This document shows positions 1 to 64,000 of a stretch of DNA of 64,000 nt, piece by piece (within the stretch, counting starts at the first letter, position 1; every line of letters begins with the position of its first letter). The DNA comes from an uncultured Sphingorhabdus sp. (lineage in GTDB: Bacteria > Pseudomonadota > Alphaproteobacteria > Sphingomonadales > Sphingomonadaceae). The notes beneath the pieces are model-generated. The model was not told the origin of the DNA. It made no database searches and was given only the letters and a program-made list of their open reading frames with translations. A program made the position numbers and the translations under genes. The DNA lies in NCBI GenBank assembly GCA_963508315.1, contig CAUOWK010000001.1, positions 496,930 through 560,929 of the forward strand, given 5' to 3'.

Positions 1-124
1 GCTCGCGGAGCGACCCGTAGAGCAGCAAGATGCGCGGCGGGTGCGATGCGACCTGCGTGATGCCGAGGGCAGATACTGTCGGGGTGTCGAAAAACAGGCC
101 TTCAACATTGGGCAGGTCCGTCAT
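1..124 (-). CDS. arsH: Arsenical resistance protein ArsH, 5' part (runs off window)
   Basis: Manual translation MTDLPNVEGLFFDTPTVSALGITQVASHPPRILLLYGSLRE matches the ArsH N-terminal motif; ATGA overlap with the arsC stop at 121-124. Confidence 0.85.
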   Translation of the reverse strand, partial: MTDLPNVEGLFFDTPTVSALGITQVASHPPRILLLYGSLRE

Positions 125-528
125 GCAGGAATGACCTCACCGTCTTCTTTGGTGAAATCGCTGCCCAATCCCACAGGCAAAATCTCCAGCACCAATTCTG
201 ACGGGCGGCACAGACGAACGCCAAGCGGCGTTTCGACGAGTGGCCGATTGATTAGGATCGGGTGGGCCATCATCGCGTCAATCAGTGATCCATCACTCAG
301 AGCGGTATCGCCAAGGCCGAGTTCCTGAAACGGCGTCCCTTTCTCGCGCAACAGCGCACGCGGCGAAATACCGGCAGCCGCGATCAACTCTGTCAGTTTC
401 GCTCGTTCTGGTGGCGTTTTCAAATACTCGACGACGTGGGGTTCGGTGCCGGTGGCGCGGATCAGCGCCAAAGTGTTGCGAGACGTTCCGCACGCTGGAT
501 TGTGATAGATGATAATATCGCTGGTCAT
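121..528 (-). CDS. arsC: Arsenate reductase, glutaredoxin-dependent (ArsC/Spx fold)
   Basis: IYHNPACGTSRN active site and HPILINRP motif; lies in the ars operon. Confidence 0.92.
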   Translation of the reverse strand: MTSDIIIYHNPACGTSRNTLALIRATGTEPHVVEYLKTPPERAKLTELIAAAGISPRALLREKGTPFQELGLGDTALSDGSLIDAMMAHPILINRPLVETPLGVRLCRPSELVLEILPVGLGSDFTKEDGEVIPA

Positions 529-1043
529 GCTGGTGTCTCGTCCCGGATCGTGGTGCCTTCGGATTGGCCGATTTCCTTAATTTTACGCCTCATTGCGAGT
601 TCGTCGAGGCTGGCGTGCGGCAGTGCGAGAAACAGTGAAATCCTGTTCTGCATATAGCGAAGCGCCTGTATGAAAGCATCGCGCTGTCCTTCGCCTTCGA
701 CGGCAGCGGGGTCTTCAATCCCCCAATGGCCAGTCATTGGATGGCCTAACCAGACTGGGCAGCTCTCGCCGGCGGCATTGTCGCAAACGGTGAAGATGAA
801 ATCGAACTCGGGCGCATCGGGGCCGGTAAATTCGTCCCAGCTCTTGGAGCGCATCCCTTCGGTGTCGAAACCCAAGCCATTTAGGACAGACAGCGCCATC
901 GGATGAACCTCTCCCTTTGGCTGACTACCGGCACTCCACGCTTTGAAGCGACCTTCTCCGAGCTTGTTCATCAGCGCCTCGCCCAAGATCGAGCGCGCCG
1001 AATTGCCGGTGCATAGAAACAGCACATTATAGGGACGGGTCAT
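525..1043 (-). CDS. arsC: Arsenate reductase, thioredoxin-dependent (LMW-PTPase fold)
   Basis: VLFLCTGNSARS P-loop, TVCD..AGESCP and WGIEDP motifs; start reassigned to MTRPY (1043). Confidence 0.9.
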   Translation of the reverse strand: MTRPYNVLFLCTGNSARSILGEALMNKLGEGRFKAWSAGSQPKGEVHPMALSVLNGLGFDTEGMRSKSWDEFTGPDAPEFDFIFTVCDNAAGESCPVWLGHPMTGHWGIEDPAAVEGEGQRDAFIQALRYMQNRISLFLALPHASLDELAMRRKIKEIGQSEGTTIRDETPA

Positions 1044-1066
1044 CGTTTTTCCTTCGTTTCTGTGTT

Positions 1067-1429
1067 TCACGCTCTCTGACGTGAGATGGATGGTTCGTGC
1101 ACCGGTTCGCACGTCATGTCGGGCAGACAGGCAGCGCCGCCGCAGCAATTTTCCGTGAGGTAGCCAACAAGGCCGTTCATCGCAGCATAGTCAGCCGAAT
1201 AGATGAGCGACCGGCTCTGCCGCGTTTGGCGGATCAGACCGGCGCGGGTCAGGTGGGCCAAGTGAAACGACAGCGAAGAATTAGGAATGTCGAGTGCATC
1301 GGCAATTGCGCCCGCTGCCATCCCGTCTGCGCCTGCCTGAACGAGCAAACGGAAAAGTGCGAGCCGGTTTTCATGCGCCAACGCACCCAATGCGAGGATC
1401 GTCCTGTCAGCGTTAAATCTGTCGGTCAT
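1067..1429 (-). CDS. arsR: ArsR/SmtB-family repressor with C-terminal CC metal site
   Basis: ALAHENRLALFRLL and SSLSFHLAHL HTH; C-terminal ENCCGG; first gene of the ars operon. Confidence 0.9.
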   Translation of the reverse strand: MTDRFNADRTILALGALAHENRLALFRLLVQAGADGMAAGAIADALDIPNSSLSFHLAHLTRAGLIRQTRQSRSLIYSADYAAMNGLVGYLTENCCGGAACLPDMTCEPVHEPSISRQRA

Positions 1430-1436
1430 GGCAAAG

Positions 1437-1470
1437 ACTCATTATTTCGATCATTATCGAAATAACGAGT
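1437..1470. promoter_or_regulatory. Probable ArsR operator (inverted repeat)
   Basis: Perfect 10-bp inverted repeat TTATTTCGAT-catt-ATCGAAATAA (1442-1465) with outer ACTC/GAGT, directly upstream of the arsR ATG. Confidence 0.75.
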
Positions 1471-1588
1471 GCGGCGATGCTGTCAATGATATTTCCAGTA
1501 TTGTCGAACTGCCATGCAATGACGGCCACTGCTCCCTTGCACACCAAAGCCCCGACCGGCAGTGCCGGGCGGGGCGTGGATGCGGTAG

Positions 1589-1915
1589 TCAGTTGCCGTT
1601 TGAGGTGCGGGCGCGTGACCAGATCAGGTTGAAGGTCTTGGCGTCTTCGTCGGCGAACAAGCTGGCGAAGATCGGGGCGTTGAAGCTGGGATCGTCGAGC
1701 TTGATCGAAAGATAGTCGCGGCCTTCCTTGCTGGTCTTGGTCCAAGCTGCACCGATTTCGGCCTTCGCCACGAACACCCGGTGCGAGGGAGCGTTTTCCT
1801 TTTCGCTCGCTTCCTCGGCGACGATGGTGACGTTCTTCTTCTGCAAGCTCATCGTTACGATTTCGCCGGTGTAGTTGGTGTCGCCGGACTTTTTGAATGT
1901 GCCGATATTTGCCAT
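1589..1915 (-). CDS. DUF736 family protein
   Basis: MANIGTFKK..APSHRVF..EIGAAW..GRDYLSIKLDDPSFNAPIFASL..LIWSR signature. Confidence 0.9.
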   Translation of the reverse strand: MANIGTFKKSGDTNYTGEIVTMSLQKKNVTIVAEEASEKENAPSHRVFVAKAEIGAAWTKTSKEGRDYLSIKLDDPSFNAPIFASLFADEDAKTFNLIWSRARTSNGN

Positions 1916-2546
1916 GATTCAATTCCTTGTGTTGGTCGAACCCCGCGCTCATTCGCGGCCTCGATGGCTGGTTTAAGGCAGGGGCTTGCACTGCTGCACC
2001 CGTAGGGCCGCAACGCAGTGGAGGACGGTGCAGGCCGGGGTTTCTTGGTTCCGCGAGGAATGGGCGCAGCCCAGGGGAAGAAACTTCGGGCCAACCGTTG
2101 CAGCAAAGGGCAAGAGGCGCAGCCGTCCGCTGCCAACCAAAGCCATAGACGAGGCCGTGGGTGAGCGCGGTTCTGGCAATCGGACGCAAGGATATTTGGC
2201 AAATGTGGATGCGCGCGTTCAATGTCGGGGCGATTGACGCAATCCGCCAAACTGCCAGCATGGGCTTGCCGAACCTGAACGCATAGTCTGCCGGTGATCT
2301 ACGAGGATGCACCATCGCAGCGAAGCTCGTGGCTGACGCCAATCGGAAAGCTGGCCTGCCACCGCAGCACAGGCCGCGAACCATACGGCCAGAATGACGA
2401 CCGGCCATGCGCCGATCTGCCAGTGTGTTCTCTGGCGACGACCGGTATCACTTCACCCGTTCTGATTGCCGCCTAACCGGACAGCGGCTGACAATGCAGC
2501 CAACCCCGACAGGCATTGCCGGTCGGGGCTTTATGGCGCTCGGGAT

Positions 2547-2580
2547 AAAAACAAGCGCGGGCGGCGCAAAGCCGCCCGCT
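2547..2580 (-). terminator. Rho-independent terminator after parB-like gene
   Basis: GCGGGCGGC-gcaaa-GCCGCCCGC stem with an A-tract on the plus strand (U-tail on minus). Confidence 0.6.
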
Positions 2581-2586
2581 CACCCG

Positions 2587-4413
2587 TCACGCGGCAAGCC
2601 GCTGCTCTTCCAAGTCCTCAATCGCTTCGGCTTCGTCGGCATCGCCGCCCTCGACCGCCTCCGCCGCAACGGCGGCGGGGTCAGGGTCAAGTGGGACTTC
2701 CGGTTCCGCCAGCCATGCCGCACGGCTGGCGGCGGCAACGGTCGCCACGCCGCCGCGCTGCGTATAAGCCGATGGCGGGAACGCCATCCAGCGCGGCACC
2801 CATTGCTCGACCTTGTTACGGTCATTGCTGCCGGTCAGATAGTCATTGATGACAGACTTGATCGTCTTGCCCTTTTCCGTGGCATGGGCCTGCGCCACGG
2901 TATCGCCGCCAACCTCGCGCAACACTTCGGTCAACACCTCGCGGTCGCGGACAAGGCCATAAAAGGCATCATCGGCCACCCAATAGTCGGCCATCTTGAC
3001 GCCAAGGTGAAGGCCGATGGTTTCGATAAGGCCGGTTCCGCTTGCCAGCGTCTCGGCCATAACGACGCCAAGCACCTCCATGACAACCGCGTCGGGCAAT
3101 TCCAGCAACCGCTGGAACAGTCCACTCACGCCATTCCTCGGTTCATGGCCCAAAGTGACGCTCGGTTCGTCGGGGCCAAAACCCAACATGCCAAGCACTG
3201 CGCGGCGGCGCTCGTCGAAGCGTGCTTCGGCAACGCTGGTTTCGATGCTCTCGGTAATAGCTTCGTTTCGGCTGCGCTGATCTTGAACCCTCACGCCCCA
3301 CAGCGGCGAACCGCAAATCGCTTGAGCGACCATCACGCGCAGCGCGACGCCGCTGTTAGCGGCAAGCGCCGACCGCACCGCCGCATGGCGGTGCAGGTCG
3401 ATATAGCTGGTCATGGCTGCGGTGATTTCTGGGCGGGTCGTGCTGGTCTGCCCTTCGGGCGCTTCGCCCTTGGCAATGCGTTTCGCTTCGCGCTCGGTCA
3501 GATAGCCTTCGTGAAACGCCACCTCGCCATTATGGGCAAAGGTCACATAGACCCGCCCGCCTTTGCGCTTCGGCGTGGCCGCGAACTCGTAACGATGGCA
3601 GTATTGCCCATCGGGCAAAACGACAACATCGCTCCACCCGTCCGCGATATAGGCAGTCTTGCGCTCCTCGATGGCGGCGCGCTGCGCGTCCTCGAACTCG
3701 CGCACATCGCCGAAATAGCCGTCCTTCTCGAACAGGTCTTTGACGACACGGCCCTGATAGGTTTCAAGGTCGAACAGCGCGACGCTGGTCGATATGGACG
3801 CGCCGCCGAACAGCCACGCTTTCAACTGGTGGCCTTTGGGGATGGACGATTGCGGGTCGTCGTAGAGCGCCAGCCATGTTTTCTGCTGCGCTTTGGTCGC
3901 CAGCGTCAGATGGCGAACGCTGGTCGCGTCGATCTCCTCGGCGCGGTAAAGCTGGCGGATGCGCGGCAGCAAATTGCCAAGCGCCAAGATGCGCTTGACG
4001 GTCAGTTCGGGCATCCCGAACGTCATGGAGATTTCGTCAGGCGTCCGGCCTTCCTTGACCAACCGCGTGAACGATTCCCATTGCGTCACCTCATCGGGCG
4101 TAAGCCGCGCAAGGTTCTCGATCAACGAGGCTTCGAGGGCGGCGGCATCGTCGCCCGCCTCCATGATCGCGCACGGCAGCGGCTCGGCAACGCCGTTCTC
4201 GTTTGCCACGGTCTGCGCGGCGAGAAAGCGGCGGCTTCCCGCCACAATCTCGAATGTGGTGTCGCTGCCATTGGGCCGCACCAACAGCGGCATGATAATG
4301 CCCCGTGCGCGGATAGATGGCAGAATGCCGCTAATGTCGGGCGACTTCTTGCCGCTCCGCATATTGGCGGGAGAGATTGAAAGCCGGTCAAGGGCGATAT
4401 GGTCAAGTTTCAT
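2587..4413 (-). CDS. Long ParB/RepB/Spo0J-family protein of plasmid/ICE leading regions
   Basis: N-terminal ParBc motifs (SIRARGIIMPLLVRP, IVAGSRR, ASLIENLAR); start placed at MKLDHI. Confidence 0.85.
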   Translation of the reverse strand: MKLDHIALDRLSISPANMRSGKKSPDISGILPSIRARGIIMPLLVRPNGSDTTFEIVAGSRRFLAAQTVANENGVAEPLPCAIMEAGDDAAALEASLIENLARLTPDEVTQWESFTRLVKEGRTPDEISMTFGMPELTVKRILALGNLLPRIRQLYRAEEIDATSVRHLTLATKAQQKTWLALYDDPQSSIPKGHQLKAWLFGGASISTSVALFDLETYQGRVVKDLFEKDGYFGDVREFEDAQRAAIEERKTAYIADGWSDVVVLPDGQYCHRYEFAATPKRKGGRVYVTFAHNGEVAFHEGYLTEREAKRIAKGEAPEGQTSTTRPEITAAMTSYIDLHRHAAVRSALAANSGVALRVMVAQAICGSPLWGVRVQDQRSRNEAITESIETSVAEARFDERRRAVLGMLGFGPDEPSVTLGHEPRNGVSGLFQRLLELPDAVVMEVLGVVMAETLASGTGLIETIGLHLGVKMADYWVADDAFYGLVRDREVLTEVLREVGGDTVAQAHATEKGKTIKSVINDYLTGSNDRNKVEQWVPRWMAFPPSAYTQRGGVATVAAASRAAWLAEPEVPLDPDPAAVAAEAVEGGDADEAEAIEDLEEQRLAA

Positions 4414-4530
4414 GTCACTTACTCCGTTGGGTGGCCCCATCCTCGGGGCATCTTGAGTGGGCGGTGAGGATGGGGCCGGTTGTCCGCACGTTCGGGGGTG
4501 AACGTGCGGGGTCTGCCGCCACCTTGGGGG

Positions 4531-4923
4531 TCAAGGTGGCGGAAGCTCTGAAAGTTCGCTGGCACGGGCGACGGCTGCGGCCTCAAGCCGCGCTTCGTCC
4601 TCGGTAATGCTGCCCGCCACGCGGGCCGCATCGGCATAAATTGTCAGCGGGAAGCGCCCCTCAAAACAAAGGTCGCGCTCGATGGTGAGGCCGAGCGGCA
4701 ACGTCACCGCCGCAAATTCGGCAAGGCTGGCCGAACCCATTTCGGGGCAACCAAAGCCAAGGTCGCAAAGTCCGAACAATATGTCGCCGTCCTCGTCCAG
4801 TTCGGAAAACAGCCAAGTGGCAGCGCCAACGGGATTGAAAAATTTGACGACGGGCGCATGGTCGCCACGGCTTTTGCCGTTGGCTATCAGGCGGGCGCGC
4901 TGGTCTTGGGTAATCAAAAGCAT
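4531..4923 (-). CDS. DUF2958-like protein
   Basis: PVVKFFNPVGAATWL..DILFGLCDLGFGCPEMGSASLAE..IERDL motif; start at MLLITQ. Confidence 0.8.
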   Translation of the reverse strand: MLLITQDQRARLIANGKSRGDHAPVVKFFNPVGAATWLFSELDEDGDILFGLCDLGFGCPEMGSASLAEFAAVTLPLGLTIERDLCFEGRFPLTIYADAARVAGSITEDEARLEAAAVARASELSELPPP

Positions 4924-4936
4924 GGGGAAAATCCTT

Positions 4937-5146
4937 TCAAAACATCTCGATCTGGTTGCGGGCATTGGTGTCGAACAGGCCGTGATCGGCGGGGCGCTGC
5001 GCCTTGCGCGGCTCCAGCGGCGCGTTGGCGCGCATGGCGAGACGGTCGCGGGGCGTGATCGGCGCAACGCCGTAAACAAGTGTCTGCTCACCGATTGGGG
5101 TCTGCTCGGACGCCAGCCGGTCTTTGGAAGGGAGCGCGGCGCTCAT
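4937..5146 (-). CDS. Small hypothetical protein (69 aa)
   Basis: Overlaps the ardC stop by 4 nt and fills the operon gap; plausible composition ending GLFD...QIEMF. Confidence 0.65.
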   Translation of the reverse strand: MSAALPSKDRLASEQTPIGEQTLVYGVAPITPRDRLAMRANAPLEPRKAQRPADHGLFDTNARNQIEMF

Positions 5147-6120
5147 GCCGCCCGCGCCAAGGTGGATTCGCTCTCACGAACGAACGCCAACAGAAAATCC
5201 GCTGCCTTGCTGGCTTGCGATGCCGCCTTGAAAATGGCGCGATTGTCAGCGCGCAGCACGGTAAGCCACGAGCCGAGATAATCCGCATGGCGGACGGTCG
5301 GGACGATACCAAGCGCCGCGCAGAGGTAGGCCGAGGCCAATTCGGCGCATAATTCCTCGCGGGCATAGAGCGCGGAACCGAAACGCCCCGACTGGTCACG
5401 CGCCAGCCGCTCCTTGCTGCCCGTCCAGTGGCCGAGTTCGTGCAAAGCCGTCCGGTAAAAGTCGATCTGGTAGGCAAAGGCCGGTTGCGGCGGCACCTGC
5501 ACATAATCGCCGCCAACGTCATAGAAGGCCCGCGCCCCGCCGATGCGGAAATCCGCACCCGTCGCGGCAATCAACGCTTCCGCGCTGTCATGCTGTTCGC
5601 GGGCCGGTAACGGCGTGGGGTCGGCTGTCAGCCGCTCCGGCAAACCGTCACACTGCGCTGCATTGAACACGACAAAGCGTTTGAGGAACGGAATTGAGCG
5701 GGGTTCGCCCTCCGGCACGTCTCCACCTTCGCGCCCATCGTCGGGCGTGAAGCGGTCAGCATAGAAAATCGTTTGCCCGCGCTCACCCTTGCGAACGCAT
5801 CCGCCAGCGGCCAGCGCCTGCCGGAAGGTCAACCAATCCTGCGACGGGTAGCAGCCATCAATGACCGCGCCCCACAGAATGAGAACATTGACGCCCGAAT
5901 AGGGGCGTCCCGAAACCGCGTTGCGGGGGAGTCCCGGCACTGCTGCCGCCGAACTCCACGGCTGCGCCCACGGGAAGCGGCCCGCTTCTAGCTGGGCGAT
6001 AATCTTCGCCGTCACCTCGTCATAGAGCGAAGCGCGGGGCGTATCGCCCCCGTGCGCGGCGCGCAGCGCCGCCTTACCCTTGCCGCCAAAACTACGTTTC
6101 CGATTGCCAACCGCCATCAC
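5143..6120 (-). CDS. ardC: ArdC-family antirestriction / ssDNA-binding protein (DUF1738 + zincin-like domain)
   Basis: GRFPWAQPW, YSGVNVLILW, WLTFRQA, VRKGERG, HELGHWTG zincin motif, YAREELCAEL. Confidence 0.9.
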   Translation of the reverse strand: MMAVGNRKRSFGGKGKAALRAAHGGDTPRASLYDEVTAKIIAQLEAGRFPWAQPWSSAAAVPGLPRNAVSGRPYSGVNVLILWGAVIDGCYPSQDWLTFRQALAAGGCVRKGERGQTIFYADRFTPDDGREGGDVPEGEPRSIPFLKRFVVFNAAQCDGLPERLTADPTPLPAREQHDSAEALIAATGADFRIGGARAFYDVGGDYVQVPPQPAFAYQIDFYRTALHELGHWTGSKERLARDQSGRFGSALYAREELCAELASAYLCAALGIVPTVRHADYLGSWLTVLRADNRAIFKAASQASKAADFLLAFVRESESTLARAA

Positions 6121-6725
6121 AGCCTCCTCGCCCTAAAAACCACACCGACCCCGGAGAGGGGGGTGGGCGGCAAAGAGCGACCAAGAGGCCCGGCGCGATC
6201 AGGCGCACCTGTAAGGCTGTAACGGAGTGAAAGACCCGGCTTGCGGGTTGCGCCTGAGCGCGGCGGGCCTAGCCGGAAGCGCCGCCCATCCCCCTCTTCG
6301 GGGACGGCACAAAATCGCCGGCGCACCCGCGCCGTCCAAAATCAGTCGAATATCATTGAAAGAACATCGCCGCGCAGCGGCCGAGCAAGAACGGCACCCT
6401 TGCACGGCGCGACGCCAGCCGGACGTCCTGCGCGCGGGCCTGTGGGCCAGCGGGCGTCCGGCCAGGAGAGAGGCAAGAGTGCCAGCGGGTCAGCCAAAAG
6501 ACTCCGCACCCTCAAGGAGCGCGTTAGCAGCGGGAAAGAGTGCGACCTTAGAAAATCCCGCTCATTTTCCGGGGCGTTGCGGGGTGTCCCCGCAGAAGGG
6601 GTCCGGCGAAACCGCGTAGCGGGTTTGGCGGCAGGGGAAAGCTTTCCCCAGATAAATTCACAGCTTTTACGAAAAGGTACAAAATAGGAACTTACATCCG
6701 CAAGACTATCTGGCAGAACAACAAA

Positions 6726-9700
6726 ATGGATATTGACGCGATCATTGCGGCAAACGCTCCGCCCGATACGCCATCGGGCGCGATCACAAATACGCCAAAA
6801 CTGTATTCGTTCTTCCGAAAGCTGGATGCTGTTGGCACGGCCTCGATGTTAGCGGGCTTGCAGACGTTCTCAGATCATCAAGCAAACTACAGACTTGAAT
6901 GGGCTGCACGATTGGCGTTGGCAGTGGGGTCCGGAAATATACTGCCCAATCCGCCACAGCTTCGCACCCTACTCAATGACCTTCTTGAGAAGAGCCGCGT
7001 GAATCGGCTTGAAGATCCACTTGAGGACGTCATGGTGTCCGCCATTCCCACCGCGCAAGGTGATTATAGACTCCTCACGGGACTTTGGGAAAAGGCTGCG
7101 CATCATACAGAGTCGGTCCTGCGCGCGTTCGAGCGTCTGCCGGACGACGAGCAGAAGCAAGCCGCACTCATACGCGCCTATGCGTTGTTGCAGATTTCAG
7201 ATTTGATCTGCGAGCGTTCAAACCTTGCTGCAAACGCAATGGGCGTTAGCAACCCACGCGAACCGATGCGGCTGACCGGCGTTGGGTTGCTCGCAACCGC
7301 GAAGGCGCGCGTCGAGTTTGGCTGGGACGAGTTGACGGCGTTAGGAGTGTCGAAGGAAATTTTAACGCCATTCCTGCTTCCGCCAACGGCATTTGCGGAT
7401 TTGCTGGAAAAGGCGCTCGGCGACTCCGAGTTAGAGTTCCGGCCCCTTGTGCAAACAGAAGCGGGGATCGCTGTAGTCGCGCCGACGAATTTATCGACGG
7501 CTATTCGTAGCCACCTGATCAACTTAGCGATTGCAGGCGGACAAGGTGATGCCCTGCGCCGCAAGCTGCTACTGGTGCATTCTGAGATCATCGAAACCGG
7601 CAGTTTCACCCGAATGGTGGGGCAAATCAGCGCATTTGGGCATGATGGATATTGCCGAGAGCACATCCAGAAATTGTGCGAGGGAAGATATGTCCATGCC
7701 ATTCAGGCAATCGACGGCTTTGGTGCTTGGCCAAAAAATGCTTTTTGCGCCGATAGCGATGTCGGCAGCAACGCCTTCGGTAATGCTTTGGCTGGCGCAA
7801 TTGCCACGGCTCAAGCCGAGATTGAGGCCAAAACCGACTTCATTGCAGGTGTCAGTTTTGTATTCTTGAGCGGCTGGGGATCGGGCCATTCGTTCAGTTG
7901 GCCCCGTAATGCCGCAATGTCGCGGTGGCAGATCATTTTCATGGAACCCGAAGACGCAATGTTCCTTGGTGCCTGCGAAGACGGAAAGATCGAGGACATT
8001 TGGCGAATGGACAAGCAGCGTGAGCTTGTTGCAGCCCAAGGATTTCATTTCCAGAACGCAAACGGACTCCTTAACATTTTCGAATGGTGGCGAAGCACCA
8101 ACAGCATGTTCATTCCCGAGCATGTCTTGGACGCCCAACCGCCCACTACAATCTATTTCGATACCAATCTGCTGCTCGAAGCCCGGCGGGAGGCGGTCGA
8201 AGCACTGGGTAGACATTGCCTGCCAACACCAAGCGGCAACCCGTTGTTGGTGATGCGACTAGATACCAAGAGCCACTTTTCGGGGCGACAGCCCGTATTC
8301 GCATCAATGGCGGCAGCAAAGTCAGGAATCCTGATGGCAGCGGTAGAGTGTGAACGCGGCGTTGTCTGGGTTCAACTAATGACCGACCGCGACGACCCTA
8401 ACGCATTTGATGCTCACGAAACATGGTCCGCATTGCTTGCTTGGGCGGGACGGTTGCTTGATCCATTTCTGCGTCAGCACGGTCTCCAACTGAATAAGCC
8501 GATTCTCATCCGTTTCGTTGTCGGCTTCCAAAAAGATCGCGATCTTCAGGACATGACCGATGCCGAAATCCTTGAAACGGTCAGCGTTGGTTGGGATCAT
8601 GTCAGCGGTTGCATCGGGCTTTTTGCAGCCCCTGCATGGCATATTGGCTTGCAGCGCAAAGAGAATATCGCCGAAGCTGTGCTGGCGGCAAATTTCTTGT
8701 CGGGTGTCGCTAGTGCGACCGGAACGACGATTTCGCCTGCTCATCTGGTCGATTTCGCGGTGAAGGAAATTGGCAGCCCCTTTGCGCGATGGCGGCATTC
8801 ATTTCTGGCTGAGCGCCCCATAGATATGCTCAAGGCACTTGGTTTGGTGCCCCGTTTCCGCGCCATCCCCCAATCCGCCGCCGCACTGGTCAAAACGGGA
8901 CTTGGCTGGATGAGTCAGTCAAGATCAGATGGCTATTTGATCGAAGGCAAGGCCGAATGCCGCGCTTTTCTCGATGATCAGCACAATCGGCTGCTGCACT
9001 CACTTCTGATCGAGGTAGCAAAATATGACCGCCATAGCCTTGTTGGTGCCTGCCTTACCGCTATGCAGGCCGCTCAAGGAGATGGACGGGGCTGGCAGGA
9101 AACCGCGTTGGCTTTGCAGTCCATTCACGGACGACAGGAAGATTTTGACGTTAGTTTTAATCAAGGCGGTAAGGCCAATGCCGTCATCCGTGCTGCGTCC
9201 ATGCTGGTGGAACTCGCGGTCGCAGAATCACCGGTTTCCGGCGGAAGGCCGATCGGCTATTTCGATTTCGACGAACTCCAAGCCCATGCCGCATTGCTAT
9301 TCAAGAACGCGGATACGATCCCGGCGATAGAGGGTGGGTGGATAAAGGCCACGATCAAAATCGCGCCAACAGGTGACGTATTGCTTGATCGGTCATTTGA
9401 AGAGGCAAGCCTGCAAAAGGCGGCTGAAATTCGTCATCAAGGCGAGCGCGACACTAAGGCAGAGCGTCAGGGCAATACAAGCACAGACCCGGGCGGCATG
9501 TCTGATCCCGGCGCAGCACTTACGGCAGCAATAGAAGCCGAATTTGGGGTAGGCGATGATTTGTATTTCGGGTTTGCCAATGCGCTCTCGATCATCGCTG
9601 AAACCGTAAAATCTGGCGTTTTCTCGATGCGACGGTCCGAACTGCGAATGGCGGTAAATGGTCAGGACGAGCAGTTGCGAGACCTTTCACCGCTCATAGA

Positions 9701-10466
9701 TCGTTACACGCTACCGTGCCGTAAGGGATGGGCTGCAACTCCGGCTGGCGTATCAGCCCGAGATTATGATCTCGCAAAGTTTGACCGCCGCTTCTCACTT
9801 ATTGGTCGTCCGATAGTCGCGATTGACGATGATAACGACCCATTGCTGATGCTGGCGCCCGGAGTCGTCGAGCGCAGCTTGTTCCATAATTTGGGAGGGG
9901 CGCTCACAGGCGGTCTCCAAAATGAATTCTGGTCGAGCGGGGAGATGCAAAAGTTCGCCAGCAGGCGCGGCGACGAGACTGGTTTGGCGTTTAATGATGA
10001 ACTCGCCCGCGAGCTGGTCGCTCTCGGCTTGGAAGCCCACGCCTCAGCGAAGCTCACTTGGTGCCTAAATCACAAAGGGACAGATGAGGTGAAGCGGCTC
10101 GGTGACGTCGATGTATTGGTATTTTCACCAGATCGCACACGTGTTTGGGTTATCGAGGCCAAGGATTTGAAGATGTGTCGGACACTCGGTGAAACGGCGC
10201 GCCGTCTGTCCGAATATCAAGGAATAACAAAGGAAAACGGGAAGCCGGACAATTTGTTGAAGCACCTCAACCGCGTCGATTATGTTAGAAAATATGCCTC
10301 CGACCTTCAAAGTCGCTTCAAGCTGACACACCTGCCGAAAGTTTCGGGTATGGTGGTCGTAGGATCGCCGCAGCCAATGGAGATGATCGCAATCAAGGGC
10401 GGAAAGGATGCGGTGACGGTGCGAAAGGAAAGTCTGTTACAAGTGCCGTGGGACGACGGATATTGA
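6726..10466 (+). CDS. Large uncharacterised protein (1246 aa) with C-terminal PD-(D/E)XK/NERD-like nuclease motifs
   Basis: 3.7-kb open frame; C-terminal LGDVDVLVFSPDRTRVWVIEAKDL and KHLNR resemble PD-(D/E)XK motifs II-IV; first ~1000 aa not recognised. Confidence 0.75.
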   Translation: MDIDAIIAANAPPDTPSGAITNTPKLYSFFRKLDAVGTASMLAGLQTFSDHQANYRLEWAARLALAVGSGNILPNPPQLRTLLNDLLEKSRVNRLEDPLEDVMVSAIPTAQGDYRLLTGLWEKAAHHTESVLRAFERLPDDEQKQAALIRAYALLQISDLICERSNLAANAMGVSNPREPMRLTGVGLLATAKARVEFGWDELTALGVSKEILTPFLLPPTAFADLLEKALGDSELEFRPLVQTEAGIAVVAPTNLSTAIRSHLINLAIAGGQGDALRRKLLLVHSEIIETGSFTRMVGQISAFGHDGYCREHIQKLCEGRYVHAIQAIDGFGAWPKNAFCADSDVGSNAFGNALAGAIATAQAEIEAKTDFIAGVSFVFLSGWGSGHSFSWPRNAAMSRWQIIFMEPEDAMFLGACEDGKIEDIWRMDKQRELVAAQGFHFQNANGLLNIFEWWRSTNSMFIPEHVLDAQPPTTIYFDTNLLLEARREAVEALGRHCLPTPSGNPLLVMRLDTKSHFSGRQPVFASMAAAKSGILMAAVECERGVVWVQLMTDRDDPNAFDAHETWSALLAWAGRLLDPFLRQHGLQLNKPILIRFVVGFQKDRDLQDMTDAEILETVSVGWDHVSGCIGLFAAPAWHIGLQRKENIAEAVLAANFLSGVASATGTTISPAHLVDFAVKEIGSPFARWRHSFLAERPIDMLKALGLVPRFRAIPQSAAALVKTGLGWMSQSRSDGYLIEGKAECRAFLDDQHNRLLHSLLIEVAKYDRHSLVGACLTAMQAAQGDGRGWQETALALQSIHGRQEDFDVSFNQGGKANAVIRAASMLVELAVAESPVSGGRPIGYFDFDELQAHAALLFKNADTIPAIEGGWIKATIKIAPTGDVLLDRSFEEASLQKAAEIRHQGERDTKAERQGNTSTDPGGMSDPGAALTAAIEAEFGVGDDLYFGFANALSIIAETVKSGVFSMRRSELRMAVNGQDEQLRDLSPLIDRYTLPCRKGWAATPAGVSARDYDLAKFDRRFSLIGRPIVAIDDDNDPLLMLAPGVVERSLFHNLGGALTGGLQNEFWSSGEMQKFASRRGDETGLAFNDELARELVALGLEAHASAKLTWCLNHKGTDEVKRLGDVDVLVFSPDRTRVWVIEAKDLKMCRTLGETARRLSEYQGITKENGKPDNLLKHLNRVDYVRKYASDLQSRFKLTHLPKVSGMVVVGSPQPMEMIAIKGGKDAVTVRKESLLQVPWDDGY

Positions 10467-10508
10467 GCGTCAGTCTTGCACATTGCTTCGATTTGCCAGT
10501 CCGAGTTG

Positions 10509-11897
10509 TCAATCCGGTGGACCCATTGCTGCGTTTTCGATCACGCGGTCTGTGTGAGCAACCATTTCGTTGTACCACCGGCTCAGCTGCTTGTTTGACA
10601 CAGCTTCCGCGCGGAGCCCGTCTGCACCGATAAGCGACAGCGAGCTTAGCAAGGCACTGCGCCCGATGTCCGCCCCTAAGCCGACGCCTTCGTAAACCAG
10701 ATCCGATGTAGGCGACAACGAGCCGTGAACTAGTTTTGAGCGGATATCATAGGCACGCTTGGTGTCATCGCGCCACTTCTCGCGATTTTCCGCTGTTGGT
10801 TCTTCGAGACAGAGCGCGGCAACTCGCGATGATACCATCGCGGCGATGTCGTCTTTCTCATCGGTCATCACCATTCGTTCCAGCGCAGTGACATATTTGA
10901 CAGCTTTGGCTCCTTGGGACGTCTCGCGGACAGCTTCACCATACCATTGAGCGGCGTCGAGAAACCTGTCGCTGATTGGCCTTTGAAGTGCAGGGTTTGC
11001 AGCAGCTTCGAGTGCTATTCCAAGTCCATTGATTGCTGCTTGCGCTTCCTCATCTGAAAAGAGACTGAGCCAATCATCGTTAAACCCAACTTCGCCGGGG
11101 CCGCCATAAGAGGCGCGATATGAAAGCTCACCCACATCATTGGTATTGAATCCACCGCGTTTGTCATACCCGATGCCGGGTCCGCCTACGGTCATTTTCT
11201 TTGAGTGCCGAGCACCAAACAGGACATGAAGGCAATTCAAAGCCGCGAAGACGGCTTTGGTCGCAGTGGATTCAGATACGTCCTTGTCACAGCCGGTTAC
11301 AGTGATCTCAGCCACCCATCCAAAGGTTTTGAAATAGCGAACGGCATCAAAAATGACACGACGGTTTAGCTTCCGATCAATCACGCGGTTCGCAATAATG
11401 AGATCAGCCAGCTTTTTTCGGAATGTAGCTCGATTAAGAAATCGGACTGGGCCAAGCTGGAATGTAGATGGCTGCTGCGACAGCATAAGGTGGCACGGAA
11501 CATAGTGCGTGAGATCGGACGTAGTCGCTGCGATACGACGGGCGGTTTCTGATAGCGCACGATCAATATGCTTGATCTCAATTGGCCGTCCTTCACGAAC
11601 GAACTTACGAACCAAGACTTCTGCCATCACCTTCCGGGCTGGCTCGATCGAAACCAGCCGTTGAAGCTTCTCCCGTTCCAACGCGACACGGGTAATGCCT
11701 TCTAACTTACCAAAGCCAGCTCTGCTGCACATCATCTTACCGTTAGGCCAGTTGTGTGTCGGATGCGGCAAATCGCAGAAAGCGTCTTCACGCGGCAGAT
11801 CGGCGAAGCGGCCCTCATTCACCATAGCATTAAGACGTGCGCACTCTTCAAAAATGAAGGCAACATCCGCTATCAATTGATCTTTGCTAATCCCCAT
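10509..11897 (-). CDS. HEPN-domain protein (Apea-like HEPN at C-terminus)
   Basis: FLDAAQWYGEA, YVTALERMV and AYDIRSKLVHG (RxxxxH) pattern typical of Apea-like HEPN. Confidence 0.75.
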   Translation of the reverse strand: MGISKDQLIADVAFIFEECARLNAMVNEGRFADLPREDAFCDLPHPTHNWPNGKMMCSRAGFGKLEGITRVALEREKLQRLVSIEPARKVMAEVLVRKFVREGRPIEIKHIDRALSETARRIAATTSDLTHYVPCHLMLSQQPSTFQLGPVRFLNRATFRKKLADLIIANRVIDRKLNRRVIFDAVRYFKTFGWVAEITVTGCDKDVSESTATKAVFAALNCLHVLFGARHSKKMTVGGPGIGYDKRGGFNTNDVGELSYRASYGGPGEVGFNDDWLSLFSDEEAQAAINGLGIALEAAANPALQRPISDRFLDAAQWYGEAVRETSQGAKAVKYVTALERMVMTDEKDDIAAMVSSRVAALCLEEPTAENREKWRDDTKRAYDIRSKLVHGSLSPTSDLVYEGVGLGADIGRSALLSSLSLIGADGLRAEAVSNKQLSRWYNEMVAHTDRVIENAAMGPPD

Positions 11898-11918
11898 CGA
11901 CGCTGACTGGCCTGTTCC

Positions 11919-14900
11919 TCACGCGGCATAGCGCCCATCGGGCAACCGCCGTGCCTGACCAATGGCTGTCAGCGCATCCAGCACCGGTGTAACACCTTTT
12001 GCATTCGTGCCCTGGATGGCGCGGGCGATGTCGCGGGGGTGTTGGGGGATTGGGGCTGCGGCGAGAATAGCGGCGACGGCGCTGACTTGTTCGGCGAGCG
12101 TCTTAGGCCAGGGGATGATTGCTGAGGGTGCGGCAACCGGGGCATCTCCGAGGTCGAGCGTGGCGTTGACTTGCGGGGCCGTGGCACCGGGGGACTGGAA
12201 TTCGGGACGAAGCCAGCGGATCACGCCCTTTGCCTCTTCGGTGGCACGGGTCTTGTTGAGTGCAACCAAGCGCGTGAGGATGTCTTCATCGCTCAGGTCA
12301 GCGGGCCAGCCATAGGCTTCGGCGACGGCCGTATCTATTGCATCGTGATGCTGCCGGATCAGCGTCACCAACCCGCGATCATGGATGTCGCGCTCCTTAT
12401 CGGTCAGTGCGCGGCCTGCTCTCAATGCTTCCACCACGTTATAGAGGCCGGTCAGGGTCAGATCGTCATGCGCGGCCAGCACTTGTTTACGCAAGGCGTC
12501 GAGCGCTTCCGCTTCGGAGCGGATGCGGGATTTGAGCGGATCGGGAACATCTGCCGGGAATGGGAAAGGGTCGAAGCAACGCGACTTCACATAGACCGGG
12601 TCGTCACCCATCCCCAATCGCCCACCGCTTTCAATGGCCCACGGCACATGAAAACGGCTCGAAAGAACACCAAGGAAATAAGCGTCATCAAGTGCGATGC
12701 AGGCCAGCTTGTTATCCGGCAGGATCGACATGGGGAGGAACTGGAACACGCGGTGTTTGGCGGTTTCGATGGTTGCGATGTAGCGCGTCACCCCTGATAG
12801 TGCTTTGCGGAGTTCACTACGTGCTTCACCGAACAACCACCAATTATCACGATAGCTGGCGCGATTGTTCTGCTCACGGTGTGGCTTCACTGTTGTCGCA
12901 ACATGCTGATAGACCGCTGGATAGCGATCCCTGACTTGCGCTTCGGTCAGGCCGTAAAGGTCGATCACTTTCACCCCGCGCGGACGGGAAGCAAGATCGC
13001 GCCCGTTGCGATAGTCAAAAATCACTTGGACATCGCCCGCACCGCCCGTGCGAATTCGCGCTTCCTCCCGTTTTCCATCATCCAAGGATGCAGAACCTTG
13101 GCCTTCTTCGGGGTGACGTAAGAAGGCTTGTGGACGACCCACAACGCCACTCGGACGTCCCGCCCACGCCGAAGCAGGATCGAGTAATACCACCTGCGCA
13201 GGCGTGACGATAAAGCCGTCGCCCATTAACTGGACGCCGCGTGAGGCGAGCTTATCATTTGCCTTCAACGGAATTGTGGACGCAACATTCGCACCAATGC
13301 GTAGGTCGGCGCTAATCTGCCCGATATTGATGCCGAATGTAACCGTTTGCGGTGCCGCAGTTTCGTCCAAAACGGTTTGCATCATCCCTGAATCGCGCCC
13401 GGATTTTCGTTGCGGTTCAACCACGGTCATAGCGATGCGGACGGCGGCCCCGTCCTTTTCATCTACCCAAGGGTGATTGGGAATCGCAAATCTCAGGCTG
13501 ACGCCTGCCTTGGCATCCAGATGTTTGGCGATAACGCGACGGCTGAAAACCTGCGTAATGCTGTTGGTGGTGACGAAGCCAAAGCGCCGGGACTTGTCCT
13601 TGCGTAGCGCAACCGCCGCCTTATCCCACCAGTGCATAACAAAATCCGCGCTTTCGGGAACATCGGTGGTCTTGAACAGCGCATCAAAATAGCCGCCACC
13701 CAATCGCTCACGCACATCCTTGCCGCCAATAAACGGTGGATTGCCAACGATGAAATCGGCCTTTGGCCACTTCGCGGCCTTGGGCGTGACGTAACGCTCC
13801 ACCTCTACCCGCGCATCCTCATCTGGCACTTTTTTGCCCGTTACGGGATGCAGCTTCATCGTCTCACCGTCCCAGCGTGTGAGCGGCTTGCCATGCTCGT
13901 CCCGCTCCAGCACTTTCTTGTCCCAAGTAATCAGCGCATCGCGGTTTTCGATGGTCTTCACGTCGCGCAGTACGGGTTCGGGCGGCACTTTGCCTTCGCC
14001 GTTCACGCGGAAATGCCATTGCAGATAGCCGATCCACAACACGAGTTGGGCAATCGCCGCCGCGCGGGGGTTGATCTCGATGCCGAGGAAATTTTCGGGC
14101 GTAATCGTGTGACCGCTTAGCTCTGCCACTGCCTGCTTCTCGCCGTCGGGTTCGAGTTCGGCCAGTCGTCCGATCACTTCGCCCTCCAGCTCCTTCATCC
14201 GGGCAAGCGCGACATAAAGGAAGTTTCCGGTGCCGCAGGCAGGATCAAGCACTTTGATCTGGGCGAGTTGCGCATGGAATTTCTCGATTACGGCGTGGGC
14301 TTCTTCGGCCTTACCCGCCTCAATCAACTGACCGGCAGCGGCCTGCACCCCAGCCCAATCGGCGCGCAGCGGCTCCATGATCGTCGGCATGACGAGCCGC
14401 TCGACATAGGCGCGCGGGGTGTAATGCGCGCCGAGCTTGGCACGTTCCTTACCATCCAACGCGCGTTCAAGCAGCGTGCCGAAGATCGCGGGTTCGACAT
14501 GGTTCCACTTGTGCGTTGCCGCCTCGATCAACAGGCCGATCTCGTCGGCATTGAGCGCAATCGCCGTGGTATCTTTGAACAGATAGCCGTTGAAGTGCAG
14601 CACCGTTTCGCCAGCTTCGCCCAGAACACCGGCCAAACCGCCCTTATCCATCGCCTGCCATAGCGATGACAGGTTCGGCGCGAAGTTCTCCGGGCGCTTC
14701 TGCATCCGGGTAAGGAAGTTCGTGAAGCTGCCTTCCGGGATCAACTGCACATCCTCGGCGAACATCGTGAACAGGCAGCGCATCAGGAAATCGGCGACGC
14801 GGGTGGGGTTCTGCTCACTCTTTTCCAGGCGTTTGGAAAGTTCCGCCAGATGCCCGGCAATCTCGCGTGTAACGCGGGCGGCTTCTTTTGACGGGTCAAG

Positions 14901-15530
14901 ACTGAGCGGGTCCGTCCAGATCGTCGCAAGCCGCGTGCGGACGTCATCGCTCCGCAAATCGTCTAGCGCGATGCGGAAACGGGCGGCATCTGGGAATTGG
15001 GTGTATTGCTTCCCGGTTCCGCTGAAATCGGCATAGACGTCGATGCAGTGGCCGACGTCGGTGACGAGCAGGAAGGGCGGCCAACCGTGATCAATCGGCA
15101 GCGCCTTGGCATAGCGTTCGGCCTGTCCGCGCGCCTCGACCATTGCCTTTGACCAAGTGGGTGTGCCGCGCTTGGCCGTGCCGCGCTTGAAACGGGCGGC
15201 GGCGGTCTGGCCGAAAATGTCGAGGTCGGCTTCGCCCTGTTCTGCGGCCTTGCGGTCGGCGTCGCTGCCCTGTTTGGCCTCCAGCACGAAGCAGTGGCGT
15301 TTGTAGGCGTCGATTCGGCCGAAACTTTCGGTGCCATCGGCTTCCTTCTGGAACACGCGACGCTCGAACACATAATCATTGTGGGTGTCATCGGTGCGGC
15401 TGCCCTTGGGCGGATCGACGCCGATCAGGGCGCAAAGGCCGTTGACGAAACTTTGCGTGTTCGCGAGTTCAGAGCCGCCGGTCAGCGCCCATTCGGAAAT
15501 GAAGGATTCGAGTTTGTCGCTATCTGACAC
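11919..15530 (-). CDS. MmeI-like type IIL single-chain restriction endonuclease / N6-adenine methyltransferase
   Basis: N-terminal ELANTQSF and RIDAY..FVLEAK nuclease motifs; GAHYTP, VLDPACGTGNFL (motif I), IVGNPPF (motif IV); C-terminal target-recognition region; GTG start. Confidence 0.9.
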   Translation of the reverse strand: MSDSDKLESFISEWALTGGSELANTQSFVNGLCALIGVDPPKGSRTDDTHNDYVFERRVFQKEADGTESFGRIDAYKRHCFVLEAKQGSDADRKAAEQGEADLDIFGQTAAARFKRGTAKRGTPTWSKAMVEARGQAERYAKALPIDHGWPPFLLVTDVGHCIDVYADFSGTGKQYTQFPDAARFRIALDDLRSDDVRTRLATIWTDPLSLDPSKEAARVTREIAGHLAELSKRLEKSEQNPTRVADFLMRCLFTMFAEDVQLIPEGSFTNFLTRMQKRPENFAPNLSSLWQAMDKGGLAGVLGEAGETVLHFNGYLFKDTTAIALNADEIGLLIEAATHKWNHVEPAIFGTLLERALDGKERAKLGAHYTPRAYVERLVMPTIMEPLRADWAGVQAAAGQLIEAGKAEEAHAVIEKFHAQLAQIKVLDPACGTGNFLYVALARMKELEGEVIGRLAELEPDGEKQAVAELSGHTITPENFLGIEINPRAAAIAQLVLWIGYLQWHFRVNGEGKVPPEPVLRDVKTIENRDALITWDKKVLERDEHGKPLTRWDGETMKLHPVTGKKVPDEDARVEVERYVTPKAAKWPKADFIVGNPPFIGGKDVRERLGGGYFDALFKTTDVPESADFVMHWWDKAAVALRKDKSRRFGFVTTNSITQVFSRRVIAKHLDAKAGVSLRFAIPNHPWVDEKDGAAVRIAMTVVEPQRKSGRDSGMMQTVLDETAAPQTVTFGINIGQISADLRIGANVASTIPLKANDKLASRGVQLMGDGFIVTPAQVVLLDPASAWAGRPSGVVGRPQAFLRHPEEGQGSASLDDGKREEARIRTGGAGDVQVIFDYRNGRDLASRPRGVKVIDLYGLTEAQVRDRYPAVYQHVATTVKPHREQNNRASYRDNWWLFGEARSELRKALSGVTRYIATIETAKHRVFQFLPMSILPDNKLACIALDDAYFLGVLSSRFHVPWAIESGGRLGMGDDPVYVKSRCFDPFPFPADVPDPLKSRIRSEAEALDALRKQVLAAHDDLTLTGLYNVVEALRAGRALTDKERDIHDRGLVTLIRQHHDAIDTAVAEAYGWPADLSDEDILTRLVALNKTRATEEAKGVIRWLRPEFQSPGATAPQVNATLDLGDAPVAAPSAIIPWPKTLAEQVSAVAAILAAAPIPQHPRDIARAIQGTNAKGVTPVLDALTAIGQARRLPDGRYAA

Positions 15531-15587
15531 GGATTGTCTTTAGCCGTCGAAGCTCATTACTCGCAATCAACAAACGGCGTAGCAGTT

Positions 15588-16709
15588 TCATTTGGAATCA
15601 ACGCCCTCATCGACGGTAAGCCAATACCGCGCATAGCGCCGCTCGCCAGTGCGGGTCAGCGCACCCTTTTCGATCAAGTCGTTCAGATCGCGGGTAGCAG
15701 TCGCCAGACTGGCATCCGTGATCGTCCGGTAATTCCCGGCGCTCAAACCACCCGCAAAGCCGTCCGGCCCTTCACGAAACAGGCGCAGCAAAGCCTTTTC
15801 CTGCCGTTCGTTGATCTGCCCACGCAAGCGATCCAGCAGTCGCGTCTTGTCGATCAGGAAGCGGATACGCGTGATCGTCCGCGCCTGCGCCTCGATGACA
15901 ATATCGGCAAACCATGTCAGCCAGGCATCAATGTCGTTGCTCTGGCTGCCGAGCTGGAGGGCGGCATAATAGGCTTTGCGGTGGCGATGGATCGTTTCCG
16001 CGAGCGCCGTCAGCGTCGGGGCCGCAAGGTTTTGCGCCAAAGCCTTTTCAGCAATCGCGCGCCCGATCCGGCCATTGCCATCCTCGAAGGGATGGATGCT
16101 CTCAAACCACAGGTGCGAGATAGCGGCTCGGGTGATCGCCGGAAGCGGGTTCGCAGATGCCGGTGCGCTGTCGTTGAACCACGCTATGAAACGGGACATT
16201 TCCGCAGGAACGGTATCGGACGGCGGTGCCTCGAAATGCACACGCGGCGCGTGAAGCGCGCCCGAAACGATCTGCATCGCATCTTCATGGCTGCGATAGC
16301 GCCCGACATCGGCAATATCGCGCCGCACGTTCATCAACATTGCGTGCCATGCGAACAGGGTCTGGTCGTCAAGCGGTGCAGCATGGTTGCGGTAAACATC
16401 GGCCATCAATTCAGCGGCCCCGGCCTCTGCCGCACTGGCGCGGCGCTGGTCGGTGGCAAAGCCCAGATGCCGTGCAAGCGACGACTGAACGCTGGCGCGG
16501 TCGAGGATTTCACCTTCGATGGCGGAGCTATCGACCACTTCTTGTGAAATCAGTTCGATGGTCAGGCCATCGCGCGCATCGGCGTCAAGGTGGTGCAGCG
16601 CGCCAATGACGACGCCCGAGCCTTTCAGGAATTGCTCGTCGGACGCGCGGATGCGATCCGCGTCGAAGCGGAAATCAGGCCAGTCGGGAAGTTGCCAGTT
16701 CCAGCGCAT
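15588..16709 (-). CDS. Fic family protein with DUF4172-type N-terminus and C-terminal wHTH
   Basis: MRWNWQLPDWP start, canonical HPFEDGNGRIGR Fic motif, ATATRDLNDL helix. Confidence 0.92.
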   Translation of the reverse strand: MRWNWQLPDWPDFRFDADRIRASDEQFLKGSGVVIGALHHLDADARDGLTIELISQEVVDSSAIEGEILDRASVQSSLARHLGFATDQRRASAAEAGAAELMADVYRNHAAPLDDQTLFAWHAMLMNVRRDIADVGRYRSHEDAMQIVSGALHAPRVHFEAPPSDTVPAEMSRFIAWFNDSAPASANPLPAITRAAISHLWFESIHPFEDGNGRIGRAIAEKALAQNLAAPTLTALAETIHRHRKAYYAALQLGSQSNDIDAWLTWFADIVIEAQARTITRIRFLIDKTRLLDRLRGQINERQEKALLRLFREGPDGFAGGLSAGNYRTITDASLATATRDLNDLIEKGALTRTGERRYARYWLTVDEGVDSK

Positions 16710-16728
16710 GATGGATAAGATGCCTTTC

Positions 16729-16762
16729 TATCAATCACGATATAGCATAATAATGATTGATA
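16729..16762. promoter_or_regulatory. Inverted repeat upstream of fic (candidate operator)
   Basis: TATCAATCA-N16-TGATTGATA, ending 20 bp upstream of the fic ATG. Confidence 0.5.
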
Positions 16763-17100
16763 AAGCGATAGCCAATCGCTCACAAGCGATGCTTCCCGCC
16801 GTCGTTTTGTAGCGACCGCCGAATTTTGCGCACCGCTTAAACCCCAAAAAGTTGCAGTGACCCTCTCTTAAGTCACAAAAAGTTGCGCTGGGCCTTCCGA
16901 CCAAGGCTCATGTGGACGCTTCGCGGTGTCATTTTGCGGCGATGGCCGAATCCCGTCCGGGATTCCAATGGCCAGCATGACAATGCCGTTCGATTGTCAT
17001 TTCGCCTGAAGCGGGGCGCGGCCCGTTCGGGCCACCATACCCCGCTTTGGCATTATCCCGCCACCGTGCGGTGGCGTAATTGGATCATGCTAAGAGGGGA

Positions 17101-17154
17101 TGGTGCGGGCGGCGGGAATCGAACCCGCACCCCTCTCGGAACGGGATTTTGAGT
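17101..17154 (-). tRNA. 3' half of tRNA-Leu(CAA): att-site remnant, not an intact tRNA
   Basis: Reverse complement ACTCAAAATCCCGTTCCGAGAGGGGTGCGGGTTCGATTCCCGCCGCCCGCACCA has anticodon loop, long variable arm, T-arm and CCA; tRNA similarity stops at the anticodon loop. Confidence 0.85.
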
Positions 17155-17213
17155 GGGACGAGACTTCCGTAAGTATCTGTATATGAAAGATTTAATTTGG
17201 TCAAGCCAGAAAC

Positions 17214-17234
17214 TGTGTAAGGTTTTGTGTAAGG
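17214..17234 (+). repeat. Tandem TGTGTAAGG x2 (12-bp period), candidate integrase arm-type sites
   Basis: TGTGTAAGG at 17214-17222 and 17226-17234, 60 bp from the tRNA-Leu remnant. Confidence 0.65.
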
Positions 17235-17340
17235 TTAACCTCGATACTCGGCATCCTCTCGGAGCCGTACGTCCGCCGCCGCTACGCCGAGGAACTAGAA
17301 AAGGCGCAGCGCGAGCTGTTCGGCGAGACGTAGGCCCGGC

Positions 17341-26494: not shown

Positions 26495-26908
26495 ATGGCA
26501 CTTATTGAAGGTATTATTGGCCCTATCGCAAGCTTGATTGACAAGATCATTCCAGATCCAAAAGCGCGCGATGCGGCAAAGCTAGAATTGATAAAATTAC
26601 AGGGAACCCAAGAAATGGAGGGCCTGCGGACCCAATTGTCCGCCATATTGGCTGAAGCGCAATCCACCGACCCGTGGACAAGCCGTGCGCGGCCCAGTTT
26701 CCTCTATGTTATCTACGCAATGCTGTTGTGGGCGATTCCCATGGGGCTGATTGCCGCCATCCGGCCAGAAGCTGCGGCAAATATCGCGAGCGGCATGAAT
26801 GCCTATCTGAACGGCCTGCCAGAGCCATTATATGCTTTATTCGGCACGGGCTATCTCGGTTACACCGTCGCGCGCCAATGGGGCATCTCGCGCGGGACAG
26901 AAAAATAG
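26495..26908 (+). CDS. Holin-family protein (3TM, gene-transfer-release type)
   Basis: IGPIASLIDKIIPDP..AKLEL..AILAEAQSTDPWTSRARPSFLYV..LFGTGYLGYTVAR; directly follows the muramidase. Confidence 0.8.
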   Translation: MALIEGIIGPIASLIDKIIPDPKARDAAKLELIKLQGTQEMEGLRTQLSAILAEAQSTDPWTSRARPSFLYVIYAMLLWAIPMGLIAAIRPEAAANIASGMNAYLNGLPEPLYALFGTGYLGYTVARQWGISRGTEK

Positions 26909-26979
26909 TTGCGCATCACCGCGTTCATCCGTTACGCCAGTGTTCCCGCTAGGGTAAATGGGACTCAGGAGAACGTAAA

Positions 26980-27276
26980 ATGAAGAAGATAGTCGCAACT
27001 GTTGCTGCTCTCGCATTCACCGTATCGCTTGCCGCTTGCGGCGAAGCTGGTGACAAGGCAGCCGAAGAAACCGCAGAAGCAGCCGATGCAACTGGCGAAG
27101 CTGTTGAAGCTGGTGCCGAAAATGCAATGACTGCCGCTGAAGGCGCAGCAGACGCAACCGCAGAAGCCGCTGGTGAAGCCGCTGACGCAACTGCAGACGC
27201 CGCCAAGGACGCAACAGCAGCAACTGGCGCAGCCGTTGAAGAAGCTGGCGCAGACATGAAGGACGCTGCCAAGTAA
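26980..27276 (+). CDS. Small Ala/Glu/Asp-rich lipoprotein
   Basis: RBS CAGGAG; lipobox LAAC; low-complexity acidic repeats; followed by a terminator. Confidence 0.8.
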   Translation: MKKIVATVAALAFTVSLAACGEAGDKAAEETAEAADATGEAVEAGAENAMTAAEGAADATAEAAGEAADATADAAKDATAATGAAVEEAGADMKDAAK

Positions 27277-27292
27277 GATTGGCGCTTCCGCG

Positions 27293-27334
27293 AAAAAAAA
27301 CGGCCCGCCCTGCCTTGGCAGCGGCGGGCTTTTT
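27293..27334. terminator. Bidirectional Rho-independent terminator
   Basis: A8, GCCCGC...GCGGGC stem and T-run between convergent genes. Confidence 0.7.
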
Positions 27335-27355
27335 AGTGGGCGCGCGTGGCGGTCG

Positions 27356-30100
27356 TCATGCCTTGCCGATGAGCGCTTGGGTCGCCCCAGGCTGTAGCGC
27401 CGACATCTTCGCAGTGGCTTCTACGGACGCCAATGGCAATTCAATAGTAAATTGCGCGCCGGTCACCCCGTTCTGCGCGCGGATGCTTCCACCAAGGTCG
27501 CGGATGATGCCGTAACTGATGGATAGGCCAAGTCCAGTCCCTTCCTTCGGCGCTTTCGTGGTGAAGAATGGCTCAAAAAGCATCGGCAGGACATCGTCGG
27601 GCAGGCCAGTGCCATTATCGTCAATGGTGATGACCGCCATAGAATCGGTCCGGTCGATGCTGATTTTGATCAACCCGTCAGCGCTATCACCCGAAGTATG
27701 GCGCGCGCAAATCGCGTCGTTGGCGTTTAACAAGACGTTGAGCAGCACCTGTTCAAACTGAACAGACAGCGCTTCGACGTGGACTTCCTTCGCTTTGACG
27801 ACCAGCTCAACGTCGGTGCCGTCAAGCTCTAACTGCGGGGCAACCATCAGTATTACACCTTGGATCGCGGTTTCAACATCGATGGGCGCTGGCTGCTCGG
27901 TTGGCGTCCGTCCAAAAACCCGCATATGCAGAATGATGGCCGATGCACGGTCAACCTGCCGCAAAATGCCTTCCATCTTTTCGACGACGCGGCCCGCATC
28001 GAGATTCCCGCGCTGGACATTGGTACGAAGGTTGGACGCCGCCATTTTTATAAAGTTGAGCGGCTGGTTCAACTCGTGGGCAGTGCCCGCGATCATTCGG
28101 CCAAGGCTGGCCATCTTGTCTGCTTGCAGTAATTGCTCGGTTGCCGCCTTACGCTCCGAGATGTCAACCAAAACGCCCACGCCTTCAAGATTGTCGGACC
28201 CCGGCACAGCTTCCACGGACAGCGTATCAAGCACCCAGATATAATGGCCCGCCTTATGCCGGATCCTATACTCCACATTCACGATGTCTCTAGGCTTCAA
28301 ATTCTGAAACGTGCTCAAGCACCGGCTGAGGTCATCGGGATGCAGAACCGCGCTCCATGCGCCGGGTCGCAACATTTCCGCAGCTGAGTAGCCCCCAAGT
28401 TTTTCAATCGAGGGCGAGATATAGATAGGTGTCTCTCTAACACCGTTGATGACGTCTACCGCATAGCCGATGACTGGCGCGTTGCGGGCGATGTTATTCA
28501 ATCGCCGTTCAAAATTCACCAGCGCCCCACGTTCGGTGCGGAACTTCGCACCAGCGGAGGCGATCGTACCCGATATTTCGTTCAGTTCCTGAATCATCAG
28601 GCTGTCGATCTGGTCCCGATCTGCCCCGCGAATGGCCAAATCCGCTGCAGATTGCGCCAACCGGCGAAATGTCTGTCCTAAAACCTTGCTCAGCACCGAT
28701 GCGAACAAAGCCACGAAGACAACAAATGCAAACAGAGCAGCAAATTGCGTCATCTGAACCTCGCGCGCCCGCAGCACCGCCGGCGCAAGCGCCGCAATGG
28801 CCACGACCTGCCATTCGGGCAACATGGGTATGGGTGCCGTGCGCAATATCTGCGCGTCGCGCAGGTCCGACATGACGGCATTGCCATAGCTGACGCTGCT
28901 AAGCAGCAAAGGTGCACCGATGGCTTGATTGCGTTCTTCGGGCGTTAACGCTGCCACGCGATCAATCGTAGCTTGCTTGACGTGCGTGATTGGCAGCGTT
29001 CCCTGCTGCGCGCTAACCACAAACAGTCCGTCATCTTCATGCCTGCCCACGGAGGTTGCCAACCGGTGAAGCACGTCATGTCGCAGGCGCGCGACAATCA
29101 GACCTTCTTTGCCGTCTACGGCAACGGGCACCAACAGCGCCAGTTCGGATCCATGTTTCGCGGTTTGCTGCGCCAGCGCAATCAACCTTACGCCCTGCCC
29201 CGCTGGCACAGTATCGGGAAATGCACGCTGCGTTGGCATTTGGATGAATTTTTCACCTGGCGCTGCTGACCATGTGATGCGTTGTCCGCCAGCGGTTACG
29301 TTGACCATATCGAATTCAGCCGAAAGTCTGTCGAGAAACTTGCTGCGTGGCGCGCCGGTTGTTGCGAATGCCTGCTCTGCATGTATTTTCAGGACAAGTG
29401 CGCGCGAATAAGCCCACATATGAATGCTTTCCCGCGTGACCATCAGGCGGGTCTCGACCTGACGGCTGACCTCATTTCGGGCATCGCGTTCACGCGACGG
29501 CGCGTCGAGGGCGAGATATACTGTGGTCGGGATCAGAATGACGGCCATCAGCAACGTCGTGACAAAGCTTTCAACCGGAAGCTTGGGCCAGTGGGAAAAG
29601 CGCTGCCGAACATTGAACCCGATGATGCATAAATAAATCGCCTCCCCCAGCACGACGTTCAAAATGCCGTTGGTTGATTGCTTGGCGAGCACGAGCAGCA
29701 AGGACAGCTCGTCCATTTTCAATATGGCGCCATAGGTCAGCAACAACAAAGGCGCACCCAGCACCAGCCAGAAGATAACGTCATTGCGGACGGGCGAATT
29801 CTTCCGCGCGTAAAAGACTATAAAGGCCGCCTCAACGACCCACACAATCCAGGCCCATGGATGATTCCACAGAAATATCGTCCGCACGCTGGAAATGGCT
29901 GCTGCGAGAATGATGGATCGCGGGGCCAGAACGCGCAGAAACGCATACACCAGCGCGTTACCGAAGACAAAGTGCATGCCCCAGCCAAGCTGAAGTTCAA
30001 AACTGTTGAGGAAAAGCCCGCTAAGGCCGAGCAATATTGCGAAGCCCGTTTCTTTCACTGACCATTTCATGGACGGAAACGCTTTTGGCAGTGCCATCAC
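27356..30100 (-). CDS. Membrane sensor histidine kinase with PAS domain
   Basis: N-terminal multi-TM region; PAS ([13 protein letters not shown]); H-box [11 protein letters not shown]; N, D (DDNGTG), F and G (GTGLGLSIS) boxes. Confidence 0.9.
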
Positions 30101-30507
30101 AACCGCGCCAAAGCAGCTTCAATCGCTGAAACCAGTTGATCGGTTTCGGCTGGTTTCACGAAAACCGGTATGTCCGCCACATCAGCATCAAGTTGTGTGC
30201 TGGCGTCGCCTGTCAGGATCATGAACGCGATATCCCTGCCCGCAGCCATCGCCGCGCGTGCCTTCCGGATAAGGCTAACGCCGTCGAGATTCGCCATGCG
30301 CAGATCCGTGATGACCACCGCTATGTCGGCGCGGTCCAAAATCAGGGCAAGCGCCTGCACAGGGTCGGAGCAGGTTAAGGTCGCAAAACCTAAGCCTTCG
30401 AAAAATTCCTGATATTCGGGTAAAATATCGTGTTCATCATCGACCAGCAGAACATATGAAGCTGTAGTTGACGACAACGAAGCCACCCCCTTGGCTGTGT
30501 TGTTCAT
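30097..30507 (-). CDS. Single-domain response regulator (receiver)
   Basis: VLLVDDE, VITDLRMANLDG, ILTG, FVKP; ATGA overlap with the kinase gene. Confidence 0.88.
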   Translation of the reverse strand: MNNTAKGVASLSSTTASYVLLVDDEHDILPEYQEFFEGLGFATLTCSDPVQALALILDRADIAVVITDLRMANLDGVSLIRKARAAMAAGRDIAFMILTGDASTQLDADVADIPVFVKPAETDQLVSAIEAALARL

Positions 30508-30667
30508 TGCGGACCGAATCGTTAATATTTGTGGTCGGATAAAACATTTCGCACGATTTTACACGTTAAAATACAACCGCGATCGCGTCAGCTTTTCGGG
30601 AACGTTCGTTCCTCATCGGAATTGACCGACGCCGCCAGAATGCGGCGGCGTCGATTTCGCTTGTAAT

Positions 30668-31333
30668 TTAGGCCATTGTGCCGCGCGCACGCGATGACGA
30701 ATGGCCGCCATAGCGATACAAAGTTTCCTGCACCTGCGTGCGGTCAACATTATTGGCATGCACGGTCACCAGAACGCCGCCGCTTTTCAACTGCTCGCCA
30801 TAATAAGATGCGTCTTCGTCGCTGACGCCGTGGCCCTTCAATGCTTCATTGAACGTACCGGCGGCCGCGCCTGCGACTGCGCCAATCGCCATTGCTTCGG
30901 GAACAACCGTTGCTGCAATCGCGCCCAAAGCTGCCAGCGGGCCAACGCCGGGGATGGCAAGGGCCGCAACGCCCAGGCCAGCGCCCAATGCGCCGCCGCC
31001 CAATATACCGCGCAGCACGTTTGTGTGCTCCTCATCGGTGATTTCACCGCCGCCTTCGCGTGTCGTCATCGTGCCTTTGGACTGTGCAATCAGCGACAAG
31101 TCGCTATCGGTCACGCCGATTTCACGAAGCGCGGATACGGCGCGCTGCGCTTCTTCGGACGAATCGAAAACCGCCGACACAACGCCGCCTTGGCTTGTTT
31201 GGCCAATACTGCTGTCCCGATTAGTCAGGTTATCGGTGCCGCCGCTTTCGCCCGTGAAGGCATTTGCTGCGCGATCAAGTGGACCGCGGTTGGGATCATC
31301 CTGACCAAATGTCGAATTGCTATCATTTTGCAT
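30668..31333 (-). CDS. General-stress-protein-like membrane protein (YflT/17M-like with Gly-zipper)
   Basis: SAVFDSSEEAQRAV..L..IG; GGGALGAGLG..IPGVGP Gly-zipper; GVSDEDASYY..LKSGGVLVTV. Confidence 0.7.
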   Translation of the reverse strand: MQNDSNSTFGQDDPNRGPLDRAANAFTGESGGTDNLTNRDSSIGQTSQGGVVSAVFDSSEEAQRAVSALREIGVTDSDLSLIAQSKGTMTTREGGGEITDEEHTNVLRGILGGGALGAGLGVAALAIPGVGPLAALGAIAATVVPEAMAIGAVAGAAAGTFNEALKGHGVSDEDASYYGEQLKSGGVLVTVHANNVDRTQVQETLYRYGGHSSSRARGTMA

Positions 31334-31513
31334 AAATCATCTCCTGAAGTTCAGAATAGCAAGGCGTTCCGCCCGCTTTGAAGGCTTGTGCCATATCGTG
31401 TTGCACGATGATTCTAACGACAGGAGTGACTATAGGTTCCGGACACTCCCATATGCAGGAGCGCTTTTTCGCGTCGAAGGGCCTAAAAAACCGGCCAGTC
31501 GAACGAAGCAAAT

Positions 31514-32602
31514 TTAGGAAGCGATGTTGGTCTCGAAACGCCAGATGATGATGTTCGAATAGGTCTCACCGGGCGCTAATGCGACGGAATGAAACGCGGG
31601 CTGATTTGGTGCATCGGGGAAGTGTTGGGGCTCCAGCGCAATTGCATCGCCCATCCGATAGCTTTTGCCTGCTTTACCTGCAGTCGAACCATCAAAGAAG
31701 TTACCCGAATAGAACTGAACACCCGGCTGGTTCGACCATAATGTCATGATCCGGCCAGAATGCGGATCCTCTACCCGCGCGACGAATTGCGGCGTGTCGC
31801 TTGGCGCATCGCTGACGATCCAATTATGGTCATAGCCCCGCCCATGCTGCAACTGGGCATCGGCAACATCACGGAGGCGCGCGCGAATTGGGGTCCCCTC
31901 GCGAAAGTCAAAGGCGGTGCCGGCAACGCTGCGCCTCTCGCCCATGGGGATCAGGCCGCTATCAACAGGCAGGAAATGTTCGGCAGCGATGGTCAATATG
32001 TGGTCCATTGCATCATGCTGCGCACCCTCGCCGCCAAGATTCCAATAGGCATGGTTGGACAGATTAACGCATGTGGGCGCATCGGTTGCCGCGCGATAAT
32101 GGACGGACAGGCTGTTGTCCTCACTCAGTTGGTATGTCGCCAACACCCGCAAAGTGCCGGGATAGCCTTGGTCGCCATCGGGGCTAGTCAAAGCAAAGGT
32201 CGCGGTCAACGCGTCCTCGTCGCAGGCCAGCAGCTCCCAGTTTTTCTTATCGAAACCCTCCGGTCCGCCATGCAGCGAATGCGCGCCGTCATTGGCCGGA
32301 ACGTTATATTGCTGTCCGCCAAGCGTGAAACGTGCGTGGGCAATGCGGTTAGCGACACGTCCGACGGTGGCACCAAAATATTGCGGGGCCTGCACATATC
32401 CGTCCAGTGTCGCATAGCCCATCGTAACATCGGCAAAATTACCGTGCGCGTCGGGAACACTCACCGACTGGATAGATGCACCATAACCAATCAGGCGCAC
32501 CGACATGCCGTGACTGTTGGTCAGCGTCACGGCCTCTACCGCATCGCCATTGGCCAGCGTTCCGAATAGCTCACGGCTTAACGTTGCACCCATATTCCTC
32601 AT
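31514..32602 (-). CDS. galM: Aldose 1-epimerase (mutarotase)
   Basis: GATVGRVANRI, HSLHGG, NLSNHAYWNL, GYDHNW, QPGVQFYSGN, ALEPQHFPD. Confidence 0.92.
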   Translation of the reverse strand: MRNMGATLSRELFGTLANGDAVEAVTLTNSHGMSVRLIGYGASIQSVSVPDAHGNFADVTMGYATLDGYVQAPQYFGATVGRVANRIAHARFTLGGQQYNVPANDGAHSLHGGPEGFDKKNWELLACDEDALTATFALTSPDGDQGYPGTLRVLATYQLSEDNSLSVHYRAATDAPTCVNLSNHAYWNLGGEGAQHDAMDHILTIAAEHFLPVDSGLIPMGERRSVAGTAFDFREGTPIRARLRDVADAQLQHGRGYDHNWIVSDAPSDTPQFVARVEDPHSGRIMTLWSNQPGVQFYSGNFFDGSTAGKAGKSYRMGDAIALEPQHFPDAPNQPAFHSVALAPGETYSNIIIWRFETNIAS

Positions 32603-32691
32603 CCTCCTGGTAGTCAGGCGCCCCAGATATGATAATTCGTACTGGAAAGATACGGTCAGGCGGCCGCTTCGCCATTAATCATAACAGGGGT

Positions 32692-35151
32692 TCAGATGTT
32701 CCGCTCGCCAATGCAGCGCTCGACGTCGCGCAACTCATAGGGCTTGCTTAGAACGCTCACGGATCGACGCTCGACCAGGCTGGCGAGGATACCGTTTGGC
32801 GGGTGTCCTGATGAAATGATGACACCCTGATGGCCCTGTGCGACGATGTCGTCGACCCAGTTTTCAGCCGAACCGTCCGGTAGCGAGATATCGGTAATTA
32901 TGATGTCGAAATCACCCGTAGCAAATGCCTCCTGCGCATCGGCTAGAAGGGCCGCTTGCGTCACCTCTGCGCCAAGCGCATCCAGCATATCGGCCAGATT
33001 GATGCGGATCAGCGCCTCATCCTCGACCACTAATACCCGCAAATCAGACGCTGGAAGCTGCGCGGCGCTGTGGGTAACCGCTACCTCAGCGGTGCGTGCC
33101 TTTGCCATAACCCGTTGTATCTTCTGCACCAGCTGGTCACCGGTATAAGGTTTCGATAGCAAATCGACGCCATGATCCAGCCGCCCTGCGTGCACGATGG
33201 CATTTTCGGTATAGCCCGAGGTGAACAGCACGGCGATATCAGGCAAAATCTGCTTGGCGCGGCGTGCAAGTTCCGGACTGCGTAAGGTTCCCGGCATCAC
33301 CACGTCGGTGAACAACAGGTCGATTTTCACACCGCTTTCCACGACGGCGAGGGCATGGTCCGCATTGGTCGCTTGCAACACCGTGAAGCCAAGTTCTTGC
33401 AGCGTTTCAACCGCAGTGGCGCGGACGATTTCATCGTCTTCAACGACCAATATAGTGTCTGCCTTGCCGAATTTGGCGACTGGCATGCTCAATGCCATGT
33501 CCGTGTTGGCTTCCTCCGCCGCGCGCGTGCGAGGCAGATATACCCTGACCGTCGTGCCAACGCCTATTTCGCTGTAGATGTTGATATGCCCGCCTGATTG
33601 CTTGACGAGTCCATATACCATGCTGAGCCCAAGTCCGGTGCCACTTCCGGGTTCCTTGGTGGTGAAGAACGGGTTGAACGCTTTTTCGACGACCTCGGGT
33701 GCCATACCTGACCCCGTATCGGTAACCGCCAGCATCACATATTGCCCCGGCGCAACGTCGCCATGGACTTGCACATATTTATCATCGAGCGACGCATTGC
33801 CTGCCTCAATCGTCAGCTTGCCATGACCATCCATGGCATCACGCGCATTGATCGCAAGGTTCAGGATGGCATTTTCCACCTGCGCCGCATCAATCATGCA
33901 ATTCCAGAGGCCGGCGCCAACGATCGTTTCGACCTCAATCGTTTCTTCCAGCGTGCGCGCCAACATCTCGTTCATGCCCCGCAACAGCTTACCCACATTG
34001 ATTGGCTGCGGTTGCAAGGGCTGTTGCCGACCGAAGGACAGAAGGTGCGACGCTAGCTTCGCCCCCCGCGCAACGCCGCCCATGGCATTCTCCAGCCGCT
34101 TCATGGCCCGCGGATTATCGCCAATGTCACGGGCGAGCAATTCAAGACTGCCGCCCACAACCTGAAGCAGATTGTTGAAGTCATGGGCAATACCGCCAGT
34201 GAGCTGGCCGATAGCTTCCATCTTCTGCGCTTGCAGCAATTGTTCTTCGACCTGTTTGCGTTGTGCAATCGCCTCGGCCACCTTGTGCTGCAGCGAGTCA
34301 TTGAACCGGTGCAACGCATCGCGCGCGACCAGCTCTTGGCTGATATCGCGAACCTCGACAATGGTGCCGACTGCTATGTTCTCGTCATTCCGAATGGGCG
34401 AAGCGGTAAAGCCTACAGGGTAGAAGGAGCCGTTTTTGTGAACAAAGACCTCTTCGCCCATGACTTGGTTCTCTTCGGGCAAAGCACGGTCGATGGCACA
34501 TTCATGAATGGGGAAATGCCGTCCGTCCGGATAGCTGTGGTGGATAACATCATGCAACGGCCGACCACGCGTTTCTTCGTAGCTATAACCCGTCAGCTTC
34601 TCGGCTGCGCTGTTCATGAATATACAGTGCTGGCAATCATCCATGACGAACACCGCCATCGTAGTATTGTCCAATATGGCATTGAGCCGGCTGGCAACGT
34701 CGCGCAACTCGCGCTCAACGCGGTTGCGGCTGGTGACATCCTGAATAGCTGCAAAGAACACGGGCGGGGAATCGTCCGTGCGTATAAGCTGCAACTGCAC
34801 AGAAACATCATAATCGGTGCCATCTTTACGCCGGTGAATTGTGTTAAATTCAAGTACCGGGACGTCCCCATGTACCAGCGGCGCGACCATCTCGATAAAG
34901 GCGTCCTTACTTAATTGGGGCTTAAGATCCCAAGGTGTAAGGTCGCGCAGTTCGTCCATAGAATATAGCATATTTTCGCGCGCACCGCGGTTGACCAGAA
35001 TGAATTTGAAATCCGACAGCGCAAAAACATAGACTTCGCTCGCCGATCCCTCGACGATTTTCCCCAGCCGTTCATTGGACAAGGCCGACGCGACATTTTC
35101 CGTGTGATCCATCGCTTCGTCCTCGGTTTCATCAGCCAGAGAAATGCGCAA
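32692..35151 (-). CDS. Cytoplasmic hybrid histidine kinase (PAS-PAS-HisKA-HATPase-REC-REC)
   Basis: Two PAS domains; GGIAHDFNNLL; NLAINARDAM; GTGLGLS; two receivers (LFTDVVMPG, IITDISLPDG). Confidence 0.92.
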   Translation of the reverse strand: MRISLADETEDEAMDHTENVASALSNERLGKIVEGSASEVYVFALSDFKFILVNRGARENMLYSMDELRDLTPWDLKPQLSKDAFIEMVAPLVHGDVPVLEFNTIHRRKDGTDYDVSVQLQLIRTDDSPPVFFAAIQDVTSRNRVERELRDVASRLNAILDNTTMAVFVMDDCQHCIFMNSAAEKLTGYSYEETRGRPLHDVIHHSYPDGRHFPIHECAIDRALPEENQVMGEEVFVHKNGSFYPVGFTASPIRNDENIAVGTIVEVRDISQELVARDALHRFNDSLQHKVAEAIAQRKQVEEQLLQAQKMEAIGQLTGGIAHDFNNLLQVVGGSLELLARDIGDNPRAMKRLENAMGGVARGAKLASHLLSFGRQQPLQPQPINVGKLLRGMNEMLARTLEETIEVETIVGAGLWNCMIDAAQVENAILNLAINARDAMDGHGKLTIEAGNASLDDKYVQVHGDVAPGQYVMLAVTDTGSGMAPEVVEKAFNPFFTTKEPGSGTGLGLSMVYGLVKQSGGHINIYSEIGVGTTVRVYLPRTRAAEEANTDMALSMPVAKFGKADTILVVEDDEIVRATAVETLQELGFTVLQATNADHALAVVESGVKIDLLFTDVVMPGTLRSPELARRAKQILPDIAVLFTSGYTENAIVHAGRLDHGVDLLSKPYTGDQLVQKIQRVMAKARTAEVAVTHSAAQLPASDLRVLVVEDEALIRINLADMLDALGAEVTQAALLADAQEAFATGDFDIIITDISLPDGSAENWVDDIVAQGHQGVIISSGHPPNGILASLVERRSVSVLSKPYELRDVERCIGERNI

Positions 35152-35289
35152 ATATTTCGGGAAAATTCACGTCCGGCCTGCGCGATGCAAATATCAATAA
35201 TATGTCGTTGGGGCAAATAGATAACTTACAAAAAACCGCCTCAACCGACCATTTCAATGCAAACGAATGCGTAAAACAGGTGTCTATAT

Positions 35290-35937
35290 TTAGGTATTAC
35301 TGACACGCGCCGACAATATAGCCGCAATTCCGGCCGGTGGATTATTATTACGCAATATTTTGAGCGCGTTGGCTACATCCAGCTGATAATGTGCGACTGC
35401 ATCAAGTGCGGGTTGACGGACCGCTCCCATATGCATGACCAGTTTGGACGCCGCTCTATTTTCCGCCAGCATCTGCATATCAAGCCGCGCAATGCCTTCG
35501 TCGAGACAATCAAGTAACACGGCGGTGATCAACATTCGCGCTACGCCGAATCCATGATATTCGTCGAGCACGGCAATCGCCAGTTCGCCATGCGTCGTTA
35601 TGTTATCCGAACGAATGGCGTGAGCAGCGCCAATGGGAGGATAATCTGCACCATCCAATAGAATCGCCCCCCACCCGATATGGTCATGCCCATCAACCGC
35701 GCTGAGCCGTTTCACGATGCTTTCAGGCGGCGTGCGAAATGCGGAGAAAAAGCGCAAATAGCGCGAACGATCGGACATTTCGGATATGCCATCGCGAATA
35801 CGTGCTTCGTCGCTTGGCCGGATGGTGCGCAGACAGACAGGCCGTCCGTCGGACAATGTCGTCTCTATTTCACAGAGCATGTGCGCGGGGCGCGGCGGAG
35901 GCGGAAGCATGTGGCGTTCATACCCCAAATTGGCCAT
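35290..35937 (-). CDS. GNAT-family acetyltransferase (Pat-like)
   Basis: LRTIRPSD, SRYLRFF, ELAIAVLDEYHGFGVA, AENRAASKL; start uncertain because the annotated 36003 start lies inside a terminator. Confidence 0.8.
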   Translation of the reverse strand: MANLGYERHMLPPPPRPAHMLCEIETTLSDGRPVCLRTIRPSDEARIRDGISEMSDRSRYLRFFSAFRTPPESIVKRLSAVDGHDHIGWGAILLDGADYPPIGAAHAIRSDNITTHGELAIAVLDEYHGFGVARMLITAVLLDCLDEGIARLDMQMLAENRAASKLVMHMGAVRQPALDAVAHYQLDVANALKILRNNNPPAGIAAILSARVSNT

Positions 35938-35980
35938 GAATGCACGGAATGACTCTGCCCCCTTCGAAGGACCGCGCCAT

Positions 35981-36013
35981 AAAAAAAACGGCGATGTCGC
36001 CACCGCCGTTTTT
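35981..36013. terminator. Rho-independent terminator
   Basis: AAAAAAAACGGCG...CGCCGTTTTT. Confidence 0.7.
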
Positions 36014-36020
36014 AATTGAG

Positions 36021-36902
36021 TTAGACCAGTCTTGGCGCATTCGGTTGCGTCATATCTGCTTGTTGATCGGGCATTGCATCCGTGGACGATGACGAAGTGG
36101 TGAGTATTTCATCTGCTTTCGTCAGCAGCTCGTCCTTTTTCTCGCGCACTTGCCCTGTCACGCGGTCCTTCTGCTCATTCACCGCATCGCGGGCCTTCTG
36201 GCTCAACGCACCTAAGCGCTCTTTTTCGGGGTGTGTTGCCGGCAAAGCGGATCCAAAAGCAGCACCAACTGCAGCAGCGAGCATGCCGCCGACCAGCGGG
36301 TTCTCCGCATAGATGTTCTGCGTCTTGCCGATGACCGCTTGTGCCTTCAATTTGGCCGCGTCCCGTCCGTCGGCAGTGCGCGCGGCCAAGTCATGACGTT
36401 TTTGACGGAATTTTTCCGAAAGCGTGTCGAGCCTTTTGCTAAACGCGCTCTCGTCCTCGCCTTCGGTACGCTCAACGTTGAAATAGCTTGAGCGGGCCGC
36501 GTCTTGGCGACGGTTAAAGGCTTCGATATCTTCATCCGCCATCTGCTGGACCGCAGACATATGGGTAAAGTAATCATGCTGTTCCGCATCGAAGTCCTCA
36601 GCAATACCGTTACGGTTTTTGCCGAATTTCGATCCCATCTTGGGTAGTTTCGCATCATGGTCGCTCAACAGCCAGATCGTGCCTGCTGCGATCAGGCCAA
36701 GCGCCACCGGATTTCGGCGCGCGCCATCGACAATCATGCGGGCGTTAATGTCGCTGTCGTCCGCTTTCTCCAGCAATGCGTTGAACATATTTTTGATGCT
36801 GAGTTGATCGCCAATCTTATCTACGGTCGAACTCATATTGTCCTGCGTGCGGCGAATTTCGCGTTCGATTTCTGCGGGATCTTCAATAGTATCGGTAGCC
36901 AT
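36021..36902 (-). CDS. DUF3618-domain protein
   Basis: DPAEIEREIRRTQDNMSSTVDKI N-terminus; ENPLVGGMLAAAVGAAFG; third gene of a common stress operon. Confidence 0.8.
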   Translation of the reverse strand: MATDTIEDPAEIEREIRRTQDNMSSTVDKIGDQLSIKNMFNALLEKADDSDINARMIVDGARRNPVALGLIAAGTIWLLSDHDAKLPKMGSKFGKNRNGIAEDFDAEQHDYFTHMSAVQQMADEDIEAFNRRQDAARSSYFNVERTEGEDESAFSKRLDTLSEKFRQKRHDLAARTADGRDAAKLKAQAVIGKTQNIYAENPLVGGMLAAAVGAAFGSALPATHPEKERLGALSQKARDAVNEQKDRVTGQVREKKDELLTKADEILTTSSSSTDAMPDQQADMTQPNAPRLV

Positions 36903-36914
36903 TTCTATTCCTTC

Positions 36915-37373
36915 TCAACTGTCGCCGCGGATGACTTCTGGGGTCCGCTGCAGGGTGCGTTGTGTACGTTCGGGGGGGAGGTTGGCTGCGGCCATTTTGC
37001 TGGCGGCAACGCGGTACAAAATGAACGCCAGCAACAAGGTCACTGCGCCGACGATCACCGTCGCCAGTCCAAGATCTTCGATTGCGCCAGCCAGCAAATA
37101 AGCCACCCCCATCAGGAGCACGCCCAAGCCAGCGATGCCGACCACAGCGGCACCTAGCAGGCCGCCGATCGCAGTCTTGATATCCGCCGCGGATTCGCGC
37201 ACTTCTGCTTTAATCAGGCTGAGTTGCTGATCCGCGAGATGCGTGCCCTGATTGACCAGGTCCCGCAGCAGGTCGACGATATTGTCGCCGCCAGCGGCTG
37301 GCCGATATTTGGAGCTTCGCGGCGTGACAGAAGCAGTCTCGCTTCGTGTGTCGGTGCCATCCAAATCGGTCAC
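36915..37373 (-). CDS. YqjE / phage-holin-3-6-like membrane protein
   Basis: DLLRDL..LIKAEVRE followed by two TM segments and LPPERT. Confidence 0.8.
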   Translation of the reverse strand: MTDLDGTDTRSETASVTPRSSKYRPAAGGDNIVDLLRDLVNQGTHLADQQLSLIKAEVRESAADIKTAIGGLLGAAVVGIAGLGVLLMGVAYLLAGAIEDLGLATVIVGAVTLLLAFILYRVAASKMAAANLPPERTQRTLQRTPEVIRGDS

Positions 37374-37867
37374 GTCACCTCTCCATCATAGGCCGCCGTG
37401 GAAAAGCCGGCGGTGTTCGTGGCTGGCGTATCCCAGTCAGATGCAGATAAATCCTGCGTGAGATCGGTATTTGTCGACTGCTCGCTTGCGCCAGCTTTGA
37501 ACACGCGCGCCATAGCGAAACCGGCAGCCGCGCACGTAGCAAGGAAGGTCGCCGGGGAATTTCGGGCAAACTGGTTTACCTGTTCGACCATTTGCCGACT
37601 GTCATTCTGCTCAAGTGTATCGGCAAGTTTCTGGATCTGCTGCGCGCCCTGTTCAAGCGCCGATTTCAACCAAGCCGGTGCATCCGGCTCAAGTTGGTTT
37701 GCGGCTTTTTCGATCGTGGATGATACGACATGCACTTGGCTGACGGCGTCGCCCTTGCGTGCATCGACTTCACTGTGAAGACGGTTGACGGCAGAGGTGC
37801 CGACGCTTTTTGCATCCGCAATCAATTCGTCACGGACGCCTTTCGGATTTTCTGTTTGAGGTTGCAT
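37370..37867 (-). CDS. Hypothetical protein (ElaB/YqjD-like tail-anchored)
   Basis: FARNSPATFLATCAAAGFAMARVF membrane anchor; overlaps the next gene by 4 nt. Confidence 0.7.
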   Translation of the reverse strand: MQPQTENPKGVRDELIADAKSVGTSAVNRLHSEVDARKGDAVSQVHVVSSTIEKAANQLEPDAPAWLKSALEQGAQQIQKLADTLEQNDSRQMVEQVNQFARNSPATFLATCAAAGFAMARVFKAGASEQSTNTDLTQDLSASDWDTPATNTAGFSTAAYDGEVT

Positions 37868-37900
37868 CTCTTCGCTCTTTCTATTGTCGGGGGGAAGGAC

Positions 37901-37925
37901 AATGAATCAGCGCTGCGAAGGTTCC
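37901..37925 (-). promoter_or_regulatory. Candidate EcfG/SigT general-stress promoter GGAAC-N16-CATT
   Basis: Minus strand reads GGAAC-CTTCGCAGCGCTGATT-CATT, 34 bp upstream of the operon's first ATG. Confidence 0.65.
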
Positions 37926-37977
37926 TGCTGAATAAAATGAACGGGCCGAAAGGCGCGCCATAAAAGTTCGTTGTGCC

Positions 37978-38014
37978 AAAGGGATGGCCGCCCGCTGATA
38001 CAGACGGCCATCCC
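37978..38014 (-). terminator. Terminator of the autotransporter gene
   Basis: GGGATGGCCG...CGGCCATCCC 10-bp stem with a short U-tail on the minus strand. Confidence 0.65.
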
Positions 38015-38023
38015 AAGCGCGAT

Positions 38024-41000
38024 TTAGAAGCGGAAAGTCACCGTACCGCGATATGACTGGTTGGAAACATCGCTCCGTCCGATTGTCGTATCCGCGCCAA
38101 GGGCAACTTCAAAAGTCTCGCTCCCAAAAGCGATACCGGCGCTGGCTTCGAACCAATTTTTGTCAGTGCCCGACAAAGCAAACACAGCAGGCAAGCCTAC
38201 TCCGCCAACGAAGTTCGCACCAAATGACGCTGGCTTGTCCTCAAATTCATGGACATAATAAGCCGACGCGTAAGGACGCACTTTCATGCCGCCCGACAGC
38301 GTCAGTCCAGCCATGCCCTGCAGACTGTCAAACCGGCCACGATCAAACGCCAGCGCTGCTGCGCCAGCCGTTTCGATGGTCGGCGTAAATTCGATTCGGC
38401 TGGCCCGCATCGCAACGCGGGGACCAAATGTAAGCGAACCTGCTGCGAACGCCTTGCTCAGGCCAACTTCGCTGGACAAAGCCAAAGTGTCATCACGGCT
38501 TTGCAGACGGTATGTGACTGGGCCAAGCACGGCTGCTCGGTCTGTCTCCGCCCGGAAATTCGCCGCGCTGACTTGTGCGTCCAGTGTCAGGCCGCCTTCA
38601 TTCTGCAATTTGCCGTACAAAGTGCCTTGGAACAATTTGCCCGAAGCATTTTGTGCCGCGCCGCTGGTGGCTCCGTCAATGTCCGTATAGGATAAGGCGA
38701 AACCGATACCGGCATTCTCACCAAGTTCGGATTCCACCCCGGTCGCGATATAATAGCCATCGAAGCTGTCATCGCCACCCGCTGGAATTGCGGTCGCCAT
38801 TGGGCTGCTGCTGCCATCCAGATAGCCGCCAGCGAAGAACACGCTGACCGTATCGGGCAAGCCCGATGCCATTTGCTCTGTATCGGCATAACCCATTTCG
38901 CGTTGGCCACCCTGTGTGCGATCAGCCGATAAACGCGCCACTGCCTGAAGCGGATTACCCAAAGTTGCAACCGAGCCGCCAAAGCCGTTGGTCAAATCCA
39001 TAGAAGCCACACGGCTGCGGAAAAAACGGGTCATGTTATCGACCGCTGTCGTTCCAACGGCGCTTTTCAAAGTTTCCGTCCGCGGTGCCCAGCTTTCCAA
39101 CGTAGCCTGAATGGTCGCTGCATTCTGCAAATCGAGAAAATCATATAGCGGGCCGACATTAGTGCCCCCACGATTGCGATCTAGCAGCGCCCCATAGCTG
39201 CGCTGCACCGGCGTGTTGGCAACGACCGACCCGTAGCTACCCGCCGCCAAACGGACTTGGACATTGTTTGCGCTGTACACAAACTGGGGAGTGAGAATCG
39301 CGCTGAGTGCGCTGGTCGAGAAAGTTCCCGATACACCGCCTGCCGCCGTCAGGATGGTGAACACATCATTGGCTCGGATCGTAGCGCCGCCGGCTGGCGA
39401 GAAAATGACCCGCCCGCCCACATTCGCAAGACCGCTGCTACCGCCATTGGCAACAACGCTTAACAGGTCGGACGTGCCGCCTGCGCCAAGATCGACGGCA
39501 AAGGTGCTGCCCGATGACATGACCACATTGCCGCCAATGGTCAGCGTCCCGATCGTTCCCAATGTGCCCGGTGCAAAGTTGCCCATGACGCTAGTCAGGA
39601 AAGGCGCGTTCACGCGGCCCGTGCCGCTGAGCAAACCGGAGGTGAACAGATAGTCACCGCCGGTAGTAATCACGCCATTGTTTTGCACGATGCCCGTGGC
39701 TTGCGTGATGTCAATCAGGCTGTTGAGCGAAGCGCCATTTGCGACGGTCAGTTGCGATTGCGCACCAGCGATGGTGAACCGGTCAATGGTCACTGCCGAA
39801 TTGAGTGTGATGGTGCCTGCATTGCGCAGAGTCACATCGAAATAACGACCCGCCGTCCCTGTAGCGCGAACGCTATTAACGTTATTGGGCACAAAATTGG
39901 TGGCGCCTGGCAGTCCATTGGCAAGCGTTGCCGCAGGCAATGGTCCATCACGGAAGCCTGGAGCGGCCATTGGAGTTTCAACAGCGCCAATCATGCCGTC
40001 GCGCATCATGCCAGCGGACGCGCTGCCGCCTGCAACTGCGGCCGCAACATCGGCAACCGCAAGGCTGTCGGGGGCGGCGGCGTCAGTGACAATTGCGGTC
40101 AACACCGGCGCGCTTTCGCCAGTGCCATTTGGCGTGTTGGGCACATTGTTACGCGCCGCACCTGTGGCCAAATTTTGACATTCATTGGTCGACGGCGGTG
40201 TTGCGCTGTTGAGCGGGGACTGGAAGCAAAGCTCGCCAAATTGCGGCGCTGTCGCGACGTTGGTTCCGCCGAGTTCCGTCGGAATGCCGTTGACCAGCGC
40301 ACCGCCCGACAAGATATTATACGCAGGGTCGAGTGTCGTTACCCAGCCACTTGCGTCTTCCCAATTGCGGTTGCCTGCGTTCGCAGTGACATAGCGATAG
40401 GGGTTATTGGCCACAATCCAGTCCCAGTACAGGAACAATGGCTGGTAAAAGCTTTGCGTGCCATAGCTGCCGCCCGGTTGCCCAGCGAAGAAGGTCGACC
40501 CGCCAGACAAGACGCCCAATATGACGCTCTTGGAGAAGGTTTGGTCAAGAATGAGCGGACCACCGGAATCGCCCGGGCCAGTTGATCCCTCGCGTGTCAA
40601 AGCGTTGTCGCGGAAACCGTTGAAATCGCGTGGATTGGCCGCTGCGGTGCCGCGCGCTGGATCATCGAAGTCCAGCCAGTACAAAAGCTGCGGACGCGAG
40701 GGAGCACCAGCGGTGCCGAACAAGAACAAGTTCCGGGCGTCGATGGACGTCAGCGCGCCCAGCATGTTTTCTGCGGCGCGGCGGCGGAAGTCGTTACCGC
40801 CATTCTGGCCGGTGGTGCCGGTACCAAAGCGACCATAGCCTCCGATCGACACATGATAGCCGGTTCCTGTCGCCGGATTGATGGCCGATGGAGTTGCCAA
40901 TGGTGAAAACAGCAGGGCCCATGTCGGAATATTCCGCGTGGGTGCATCCAGCACGGCTGTTGCAATGTCTGCTTCCAAGAAACAGGAGCCCGGCGCCGTG

Positions 41001-41617
41001 CAAGATGCAGCGGCGGTTGAGGCGGAATTCCAAAATACTTGATCGATATTGTAAAACGCCTGCGCGCGATTGGTTTCAAAACGACCGGCACCGCCGGCAC
41101 CACCAAGCAACCACCTGACCAGCTCGTCTGTTTGCCCTGCCGCATTGGCGCGCGTGTTGGTTTCAAAGCCGATACCAATGCCTACGCCGCCGGACCCTGC
41201 ACCATATGCCGTCGCCGCGCGTGTGTTAACGCAGTGCGCCGCGAATAACACCACGCGGGGGTTAATCAGCGAGGCTGTGCAAAGCCCCACCGAGCCGCCA
41301 CCAGCGTCCACAATGATTTGGCCAATGCCATTGATGTTGACGGGATCACGCGCGTCGGTTGGTGTAAAATTATTATTGATGGTGATTTCGGGCGTTTCAA
41401 AAACGTCCGCCAATGCCGGCTTCGCAGCCACGCGCCATTGCGCGTCCTCGGCTGCGTCGTTCAGCGCGTCGGTCAACACGCTGTTTTCATGTGGGGTCTC
41501 TACTGCGGCGGTTGGATAGCGATCTGCTGTTTCAGCATGCGCGGCCTGCGCCAGCGCAAAGATAGCGGTCGACGCGAAAAGACCGCTTCGCACGGTTTCG
41601 GAAAATCTCTTGGTCAT
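38024..41617 (-). CDS. Autotransporter with trypsin-like serine protease passenger domain
   Basis: Signal peptide; LCTASLINPRVVLFAAHC (His), EADIATAVL (Asp), GPGDSGGPL (Ser); Gly/Thr/Asn-rich beta-helix region; C-terminal beta-barrel ending in TVTFRF. Confidence 0.88.
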   Translation of the reverse strand: MTKRFSETVRSGLFASTAIFALAQAAHAETADRYPTAAVETPHENSVLTDALNDAAEDAQWRVAAKPALADVFETPEITINNNFTPTDARDPVNINGIGQIIVDAGGGSVGLCTASLINPRVVLFAAHCVNTRAATAYGAGSGGVGIGIGFETNTRANAAGQTDELVRWLLGGAGGAGRFETNRAQAFYNIDQVFWNSASTAAASCTAPGSCFLEADIATAVLDAPTRNIPTWALLFSPLATPSAINPATGTGYHVSIGGYGRFGTGTTGQNGGNDFRRRAAENMLGALTSIDARNLFLFGTAGAPSRPQLLYWLDFDDPARGTAAANPRDFNGFRDNALTREGSTGPGDSGGPLILDQTFSKSVILGVLSGGSTFFAGQPGGSYGTQSFYQPLFLYWDWIVANNPYRYVTANAGNRNWEDASGWVTTLDPAYNILSGGALVNGIPTELGGTNVATAPQFGELCFQSPLNSATPPSTNECQNLATGAARNNVPNTPNGTGESAPVLTAIVTDAAAPDSLAVADVAAAVAGGSASAGMMRDGMIGAVETPMAAPGFRDGPLPAATLANGLPGATNFVPNNVNSVRATGTAGRYFDVTLRNAGTITLNSAVTIDRFTIAGAQSQLTVANGASLNSLIDITQATGIVQNNGVITTGGDYLFTSGLLSGTGRVNAPFLTSVMGNFAPGTLGTIGTLTIGGNVVMSSGSTFAVDLGAGGTSDLLSVVANGGSSGLANVGGRVIFSPAGGATIRANDVFTILTAAGGVSGTFSTSALSAILTPQFVYSANNVQVRLAAGSYGSVVANTPVQRSYGALLDRNRGGTNVGPLYDFLDLQNAATIQATLESWAPRTETLKSAVGTTAVDNMTRFFRSRVASMDLTNGFGGSVATLGNPLQAVARLSADRTQGGQREMGYADTEQMASGLPDTVSVFFAGGYLDGSSSPMATAIPAGGDDSFDGYYIATGVESELGENAGIGFALSYTDIDGATSGAAQNASGKLFQGTLYGKLQNEGGLTLDAQVSAANFRAETDRAAVLGPVTYRLQSRDDTLALSSEVGLSKAFAAGSLTFGPRVAMRASRIEFTPTIETAGAAALAFDRGRFDSLQGMAGLTLSGGMKVRPYASAYYVHEFEDKPASFGANFVGGVGLPAVFALSGTDKNWFEASAGIAFGSETFEVALGADTTIGRSDVSNQSYRGTVTFRF

Positions 41618-41731
41618 GCAGCAAACTCCCTATTTGCAGCGAGTGATTCTCGCTTTGATAGGTTTTGCTAACACGCACTTTCGATTATCGGAATTGAAAT
41701 GTTATTAAATGTTAACTTTAAAACAATCGAC

Positions 41732-42445
41732 TCAATCAGGTTCCGAATTGTCATACCGCATTTCTAAATACCGGCCTCTGACGGCAAGCTTATCTAGTTC
41801 GCCACGTGATATTTGTCCGGTCATTGTTTCAATTTCCCGGTCAATTAGTTTAAGTCCATCAACAAGTTGCTGTGATGGCGTCTTCCCTGCATGCTCCTTA
41901 TGCTTCAGACTGTCAGGGATACGTTTATAGCCGTTGATGAGCTCGGGCAGATGCTCTCCGACCAGTTTGCGCACTTCGCGCGCGGCGGGATCGTTCTCAT
42001 CCAATGTCTGCAATTGCGGTGCGAGCTGATCGAGGCGAAGGCCGATATCTTGCATCAGCGTGACTGCAGGTGCGGGTAAAGCAGGACGCTGCGCCTCCAG
42101 CCATATTTCGGTTTTACCAGCAAGCGTGCCCAAATCGGTTTGACGCAGCGTCTCTGTCGTCGGCATCGGCATTTCAGGGTAACGCATGAACACATAAGCC
42201 GCAGCAGCGCCCAATATGCCCGTAATCATCACACCCCAGAAACCAATGCCATCGACAATCGCGCCGACCACACCGGCACCAATTAACAACGCACCTACGG
42301 CAACGGTGGCCTTGCTGACCTTGCCCCAAAAATGCGCGCGCCGCAGCGCCTGGCTTTTACTTCCAATCGGCGCCATGCGGACATTACGCAGCGACCGCGC
42401 GGCGGCGTTCAGGGTATCATCGGATTGGGACGCGGGGCTGTTCAT
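41732..42445 (-). CDS. Membrane protein, partner of TelA (XpaC-like)
   Basis: Two N-terminal TM helices, then a helical domain (EHLPELINGY..LEMRY); immediately downstream of the telA-like gene. Confidence 0.65.
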   Translation of the reverse strand: MNSPASQSDDTLNAAARSLRNVRMAPIGSKSQALRRAHFWGKVSKATVAVGALLIGAGVVGAIVDGIGFWGVMITGILGAAAAYVFMRYPEMPMPTTETLRQTDLGTLAGKTEIWLEAQRPALPAPAVTLMQDIGLRLDQLAPQLQTLDENDPAAREVRKLVGEHLPELINGYKRIPDSLKHKEHAGKTPSQQLVDGLKLIDREIETMTGQISRGELDKLAVRGRYLEMRYDNSEPD

Positions 42446-42491
42446 TCAACTGTTTCCATCGCGTCATGCCTGTTTAAATGGATACGCAAAA

Positions 42492-43697
42492 CTATCCCTC
42501 CAGCGACAGCAAGCCGCTGTCCTGTACTGATTTGGTCGCCTGCGCCTGCCCTTCGGCGCGTGCAATGTACCCCTTGGACTTTTCCACTTCCTGTTCCAGC
42601 GCGACAGAGGTCTGCTTCATGCTCTCCAGCGCCTTCAACTTGAACGTGTCGATAGCGTCCATCGTGTCGTAGATATTCTGGAAGGCACGGCTTAATGTTT
42701 CGAGCGGAATGGTTGCACCAGCCGCCTGCTCATGAATGCGCGCGGTGTTATCTCGCAGCAGCTGACCTGTGCTGTCGATAATATTCGCTGTGGTGGTATT
42801 GAGCGAGGTTATCTGGTCCAGAACCAGTTTCTGGTTGGTCATTGCTTGTGCCACAGTCACCGCCGTACGAAGCGCGCCGACGGTAGTGGTGGAGGCACGG
42901 TCAACGCCCTTCACCAACTCCACATTATTCTTCTTTACAAGGTCCAGCGCAAGATAGCCCTGCACCGTCACAGCCATTTGGGTCAGCAAATCCTGCGTGC
43001 GTTGGCGCACATAGAACAACGCGCTTTCCTTGATAGCGCGTGATTTGGCGGGGTCGGATAACTCAAGATCCGCCGCCTTTTCCTCCAGCTTGGCATCCAG
43101 TTGCTTGGACATGACAATCATCTGCTCAAGCTTGCCCATGGCAACCCACAGATTTTGCCGTTCGACGTCAATCGCGGCATTATCCATCAACAGCTCGTCC
43201 TTGCCATTGCCAAGACGACCCAGGATGGAACTGATGTGGGTTTGCGAACTTTGGTAGCTGTCGAAATAATTGCGTAATTTGCTACCGAACGGGATGATGC
43301 CAAACAGCTTTTGCTTGGTCATCAGATTGCCCTTTTTGGAAGGGTCCAAATCTTCGACAACACGGCGCAATTCGGCAAGATCAGCACCAACGCCCGAACT
43401 TTCATCCATGCGGCGGATCGGTTTATCGAGGAAACGGTTCGACTGCGCCGATGCCTCCATGATTTCCTTGCGCCCCATATTGGTAAGCTGGTCCACGCGC
43501 TTGCCGAATTCGGGGCTATTGACGTCCTGCGCGATTAAATCCGCGACATAGGCTTCCACCCGCTGCGCCAACTGGCTTTGCTGTTCGTCAGTAACAGGAA
43601 CAAGTCCCATCGCCTGCTGCGGCGCAACTGTCGGCACAGGATCGGGCGGCGTGAGTTTCAGTTCCTGAAGTGGCTGGGTCACAGTTTCGGTCGACAT
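42492..43697 (-). CDS. Toxic anion resistance protein (TelA/KlaA family)
   Basis: LDPSKKG..KLFGIIPFG..YFDSYQS; long coiled coil; NNVELVKGVDRASTTTVGALRTAV. Confidence 0.88.
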   Translation of the reverse strand: MSTETVTQPLQELKLTPPDPVPTVAPQQAMGLVPVTDEQQSQLAQRVEAYVADLIAQDVNSPEFGKRVDQLTNMGRKEIMEASAQSNRFLDKPIRRMDESSGVGADLAELRRVVEDLDPSKKGNLMTKQKLFGIIPFGSKLRNYFDSYQSSQTHISSILGRLGNGKDELLMDNAAIDVERQNLWVAMGKLEQMIVMSKQLDAKLEEKAADLELSDPAKSRAIKESALFYVRQRTQDLLTQMAVTVQGYLALDLVKKNNVELVKGVDRASTTTVGALRTAVTVAQAMTNQKLVLDQITSLNTTTANIIDSTGQLLRDNTARIHEQAAGATIPLETLSRAFQNIYDTMDAIDTFKLKALESMKQTSVALEQEVEKSKGYIARAEGQAQATKSVQDSGLLSLEG

Positions 43698-43777
43698 CGC
43701 AAATTCCCTCTGGCCTTAACTTACCAACAGATGGAACGAGCGCCCGACCATTTCAAGCACTTCCGTCCCCAGCTGTA

Positions 43778-44506
43778 TTATTTTTCTAATACAGTTTCAT
43801 TTTGGGCCTTCAAAGCCGCTTCGACCAGAGGCGATAATCCTTCGACAACCCGCGATACGCCTTTTGCGTTGGGATGGATGCCGTCCGGCAGCATCATCGC
43901 CGCATCTGTGACGACATTATCAAGGAAAAACGGATATAAGGGCGCACTATATTCCTTGGCCAATTCCGGAAATATCGCATTGAAGGCGCCGGCATAATCC
44001 TGGCCCAAATTGGGGGCAGCGAGCATGCCGGTCAGCACGACCGGGATCTGGCGCTTGCGCAGTTCATCAAGCATTGCTTCCATATTCGAACGCGTTTCGG
44101 CAGGTTTAATCCCGCGCAACATGTCGTTGCCGCCAAGACCCACCACCACCAAATCGGGCTTGCGCTCCAGATTGTCGAGCACAAAGGCCAGCCGCGTTCG
44201 GCCCGCCGCAGTCGTATCGCCCGACACGCCGGCATTATGGACGCGGGCGTTGATACCGTCGGCCTTCAGCGCCGCCTGCAATTGCGGGGCAAGACCCTCA
44301 TTGGGCGCGAGGCGATAACCGGCATACAAACTGTCGCCAAACGCGACGACGAGCTTGTCATATTGCGCAGGCGCTTCGCTCTTTGCAGAGGCTGGTTCGC
44401 TTTTCGTCGATTCCGCGGCTGGTCCGCAGCCAACTAGCACTTGGAGAAGCAGGGCAAGCGCCCCATATACACCAAAATTACGTTTCAAAAGGCTATCTCC
44501 TTGCAC
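43778..44506 (-). CDS. tesA: Arylesterase / acyl-CoA thioesterase I (SGNH hydrolase)
   Basis: FGDSLYAGY, NAGVSGDTT, GLGGND, DGIHP blocks; divergent from the ybbA-like gene. Confidence 0.88.
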   Translation of the reverse strand: MQGDSLLKRNFGVYGALALLLQVLVGCGPAAESTKSEPASAKSEAPAQYDKLVVAFGDSLYAGYRLAPNEGLAPQLQAALKADGINARVHNAGVSGDTTAAGRTRLAFVLDNLERKPDLVVVGLGGNDMLRGIKPAETRSNMEAMLDELRKRQIPVVLTGMLAAPNLGQDYAGAFNAIFPELAKEYSAPLYPFFLDNVVTDAAMMLPDGIHPNAKGVSRVVEGLSPLVEAALKAQNETVLEK

Positions 44507-44530
44507 GCTCCCATCACGTCCTCGCCGGAT

Positions 44531-45196
44531 ATGGCAATCCGCGCCGCAAATGTCACCCTTAGCCTTGGCTCTAACGACGCCGAGGTGTCGATTTTACGCG
44601 GTGTCGACCTTGAAGTACCATATGACAGCAGTGTCGCGTTGCTTGGCCCGTCGGGTTCCGGCAAGTCGTCGTTGATGGCGGTGCTGGCGGGATTGGAGCA
44701 GGCGAACGGCGGGAGCGTGCTGGTTGACGGTCTTGATTTCACTAAGCTGGATGAAGACGAACTCGCCCGCGCACGTCGGGGCCGTATTGGTATTGTCCTG
44801 CAGGCGTTTCACTTGCTGCCCACGATGACGGCGCTGGAAAATGTCGCCATTCCCATGGAGTTGGCGGGAATTGATGACCCGTTTGGCCGTGCGAAGGCGG
44901 AGTTGGAAGCCGTTGGCCTTGGCCATCGTCTGACGCATTATCCGTCGCAACTGTCTGGCGGAGAGCAGCAACGCGTGGCGATTGCCCGCGCAATGGCCGC
45001 TACCCCCAAAATCATTTTCGCTGATGAACCGACGGGAAATCTGGATGGCTCAACCGGCACATCGATCATCGACCTTTTGTTCGAACGCCGCGCTGCTCTG
45101 GGGGCAACGCTTCTGATCATCACCCACGATCCGGACCTCGCCAAAAAATGTGACCGCGTGATCGTAATGCAAGACGGCCATGTGGTGGAGGCGTGA
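44531..45196 (+). CDS. ABC transporter ATP-binding protein (YbbA-like)
   Basis: GPSGSGKS Walker A, LSGGEQQR signature, IFADEPTGNLD Walker B. Confidence 0.92.
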   Translation: MAIRAANVTLSLGSNDAEVSILRGVDLEVPYDSSVALLGPSGSGKSSLMAVLAGLEQANGGSVLVDGLDFTKLDEDELARARRGRIGIVLQAFHLLPTMTALENVAIPMELAGIDDPFGRAKAELEAVGLGHRLTHYPSQLSGGEQQRVAIARAMAATPKIIFADEPTGNLDGSTGTSIIDLLFERRAALGATLLIITHDPDLAKKCDRVIVMQDGHVVEA

Positions 45197-47696
45197 GTTG
45201 AGCCTTTCCCTAGCCGCCATCTGGCGCATCTCACGTCGCGACCTTTCGGCACGCATCCGCGGGCTTCGGCTGCTCGCGATCTGCCTGTTTCTGGGCGTCG
45301 CGACATTGGCGGCCATCGGCAGCCTGACCGCTGGAATTTCCGACGAACTTTCCCGCCGTGGGCAAACCATCCTTGGCGGCGACATTGAAATCGGCATTGC
45401 CCAACGCAAAGCAAACGCGGCCGAAATGGCGGCGATGCGCAAGGTCGGGGCTGTGTCCGAAACTGTTCGCCTGCGCGCTATGGCCATTGGAAGCGACAGC
45501 CTGCTCGCCGAACTGAAAGCCATCGACAGCGTCTATCCGCATTATGGCACGCTCAAATTGCGTGACGGTGGCCCCGCCAAGGCTCCGGCAAAGGGAGACA
45601 TTTACATCGGGCCGACATTATCCGAGCGGCTGGAAATCAACACTGGTGAAAACGTGCGCTTCGGTGAAGCAACGTTCAAGGTCGCCGGCATCATCGCCGA
45701 AGAACCAGACCGGCTTGGCGAAGGCTTCACGCTTGGCCCCGTCGCTATCATCAACATGGCTTCCCTGCCCGACACTGGCCTCATCCAGCCGGGCAGCATG
45801 TATGAAAGCAAATATCGCATCAAGCTTGGCCCGCAAGAAGACGCCGCCGTCGTCGCCAAGGCGTTAGAAGCGCAATTTCCGTCGGCTGGCTGGGATATCA
45901 CGGACCGTTCGAACGGCGCACCCGGAACGCGCCGCTTCATTGAACGCATGGGACAGTTTTTGACGCTGGTTGGCCTTGCCGCTTTGGTCATCGCTGGGAT
46001 CGGCGTTGGGAATGGCGTCGGCAGCTATCTTGCCAGCAAACGCGCGAGCATCGCCACGTTGAAGGTGACGGGCGCAGACAGCCAGACGATTTTCCGCATC
46101 TACATGCTGCAAATATTGGCGGTTGCTGCTGCGGCGATTTTGGTCGGCCTTGCAGTTGGTAGCGTCATGCCGATGGCCATTGGCTGGGTCGCCGGTGACA
46201 TTTTGCCTGTTGCACCGGGGTTCAACCTTCATCCCTTGCCGCTACTGGTAAGCGCCATTTACGGATTGCTGATCGCCATCGCCTTTGCGCTTCCTCCGCT
46301 CGCCCGCGCACGGACGGTTCCAGCCGCAGGTCTGTTCCGTGCGATTGTCGAGGGCAATGCGCGCATTGACCGGCGCAGCACGATTTGGGTCGTGGCTGCC
46401 ATTTCCGCGATTGTTGCCCTTGCGGTCGTTACTGCGCGCGAGCCCTTGTTCTCGCTGGCGTTCATTGGCGCGGCGTTTGGCTTACTATTGCTTCTAACGG
46501 GCATCGCGTTTCTGCTGCGCTTCATTGCCATTCGCCTGCCACGTCCCAAGGCGCCGCTGCCGCGCCTTGCGCTCGCCAACTTGCATCGGCCCGGCGCGCA
46601 AACGCAGGCGCTTGTGGTTGCTTTGGGCCTTGGTCTGACCTTGTTTGTGACCTTGGCAGCGATCCAGACCAGCATCAATAACGAGATCAAAAACAGCGTT
46701 CCCGAACGCGCGCCGAGCTTCTTCGTGCTCGATATTCCGCGCGACGGCGCTGCGAAATTTACCAGCATGGTCAAAGAGGCGGATCCAAACGCCACCATCA
46801 ACCTGATCCCCGCGCTGCGTGGCACGATCATCGAATATGGCGGCCAGCGTGTCGATGAGCTTGAGGAACTTCCGGAAGGCGCGTGGGTCCTCAACGGTGA
46901 TCGCGGCCTGACTTATAGCGCGGAGATCCCGAAAGGCAGCGAGTTGGTCGAGGGCGAATGGTGGCCAGCCGATTACAAAGGCCCTGCCCTCGTCAGCCTT
47001 GACGCCGAAATCGCCAAGGTCTTGGACGTCGGCATCGGAGATAGCCTGACCGTCAGCCTGCTCGGCGTGGAGGTCCCCGCCAAGATTGCCTCACTGCGCA
47101 CGGTAAATTGGGAAAATTTCGGCCTGAATTATGTCATGGTATTTTCGCCGGGCAGCCTCGACGCCGCCCCGCACAATATGGTTGCGACTCTTACGGTGTC
47201 GAAACCGGCCGAACGCGTATTGGCCAAATCCTTGCCGCCCGCCTTTCCTTCCTCCTCGCTGATCGAGGTCGGCGAAGTCACCGCACAGATAACGACGCTA
47301 TTGACGCAAATGGCGCAAGCCATCGCGGCGGCAGCCTCAATCGCCATACTTGCGGGCATTGCCGTGCTGGTGGGCGCCATCGCCGCAGCCCGGCAATCGT
47401 GCATTTACGATAGCGTCATCATGAAGATGCTGGGCAGTACAAGACGCCAGATACTGGGCGCGCAGGCGCTGGAATATGGCATATTGGCGGTCGTACTCGG
47501 GTTGCTGTCACTGGCGCTTGGCATGGGCGCGGCCTATTATGTCGTCGTCCAGATATTCGACTTCAACTTCGCGCCCGACTGGGGTGTGCTCGCCATCACG
47601 CTTGTCGGTGGTGCTGGCTTGACCTTCGTGCTGGGTATCGTCGGGTCATTGCCGATACTGGCCGCCCGGCCTTCGGAGGCTTTGCGTTCGCTCTAA
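45180..47696 (+). CDS. FtsX/MacB-like ABC permease (YbbP-like)
   Basis: Two FtsX halves; LGGDIEI, ELKAIDSVYPHYG, IATLKVTGA, PSFFVLDI motifs; start may be a few codons later. Confidence 0.9.
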   Translation: MWWRRELSLSLAAIWRISRRDLSARIRGLRLLAICLFLGVATLAAIGSLTAGISDELSRRGQTILGGDIEIGIAQRKANAAEMAAMRKVGAVSETVRLRAMAIGSDSLLAELKAIDSVYPHYGTLKLRDGGPAKAPAKGDIYIGPTLSERLEINTGENVRFGEATFKVAGIIAEEPDRLGEGFTLGPVAIINMASLPDTGLIQPGSMYESKYRIKLGPQEDAAVVAKALEAQFPSAGWDITDRSNGAPGTRRFIERMGQFLTLVGLAALVIAGIGVGNGVGSYLASKRASIATLKVTGADSQTIFRIYMLQILAVAAAAILVGLAVGSVMPMAIGWVAGDILPVAPGFNLHPLPLLVSAIYGLLIAIAFALPPLARARTVPAAGLFRAIVEGNARIDRRSTIWVVAAISAIVALAVVTAREPLFSLAFIGAAFGLLLLLTGIAFLLRFIAIRLPRPKAPLPRLALANLHRPGAQTQALVVALGLGLTLFVTLAAIQTSINNEIKNSVPERAPSFFVLDIPRDGAAKFTSMVKEADPNATINLIPALRGTIIEYGGQRVDELEELPEGAWVLNGDRGLTYSAEIPKGSELVEGEWWPADYKGPALVSLDAEIAKVLDVGIGDSLTVSLLGVEVPAKIASLRTVNWENFGLNYVMVFSPGSLDAAPHNMVATLTVSKPAERVLAKSLPPAFPSSSLIEVGEVTAQITTLLTQMAQAIAAAASIAILAGIAVLVGAIAAARQSCIYDSVIMKMLGSTRRQILGAQALEYGILAVVLGLLSLALGMGAAYYVVVQIFDFNFAPDWGVLAITLVGGAGLTFVLGIVGSLPILAARPSEALRSL

Positions 47697-47703
47697 AACA
47701 ATT

Positions 47704-47794
47704 GTCATTCCCGCGAACGCGGGAATCTATGACCTGATAGGTTAGTAAAAACCAATAAACTTGGCCATGGATCCCCGATCAAGTCGGGGATGAC
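47704..47794. repeat. REP-like palindrome dyad (GTCA-tagged, dRS3-like)
   Basis: GTCATTCCCGCGAACGCGGGAATC (47704-47727) and inverted partner GGATCCCCGATCAAGTCGGGGATGAC (47769-47794) between convergent genes. Confidence 0.8.
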
Positions 47795-47797
47795 GCA

Positions 47798-48766
47798 TCA
47801 GGAGGTCGGTGTAGTTCCTTTCGCCAGATGCGTCGCCAATGGCGCGGACAAGATCAACTGCGCCATGTGGTAAGCCAGCGTCGGCAGCAGCACCATGCCC
47901 GCAATCGCTGGCGGAAATATTGTTGCGGCCAATGGCGCGCCAATGGCAATGCTTTTCTGCCCGCCGGAAAACAACATGGTAATCCGGTCGCCGCGCGGAA
48001 GCTTCATCGCGCCGCCAAGTGCCCAGGAACCCCCAAAACCTGTGGCCAGCATGACGGATAATGCCACGGCCAGCCACGCGAGCTCGTCCCCGCGCACGAT
48101 GCTCCAGATGCCCGCGACAACCGCGCCCGAAAAGGCGACATAGACAGCGATGGCAATCGAAATGCGATCCATCCATGTCGCCGCGCCCTTGTGTCGTTCA
48201 ACGAACGGTTTGCACCAACGCTGCATCATCTGGCCAAGCGCAAACGGCAACAGCAGGATAAGCGCAATGCGAACGACCGCCTCCCCCGAAATATGTGCAT
48301 CGCCGGAATGCGCCAGACCCGCAAACAGCAACGGCGACATCACCACCCCTGCCAAATTCACCAAAGCGGCGGCGACCACTGATGCAGCGACATTGCCTTT
48401 GGCCAGCGCGCTGTAGGCGGCGGCTGACTGGATGGTCGACGGTAATATTCCGGCAAACAGCAAACCAAGCGCCAGCGTCGGCGGCAAAATATTGTCGAAA
48501 ATATGGGATAGCCCAAGCCCGACCATCGGCATTACGCCAAAAACGAACACGAAAATCGCGCCCTGCAAGCGCCAATTACGCACACCATGCAGAACTTCGT
48601 CACGTGGCAAGCGTACGCCGTTCAGGAAAAACAGCACGAAAATCGCCGCTGAAGATATTTGCACGGCCGTTTCTGCCGCGCGGCCACTGACGGGCAATAT
48701 GCTCGCCAGCAATATCGTGGCAAGTAGAAGGAGAATGAAGCGGTCGGCGAAGATACGGGCAAACAT
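47798..48766 (-). CDS. Bile acid:sodium symporter-like (YfeH/SBF-like) transporter
   Basis: FFLNGVRLPR, LPSTIQSAAAY..AKGNVA, GGQKSIAIGAPLA; about 10 TM helices. Confidence 0.88.
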   Translation of the reverse strand: MFARIFADRFILLLLATILLASILPVSGRAAETAVQISSAAIFVLFFLNGVRLPRDEVLHGVRNWRLQGAIFVFVFGVMPMVGLGLSHIFDNILPPTLALGLLFAGILPSTIQSAAAYSALAKGNVAASVVAAALVNLAGVVMSPLLFAGLAHSGDAHISGEAVVRIALILLLPFALGQMMQRWCKPFVERHKGAATWMDRISIAIAVYVAFSGAVVAGIWSIVRGDELAWLAVALSVMLATGFGGSWALGGAMKLPRGDRITMLFSGGQKSIAIGAPLAATIFPPAIAGMVLLPTLAYHMAQLILSAPLATHLAKGTTPTS

Positions 48767-48902
48767 GAGCGCCGCTTTGACCCCTGCGAATGATGAATGC
48801 AACACCAGCAATGTTGCGCCGCAACACTTATTGCGTTAAGGGCGCGCGAGAATCTGGTGGCATGTGGCTACTATGACGACCTTCCAAAAGGCCTTTTTTC
48901 TA

Positions 48903-50738
48903 ATGTCATTGCGTAATATCGCCATCATCGCGCACGTCGATCACGGCAAAACCACTCTTGTTGACCAGCTGTTCCGTCAGTCAGGCACCTTCCGCGACAA
49001 CCAGCGCATCGAAGAGCGCGCTATGGATTCCAACGACCTCGAAAAAGAGCGTGGCATCACGATTCTGGCGAAGTGCACATCGGTCGAATGGGATGACCAT
49101 AAGGGTGAAAAGACCCGCATCAACATCGTCGACACCCCAGGCCACGCCGACTTCGGCGGCGAAGTCGAGCGCATCCTGTCGATGGTCGACGGCGTTATCC
49201 TGCTTGTCGATTCTTCCGAAGGCGCGATGCCACAGACGAAGTTCGTCACCGGCAAGGCGCTTGCACTGGGCCTGAAGCCAATCGTCGTCGTCAACAAGGT
49301 TGACCGTCCTGACGAGCGTATCCAGGAAGTGTTGGACGAAGTGTTCGACCTGTTCGTTTCATTGGATGCGACCGATGAGCAGCTGGATTTCCCTGTTCTC
49401 TATGCGTCGGGCCGTAATGGTTATGCGTCGACTGATCCAAGCGCGCGCGAAGGCACGCTGACCCCGATGTTCGAAACCATCGTCAGCCATGTGCCAGAGC
49501 CAAAGGCCGATGTTGATGGCGAGTTCAAGATGCTGGTCACTTTGCTTGACCGCGACAACTTCCTTGGTCGTATCCTGACTGGCCTTGTGCTGTCGGGCAC
49601 CGTCAAGGTGAACCAGCAGATCCATGCACTGAACCCGGACGGCAAGATCGTCGAAACGGGCCGTGCATCCAAGATCATGTCATTCCGTGGCCTTGAGCGC
49701 GTTCCCGTCGACGAAGCCAAGGCAGGCGACATTATCTCCATCGCGGGCATGACCACCGCGACTGTGGCTGACACGATTGCAGAACCAACGGTAACTGAGC
49801 CATTGCAGGCGCAGCCAATCGATCCGCCAACATTGTCGATGCGCTTTTCCGTGAACGACAGTCCAATGGCTGGCCGCGAAGGCACGAAGGTAACGAGCCG
49901 CATGATCCGCGACCGCCTGATGCGCGAAGCGGAAAGCAACGTTGCCGTCCGTATTACGGAAGCCGAAGACAAGGACAGCTTTGAAGTTGCTGGCCGCGGC
50001 GAACTGCAGCTGGGCGTTCTGATTGAAACAATGCGCCGCGAAGGCTTTGAGCTTGGCATCAGCCGCCCACGCGTGCTGTTCCGCGAAGACGAAAAAGGCC
50101 AGAAGACCGAACCATATGAAACCGTCGTTATCGACGTCGATGACGAATATTCGGGCACCGTCGTTGAAAAAATGGCCCTGCGTAAGGGCGACCTTACCGA
50201 CATGCGTCCATCAGGTGGCGGCAAGACCCGCATTACCTTCAGCGCACCATCGCGCGGCCTGATCGGTTATCATGGCGAATTCCTGTCCGACACGCGCGGC
50301 ACCGGAATCATGAACCGCCTGTTCGAAAAATACGGCCCGCATCGCGGCCATATCGAAGGTCGCAAAAATGGCGTGCTGATTTCCAACGGTGCTGGCGAAG
50401 CGGTTGCTTATGCCCTTGGCCCATTGGAAGAGCGCGGCATCCTGATGGTATCGCCGGGTGAAGCCTTGTATGAAGGCATGATCATTGGCGAAAATGCGAA
50501 GCCGGACGATTTGGAAGTCAATCCGATGAAGTCGAAGCAGCTGACGAACTTCCGTTCGACCGGCAAGGACGACGCCATCCGCCTGACCCCGCCAAAGCGC
50601 CTGACGCTGGAGCAAGCTATTGCGTACATCGATGATGACGAAATGGTTGAGGTAACGCCCAAGAATATCCGCCTGCGCAAGCGTTTGCTTGACCCCAATG
50701 AGCGGAAGAAAGCATCACGGGCCAAACAGGCCGCATAA
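48903..50738 (+). CDS. typA: Translational GTPase TypA/BipA
   Basis: RNIAIIAHVDHGKTTL, ERGITILAK, DTPGHADFGGEVER, NKVD, GRGELQL, EVTPKNIRLRK. Confidence 0.98.
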   Translation: MSLRNIAIIAHVDHGKTTLVDQLFRQSGTFRDNQRIEERAMDSNDLEKERGITILAKCTSVEWDDHKGEKTRINIVDTPGHADFGGEVERILSMVDGVILLVDSSEGAMPQTKFVTGKALALGLKPIVVVNKVDRPDERIQEVLDEVFDLFVSLDATDEQLDFPVLYASGRNGYASTDPSAREGTLTPMFETIVSHVPEPKADVDGEFKMLVTLLDRDNFLGRILTGLVLSGTVKVNQQIHALNPDGKIVETGRASKIMSFRGLERVPVDEAKAGDIISIAGMTTATVADTIAEPTVTEPLQAQPIDPPTLSMRFSVNDSPMAGREGTKVTSRMIRDRLMREAESNVAVRITEAEDKDSFEVAGRGELQLGVLIETMRREGFELGISRPRVLFREDEKGQKTEPYETVVIDVDDEYSGTVVEKMALRKGDLTDMRPSGGGKTRITFSAPSRGLIGYHGEFLSDTRGTGIMNRLFEKYGPHRGHIEGRKNGVLISNGAGEAVAYALGPLEERGILMVSPGEALYEGMIIGENAKPDDLEVNPMKSKQLTNFRSTGKDDAIRLTPPKRLTLEQAIAYIDDDEMVEVTPKNIRLRKRLLDPNERKKASRAKQAA

Positions 50739-50740
50739 AC

Positions 50741-50775
50741 AAAAAAAGGGCGCCGGTTTGGCGCCCTTTTCTTTT
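50741..50775. terminator. Bidirectional terminator
   Basis: A7-GGGCGCC-ggttt-GGCGCCC-TTTT. Confidence 0.8.
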
Positions 50776-50791
50776 AGCGGTATCGTAGTGC

Positions 50792-51628
50792 TTAAAAGCG
50801 GAACGACGCCGTCAGACGGATATTGTGCATATCAAAGTCGCTGTCGCTGCGGCGCATATCTGTGCCACCCGATGCGAGCAAGAACGGGTTGGTTGCAGGC
50901 GCAGTGCCTGGGCCAACTGAAACGACATAATCATCATCGACGAAGTTGGTATAGAGATATTCCAGACCAAGCGAGAAGTTGCGCGCAATCTTCACTTCCG
51001 CGCCACCCCCATAGGAATAGCCCCAGCTGTTGGAATTACCATTGTCCGAAAACGCGTTCACGCCATTTGTGGTGCTGAAGTTGTTCTTGATTTTGCCATA
51101 TGCTGCACCGCCGGTAGCGTAGAATAATGCACCGCGCGCGGCGTAACCCAGACGGGCACGTGCCTGCACCGAATAATCCAGTTCGCGCGTCAGCGTATAT
51201 GCCGCTGGTGTGCTGCTGAATGCGGTTACGCTGTCGCGTGACTCATTCTTGCCGCCTTCCAAGAGAAAGCCATACACGATGTTGCCCGACTGCACGTCGT
51301 AACCGGCACGGACATTATATTCATAGCCGTCCTTGTCGCTGCGGCAGCCATCGGTTGGGGCAGTGCCTGTCCCTGCGCCACCGCAGAAACCGGGTGCAAA
51401 GGCATTCGCGCCGAGCACGGTATTTACGTTGTTATCGAAATTACCATCGCGGTTGGTGTCGAATACAACCGTTTCGTTGCGATCATTGTTTTGCGCGCCA
51501 AGGCCAAAGGAACCGCCAATATAGGCGCCTTCCCATTCTTCGTCTTCCGACTGGGCGTAAGCTGGGGTTGCGAAAGCTGCGAATGACGCAGCGCTAATTA
51601 GTAAAATCCGGGAGATTTTCATTGGCAT
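50792..51628 (-). CDS. Outer-membrane beta-barrel protein (Omp25/31-like)
   Basis: Signal peptide; WEGAYIGGSFG, RARLGY, GGGAEV..LGLEYLY; terminal ASFRF. Confidence 0.88.
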   Translation of the reverse strand: MPMKISRILLISAASFAAFATPAYAQSEDEEWEGAYIGGSFGLGAQNNDRNETVVFDTNRDGNFDNNVNTVLGANAFAPGFCGGAGTGTAPTDGCRSDKDGYEYNVRAGYDVQSGNIVYGFLLEGGKNESRDSVTAFSSTPAAYTLTRELDYSVQARARLGYAARGALFYATGGAAYGKIKNNFSTTNGVNAFSDNGNSNSWGYSYGGGAEVKIARNFSLGLEYLYTNFVDDDYVVSVGPGTAPATNPFLLASGGTDMRRSDSDFDMHNIRLTASFRF

Positions 51629-51746
51629 TTCCTTTGTAGGTCAGTTGTTCACCGACCCTGAAACGCGGAATCACGGATTTTGATGCATCAGGCATAATTT
51701 AAATCGGCCATGTGGTGATGTGGCCACGATGGCTGGCAGTAGCGGT

Positions 51747-52958
51747 TTATAGTGACTCGCCTGCCGCGACCCCGCTCGCCCACGCCCATTGGAAATTATA
51801 TCCGCCCAGCCAGCCGGTCACATCAACCGCCTCGCCTATACAATATAAACCAGTCACCTTGCGGGCTTCCATCGTCTGCTGCGACAAGCCGTCGGTGCTA
51901 ATGCCACCCAGCGTAACCTCGGCCTTCGCATAGCCTTCACTACCATTAGGAACGAACGGCCAGCTATCCAGCAGCGCGCCCGCATCAGCAAGTTTACGGT
52001 CGCTTTGGTCGGCAAGATTCCCGTTCAGCGCGATTTTCTCCGCCAATGCTTCAGCCAGCCGGTTGGGTAATACGCGGTCAAGCGTCGATCGGATTGTCGC
52101 GCGTGGCCGCGCCCGCTTTTCAGAAAGCAGCAATTCTGACGCGTCGAGGTCAGGCAGGAAGTCGATTTCGACACGATCACCCGGTTTCCAGTAACTGCTG
52201 ATTTGCAGGACGGCTGGGCCGCTCAGGCCCCGATGCGTGAACAACGCCGCCTCGCGAAACGTCGCTTTGCCATGCCGCGTCAAGACATCCGCCGATACGC
52301 CCGACAGTTCACGGAAAAGAACATCATCGCCGCCCAGCGTCAGTGGCACCAATGCTGGCCGTGGCTCGACGATTTTCAACCCGAATTGCCGCGCCAGATC
52401 ATAGGCAAAGGCCGTTGCGCCCATTTTTGGAATGCTGGGCCCACCCGTTGCCAGCACCAATGCGGGAGCCTGCGCACGGACGCGGTTATAGGTTACCGAA
52501 TATTCGCTGCCATCATGCCCGACATCGCCCACTGGCGCGTCAAAGACGAAATCGACGCGGCCGCCCGCAGCGACCGATTTGTCGCATTCGTCCATCAGCA
52601 TGGCGACAATCTGCCGCGCGGACCCATCGCAGAAAAGCTGTCCCAAGGTTTTTTCGTGAAACGCAATGCCGTGGGCGCTTACCAAATCGATAAAATCCTG
52701 CGGCGTATAGCGTCCCAGCGCAGATTTTGAAAAATGCGGGTTGGCCGACAGATAGCGTTCCTGCGCATGCGTGGTCGTTGCATTCACATTGGTGAAATTG
52801 CACCGTCCGCCACCGGAAATCAGAATTTTCTTACCCGGACCAGTTGCATGGTCGATGACCAGCACGCGTTTGCCCCGCTGCCCTGCGGTCAGCGCACACA
52901 TCAGCCCCGCGCCGCCAGCACCCAATATAATCGCATCATAACTGTTCGGTTTTGCCAT
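51747..52958 (-). CDS. HI0933/YhiN-family flavoprotein
   Basis: IILGAGGAG, KILISGGGRCNFTN, LFTHRGLSGP, AEVTLGG, GWLGGYNFQWAW. Confidence 0.93.
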   Translation of the reverse strand: MAKPNSYDAIILGAGGAGLMCALTAGQRGKRVLVIDHATGPGKKILISGGGRCNFTNVNATTTHAQERYLSANPHFSKSALGRYTPQDFIDLVSAHGIAFHEKTLGQLFCDGSARQIVAMLMDECDKSVAAGGRVDFVFDAPVGDVGHDGSEYSVTYNRVRAQAPALVLATGGPSIPKMGATAFAYDLARQFGLKIVEPRPALVPLTLGGDDVLFRELSGVSADVLTRHGKATFREAALFTHRGLSGPAVLQISSYWKPGDRVEIDFLPDLDASELLLSEKRARPRATIRSTLDRVLPNRLAEALAEKIALNGNLADQSDRKLADAGALLDSWPFVPNGSEGYAKAEVTLGGISTDGLSQQTMEARKVTGLYCIGEAVDVTGWLGGYNFQWAWASGVAAGESL

Positions 52959-53021
52959 GAAGTCCCCCTGCACTGCCCGCGCCATATTGCCAAGTGCTAT
53001 GCTTTACGGCAAAGGCGCGGG

Positions 53022-53312
53022 ATGACTGACGCACCCCAGACCGCCGGGACCGATACCCCGCCAGACCATCTTTCCATCAACCCGATGAGCCCGCATTTTG
53101 ACGGCGACCTGTTGACGCGCGGCGTCGGCATTCGTTTCAAGGGCGAAGTGCGCACTACTGTCGAGGAATATTGTATTTCCGAAGGCTGGATTAAGGTTCA
53201 GGCCGGCAAGGCACGCGACCGCAAGGGCAACCCTCTTCTCATCAAGCTCAGTGGCCCAGTGGAAGCATGGTTTGAAGATCTCGGCGAAAACGCACCCGTC
53301 GCCAAAGCCTAA
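53022..53312 (+). CDS. DUF3297 family protein
   Basis: PPDHLSINP..GVGIRFKGEVRTTVEEYCISEGWI..DRKGNPL..KLSGPVEAWF. Confidence 0.85.
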   Translation: MTDAPQTAGTDTPPDHLSINPMSPHFDGDLLTRGVGIRFKGEVRTTVEEYCISEGWIKVQAGKARDRKGNPLLIKLSGPVEAWFEDLGENAPVAKA

Positions 53313-53361
53313 TCCTACTTTTCCATACAGGCCCGTGCGTGTCGCGCGCAATTAAGCGGGC

Positions 53362-54501
53362 CTAGCCTTTCGGAAAAATCGAAATCAGCTTGGCCAATTG
53401 ATCGTTCACCGGGTCAAGCTGATCGTCGGGGGTTTTACCCAAACGGACAATTGTCAGCCGATGCTGTGGCGACACCACCACGAACTGCCCCAAATGGCCA
53501 AGGGCCGCAAAGACGTTGCTCGGCGCTTTGCCGGGGAACAGCACTTGGTCGCGCCCTTCGTTGCGCGTCCGGTTTAGCCAGATGTGCCCGCCATAGCTGC
53601 GATCAGTCGGGCTTGGCGTTTTCATGAAGCGCGTCCAGCTGGTCGGCAGCATCTGCGCAGCGCGGACCGAACCGTTGTTGCGCAGAAACTCCCCGAACTT
53701 GGCCCAATCGCGCGCGGTGGCGTGCATCATGCTGCCGCCCAGCATGGTGCCGGAACGGTCAAATTCGGGAAACATGCTGGTCATACCAAGCGGTTCGAAC
53801 AACCGGCCTCGCGCATATTCCAGCATGGCATCGCGGCGCACTTGCGGATCTTTACTTTCGGTCAGCGAGCGCGTCATGATGTCCGCCAATATGTGGCTCG
53901 TCGCGCTGCTATATTCGAACTTTTCGCCGGGGTTGGCTTCCAGCGGGCGGGTCTCGGCATAGCGCGCGACATGATCGCGCCCGTCAAGAAACAGCATGCG
54001 CGGCGTATCGGCGTCAAAAATCTCGATGCCGTCCTCGGCCACTTCGGTGTGGTCCAGTCCCGACGACATATGCAGCAAATGCCGCAGCGTGATTTTGGCG
54101 CGGCCATCGCGCGGTGTCTGCCATTCGGACACAGGCGCTGGCTCATCAAGCGCAAGCCGGCCATCGGCGACCATCAAGCCGACCAGAGTCGCGGTAACGC
54201 TTTTCGCCATTGACCAGCTGATGAGCCGCGTGTCCGGCGTATATCCCGGCGCATAACGTTCGGCGACCACGCGGCCGCCTTGCATAATCACCAACGCACG
54301 CGTTTCGGACAATGCCGGATCCTCGAAGAAGGGGGCCATCGCCTCGGCCAGCTTTTCTTTGCCGACAACGGCATCATCAACAATCACTGTCTGTCCCGGC
54401 GTCGCAGGCGTCTCCGGGGGTTTTGGACCGCATGCGGCCAAAGTTAGTGCGGCGGTCGCGCAAAAAGCGGTTGCGGCGGAGCGAAATTTGTTTCTAGGCA
54501 T
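53362..54501 (-). CDS. Serine hydrolase (class C beta-lactamase-like) lipoprotein
   Basis: Lipobox LAAC; SWSMAKS (SxxK), FEYSS, ATARDWAKFG, GHLGQ; start at MPRNK. Confidence 0.88.
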   Translation of the reverse strand: MPRNKFRSAATAFCATAALTLAACGPKPPETPATPGQTVIVDDAVVGKEKLAEAMAPFFEDPALSETRALVIMQGGRVVAERYAPGYTPDTRLISWSMAKSVTATLVGLMVADGRLALDEPAPVSEWQTPRDGRAKITLRHLLHMSSGLDHTEVAEDGIEIFDADTPRMLFLDGRDHVARYAETRPLEANPGEKFEYSSATSHILADIMTRSLTESKDPQVRRDAMLEYARGRLFEPLGMTSMFPEFDRSGTMLGGSMMHATARDWAKFGEFLRNNGSVRAAQMLPTSWTRFMKTPSPTDRSYGGHIWLNRTRNEGRDQVLFPGKAPSNVFAALGHLGQFVVVSPQHRLTIVRLGKTPDDQLDPVNDQLAKLISIFPKG

Positions 54502-54532
54502 GGCGAGCTTCGATGCACCAGATGGAGGGCCA

Positions 54533-54907
54533 ATGGCAACCGCAACTTCGACACAAAGCGTAAAAGAGACGCAACCGCGTTTCCGCACGCTGAAAATTAC
54601 AGTCGCTGTGGTTGTCGCCATCGCAGCCCTCTGGCTGGTGTGGAACTGGAACAGCATCAAGGGGCAAGCCCGCGTCGGCGCGGCCTATGGTGCCCATATC
54701 ACGTGTTCCTGCCGCTATATCGAAGGCCGCGACATGGCATCGTGCGAGACCGACAAAGAAATCGGCATGGAAATGGTTCGACTTAGCGACGAGCCGGAGA
54801 ACAAACGCATCTATGCGTCCGTGCCGTTTCTCGCCGAGGCAGTTGCCGAGCGTCGCGGTGCGTTTGGCTGCGTTCAATTGACCGAAGCGGAAATCGAGGT
54901 GCTATAA
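54533..54907 (+). CDS. Hypothetical membrane-anchored protein with CSC/GC motifs
   Basis: One TM helix, then AYGAHITCSCRYIEGRD...GAFGC; start at MATATS. Confidence 0.75.
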   Translation: MATATSTQSVKETQPRFRTLKITVAVVVAIAALWLVWNWNSIKGQARVGAAYGAHITCSCRYIEGRDMASCETDKEIGMEMVRLSDEPENKRIYASVPFLAEAVAERRGAFGCVQLTEAEIEVL

Positions 54908-54908
54908 C

Positions 54909-55439
54909 CTACCGCTTGGCAGGTGCCAGCATCAACGTAGCGCAGATAATCTCGATAGCGCCGCCGACCAGTGCGACTGCGAATGGCGGAAATGCCGGCC
55001 ATAGGATCGCGATGCCGCCAACGGCAATTAACAGCGCACCTAGGACCATGAACACCCGCATGCCGTACACCGTCTGGAACACCAGATAACGCCCGCCAAC
55101 GGCGAGCAAGGCAATGGCAAAGAACCAGTCGCCATAGGTGTCGCGCACCAGATATGCGATGACCAGCCCAATGATCAGAAACGCGGTCGATTGCAGCGCC
55201 AACATCTCCATCGGGTTTGGCGAACGTGTTTTGCCGCGCCGGAAAAACTTGCGCGCAAGCAACAATGACAGCGGATGAATTAACATGCCGCCAAAGAACA
55301 AAGTGACCATCCCGGAGAGCAAGCCCGCATAATAGGTCGCCAGACCAGCGATGGCCCACACCAGTCCCGACACTAATATGCCCACGCCGCCATTTACATA
55401 GGCATGGCGCATATCGCGTTGTGCTTCCCCCAAATGCAT
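54909..55439 (-). CDS. Hypothetical integral membrane protein
   Basis: About 6 hydrophobic helices; GGMLIHP and GGRYLVFQTVYG motifs. Confidence 0.75.
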   Translation of the reverse strand: MHLGEAQRDMRHAYVNGGVGILVSGLVWAIAGLATYYAGLLSGMVTLFFGGMLIHPLSLLLARKFFRRGKTRSPNPMEMLALQSTAFLIIGLVIAYLVRDTYGDWFFAIALLAVGGRYLVFQTVYGMRVFMVLGALLIAVGGIAILWPAFPPFAVALVGGAIEIICATLMLAPAKR

Positions 55440-55460
55440 TTTACGTCCCCCCAAACACTT

Positions 55461-56585
55461 TTAAGCAGCAGTAGCGAACTCCACTGCCAACGTCTCTTCT
55501 ATCCATCCACCCCCAAGCACGCGGTCGCCATCATACAGCACCGCTGCTTGCCCCGGGGCAACACCATATTCCGGCTGGTCAAAACGCAGCCAGCCTTTGT
55601 CGAGCCGCGCCGGCACGGGGCGCGACATCGACCGGACCTTGGCCATCACTGGCCGGTCCGAAACGTCCGCCAGCCAATTGGCGTCCTCAATACGCGCAGC
55701 TTCAACCGCCAGCGCCTCACGCGGGCCGACAATGACGCGCTGAGTCGATGGTTCAAGCCGGATGACATATAATGGCACTGGCTGCCCGCCGATCTCGAGT
55801 CCCTTACGCTGGCCAACAGTGTAATGGATCATGCCCTTATGCTGGCCAAGCGTACGACCATCCAGATGCACGATATCGCCGCCGACTTCGGCGTCAGGGC
55901 GCACCTTGCGCACAACCGAGGCATAGTCACCGTCGGGCACGAAGCAAATGTCCTGACTGTCCGGCTTCATGGCGACGCCAAGCCCAAGGTCGCGGGCAAT
56001 CGCCCTGACCTGCGGCTTGGGCATGCCGCCCAAGGGAAAGCGCAAATAATCGAGCTGATCCTGCGTCGTGGCGAACAGAAAATAGCTTTGGTCGCGCGCC
56101 GGATCAGCCGCACGGTGCAACTCTGCACCTGACGGTCCCTCCACGCGGCGCACATAATGGCCAGTCGCCAGACAATCGGCACCAAGCTCACGCGCAAGCC
56201 GGAACAGATCGGTGAACTTCACGCCCATATTACAGCGGACACAGGGAATAGGCGTGCGCCCGGCCATATATTCGTCAGCGAAATGGTCGATAACCGATTC
56301 CCGAAACCGGCTTTCATGATCGAACACATAATGGGCAATGCCCAATTTGTCTGCGACCGCGCGGGCGTCGCGAATGTCTTGCCCGGCGCAACACGCACCG
56401 GCGCGCTTCACTGCGCTGCCATGGTCATATAGCTGCAGCGTTACGCCAATGGTTTCGGCACCCGTCCGCGCCGCCAGCGCAGCAACGACCGAAGAATCGA
56501 CGCCGCCCGACATGGCAACAACGATTCGTTTGCCGGAAAGATCAGCGCCGAGCTGGAAATCACTATGATATAAATCGTCAGTCAT
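55461..56585 (-). CDS. mnmA: tRNA 2-thiouridine(34) synthase MnmA
   Basis: [52 protein letters not shown]. Confidence 0.98.
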
Positions 56586-56752
56586 GCAGCCGCGGCTTTA
56601 TAAGCTTCGCGTTATAATTGCCAGTTTTCCGTAGCCCCTTCCCCCTTTGGTACAAAAGCCCCCCGAAATTGATAACGGCCGTTAAGGTCTGCTAACATCA
56701 TTTGAACCTCGCCTTTACCTCATGTTAGAATTTCCGGTGCTATCTGCGGGGC

Positions 56753-57124
56753 ATGGAAATGAACTTTCCCCATTTTGCGCCACGCCAGGAACCCGACCCC
56801 GGTCAGGCAGAACTGAAGGCTGTGCTGGATGCTGTCCGCGTGCGGCAAGCCAACAGCAACACCGCGCGCGCATTGCGTCGGGCGGAGCAAGCTATTGACG
56901 GAAATGGCGGAAATCTTGCCGCGCGAATCCAGTATTTTGCGCTGGAACCAGACGCACGCGATCACATTCGCGGTTCATTCTGGCAACAGCCGCAGACAGA
57001 AAAAATCAATGAAGAGTCTGTTTACCAAGACGCTTTAGCCAATGTCAAAGACCCGAGCCTATCCACAGACGGAACAGGACCAGAGTTAAACCCAGCGGGG
57101 CACGGAGCACTACCAACATCATGA
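56753..57124 (+). CDS. Possible hypothetical protein overlapping the sciP start (ATGA)
   Basis: 123-codon frame whose stop overlaps the sciP ATG; no recognised motif; may instead be a long leader. Confidence 0.35.
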   Translation: MEMNFPHFAPRQEPDPGQAELKAVLDAVRVRQANSNTARALRRAEQAIDGNGGNLAARIQYFALEPDARDHIRGSFWQQPQTEKINEESVYQDALANVKDPSLSTDGTGPELNPAGHGALPTS

Positions 57125-57420
57125 TAGAGAATCAGAAATTCCGTCCAGCTCAGGTTATCGGTCCCTTGGGGGAACCGCTGACGCTAGACAGCCTGCCGCC
57201 TCCGGGCACCACACGCTGGGTTGTGCGCCGTAAAGCCGAAGTCGTCGCAGCCGTTAATGGCGGTCTGCTATCGATTAACGACGTGTGCGAACGCTATGAC
57301 CTGACGCTTGAAGAATTTGCATCATGGCAGCGCGCGGTTGATCGGTCGGGTATGCCGGGCTTGCGCGTGACGCGAATCCAGCATTATCGCGATTTGTACG
57401 AGCGTCAGCAAAAATACTGA
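57121..57420 (+). CDS. sciP: CtrA inhibitor SciP (DUF1153)
   Basis: VIGPLGEPLTLDSLPPPGTTRWVVRRKAEVVAAVNGGLLS..GLRVTRIQHYR; mnmA synteny. Confidence 0.92.
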   Translation: MIENQKFRPAQVIGPLGEPLTLDSLPPPGTTRWVVRRKAEVVAAVNGGLLSINDVCERYDLTLEEFASWQRAVDRSGMPGLRVTRIQHYRDLYERQQKY

Positions 57421-57446
57421 CGCAGCCAACCCGCATCGAATGAATG

Positions 57447-57470
57447 ACCCCGCCTTGCGCGGGGTTTTTC
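57447..57470 (+). terminator. Terminator after sciP
   Basis: ACCCCGC-cttgc-GCGGGGT-TTTT. Confidence 0.7.
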
Positions 57471-57594
57471 ATGTCCCGCCAATGTTGCAGGTATAAATGT
57501 TACAAATGCCAAGCCATCATCGCTGGCAATTTATCCTCTGCAGATTATCATTTCAGCCGTCCGGCTAGACCGGACTGCCAAAGGAGGAATCATC

Positions 57595-57858
57595 ATGGGA
57601 TGGATTATCGCTATTATCGTGGGCGGCATCGCCGGCTGGCTTGCTAGCAAGGTTATGAATCGCGACGCGTCAATGGGCGTCATTGCCAATGTTGCCGCCG
57701 GATGTGTCGGTTCAGTCGTCGGCAACTTGATCGCAAACCAGTTTGGTATCGTGGGCAGCGTGCAGGAATTCTCACTCACTGGCCTTGTTGTGGCTTTTGT
57801 CGGTGCTGTCGTCGTTTTGGCCGTACTGAACCTTATTCAGCGCGGTAAAGTACGCTAA
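57595..57858 (+). CDS. GlsB/YeaQ/YmgE (transglycosylase-associated) membrane protein
   Basis: MGWIIAIIVGGIAGWLASKVM..GCVGSVVG..AFVGAVVVL; RBS GGAGG; terminator at 57884-57912. Confidence 0.9.
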   Translation: MGWIIAIIVGGIAGWLASKVMNRDASMGVIANVAAGCVGSVVGNLIANQFGIVGSVQEFSLTGLVVAFVGAVVVLAVLNLIQRGKVR

Positions 57859-58111
57859 ACATTCAAATTACCGAACAACATGACCACGCGGGTTCGCGCC
57901 CGCGTGGCTTTTTATGTCGTTTGTCGAATCGTGATAGGCTTCAGTCTGTATTGTTGCGCACACCCTTTTCCGATACTCTAGACATTGGACTAGCGTTTAT
58001 CCCGCCGAACTTCTGCGACTTGCGGACGGTGACTTATTAGGATAATACAGCAACATTATCGCAACTTCGGGCCCGTCATCGCGCCCCAAAGACTGAATTT
58101 GGAACACCGGT

Positions 58112-59296
58112 ATGAACTACGAAACAACTTTGAGCGGAACGCTGGATGGTGACTTACTGGAAGAAAACCGGGATCGTAATCGCAAGCGGATAAACATCGC
58201 GCTGGTTGTCGTCGCCATATTGGTGGTCATTGGCGCGGCCTATTATTTCATGGGCGGCAGCAGCGATTCTGCGCCGGCCGGTGCGGGTGCAGATAAGGAC
58301 GCGCAGGCACAGACCGTAACCGTCGTTGCCCCCGGCCGCGACACCGTTGTGCGCGCAATTAACGCCACCGGCACATTGGCTGCCCGCCGCGACATACCCG
58401 TTGGCGTCGTTGGCGAAGGTGGCCGCGTGCTGAACGTCTATGTCGATGCCGGTGACTGGGTGCGTCAGGGCCAAGTAATGGTCAGCGTTGACCGCTCGGT
58501 GCAGACACAGCAGGCCGCTGCGCTTGAGGCGCAGATTGGCGTCGCGCGTGCTGACCTGCAACTCGCACAAAACGAACTTGACCGCGCACTTCAGCTTGTT
58601 GAACGCGGATTTATTTCCAAGGCTGATGTTGATCGCAAAACTGCGACGCGCGATTCAGCGCGTGCCCGCGTTAATGTTGCCAATGCGCAATTGGGTGAAA
58701 CCCGCGCGCGCAACGCACGCCTTGATGTCCGCGCCCCTGTTTCCGGATATGTGCTGGAGCGTGCCGTTGAAACCGGCCAAACGGTTTCCGCCGGCAGTGG
58801 CATGTTGTTCCGTATCGCCAAAGATGGCGAGCTAGAGCTTCAGGCACAATTGAGCGAAGATGATCTGGCGCAAGTGTCGGTTGGCGTTCCTGCATCTGTA
58901 ACGCCCGTTGGCACTGACCGCGTATTTAACGGCAACATCTGGCAGATTTCGCCCATCATCAACGCGCAAAACCGTCAGGGTATCGCCCGTATTTCCTTGC
59001 CCTTCGACAAGGCGCTTCGTCCCGGCGGCTTTGCTTCGGTTGAAATCAAGGCTGGTGCAATGACTGCACCTGTATTGCCTGAATCGGCCGTACAAACCGG
59101 TCGTGAAGGCAGCTTTGTCTATATCGTTGGCAAGGACAACAAGGTGAAGCAGCGTCCAGTCAAGGTTGGCTCGGTGACAGCCAATGGCCTGATCATTCAG
59201 GAAGGCCTCGATGGCACCGAACGCGTTGTTCTCTATGCCGGCGGTTTCCTCAACCCAGACGAGACGATCAAACCCAAGCTGTTGAAGAAGCAGTAA
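58112..59296 (+). CDS. RND efflux periplasmic adaptor (MFP)
   Basis: N-terminal TM helix; VDAGDWVRQGQ lipoyl-like motif; coiled coil; VRAPVSG; LRPGGF. Confidence 0.92.
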   Translation: MNYETTLSGTLDGDLLEENRDRNRKRINIALVVVAILVVIGAAYYFMGGSSDSAPAGAGADKDAQAQTVTVVAPGRDTVVRAINATGTLAARRDIPVGVVGEGGRVLNVYVDAGDWVRQGQVMVSVDRSVQTQQAAALEAQIGVARADLQLAQNELDRALQLVERGFISKADVDRKTATRDSARARVNVANAQLGETRARNARLDVRAPVSGYVLERAVETGQTVSAGSGMLFRIAKDGELELQAQLSEDDLAQVSVGVPASVTPVGTDRVFNGNIWQISPIINAQNRQGIARISLPFDKALRPGGFASVEIKAGAMTAPVLPESAVQTGREGSFVYIVGKDNKVKQRPVKVGSVTANGLIIQEGLDGTERVVLYAGGFLNPDETIKPKLLKKQ

Positions 59297-59323
59297 CGTT
59301 TTGGGCCATTCGGGATATATATC

Positions 59324-62300
59324 ATGAATTTCAACAACATTTCCGCATGGTCCATCCGTAACCCGGTGGTGCCGATCGTCCTGTTCATCGCGCTCACCAT
59401 CGCGGGCGTGATGTCGTTCATGAATATGGACGTGCAGAACGATCCCGACATCGAATTTCCGGTAGTCGTTGTCTCTATTTCGCAACCGGGCGCGGCCCCA
59501 TCCGAAATTACGACGCAAATCACACAGAAGGTGGAATCGGCCATTCGCAGTGTCCAGGGCGTCCGCAACATCGACGCGTCCTCGAGCGAAGGAAATACCA
59601 CCGTCAGCGCCGAATTTGAAATCGGCGACGATATCAACGCCGCGGTCAGCGAAGTGAAAAACGCCGTCGACCAGATTCGAAGCGATTTGCCCGACGGCAT
59701 ATTGGAACCGCAAATTTTCAAGGTCGCCACCTCCAGCGACCCAATCGCCTATTTCGCGGTCGAAGCCAGCGACATGACACTTGAGCAACTGAGCTGGTTT
59801 GTCGATGACACCGTCGCGCGCCGGTTGCTTGCCGTTGAAGGCATGGCGTCGGTCAGCCGAAATGGCGGCGTAAACCGCGAAATCCGCGTTGTTCTTGACC
59901 CAGCCAAAATGCAGTCGCTGGGCGTCAGCGCCAGCCAGATTAACGCCGTGCTGCGTCAGCAAAATATCAACGCTTCGGGCGGACAGTCGCAGATCGCAGG
60001 TTCGCGCCAGTCGGTGCGCGTTCTGGGCAACGCGACCGACGCTTATGCGCTGGGCCAGACTCAAATCAGCCTTGGCGGCGGCCGTTCAATCAAGCTGTCC
60101 GACGTTGCCGAGGTAACCGACGGTTTCAGTGAACAGCGTGCGATGGCCTTTGCCGGCGGTAAGCAAGTTGTCACCTTCGGCATGTCACGCGCCAAGGGCG
60201 CATCCGACGTGACCGTATTCGATGACGCGATGGTCAAAATTGCGGAAATCGAAAAGGAAAATCCCGGCGTTAACTTCATCACGCTCTTCAACAGCGTCGA
60301 TTACACCAAGGGCCAGTATAAGAGCTCAATGGCTGCCATGATTGAGGGCGCGTTGCTCGCTATCGTTGTGGTTTTCCTGTTTCTGCGCGACTGGCGCGCG
60401 ACGATCATCTCCGCAATCGCCATTCCGCTTTCGGCAATTCCGACTTTCTGGTTCCTCGATTTGCTTGGCTTCACGCTCAACACAATGTCGTTGCTCGCAT
60501 TGGGACTGGTTGCAGGTGTGCTGGTCGATGACGCCATTGTGGAAATCGAGAATATTGTCCGGCATATGCGTATGGGCAAATCCGCCTATCAGGCATCGAT
60601 TGATGCCGCCGATGAAATAGGACTTGCGGTTGTCGCGACCACCTTCTCGATTGTTGCTGTGTTCTTGCCCGTTGGCTTGATGCCGGGTGTGGCGGGGCAA
60701 TTCTTCAAGAATTTCGGCCTAACTGTTGTCGCCTCGGTCCTGATGAGCCTTGCTGTGGCGCGTATGATTACGCCGATGATTGCGGCCTATTTCCTGAAAT
60801 CCAGCGGCATCCCTGAACATGCAGAAGCGAACTGGATCGATCGCTACATGAAAATTCTGCGCTGGTCGCTCGGCCATCGCCGTTGGATGATGGGCATCGG
60901 CGCGGTATCGCTGGTGCTGACCGTTGTTCTTCTTGTCGTTCTGCCAAAACAGTTCTTCCCCGACGGCAACACCGATTTCAGCCGCGTCCGCATCGAAATG
61001 GTGCCGGGAACTACGCTTGAGCGTACCCGCGAAGTAGCCAATGAGGCTGCTGCGATTATCGAAAAACAGCCTGAGGTCCAAACAGCCTTGCAAAGTGTCC
61101 GTGAGGGCAGCGCCAGCATGTTCATCACCTTGAAAGAGGACCGCTCGCGTACCAGCCAAGAGTTTGAGGAAGACCTCACGCCGCTGCTGACCAATATCGC
61201 CGATGCGCGCGTCACGTTCCAGGCCAATGGCCCGGGCGGCGGTGGCTCCGGTCGTGATGTCTCCGTCATGCTGTCGGGTTCGGACCCGAAGAAACTGGAC
61301 CAGACCGCAGCAACGCTTGTCGAGCAAATGAAGACCGTTCCCGAATTGCGCGCGCCGCGAATTTCGGCTGACTTGCAACGGCCTGAGCTCATCATCACCC
61401 CGCGCACCGACTTGGCCTCACAACTGGGTGTGTCGACCGTTGCGCTTAGCCAGACCATCCGCATCGCGACCTTGGGTGATATCGACCAGAACAGCGCGAA
61501 ATTCTCGCTGTCCGATCGCCAGATCCCGATCCGCGTGATGCTGGCCAAGGAATCGCGTGAAAACCTTGATGTCATCCGCAACCTGCCAGTGCCTTTGGCA
61601 ACCGGCGGATCAGTGCCGCTGTCGCGTGTTGCCGATATCAGCTTCGGCGCTGGTCCGACATCTGTCCAACGCCGTAACCAGAATTTCCGCATCTTCATTG
61701 GTGCGGATTTCGCACCTGGTGTCGTGTCGTCAGACGCGGACAAGAAAATCAACGAGCTTCCCATCATGAAAAATCTGCCCACCGGCGTGTCACGCGCGCC
61801 ATTCGGCAGTCAAGAATGGGAACAGGAAATGCAACGCGACTTCTTGGTCGCTCTGGTGTCCGGAACCTTGCTCGTCTTTGCCGTGCTGGTGCTTCTCTAT
61901 CACCGCTTCATGTCGCCATTGGTGAACATGGGGTCACTCTTGCTCGCACCATTGGGCGGCTTGGTCGCACTTGCACTGGTGGGACAACCGATATCGATGC
62001 CGGTGTTCATTGGGGTATTGATGCTATTCGGAATTGTTGCGAAAAACTCCATCCTGCTCATCGACTTTGCGATTGAGGAAATGGCACGCGGTGTGCCCAA
62101 ATTCCAAGCGATTATGGAAGCCGGGCATAAACGCGCGCAGCCAATCGTCATGACCACCGTCGCAATGACCGCGGGCATGGTGCCAACGGCGCTGTCGTTG
62201 GGCGGTGATGGCCAGTGGCGCTCCCCCATGGGCACCGTCGTGATTGGCGGCCTGATCGTCTCCACCTTGCTCACCTTGCTCATTGTTCCGGCTGGCTTCA

Positions 62301-62461
62301 GCCTTGCCGATGGCTTTGAAAAGCGCGTTGGACCATGGCTCCGCACACGCTTGCTGACCTATGATCCCGACAAGCACGGCGAACATCTGAACGCCCCTGA
62401 TGCCCCTTCGGGCAAACCGGCGGGCAAAGGTGACCTTGGCGGGCTTCAGCCGGCGGAGTGA
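59324..62461 (+). CDS. RND efflux permease (AcrB/AcrD/AcrF family)
   Basis: VLVDDAIVEIEN, IVAKNSILLIDF and RAQPIVMTT proton-relay motifs. Confidence 0.95.
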   Translation: MNFNNISAWSIRNPVVPIVLFIALTIAGVMSFMNMDVQNDPDIEFPVVVVSISQPGAAPSEITTQITQKVESAIRSVQGVRNIDASSSEGNTTVSAEFEIGDDINAAVSEVKNAVDQIRSDLPDGILEPQIFKVATSSDPIAYFAVEASDMTLEQLSWFVDDTVARRLLAVEGMASVSRNGGVNREIRVVLDPAKMQSLGVSASQINAVLRQQNINASGGQSQIAGSRQSVRVLGNATDAYALGQTQISLGGGRSIKLSDVAEVTDGFSEQRAMAFAGGKQVVTFGMSRAKGASDVTVFDDAMVKIAEIEKENPGVNFITLFNSVDYTKGQYKSSMAAMIEGALLAIVVVFLFLRDWRATIISAIAIPLSAIPTFWFLDLLGFTLNTMSLLALGLVAGVLVDDAIVEIENIVRHMRMGKSAYQASIDAADEIGLAVVATTFSIVAVFLPVGLMPGVAGQFFKNFGLTVVASVLMSLAVARMITPMIAAYFLKSSGIPEHAEANWIDRYMKILRWSLGHRRWMMGIGAVSLVLTVVLLVVLPKQFFPDGNTDFSRVRIEMVPGTTLERTREVANEAAAIIEKQPEVQTALQSVREGSASMFITLKEDRSRTSQEFEEDLTPLLTNIADARVTFQANGPGGGGSGRDVSVMLSGSDPKKLDQTAATLVEQMKTVPELRAPRISADLQRPELIITPRTDLASQLGVSTVALSQTIRIATLGDIDQNSAKFSLSDRQIPIRVMLAKESRENLDVIRNLPVPLATGGSVPLSRVADISFGAGPTSVQRRNQNFRIFIGADFAPGVVSSDADKKINELPIMKNLPTGVSRAPFGSQEWEQEMQRDFLVALVSGTLLVFAVLVLLYHRFMSPLVNMGSLLLAPLGGLVALALVGQPISMPVFIGVLMLFGIVAKNSILLIDFAIEEMARGVPKFQAIMEAGHKRAQPIVMTTVAMTAGMVPTALSLGGDGQWRSPMGTVVIGGLIVSTLLTLLIVPAGFSLADGFEKRVGPWLRTRLLTYDPDKHGEHLNAPDAPSGKPAGKGDLGGLQPAE

Positions 62462-62543
62462 ATTTCGCTTTCCGTCTTCGGTCCGGCCAATTTTTCGAAC
62501 GAGGACGGGTGGAAATCACTGCAATCTGCGCTAAGGCTGTGAT

Positions 62544-63824
62544 GTGAAATCAGCCAACCAACTGGGTCAGTCTGAAAAGACCAAATATGCCGAGCGCGAT
62601 GCCGAGCTGCGCCAGATGCGGATTATCGCCACCGCGCTGTTGGTGTGCATGGCCCTGTTGTTCGTCTTCGGCAAATATATGGAGACGCGCTACGAAGGCT
62701 ATTGGGGCTTTCTGCGCGCTTTTGCAGAGGCTGGCATGGTTGGCGGGCTAGCCGACTGGTTCGCGGTTACCGCATTGTTCCGCCACCCGCTGGGCATACC
62801 CATTCCGCACACCGCCATCATTCCAAATAACAAGGAACGCCTTGGCCGCACACTCGCCAGTTTTCTGCGGACCAATTTTCTGACCACAAAAGTCGTTGCG
62901 CGCCGGGTGCAGCGTATGGACGTCGCCGGTGCCATGGGCAAATTCCTGAGCGCTCCGGCTGGCGGTGAAGGCCGCATGCGTATGGGCGCGTCACGGTTGA
63001 TGGGGGACATCATCGCGGCGCTGGACGACGAACGGTTGGGCGGCATTGCCAAGGGTGCCATTCGCACGCAGTTGGACAAGCTCGACATCGCGCCTTTGCT
63101 TGGCCAATTGCTGACCGCGATGATCCGCGAGCGCCGCCATATTCCCGTGCTGGATGGCATCATCAAATGGTCCTCGGCCACGCTGGAGGCCAACGAGCAT
63201 CTCATCCGCGAAATGGTGGAGGAACGCGCGAACACCATCATGCGCTGGACCGGGTTGGACGACAAGCTTGCCAACGCCATCGTCAACGGCCTAAACAAAT
63301 TGCTCCACGAAATGGCGCAAGACCCTGACCATCCCTTGCGCGAAAAGGGTGAGGAGGGCCTTGCCAGCCTTGCGCATGACTTGCGGCATGACAAGGAGTT
63401 GCAGGCCAAGGTCGCGCATTGGAAGGGCCAGTTGCTGGAAAATCCCGCGATGGGCAAATGGATCAACAGCCTGTGGGACCAAGGCCGCGATGGCCTGTTA
63501 AAGGCGGCGCGCAATCCCGACGCCGCGCTCGCGGGCAGTTTTGGCGACGCACTCATCAAGCTGGGGGGAACGTTGCAAGACGACCCCAAACTGAAGCACC
63601 AGATCAACCGCTTCGCCCGCCGTGCCATTGTTGGTACAACCGAAAATTACGGAGACAATATCGTGACCTTGGTGTCCGACACCGTCGCCCGCTGGGACGC
63701 GAGCACCATCACCGACCGCGTGGAAAACGCAGTGGGCAGCGACCTACAATTCATCCGCATCAACGGCACCCTTGTCGGCGGCATGGCCGGCATCGTCATT
63801 CACAGCGTGGGCTTGCTGATTTAG
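62544..63824 (+). CDS. DUF445 (YjiN-like) membrane protein
   Basis: AFAEAGMVGGLADWFAVTALFRHPLGIPIPHTAIIP; DLQFIRINGTLVGG. Confidence 0.92.
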   Translation: MKSANQLGQSEKTKYAERDAELRQMRIIATALLVCMALLFVFGKYMETRYEGYWGFLRAFAEAGMVGGLADWFAVTALFRHPLGIPIPHTAIIPNNKERLGRTLASFLRTNFLTTKVVARRVQRMDVAGAMGKFLSAPAGGEGRMRMGASRLMGDIIAALDDERLGGIAKGAIRTQLDKLDIAPLLGQLLTAMIRERRHIPVLDGIIKWSSATLEANEHLIREMVEERANTIMRWTGLDDKLANAIVNGLNKLLHEMAQDPDHPLREKGEEGLASLAHDLRHDKELQAKVAHWKGQLLENPAMGKWINSLWDQGRDGLLKAARNPDAALAGSFGDALIKLGGTLQDDPKLKHQINRFARRAIVGTTENYGDNIVTLVSDTVARWDASTITDRVENAVGSDLQFIRINGTLVGGMAGIVIHSVGLLI

Positions 63825-64000
63825 ACTGACGGTAGCGCCTTTATCATCCGCTCGGTCGCCTCGGCGGCTTGGCGGGCGGCGCGTTTTAGGTTGCTTTGGA
63901 AATCGCCTGCGCTGTCGCCATTGGCGTTGTCGCTTGTTGCCTTAATCGCGGCCCAGGGCACGTCCATGCGTAACGCGGCTTGGGCAACAGCGGCGGTTTC
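63821..64000 (-). CDS. 3' end of an MTA/SAH nucleosidase / PNP-family protein (partial)
   Basis: Manual translation ETAAVAQAALRMDVPWAAIKATSDNANGDSAGDFQSNLKRAARQAAEATERMIKALPSV* matches the (M)ExAAVAQ..VP....SD motif. Confidence 0.7.
   Translation of the reverse strand, partial: ETAAVAQAALRMDVPWAAIKATSDNANGDSAGDFQSNLKRAARQAAEATERMIKALPSV

What the first reader, a model, noticed from the sequence alone, without database searches (positions are those of the whole stretch)
6726..10466. 1246-aa unknown protein with a C-terminal PD-(D/E)XK/NERD-like nuclease: candidate novel single-gene anti-phage system
Seen: an intact 3.7-kb stand-alone ORF inserted against the backbone orientation. The last ~200 aa carry GDVDVL-x(9)-VIEAK and KHLNR, preceded by RRFSLIGRP, and the ~1000-aa N-terminal region has no motif I recognise (no Walker A, methylase or helicase motifs). 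It lies directly beside a HEPN gene, a type IIL R-M gene and a Fic gene. Established: a large sensor region fused to a nuclease effector is a common architecture of abortive-infection systems, which cluster in defence islands on ICEs. Inference: an undescribed sensor-nuclease defence protein. The usual motif-I Glu appears as Asn (GLAFNDEL), so catalysis needs testing.
Basis: partly seen in the sequence, partly recalled or inferred. Interest (0 to 1): 0.82.

Follow-up and report, generated by a model that had tools for sequence, protein, structure and literature searches.

The report
Divergent Upx anti-phage nuclease gene

Summary
It is not an undescribed system. It matches the PADLOC model Upx over its full length (E 9e-136). 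It matches NCBIfam 'anti-phage protein Upx' (E 1.4e-153, below the narrow equivalog cut-off). It also matches the cryo-EM chain 9WUF_A of Salmonella Upx (E 2.7e-91, residues 30-1217 against 44-1247). An AlphaFold2 model of residues 25-1224 (pLDDT 86.7) superposes on 9WUF with TM 0.79, the only significant PDB hit. The catalytic triad D1129/E1144/K1146 aligns with SeUpx D1161/E1176/K1178 and is invariant in 122 diverse representatives. Homologues are stand-alone genes with changing neighbours on integrative or conjugative elements, and 8 of 200 other species of the same bacterial family carry one. The most likely mechanism, by homology, is that the N-terminal sensor binds a phage large-terminase ATPase domain and the C-terminal PD-(D/E)XK nuclease is switched on (Evans 2026). 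A rival published model is a dual nuclease activated by gp16 (Zhou 2026). It is a new member of a known kind and of low interest.

The parts
6657..6685 (+). Weak sigma-70-like promoter candidate, about 40 nt upstream of the ATG.
   Evidence: Consensus scan gives TTCACA-17-CAAAAT, 9 of 12 matches. This is a pattern match only. DNA homology to the 77%-identical locus L001 starts at 6679, so only about 47 bp of 5' region travels with the gene.
6726..10466 (+). Upx-family anti-phage gene (1246 aa plus stop).
   Evidence: Searches show the ORF. PADLOC Upx E 9e-136. NCBIfam NF042954 E 1.4e-153. PDB 9wuf_A E 2.7e-91. AF2 model against 9WUF gives TM 0.79.
6726..8213 (+). N-terminal domain (residues 1-496), the sensor domain. 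It corresponds to SeUpx NTD 1-515.
   Evidence: The boundary was mapped from the HMMER alignment to 9wuf_A (SeUpx H516 aligns with H497), using the domain limits given in PMC13099982.
7011..7028 (+). E96-D97-P98-L-E100-D101, a nearly invariant acidic loop just before the beta-hairpin that carries G112-D113-Y-R115.
   Evidence: Conserved in 117, 120, 113, 117 and 109 of 122 representatives at E96, D97, P98, E100 and D101. The hairpin is at model residues 80-85 and 88-93, which are protein residues 104-109 and 112-117.
8214..8813 (+). Middle domain (residues 497-696). It corresponds to SeUpx MD 516-714.
   Evidence: Alignment to 9wuf_A (SeUpx Q715 aligns with R697). It is the least conserved domain, with mean column conservation 0.32.
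8814..9980 (+). Helical part of the C-terminal domain (residues 697-1085). It includes the family-invariant R1021/S1024/P1029 of RRFSLIGRP.
9981..10463 (+). PD-(D/E)XK nuclease core (residues 1086-1246). It corresponds to the SeUpx core 1121-1272.
   Evidence: Alignment. The model shows alpha-beta-beta-beta-alpha-beta secondary structure. 16 positions are at least 90% conserved.
10110..10163 (+). Catalytic codons: D1129 (10110-10112), E1144 (10155-10157) and K1146 (10161-10163).
   Evidence: They align with SeUpx D1161, E1176 and K1178. They are invariant in 30 of 30 clade members and in 122 of 122 representatives. E1176A and E1176A/K1178A abolish defence in SeUpx (PMC13601566; PMC13099982).
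10509..11897 (-). Context only: a 462-aa HEPN-like protein (RSKLVH motif). It is not part of Upx.
   Evidence: some sources name homologues 'Apea-like HEPN' or 'HEPN domain-containing protein'. It is absent next to Upx in L001, L002, L003, L012 and L013.
11919..15530 (-). Context only: MmeI-like type IIG/IIL restriction-modification enzyme.
   Evidence: Pfam MmeI_N, MmeI_hel, MmeI_Mtase and MmeI_TRD. PADLOC REase_MTase_IIG, 1501 bits.
15588..16709 (-). Context only: DUF4172-Fic protein that matches the PADLOC SoFic model.
   Evidence: Pfam. PADLOC SoFic E 5.8e-44.

Best explanation
The gene encodes a divergent member of the Upx family (about 24-26% identical to the Salmonella prototype). Upx is a monomeric, single-polypeptide anti-phage system carried as cargo in the defence island of an integrative conjugative element. 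Shown here: full-length sequence and fold homology to Upx; an intact, family-invariant D-ExK active site in the C-terminal PD-(D/E)XK domain; and stand-alone, horizontally moving gene organisation. Inferred from published work on homologues: during infection the large N-terminal and middle region binds the ATPase domain of the phage large terminase. AlphaFold 3 models in that work suggest a partly unfolded state held by beta-augmentation. Binding would release the C-terminal Mg2+-dependent nuclease, which degrades DNA and stops the infection, probably at the cost of the cell. Family membership is about 0.95 likely. The terminase-trigger step, for this particular protein, is about 0.6.
For: PADLOC PDLC02221 'Upx' matches at E 9e-136, residues 30-1220 against profile positions 44-1249 of 1271. 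NCBIfam NF042954 'anti-phage protein Upx' matches at E 1.4e-153 over 30-1224. PDB 9wuf_A, the cryo-EM chain of Upx, matches at E 2.7e-91 over 30-1217 against 44-1247. The AF2 model (pLDDT 86.7, pTM 0.85) matches 9WUF at Foldseek E 5.9e-63 and TM 0.79/0.78, and no other hit has E below 0.1. D1129/E1144/K1146 align with SeUpx D1161/E1176/K1178 and are invariant in 122 of 122 representatives, as are R1021, P1029 and R1183. The protein keeps 61 of the 62 positions that are at least 90% conserved in the family. All 41 homologues in the large protein database carry the precomputed Pfam family PF28173 'Upx-like'. The gene moves alone: DNA homology to L001 covers only 6679-10466, and its neighbours differ between loci but are integrases, T4SS and relaxase genes, R-M enzymes and TacAT. 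The distribution is patchy: 8 of 200 other species of the same family and 0 of 2 of the same genus carry a homologue. From the literature: SeUpx, HpUpx (16% identical to each other) and PbUpx are all activated by diverse terminase ATPase domains, and E1176A abolishes both defence and toxicity (PMC13601566).
Against: No experiment exists for this protein or for any close relative. The score is far below NCBIfam's equivalog cut-off (512.8 against 1900 bits), so sameness of function is inferred at family level only. The published trigger is disputed. Zhou et al. report activation by gp16 and direct immunity rather than abortive infection (PMC13099982). The terminase-binding mode rests on AlphaFold 3 models, not on a solved complex. 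One conserved family residue is changed here: Q915 where 113 of 122 representatives have Tyr.
Confidence: 0.88

Rival explanations
1. The protein is still a Upx-family member, but it works as Zhou et al. 2026 propose. In that model it is a dual nuclease whose N-terminal 'minimal PD-(D/E)XK' 3'-5' ssDNA exonuclease is auto-inhibited by the middle domain. A phage ejection protein of the gp16 type releases the inhibition. The enzyme then degrades single-stranded replication intermediates and gives direct, non-abortive immunity.
For: PMC13099982 reports NTD nuclease activity, loss of defence with D127A/R129A, binding of gp16, and cell growth at MOI 3. In this protein the GDYR hairpin motif (D113, R115) and D159 match SeUpx D127, R129 and D173.
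Against: Two of the five reported NTD catalytic residues differ here: SeUpx D122 corresponds to P108 and E147 to R133. Across 122 representatives these positions are poorly conserved. The D127 column is N in 59, D in 25 and E in 12. The D122 column has no dominant residue. The E147 column is D 40, N 34, E 14 and R 9. This is unusual for an essential active site. Evans et al. found that gp16 does not activate SeUpx and that terminase was the only hit in a screen of the whole phage genome. HpUpx also protects against T4, which has no gp16 homologue.
Confidence: 0.2
2. One reading: an undescribed, novel single-gene sensor-nuclease defence system.
For: The local Pfam-A copy gives no hit. Sources name the homologues 'hypothetical protein'. 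The NCBIfam score is below the naming cut-off.
Against: There are full-length matches to Upx in PADLOC, NCBIfam, the PDB sequence and the PDB fold. The homologues carry Pfam PF28173 'Upx-like'.
Confidence: 0.02
3. Upx here works as one component of a multi-gene system together with the adjacent HEPN protein, or with the MmeI-like enzyme and Fic.
For: The same four genes occur in the same order on the 97%-identical metagenomic contig L011. The stop codon of Upx is 42 bp from the convergent HEPN gene.
Against: At 84%, 82%, 77%, 39% and 35% identity the neighbours are different, namely a Type ISP-like R-M enzyme, DEAD/ResIII plus AAA_16 proteins, an integrase, or unrelated genes. DNA homology to L001 ends exactly at the Upx stop codon. 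SeUpx defends as a single gene. The genes are convergent, so they are not an operon.
Confidence: 0.03
4. The gene is an intact-looking but non-functional or re-purposed relic, for example one used in competition between mobile elements rather than in phage defence.
For: Only the lack of direct data supports this. One relative genome (G160) holds a Upx broken into three frames, so decay does occur. Q915 replaces a conserved Tyr.
Against: There are no stops or frameshifts. 61 of 62 highly conserved positions are kept, including the whole active site. The AF2 model is of high confidence. Close relatives at 73-97% identity all keep the full length.
Confidence: 0.05

Closest known systems
SeUpx, Salmonella enterica NCTC6026 (SQI81149.1; PDB 9WUF). 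Upx was first reported by Gao et al. 2020 in Science.
   Same: Length is similar (1246 against 1272 aa). The two align end to end (30-1217 against 44-1247). The three-domain fold is the same (TM 0.79). The D-ExK triad, the GK-PD-x-L-K-H-L-x-R helix and the GDYR hairpin are shared. Both are single-gene, stand-alone systems.
   Different: Identity is only about 24-26%. Motif-I is Asn here against Glu in SeUpx. SeUpx D122 and E147 correspond to Pro and Arg here. The host is an alphaproteobacterial sphingomonad and the gene sits on an ICE. This protein is untested.
HpUpx (Hydrobacter penzbergensis) and PbUpx (Pyrinomonadaceae), the terminase-sensing Upx homologues of Evans et al. 2026 (PMC13601566).
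   Same: They belong to the same family. They show that defence and terminase sensing are kept between members only 16% identical, which supports transferring the function to this member.
   Different: The position of this protein in their 895-member tree is unknown.
Avs1-3 (antiviral STAND NTPases).
   Same: The logic is the same: one large polypeptide senses the phage large terminase and carries a nuclease effector.
   Different: This protein has no STAND NTPase or TPR domains (no Pfam hit). Its fold is unrelated: 8dgc (Avs3) gives TM 0.09. Upx is a monomer in the apo state.
FokI and other PD-(D/E)XK restriction endonucleases.
   Same: The C-terminal core has the PD-(D/E)XK fold and the D...ExK motif. 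FokI is the second, non-significant Foldseek hit, and Zhou et al. name it as similar.
   Different: The match is not significant (E 0.25). There is no DNA-recognition domain and no methyltransferase partner. SeUpx cuts ssDNA from the 3' end and does not cut dsDNA in vitro.

Membership tests
Upx anti-phage family (PADLOC Upx; Pfam PF28173 Upx-like) | Full-length match to the family profile | tested here: met
   PADLOC PDLC02221 matches at E 9e-136 and 452 bits, residues 30-1220 against 44-1249 of 1271. NCBIfam NF042954 matches at E 1.4e-153 over 30-1224 against 26-1226 of 1240.
Upx anti-phage family (PADLOC Upx; Pfam PF28173 Upx-like) | Pfam PF28173 hit | tested here: inconclusive
   The local Pfam-A copy lacks this model and returned no hit. 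All 41 homologues at 33-97% identity carry PF28173 in the precomputed table.
Upx anti-phage family (PADLOC Upx; Pfam PF28173 Upx-like) | Three-domain fold (NTD, MD, CTD) as in cryo-EM structure 9WUF | tested here: met
   The AF2 model (pLDDT 86.7, pTM 0.85) matches 9WUF at Foldseek E 5.9e-63, TM 0.79/0.78, over 1242 columns.
Upx anti-phage family (PADLOC Upx; Pfam PF28173 Upx-like) | C-terminal catalytic D...ExK (SeUpx D1161, E1176, K1178) | tested here: met
   D1129, E1144 and K1146 align with them. They are invariant in 122 of 122 representatives.
Upx anti-phage family (PADLOC Upx; Pfam PF28173 Upx-like) | Single-gene, stand-alone organisation of about 1250 aa | tested here: met
   The neighbours vary across 7 loci. 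DNA homology is limited to the gene plus 47 bp. Representatives are mostly 1200-1300 aa long.
Upx anti-phage family (PADLOC Upx; Pfam PF28173 Upx-like) | Protects against phage, and protection depends on the ExK motif | not testable with these tools
   This is shown only for SeUpx and HpUpx (PMC13099982, PMC13601566).
Upx anti-phage family (PADLOC Upx; Pfam PF28173 Upx-like) | Activated by the ATPase domain of the phage large terminase | not testable with these tools
   No tool for predicting complexes was available. This is shown for three homologues in PMC13601566.
Upx anti-phage family (PADLOC Upx; Pfam PF28173 Upx-like) | NTD 'minimal nuclease' residues (SeUpx D122, D127, R129, E147, D173; Zhou 2026) | tested here: inconclusive
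   Three of five are kept (D113, R115, D159). Two are changed (P108, R133). These columns are poorly conserved across the family, so they may not define it.
NCBIfam NF042954 Upx_antiphage (equivalog, the narrow SeUpx-like group) | Score at or above the curated cut-off of 1900 bits | tested here: not met
   The score is 512.8 bits. The protein is therefore not an equivalog of SeUpx by NCBI's rule, which explains the 'hypothetical protein' labels on its homologues.
PD-(D/E)XK nuclease superfamily (C-terminal core) | Alpha-beta-beta-beta-alpha-beta core with D on beta2 and ExK on beta3 | tested here: met
   Model strands 1104-1109 and 1115-1123 correspond to protein residues 1128-1133 and 1139-1147. 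They carry D1129 and E1144/K1146 and are flanked by helices. The alignment is to the SeUpx core 1121-1272.
NERD domain (Pfam PF08378) | Match to the NERD profile | tested here: not met
   There is no Pfam hit at E 0.01 or better.

The most novel reading that the evidence does not exclude
The conservation pattern across the family suggests that the published 'second nuclease' site in the Upx N-terminal domain is not the conserved functional site. The residues called catalytic in SeUpx vary freely across 122 representatives, and two of the five are changed here. The adjacent acidic loop E96-D97-P98-x-E100-D101 is nearly invariant and is not mentioned in the main text of the structural paper. If that loop is the real functional element of the sensor domain (for metal binding, for engaging terminase strands, or for signalling to the nuclease), this divergent clade would help settle the conflict between the two published mechanisms.
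Probability: 0.3. Interest if true: 0.35.

Novelty: new member of a known kind. Interest (0 to 1): 0.15.

Why it matters
The result corrects the annotation. A gene that public sources call 'hypothetical protein' in a sphingomonad ICE is a Upx anti-phage protein, and it lies beside an ApeA-like HEPN gene, an MmeI-like R-M gene and a SoFic-like gene. The ICE therefore carries a compact four-system defence island next to its own ArdC anti-restriction gene. There is also a modest by-product for the field. Conservation across 122 diverse Upx representatives supports the C-terminal D-ExK site and a new N-terminal EDPxED loop as the constrained elements. It does not support the reported N-terminal catalytic residues. 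That bears on the open disagreement between the two 2026 papers about how Upx is triggered. No new kind of system is involved.

Tried and rejected
- The local Pfam-A scan of the protein gave no hit, because that copy lacks PF28173.
- Rfam found nothing in window 1-27000, and no tRNA gene was found in the window.
- A megablast of window 1-25000 against plasmids matched only the LysR, TDT-transporter and molybdoenzyme cassette at 17.4-23.6 kb, not the Upx region.
- A tblastn of the protein against plasmids found only 4 weak records, so plasmids are not its main vehicle.
- Pfam, NCBIfam and PADLOC gave no hit for the HEPN-like neighbour.
- The AF2 model coordinates are not exposed to the Python box, so distances between the EDPxED loop, the GDYR hairpin and the C-terminal site could not be measured.
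- A two-gene system with the HEPN gene was considered and rejected, because the neighbours of homologues vary.
- NERD membership was considered and rejected, because there is no profile hit.
Full report
**Observation**

The ORF at 6726-10466 on the + strand starts with ATG, encodes 1246 residues and has no internal stop. The only correction is that the spacer between GDVDVL and VIEAK is 10 residues, not 9.

The gene lies opposite in orientation to its neighbours. These are ArdC (5143-6120, -), a 462-aa protein with an RSKLVH HEPN-type motif (10509-11897, -), an MmeI-like type IIG/IIL enzyme (11919-15530, -) and a DUF4172-Fic protein (15588-16709, -). G+C falls to about 55% over the gene, against 61-65% in the flanks to its left.

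**What it is**

The local Pfam copy gives no hit, but three independent libraries identify the protein over its whole length.

- PADLOC model PDLC02221 'Upx' matches at E 9e-136, residues 30-1220 against profile 44-1249 of 1271.
- NCBIfam NF042954 'anti-phage protein Upx' matches at E 1.4e-153 and 512.8 bits over 30-1224. This is below the narrow equivalog cut-off of 1900 bits.
- PDB chain 9wuf_A (1272 aa) matches at E 2.7e-91, residues 30-1217 against 44-1247.

All 41 homologues found in the large protein collection (33-97% identity) carry the precomputed Pfam family PF28173, which another tool names 'Upx-like'.

An AlphaFold2 model of residues 25-1224, built on a 30-sequence alignment, has mean pLDDT 86.7 and pTM 0.85. 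Foldseek against the PDB returns 9WUF, 'Cryo-EM structure of Upx', at E 5.9e-63 with TM 0.79/0.78 over 1242 columns. It is the only significant hit. The next hit is FokI at E 0.25. Membership of the Upx family is therefore established both by sequence and by fold.

**Active site**

The alignment of the C-terminal 346 residues to 9wuf_A puts D1129, E1144 and K1146 on SeUpx D1161, E1176 and K1178. Zhou et al. define these as the catalytic residues of the canonical PD-(D/E)XK core, and the E1176A and E1176A/K1178A mutants lose defence (PMC13099982; PMC13601566).

A HMMER search of 1.84 billion cluster representatives found 1587 relatives at E up to 1e-3 and 557 at E up to 1e-30. Most of the best 150 are full-length proteins of about 1250 aa, down to 23-25% identity. 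I aligned 122 full-length representatives (22-76% identical to the query). In that alignment:

- D1129, E1144, K1146, R1021, P1029 and R1183 are invariant.
- H1180 is kept in 120 of 122 and D1127 in 116 of 122.

SeUpx does have Glu at that column. Across the family, however, Asn is the most common residue (67/122), Glu is found in only 20/122, and the rest are T, A, S or V. Within the close clade, Asn is found in 29 of 30. This position is therefore not part of the invariant core, and the Asn is no sign of inactivity.

The protein keeps 61 of the 62 positions that are at least 90% conserved. The exception is Q915, where 113 of 122 have Tyr. It lies at the edge of a low-confidence linker.

**Domains**

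Zhou et al. give the SeUpx limits as NTD 1-515, MD 516-714, CTD 715-1272 and nuclease core 1121-1272. Using the alignments, the domains here are:

| Domain | Residues |
|---|---|
| NTD | 1-496 |
| MD | 497-696 |
| Helical part of CTD | 697-1085 |
| Nuclease core | 1086-1246 |

**Gene organisation and context**

- The genome (2.96 Mb in 6 contigs) has one Upx copy.
- The 20 kb upstream of the window encode TrbL/VirB6, VirB8, VirB9, VirB10, VirB11, VirD4/TraG, a relaxase and copper-resistance genes.
- The window adds ArsC, a ParB-like protein, DUF2958 and ArdC before Upx, and a tyrosine integrase at 24369-25724.

In other loci Upx keeps different company.

| Locus | Identity to this protein | Neighbours |
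|---|---|---|
| L011 | 97% | The same four genes |
| L012, L013 | 84% and 82% | Convergent Type ISP-like R-M enzyme, TacAT, SSB, integrase or TrwC/TraG |
| L001 | 77% | Integrase, DUF2274, DEAD/ResIII and AAA_16 proteins |
| L003 | 39% | MobA, TraG, ParB, integrase |
| L002 | 35% | Small unknown genes beside UmuD/UmuC-type genes |

DNA similarity to L001 is confined to 6679-10466, which is the gene plus 47 bp. Of 200 other species of the same bacterial family, 8 have a homologue, at only 27-41% identity. Neither of the 2 other species of the same genus has one, and one genome holds a broken copy. This is the pattern of a stand-alone, horizontally transferred defence gene.

**How it most likely works**

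This part is inferred from homologues. Evans et al. (PMC13601566) showed that SeUpx, HpUpx (16% identical to each other) and PbUpx are each activated by diverse phage large terminases. [quoted passage not shown] Their AlphaFold 3 models suggest that Upx binds a locally unfolded ATPase domain, with its strands threaded through the N-terminal sensor by beta-augmentation.

The function holds across 16% identity, and this protein keeps the fold and all but one of the positions that are at least 90% conserved. I therefore take terminase sensing followed by activation of the C-terminal nuclease as the best model, with a probability of about 0.6 for the trigger step.

The rival published model (Zhou et al., PMC13099982) differs on several points. 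It proposes a dual nuclease whose NTD 3'-5' ssDNA exonuclease is auto-inhibited by the MD and released by the phage ejection protein gp16. The enzyme then attacks 3' overhangs, forks and D-loops, and gives direct rather than abortive immunity.

My conservation analysis bears on this disagreement. Of the five NTD residues called catalytic in SeUpx, three are kept here (D113, R115, D159) and two are not (D122 corresponds to P108, E147 to R133). Across 122 representatives these columns vary:

- D127 column: N 59, D 25, E 12.
- D122 column: no dominant residue.
- E147 column: D 40, N 34, E 14, R 9.
- R129 column: R 86, L 17.
- D173 column: D 67, E 38.

By contrast, the loop E96-D97-P98-x-E100-D101 is conserved in 109-120 of 122. 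It lies just before the hairpin that carries GDYR, and it does not appear in the main text of Zhou et al.. This is a lead, not a conclusion, because alignment error at 25% identity cannot be excluded.

**Comparison and novelty**

Upx was first reported by Gao et al. 2020 (ref. 17 of PMC13601566). It is a monomer in the apo state. It is in PADLOC, in DefenseFinder, in NCBIfam and in Pfam. The present protein is a divergent, untested member from an alphaproteobacterial ICE. The finding is a new member of a known kind and of low interest.

**Limits**

- No tool for predicting complexes was available.
- Model coordinates could not be inspected.

Noticed in passing
window 10509-11897 (-): This 462-aa protein has an RSKLVH (Rx4H) HEPN-type motif near its C-terminus. 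It has no hit in Pfam (even at E 10), NCBIfam or PADLOC. It has more than 120 homologue clusters, which some sources label 'Apea-like HEPN' or 'HEPN domain-containing protein'. Its N-terminal region of about 300 aa is unassigned.
   Followed up: partly
window 6726-16709; L011 260-10108: The ICE's island holds Upx, an ApeA-like HEPN protein, an MmeI-like type IIG R-M enzyme and a SoFic-like Fic protein (PADLOC SoFic E 5.8e-44). It lies directly beside the element's ArdC anti-restriction gene. The same four genes recur on a 97%-identical metagenomic contig, where the MmeI-like protein is 1158 aa rather than 1203 aa. The length difference may reflect variation in the target-recognition domain.
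   Followed up: partly
window 7011-7028 (residues 96-101): The acidic loop EDPxED is conserved in 109-120 of 122 diverse Upx representatives. The N-terminal residues reported as catalytic in SeUpx (D122, D127, R129, E147, D173) are poorly conserved across the family. The loop is not mentioned in the main text of PMC13099982.
   Followed up: partly
window 9468-9470 (residue Q915): The only departure of this protein from the 62 positions that are at least 90% conserved in the family is Gln in place of Tyr (Tyr in 113 of 122). In the 30-sequence close-clade alignment, 10 sequences lack the Tyr (Q in 5, counting this protein, A in 4, E in 1). The residue lies next to a disordered Gly/Asp/Pro-rich linker with pLDDT below 50.
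   Followed up: partly
L005 (G000:C1:477000-496929), upstream of the window: This stretch holds a type IV secretion gene set (TrbL/VirB6, VirB8, VirB9/CagX, VirB10/TrbI, VirB11, VirD4/TraG), an LPD7-domain protein, a MobA/VirD2-like relaxase and copper resistance genes (a multicopper oxidase and CopB). These are followed in the window by ArsC and a low-molecular-weight phosphatase. The element is therefore a metal-resistance ICE.
   Followed up: partly
L012 13777-17082 and L013 12136-15390: In the 84% and 82% identical relatives, Upx is followed by a convergent protein of about 1100 aa with N6_Mtase and Type_ISP_C domains (a Type ISP-like R-M enzyme), and a TacA/TacT toxin-antitoxin pair lies nearby. 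The slot downstream of Upx seems to be a hotspot that holds different single-polypeptide R-M enzymes.
   Followed up: no
G160:C1:2643843-2647363: A genome of the same family holds a Upx homologue split into three separate frames, which is probably a pseudogene.
   Followed up: no
window 6121-6725: A 600-bp G+C-rich gap lies between ArdC and Upx. It has several terminator-like hairpins on the - strand and no Rfam hit. It is not conserved with the region upstream of Upx in L001.
   Followed up: partly

Follow-up and report, generated by a model that had tools for sequence, protein, structure and literature searches.

Conserved pairing of an MmeI-type restriction-modification gene with a HEPN-like gene in the defence cargo of an ICE

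The four defence genes at the cargo end of the ICE in our window (the whole stretch of 64,000 nucleotides that was analysed) form an ordinary island, ICE cargo made up from defence families that have already been described. Within it, the gene for an MmeI-type restriction-modification (R-M) enzyme and the gene for a 462-aa HEPN-like protein form one inherited two-gene cassette that is in all likelihood co-transcribed. On balance we lean towards the reading that the two genes are expressed together and that a HEPN effector, which regulates itself, backs up restriction without requiring the R-M enzyme. Because each partner also occurs without the other, we regard the pair as a layered cassette of a known kind, and not as a proven 'guard' of restriction.

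The open reading frames of all four genes, and the two gaps between them that the first-pass annotation had singled out, match its coordinates exactly (Table 1), and all four products belong to or resemble anti-phage families, as it had proposed. The convergent gap between the Upx and HEPN stops indeed lacks a terminator-like structure, its RNA fold being no better than that of shuffled sequences (z = 0.79). A consensus scan found no minus-strand terminator-like sites between fic, the R-M gene and the HEPN gene, and its counts of promoter-like and terminator-like sites over the region were at chance level and uninformative. The expected combination of anti-defence with defence was also borne out. 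The ArdC-type protein carries the Pfam domains ArdcN (2.9e-37) and MPTase-PolyVal (7.4e-50), after its gene come DUF2958 and a ParB-like gene, in an order that is identical in the related loci L032-L034 (genome loci carry L numbers), and VirB4 and T4CP lie 14-23 kb left of the defence genes in the same ICE. Just past fic, the island is bounded by a 71-nt direct repeat with 87% identity to positions 23838-23908; ARAGORN found no whole tRNA in the window. Taken together, integrase-proximal ICE cargo that combines Upx, a SoFic-like Fic protein, an MmeI-type R-M enzyme and a HEPN protein into a layered defence is an explanation that we consider somewhat probable.

Table 1. Positions of the defence genes, their domains and the bordering features in the window.
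Feature	Position (nt)	Strand	Basis or remark
ArdC-type antirestriction gene of the ICE	5143..6120	-	Pfam ArdcN + MPTase-PolyVal; context, outside the cassette
Upx homologue ('giant')	6726..10466	+	ORF, 1246 aa; convergent on HEPN gene
Convergent intergenic gap, Upx/HEPN stops	10467..10508	.	42 bp
HEPN-like protein gene	10509..11897	-	ORF, 462 aa
C-terminal helical HEPN-like domain (residues 281-462 + stop)	10509..11057	-	Invariant motif + AF2 model
N-terminal alpha/beta domain (residues 1-280)	11058..11897	-	Presumed sensor or regulator
R-M/HEPN junction	11898..11918	-	21 bp
MmeI-family single-chain type IIL/IIG R-M gene	11919..15530	-	ORF, 1203 aa
fic (SoFic-like)	15588..16709	-	ORF, 373 aa
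att-like repeat	17099..17169	.	Resembles tRNA 3' half; bounds island on fic side

The giant protein, described in the first-pass annotation as nuclease-tailed, has a C-terminal PD-(D/E)xK-like motif (DVDVLV...VIEAKD, nt 10149-10166, read in translation). We rejected a novel nuclease system in favour of a homologue of the described Upx, as judged by PADLOC Upx (9e-136, residues 30-1220), by NCBIfam NF042954 (1.4e-153; 512.8 bits, below the equivalog cut-off of 1900) and by the precomputed JGI Pfam label of the 1246-aa homologue in L032-L034 (Upx-like, PF28173). The Fic protein combines the Pfam domains DUF4172 (4.8e-28) and Fic (6.5e-18), matches PADLOC SoFic at 5.8e-44 and the NCBIfam SoFic equivalog at 53.9 bits (cut-off 550), and retains an intact HxFx(D/E)GNGRxxR motif (HPFEDGNGRIGR, nt 16059-16094). 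Upx and SoFic are listed as single-gene systems in PADLOC-DB v2 and NCBIfam; the window proteins resemble them in the full-length homology of the giant and in the DUF4172 plus Fic composition of the other, but they fall far under the NCBIfam equivalog cut-offs and are remotely related to the proteins that have been tested. Neither gene was accepted as part of the R-M/HEPN module, as both accompany it only in the ICE lineage of the window, L002 and L032; in L082, Upx is cut down to a 50-aa remnant.

Judged by its sequence, the R-M protein is a complete MmeI-family enzyme, with a predicted PD-ExK nuclease, N6-adenine methylase and TRD in a single chain. MmeI_N (1.7e-25), MmeI_hel (1.2e-17) and MmeI_Mtase (2.3e-36) all score above their Pfam cut-offs, MmeI_TRD (1.2e-4, 21.9 bits) falls slightly under its cut-off of 27, and the match to PADLOC REase_MTase_IIG has E = 0. 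The domain order of MmeI and the type IIL (IIG) enzymes is preserved (nuclease, helical spacer, gamma-class N6-adenine methylase, TRD), as are the nuclease motif D74-X9-E84-x-K86 (E84-A-K86, nt 15273-15311) and methylase motif IV, NPPF (NPPF597, nt 13731-13742). The enzyme differs from them in its sub-threshold TRD and in the exchange of its methylase-TRD core among close relatives: the identities between the L032 and window enzymes, region by region, are 95/95/63/39/85%, and the pairing with HEPN is retained across the swap. One-strand m6A modification, with cleavage about 20 bp away from the site, is a further trait of the family. MmeI itself has been described as a solitary gene (PMC2582602, PMC2731913, PMC4833311).

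Among relatives with at least 61% HEPN identity, an MmeI-type gene lies directly upstream, at a distance of 3-48 bp, in some nine different flanking contexts (the window with L002 and L032-L034; L082; L086; L083; L035 with L036; L004; L005; L006 with L091; L092; L038), and the flanks differ among these paired loci. The R-M stop codon in the window (TGA, 11919-11921) is separated from the HEPN start codon (ATG, 11895-11897) by 21 bp, a spacing that recurs in L002, L032, L082 and L086; in L004, L005, L006, L038, L091 and L092 the junction is 3 bp (TGA-gcc-ATG), and the sequence '...gcgTGA' is conserved among paired loci. The HEPN tree and the tree of the R-M N-terminal region are broadly congruent. 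When all neighbours at 30 genome loci were clustered all against all, the MmeI-type gene was the only one to recur in at least three loci, and the HEPN family showed no further neighbour that is conserved. The first-pass annotation had taken a complete lack of co-occurrence in other genomes as evidence against its proposal; the pair recurs with its junction conserved, exclusively within the subclade of at least 61% identity. Conservation of pairing and junction down to about 60% identity could be a sign of functional interaction.

The 462-aa protein matches nothing in Pfam, NCBIfam or PADLOC, even at E <= 10, and neither the protein nor an 89-sequence profile retrieved a meaningful match from the PDB sequences. 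We call it HEPN because of its invariant Rx4H motif (RSKLVHG, with RSKLVH at nt 10725-10742), and not on the basis of any family model: R386, S387, H391 and G392 are invariant both in a set of 21 and in a set of 89 homologues (30-97% identity). The AF2 model of the C-terminal domain is all helical (pLDDT 94.4), and the Foldseek match with the best probability is 1ylm (probability 0.77, TMt 0.54), the HEPN structures 4nqf and 8xeh being also listed, all with E > 0.6; the predicted fold is suggestive of HEPN. The full-length model (pLDDT 91.5) has no Foldseek match in PDB and BFVD at E < 0.08, and its N-terminal domain of about 280 residues, in which F14, R21, C135, S208, M235 and G239 are invariant across the 89 homologues, has no structural analogue in those databases. 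The two domains, and a total length of about 450-470 aa, are maintained over 434 clusters (E <= 1e-30). Neither Pfam nor defence-finder models cover the family, and censuses of defence systems will miss it.

In the reading that we favour, the MmeI-type enzyme would be the first line of defence, and the 462-aa protein would form the second line as a self-contained effector. Its N-terminal domain, a candidate sensor, would keep the C-terminal HEPN RNase silent before infection, and after infection the RNase would cut cellular or phage RNA, leading to cell arrest and abortive infection. The R-M enzyme would be unnecessary for either restraining or triggering HEPN, and the link between the two would lie in shared expression and shared inheritance.

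By analogy with PrrC and EcoprrI, the HEPN protein might instead be masked by the MmeI-type enzyme and freed as a suicidal RNase once an anti-restriction protein of a phage blocks that enzyme. The retention of gene order, orientation and junction in about nine contexts agrees with such guarding, as does the congruence of the trees, and the N-terminal nuclease and spacer and the C-terminal tail of the R-M enzyme track HEPN identity, unlike the swapped methylase-TRD core. The general idea was proposed for R-M-linked HEPN clades by Anantharaman, Makarova, Burroughs, Koonin and Aravind in 2013 (PMC3710099), who also described R-M neighbourhoods combining HEPN with a Fic/Doc toxin. The present locus resembles those clades in having a HEPN protein (Rx4-6H) in a conserved R-M neighbourhood on mobile DNA, and in the presence of Fic, but the partner in the window is a single-chain MmeI-type enzyme, the 462-aa family matches no Pfam-modelled clade and the linkage is confined to one subclade. 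PrrC-EcoprrI and RloC are likewise HEPN nucleases encoded with R-M and are thought to act as a backup when restriction fails. They possess an N-terminal ABC-ATPase and are encoded within or next to type I hsd operons, and the 462-aa protein shares neither trait: no ATPase family matches it at E <= 10, and the model of its N-terminal domain is without a PDB analogue.

The distribution of the two partners argues against guarding, which the first-pass annotation had advanced in a PrrC/RloC-like form. Masking of that type would entail strict co-occurrence, and each gene is found without the other. PrrC is masked by its R-M system, whereas the present HEPN gene is intact in three close relatives that have no MmeI-type gene (L003, L008/L089 and L090), and in L086 it is intact next to an R-M gene whose nuclease domain has been lost. 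The copies lacking R-M may be inactive remnants, although their length is complete and every invariant residue is preserved. MmeI-type neighbours are absent from all HEPN homologues below 55% identity; these more distant members follow unrelated systems, namely type I hsdRMS (L011), Mokosh MkoA/B (L019) or PD-Lambda-4 (L016), and others adjoin ApeA, pAgo+TIR or Fic. Conversely, among 401 genomes of the same order the R-M family occurs in 30 and the HEPN family in 5, with the window's own genome as the sole overlap, and the HEPN gene is absent from all 29 of those that hold the nearest R-M homologues. At a sibling R-M gene without HEPN (L069), the same downstream slot is occupied by PDC-S18, a candidate defence gene, with a 4-bp overlap. 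We disfavour PrrC-like guarding and rate the masking of HEPN by the MmeI-type enzyme as unlikely.

ApeA offers another comparison. It comprises ApeA_NTD1 and HEPN_Apea, and its tRNase is switched on by 5'-phosphorylated deoxydinucleotides (bioRxiv 10.64898/2026.01.26.701840; see also bioRxiv 10.64898/2026.03.20.713152). [quoted passage not shown] The 462-aa family shares with it a constant two-domain length and, outside the subclade of at least 61% identity, the lack of a conserved neighbour, and in some database sources its close homologues carry the label 'Apea-like HEPN'. Membership of ApeA was nevertheless rejected: the protein has no match to HEPN_Apea (PF18739) or ApeA_NTD1 (PF18862) at E <= 10 and none to PADLOC ApeA, and hhalign against true ApeA gave a probability of 1%. 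True ApeA genes, which adjoin 462-aa homologues in L009 and L015, served as a positive control and match the ApeA models at 1.3e-36 and 2.9e-20, respectively.

A pocket formed by the N-terminal domain and HEPN might, in the manner of Ec2ApeA, bind small DNA-breakdown products, so that cutting by the R-M enzyme or by a phage nuclease would activate the RNase. The analogous architecture of ApeA, a single-protein NTD+HEPN tRNase (bioRxiv 10.64898/2026.01.26.701840), fits this proposal, as does the variety of DNA-cutting systems that family members follow (MmeI-type R-M, type I R-M and Mokosh). We nonetheless think it improbable, given that the 462-aa protein shows no resemblance to ApeA in sequence or profile, that the pocket and its ligand are proposed by analogy and that many homologues lack a neighbouring nuclease gene.

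R-M systems are themselves known to function as addiction modules. It is on such grounds, together with the constant location of the pair on mobile elements (integrases, relaxases or resolvases nearby) and the existence of non-catalytic HEPN domains such as that of MtlR (PMC3710099), that the 462-aa protein might be taken for an addiction or stabilisation toxin of the mobile element, or for a non-catalytic regulatory HEPN hitchhiking 3-21 bp from the R-M gene, and not for a defence RNase; this seems very doubtful, as all 89 homologues, which span 30-97% identity, retain the catalytic R and H, known defence genes (ApeA, Mokosh, PD-Lambda-4, pAgo+TIR, type I R-M and Shosta) are enriched near the family, and no antitoxin-like small ORF that could be a cognate antitoxin was found beside the HEPN gene.

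Should the N-terminal domain be wired to the MmeI-type enzyme, sensing either its inhibition or its DNA-breakdown products, which we hold to be rather unlikely, a single-chain type II R-M enzyme would for the first time have a guard or amplifier, and the approximately 430 clusters (E <= 1e-30) would constitute a new defence family whose sensor fold has no structural precedent. The pair is clonable and would test whether an abortive-infection RNase placed behind a restriction enzyme is co-expressed with it or monitors it. Natural controls exist for such work: each of the two genes occurs without the other, and HEPN also occurs together with a nuclease-deleted R-M gene.

The pairing of the MmeI-type R-M gene with the HEPN gene, suspected in the first-pass annotation, is real as judged from gene neighbourhoods. 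We surveyed loci centred on homologues of the HEPN protein (30 from species-representative genomes, 59 from metagenomes and seven exact-protein look-ups; L numbers denote such loci). Among relatives at least 61% identical to the HEPN protein, the gene immediately upstream, in the same orientation, is of MmeI type in the window and L002 (97% identity), L032-34 (89%), L082 (85%), L086 (82%), L083/L088 (75%), L035/36 (73%), L005, L004, L006/L091 and L092 (62–64%) and L038 (61%). The whole island, with integrase, Fic, Upx, ArdC, DUF2958 and ParB, is present at L032-34; L035/36 lie in a relaxase and integrase context, and L082 is on a cut contig that includes the R-M C-terminus. The two genes thus do co-occur elsewhere, and about nine of the pair-bearing loci have distinct flanks on one or both sides, contexts being counted by flank similarity, with some metagenome contigs possibly derived from related elements. 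One subgroup has the two genes 3 bp apart (TGA-gcc-ATG) and the window's own has them 21 bp apart; in the remaining loci the spacing never exceeds 48 bp, and the R-M 3' end, '...gcgTGA', is kept across all pair loci. This conserved junction and these short gaps point to one ancestral cassette rather than repeated insertions. A tree of the R-M proteins (N-terminal 760 residues) broadly agrees with that of the HEPN proteins.

Individual cassettes have been remodelled. Between the R-M genes of the window and L032, the nuclease, spacer, methylase, TRD and tail are 95, 95, 63, 39 and 85% identical, respectively, and the methylase-TRD core, the specificity module, has been swapped in an ICE island that is otherwise conserved. 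At L086 the N-terminal MmeI nuclease is gone, an 88-aa MmeI_hel fragment and a 795-aa methylase-TRD ORF are present, and an intact HEPN gene lies 21 bp downstream, making this a natural 'methylase-only + HEPN' variant. At L082 all that is left of Upx is a stretch encoding its final 50 residues (66% identical), downstream of the HEPN gene and ahead of genes for PIN/VapC, a resolvase and ParB/RepB; the loss of Upx accompanied the cassette's move into a plasmid-like setting. At L004 a short pAgo (PADLOC pAgo_I, 9e-216) and a TIR + Mrr_cat protein form a SPARTA-like pair that converges on the HEPN gene, and 4 kb beyond lies a Fic gene that shares 29% identity with the one in the window.

The pairing is obligatory in neither direction. 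No MmeI-type gene was found within 5–10 kb of three close HEPN relatives, L003 (70%), L008/L089 (76%) and L090 (68%), nor was one a neighbour at any of the remaining genome and metagenome loci, where HEPN homologues fall below 55% identity. All-against-all clustering of neighbours at the 30 genome loci returned, besides the MmeI-type gene, no family in three or more loci; at the 26 genome loci without that gene, 98 flanking proteins matched 73 Pfam families, none more than twice. Many neighbours at loci without an MmeI-type gene are known defence genes: the HEPN gene stands directly behind a type I hsdR-M-S operon (L011), Mokosh MkoA/MkoB (L019) or a PD-Lambda-4 locus (L016). Homologues also adjoin genuine ApeA (L009, L015), the short pAgo with its TIR-Mrr protein (L004) and a Fic protein (L003), and in other genomes the gene lies behind thiC, a MatE transporter or a histidine kinase. 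Among 401 genomes of the same order, 30 contain an R-M homologue (E ≤ 1e-50), the best being 65–70% identical over the full length, and 5 a HEPN homologue, the two occurring together in the window's genome alone. HEPN-less enzymes are placed between two HEPN-linked clades of the R-M tree, and there must therefore have been at least two gains or losses. Downstream of one such enzyme (L069, 67% identical), a 306-aa DUF5655 protein, matching the PADLOC candidate defence gene PDC-S18 at 1e-139, overlaps the R-M stop by 4 bp, so the slot 3' of the R-M gene is filled by different accessory genes in this lineage. At other HEPN-less R-Ms the slot holds relaxases or unrelated genes.

Searches with the 462-aa protein returned no Pfam, NCBIfam or PADLOC model, even with the threshold relaxed to E ≤ 10, and no match among PDB sequences. 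Its family is nevertheless sizeable, with 122 matches in the 90% database and 3389 (E ≤ 1e-3), 834 (1e-10) or 434 (1e-30) in the 50% representative library, nearly all of them 450–470 aa long and aligned end to end. Across 89 homologues of 30–97% identity, the invariant residues of the C-terminal half include Y383, R386, S387, H391 and G392, around the Rx4H motif RSKLVHG, together with W318, G320, R324, E340 and R358; those of the N-terminal half are F14, R21, C135, S208, M235 and G239. A confident AlphaFold model of the full-length protein (pLDDT 91.5, pTM 0.89) predicts an alpha/beta N-domain (approximately residues 1–280) and an all-helical C-domain, and has no structural neighbour in the PDB (best E = 0.35) or BFVD (best E = 0.08). 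For the C-domain modelled alone (pLDDT 94.4), the match of best probability is 1ylm (probability 0.77, TMt 0.54), B. subtilis YutE, a DUF86/HepT-type HEPN protein; other matches include 4nqf ('HEPN domain protein') and the HEPN-MNT complex 8xeh, and every one of these has E > 0.6. Given an invariant Rx4H motif and structural matches of this significance, we accept the predicted HEPN assignment on the motif and regard the modelled fold as no more than suggestive.

Some sources name close homologues 'Apea-like HEPN'. The protein resembles ApeA in architecture (N-domain plus HEPN) but has no detectable sequence membership: it matches neither HEPN_Apea nor ApeA_NTD1 (E ≤ 10) nor any PADLOC ApeA model, and hhalign against genuine ApeA gives a probability of 1%. 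As a control, genuine ApeA genes adjoining HEPN homologues match ApeA models at 1e-36 and 3e-20. These genes (ApeA_NTD1 + HEPN_Apea), in two Sphingopyxis MAGs (L009, L015), are convergent to 45%-identical HEPN homologues, placing two different NTD+HEPN effectors side by side.

The other island proteins fall into described families. The R-M protein is a complete MmeI-family single-chain enzyme: it exceeds the Pfam cut-offs for MmeI_N, MmeI_hel and MmeI_Mtase, with MmeI_TRD just under, matches PADLOC REase_MTase_IIG at E = 0 and carries the motifs D74-X9-E84-x-K86 and NPPF597. The Fic protein has DUF4172 and Fic domains with an intact HPFEDGNGRIGR motif, and is SoFic-like (PADLOC SoFic 5.8e-44; far under the NCBIfam equivalog cut-off). 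The giant ends in a PD-(D/E)xK-like motif (DVDVLV...VIEAKD) and matches the defence protein Upx over its whole length (PADLOC 9e-136; NCBIfam 1.4e-153, 512.8 bits against a cut-off of 1900), ruling out that it is an unknown protein.

We lean towards reading R-M and HEPN as a cassette that encodes two autonomous defence proteins and is inherited and, to judge from its geometry, transcribed as a unit. In it, the MmeI-type enzyme would restrict incoming DNA, and the HEPN protein would be a single-chain abortive-infection effector whose N-domain would restrain the RNase until there is a cue of infection; such restraint would explain why no antitoxin is needed and how the protein can occur by itself or downstream of unrelated systems. 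Upx and the SoFic-like Fic, found with the pair only in the window's ICE lineage, would be further independent layers. The first-pass annotation had suggested that the HEPN protein may be a PrrC/RloC-like back-up guard of the R-M enzyme. The deep conservation of the junction, and the co-variation of the R-M nuclease/spacer and tail with HEPN identity, speak for such coupling, but orphan HEPN copies, an intact HEPN beside a nuclease-less R-M, sibling R-Ms without HEPN and a HEPN protein without a PrrC/RloC-type ATPase domain make it unlikely. We give little credence to a product-sensing link, in which HEPN activation would resemble that recently reported for ApeA by deoxydinucleotides (bioRxiv 10.64898/2026.01.26.701840), attractive as it is in view of the various DNA-cutting systems that members of the family follow. 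A non-defence or non-catalytic role is unlikely, since R and H are invariant and the neighbourhoods are rich in defence genes.

The combination has precedent: a 2013 study by Anantharaman et al. (PMC3710099) reported at least 16 HEPN clades linked to R-M systems and proposed the same 'multi-pronged defence' for them, including mobile R-M neighbourhoods with Fic/Doc toxins. Descriptions of Upx, SoFic and the MmeI family likewise exist. New are the specific, uncatalogued HEPN family, with an N-domain that has no structural analogue in the PDB and BFVD searches, its stable pairing with one MmeI lineage and the natural 'knock-out' variants of each partner.

Features of the window and of comparison loci
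Feature	Position	Strand	Remark
ArdC	5143-6120		DUF2958 and ParB-like gene next; far side of island
Giant (Upx homologue)	6726-10466	+	ORF, 1246 aa
HEPN gene	10509-11897	-	ORF, 462 aa; ATG 11895-11897
R-M gene	11919-15530	-	ORF, 1203 aa; TGA 11919-11921
fic	15588-16709	-	ORF, 373 aa
Tandem 29-nt repeats	16836-16895		127-186 bp upstream of fic start
att-like repeat	17099-17169		71 nt; resembles tRNA 3' half; 390 bp past fic
att-like repeat, second copy	23838-23908		87% identical; adjoins integrase gene
Integrase gene	24369-25724
T4SS gene sets (window's contig)	G000:C1:421023-428870 and 474119-483640		VirB4 + coupling protein
R-M gene, L032	3136-6618
ApeA, L009	4970-6442
ApeA, L015	11500-12972
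Upx remnant, L082	2421-2579
Nuclease-less R-M, L086	228-2939
pAgo/TIR-Mrr pair, L004	11422-14891
DUF5655 protein, L069	G161:C2:5081-6001

On re-reading, the four ORFs, the 21 bp from R-M stop to HEPN start and the 42-bp convergent gap between giant and HEPN gene match the first-pass annotation exactly. So does its remark that this gap has no obvious terminator, folding being no better than in shuffled sequence (z = 0.79); a consensus scan, at chance level overall, placed no minus-strand terminator-like site between fic, R-M and HEPN. The mobile setting is likewise borne out: ArdC with its DUF2958 and ParB-like neighbours, VirB4 and coupling-protein genes 14–23 kb left of the window on the same contig, and att-like repeats with an integrase together identify the island as the cargo end of an ICE. 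ARAGORN found no complete tRNA in the window. Between the 71-nt repeats, and so between island and integrase, sits a 6.7-kb cassette encoding a beta-propeller protein, LysR, a SLAC1/TehA-type channel and a molybdopterin oxidoreductase, which looks like serial accretion at the att site. Two T4SS gene sets lie less than 80 kb left of the window and could represent tandem or neighbouring conjugative elements. The fic-R-M-HEPN unit could have its operator, or arm sites for a recombinase, in two 29-nt direct repeats (CTTAAnnCnCAAAAAGTTGCnnTG..., 76% identical) that lie in tandem upstream of fic.
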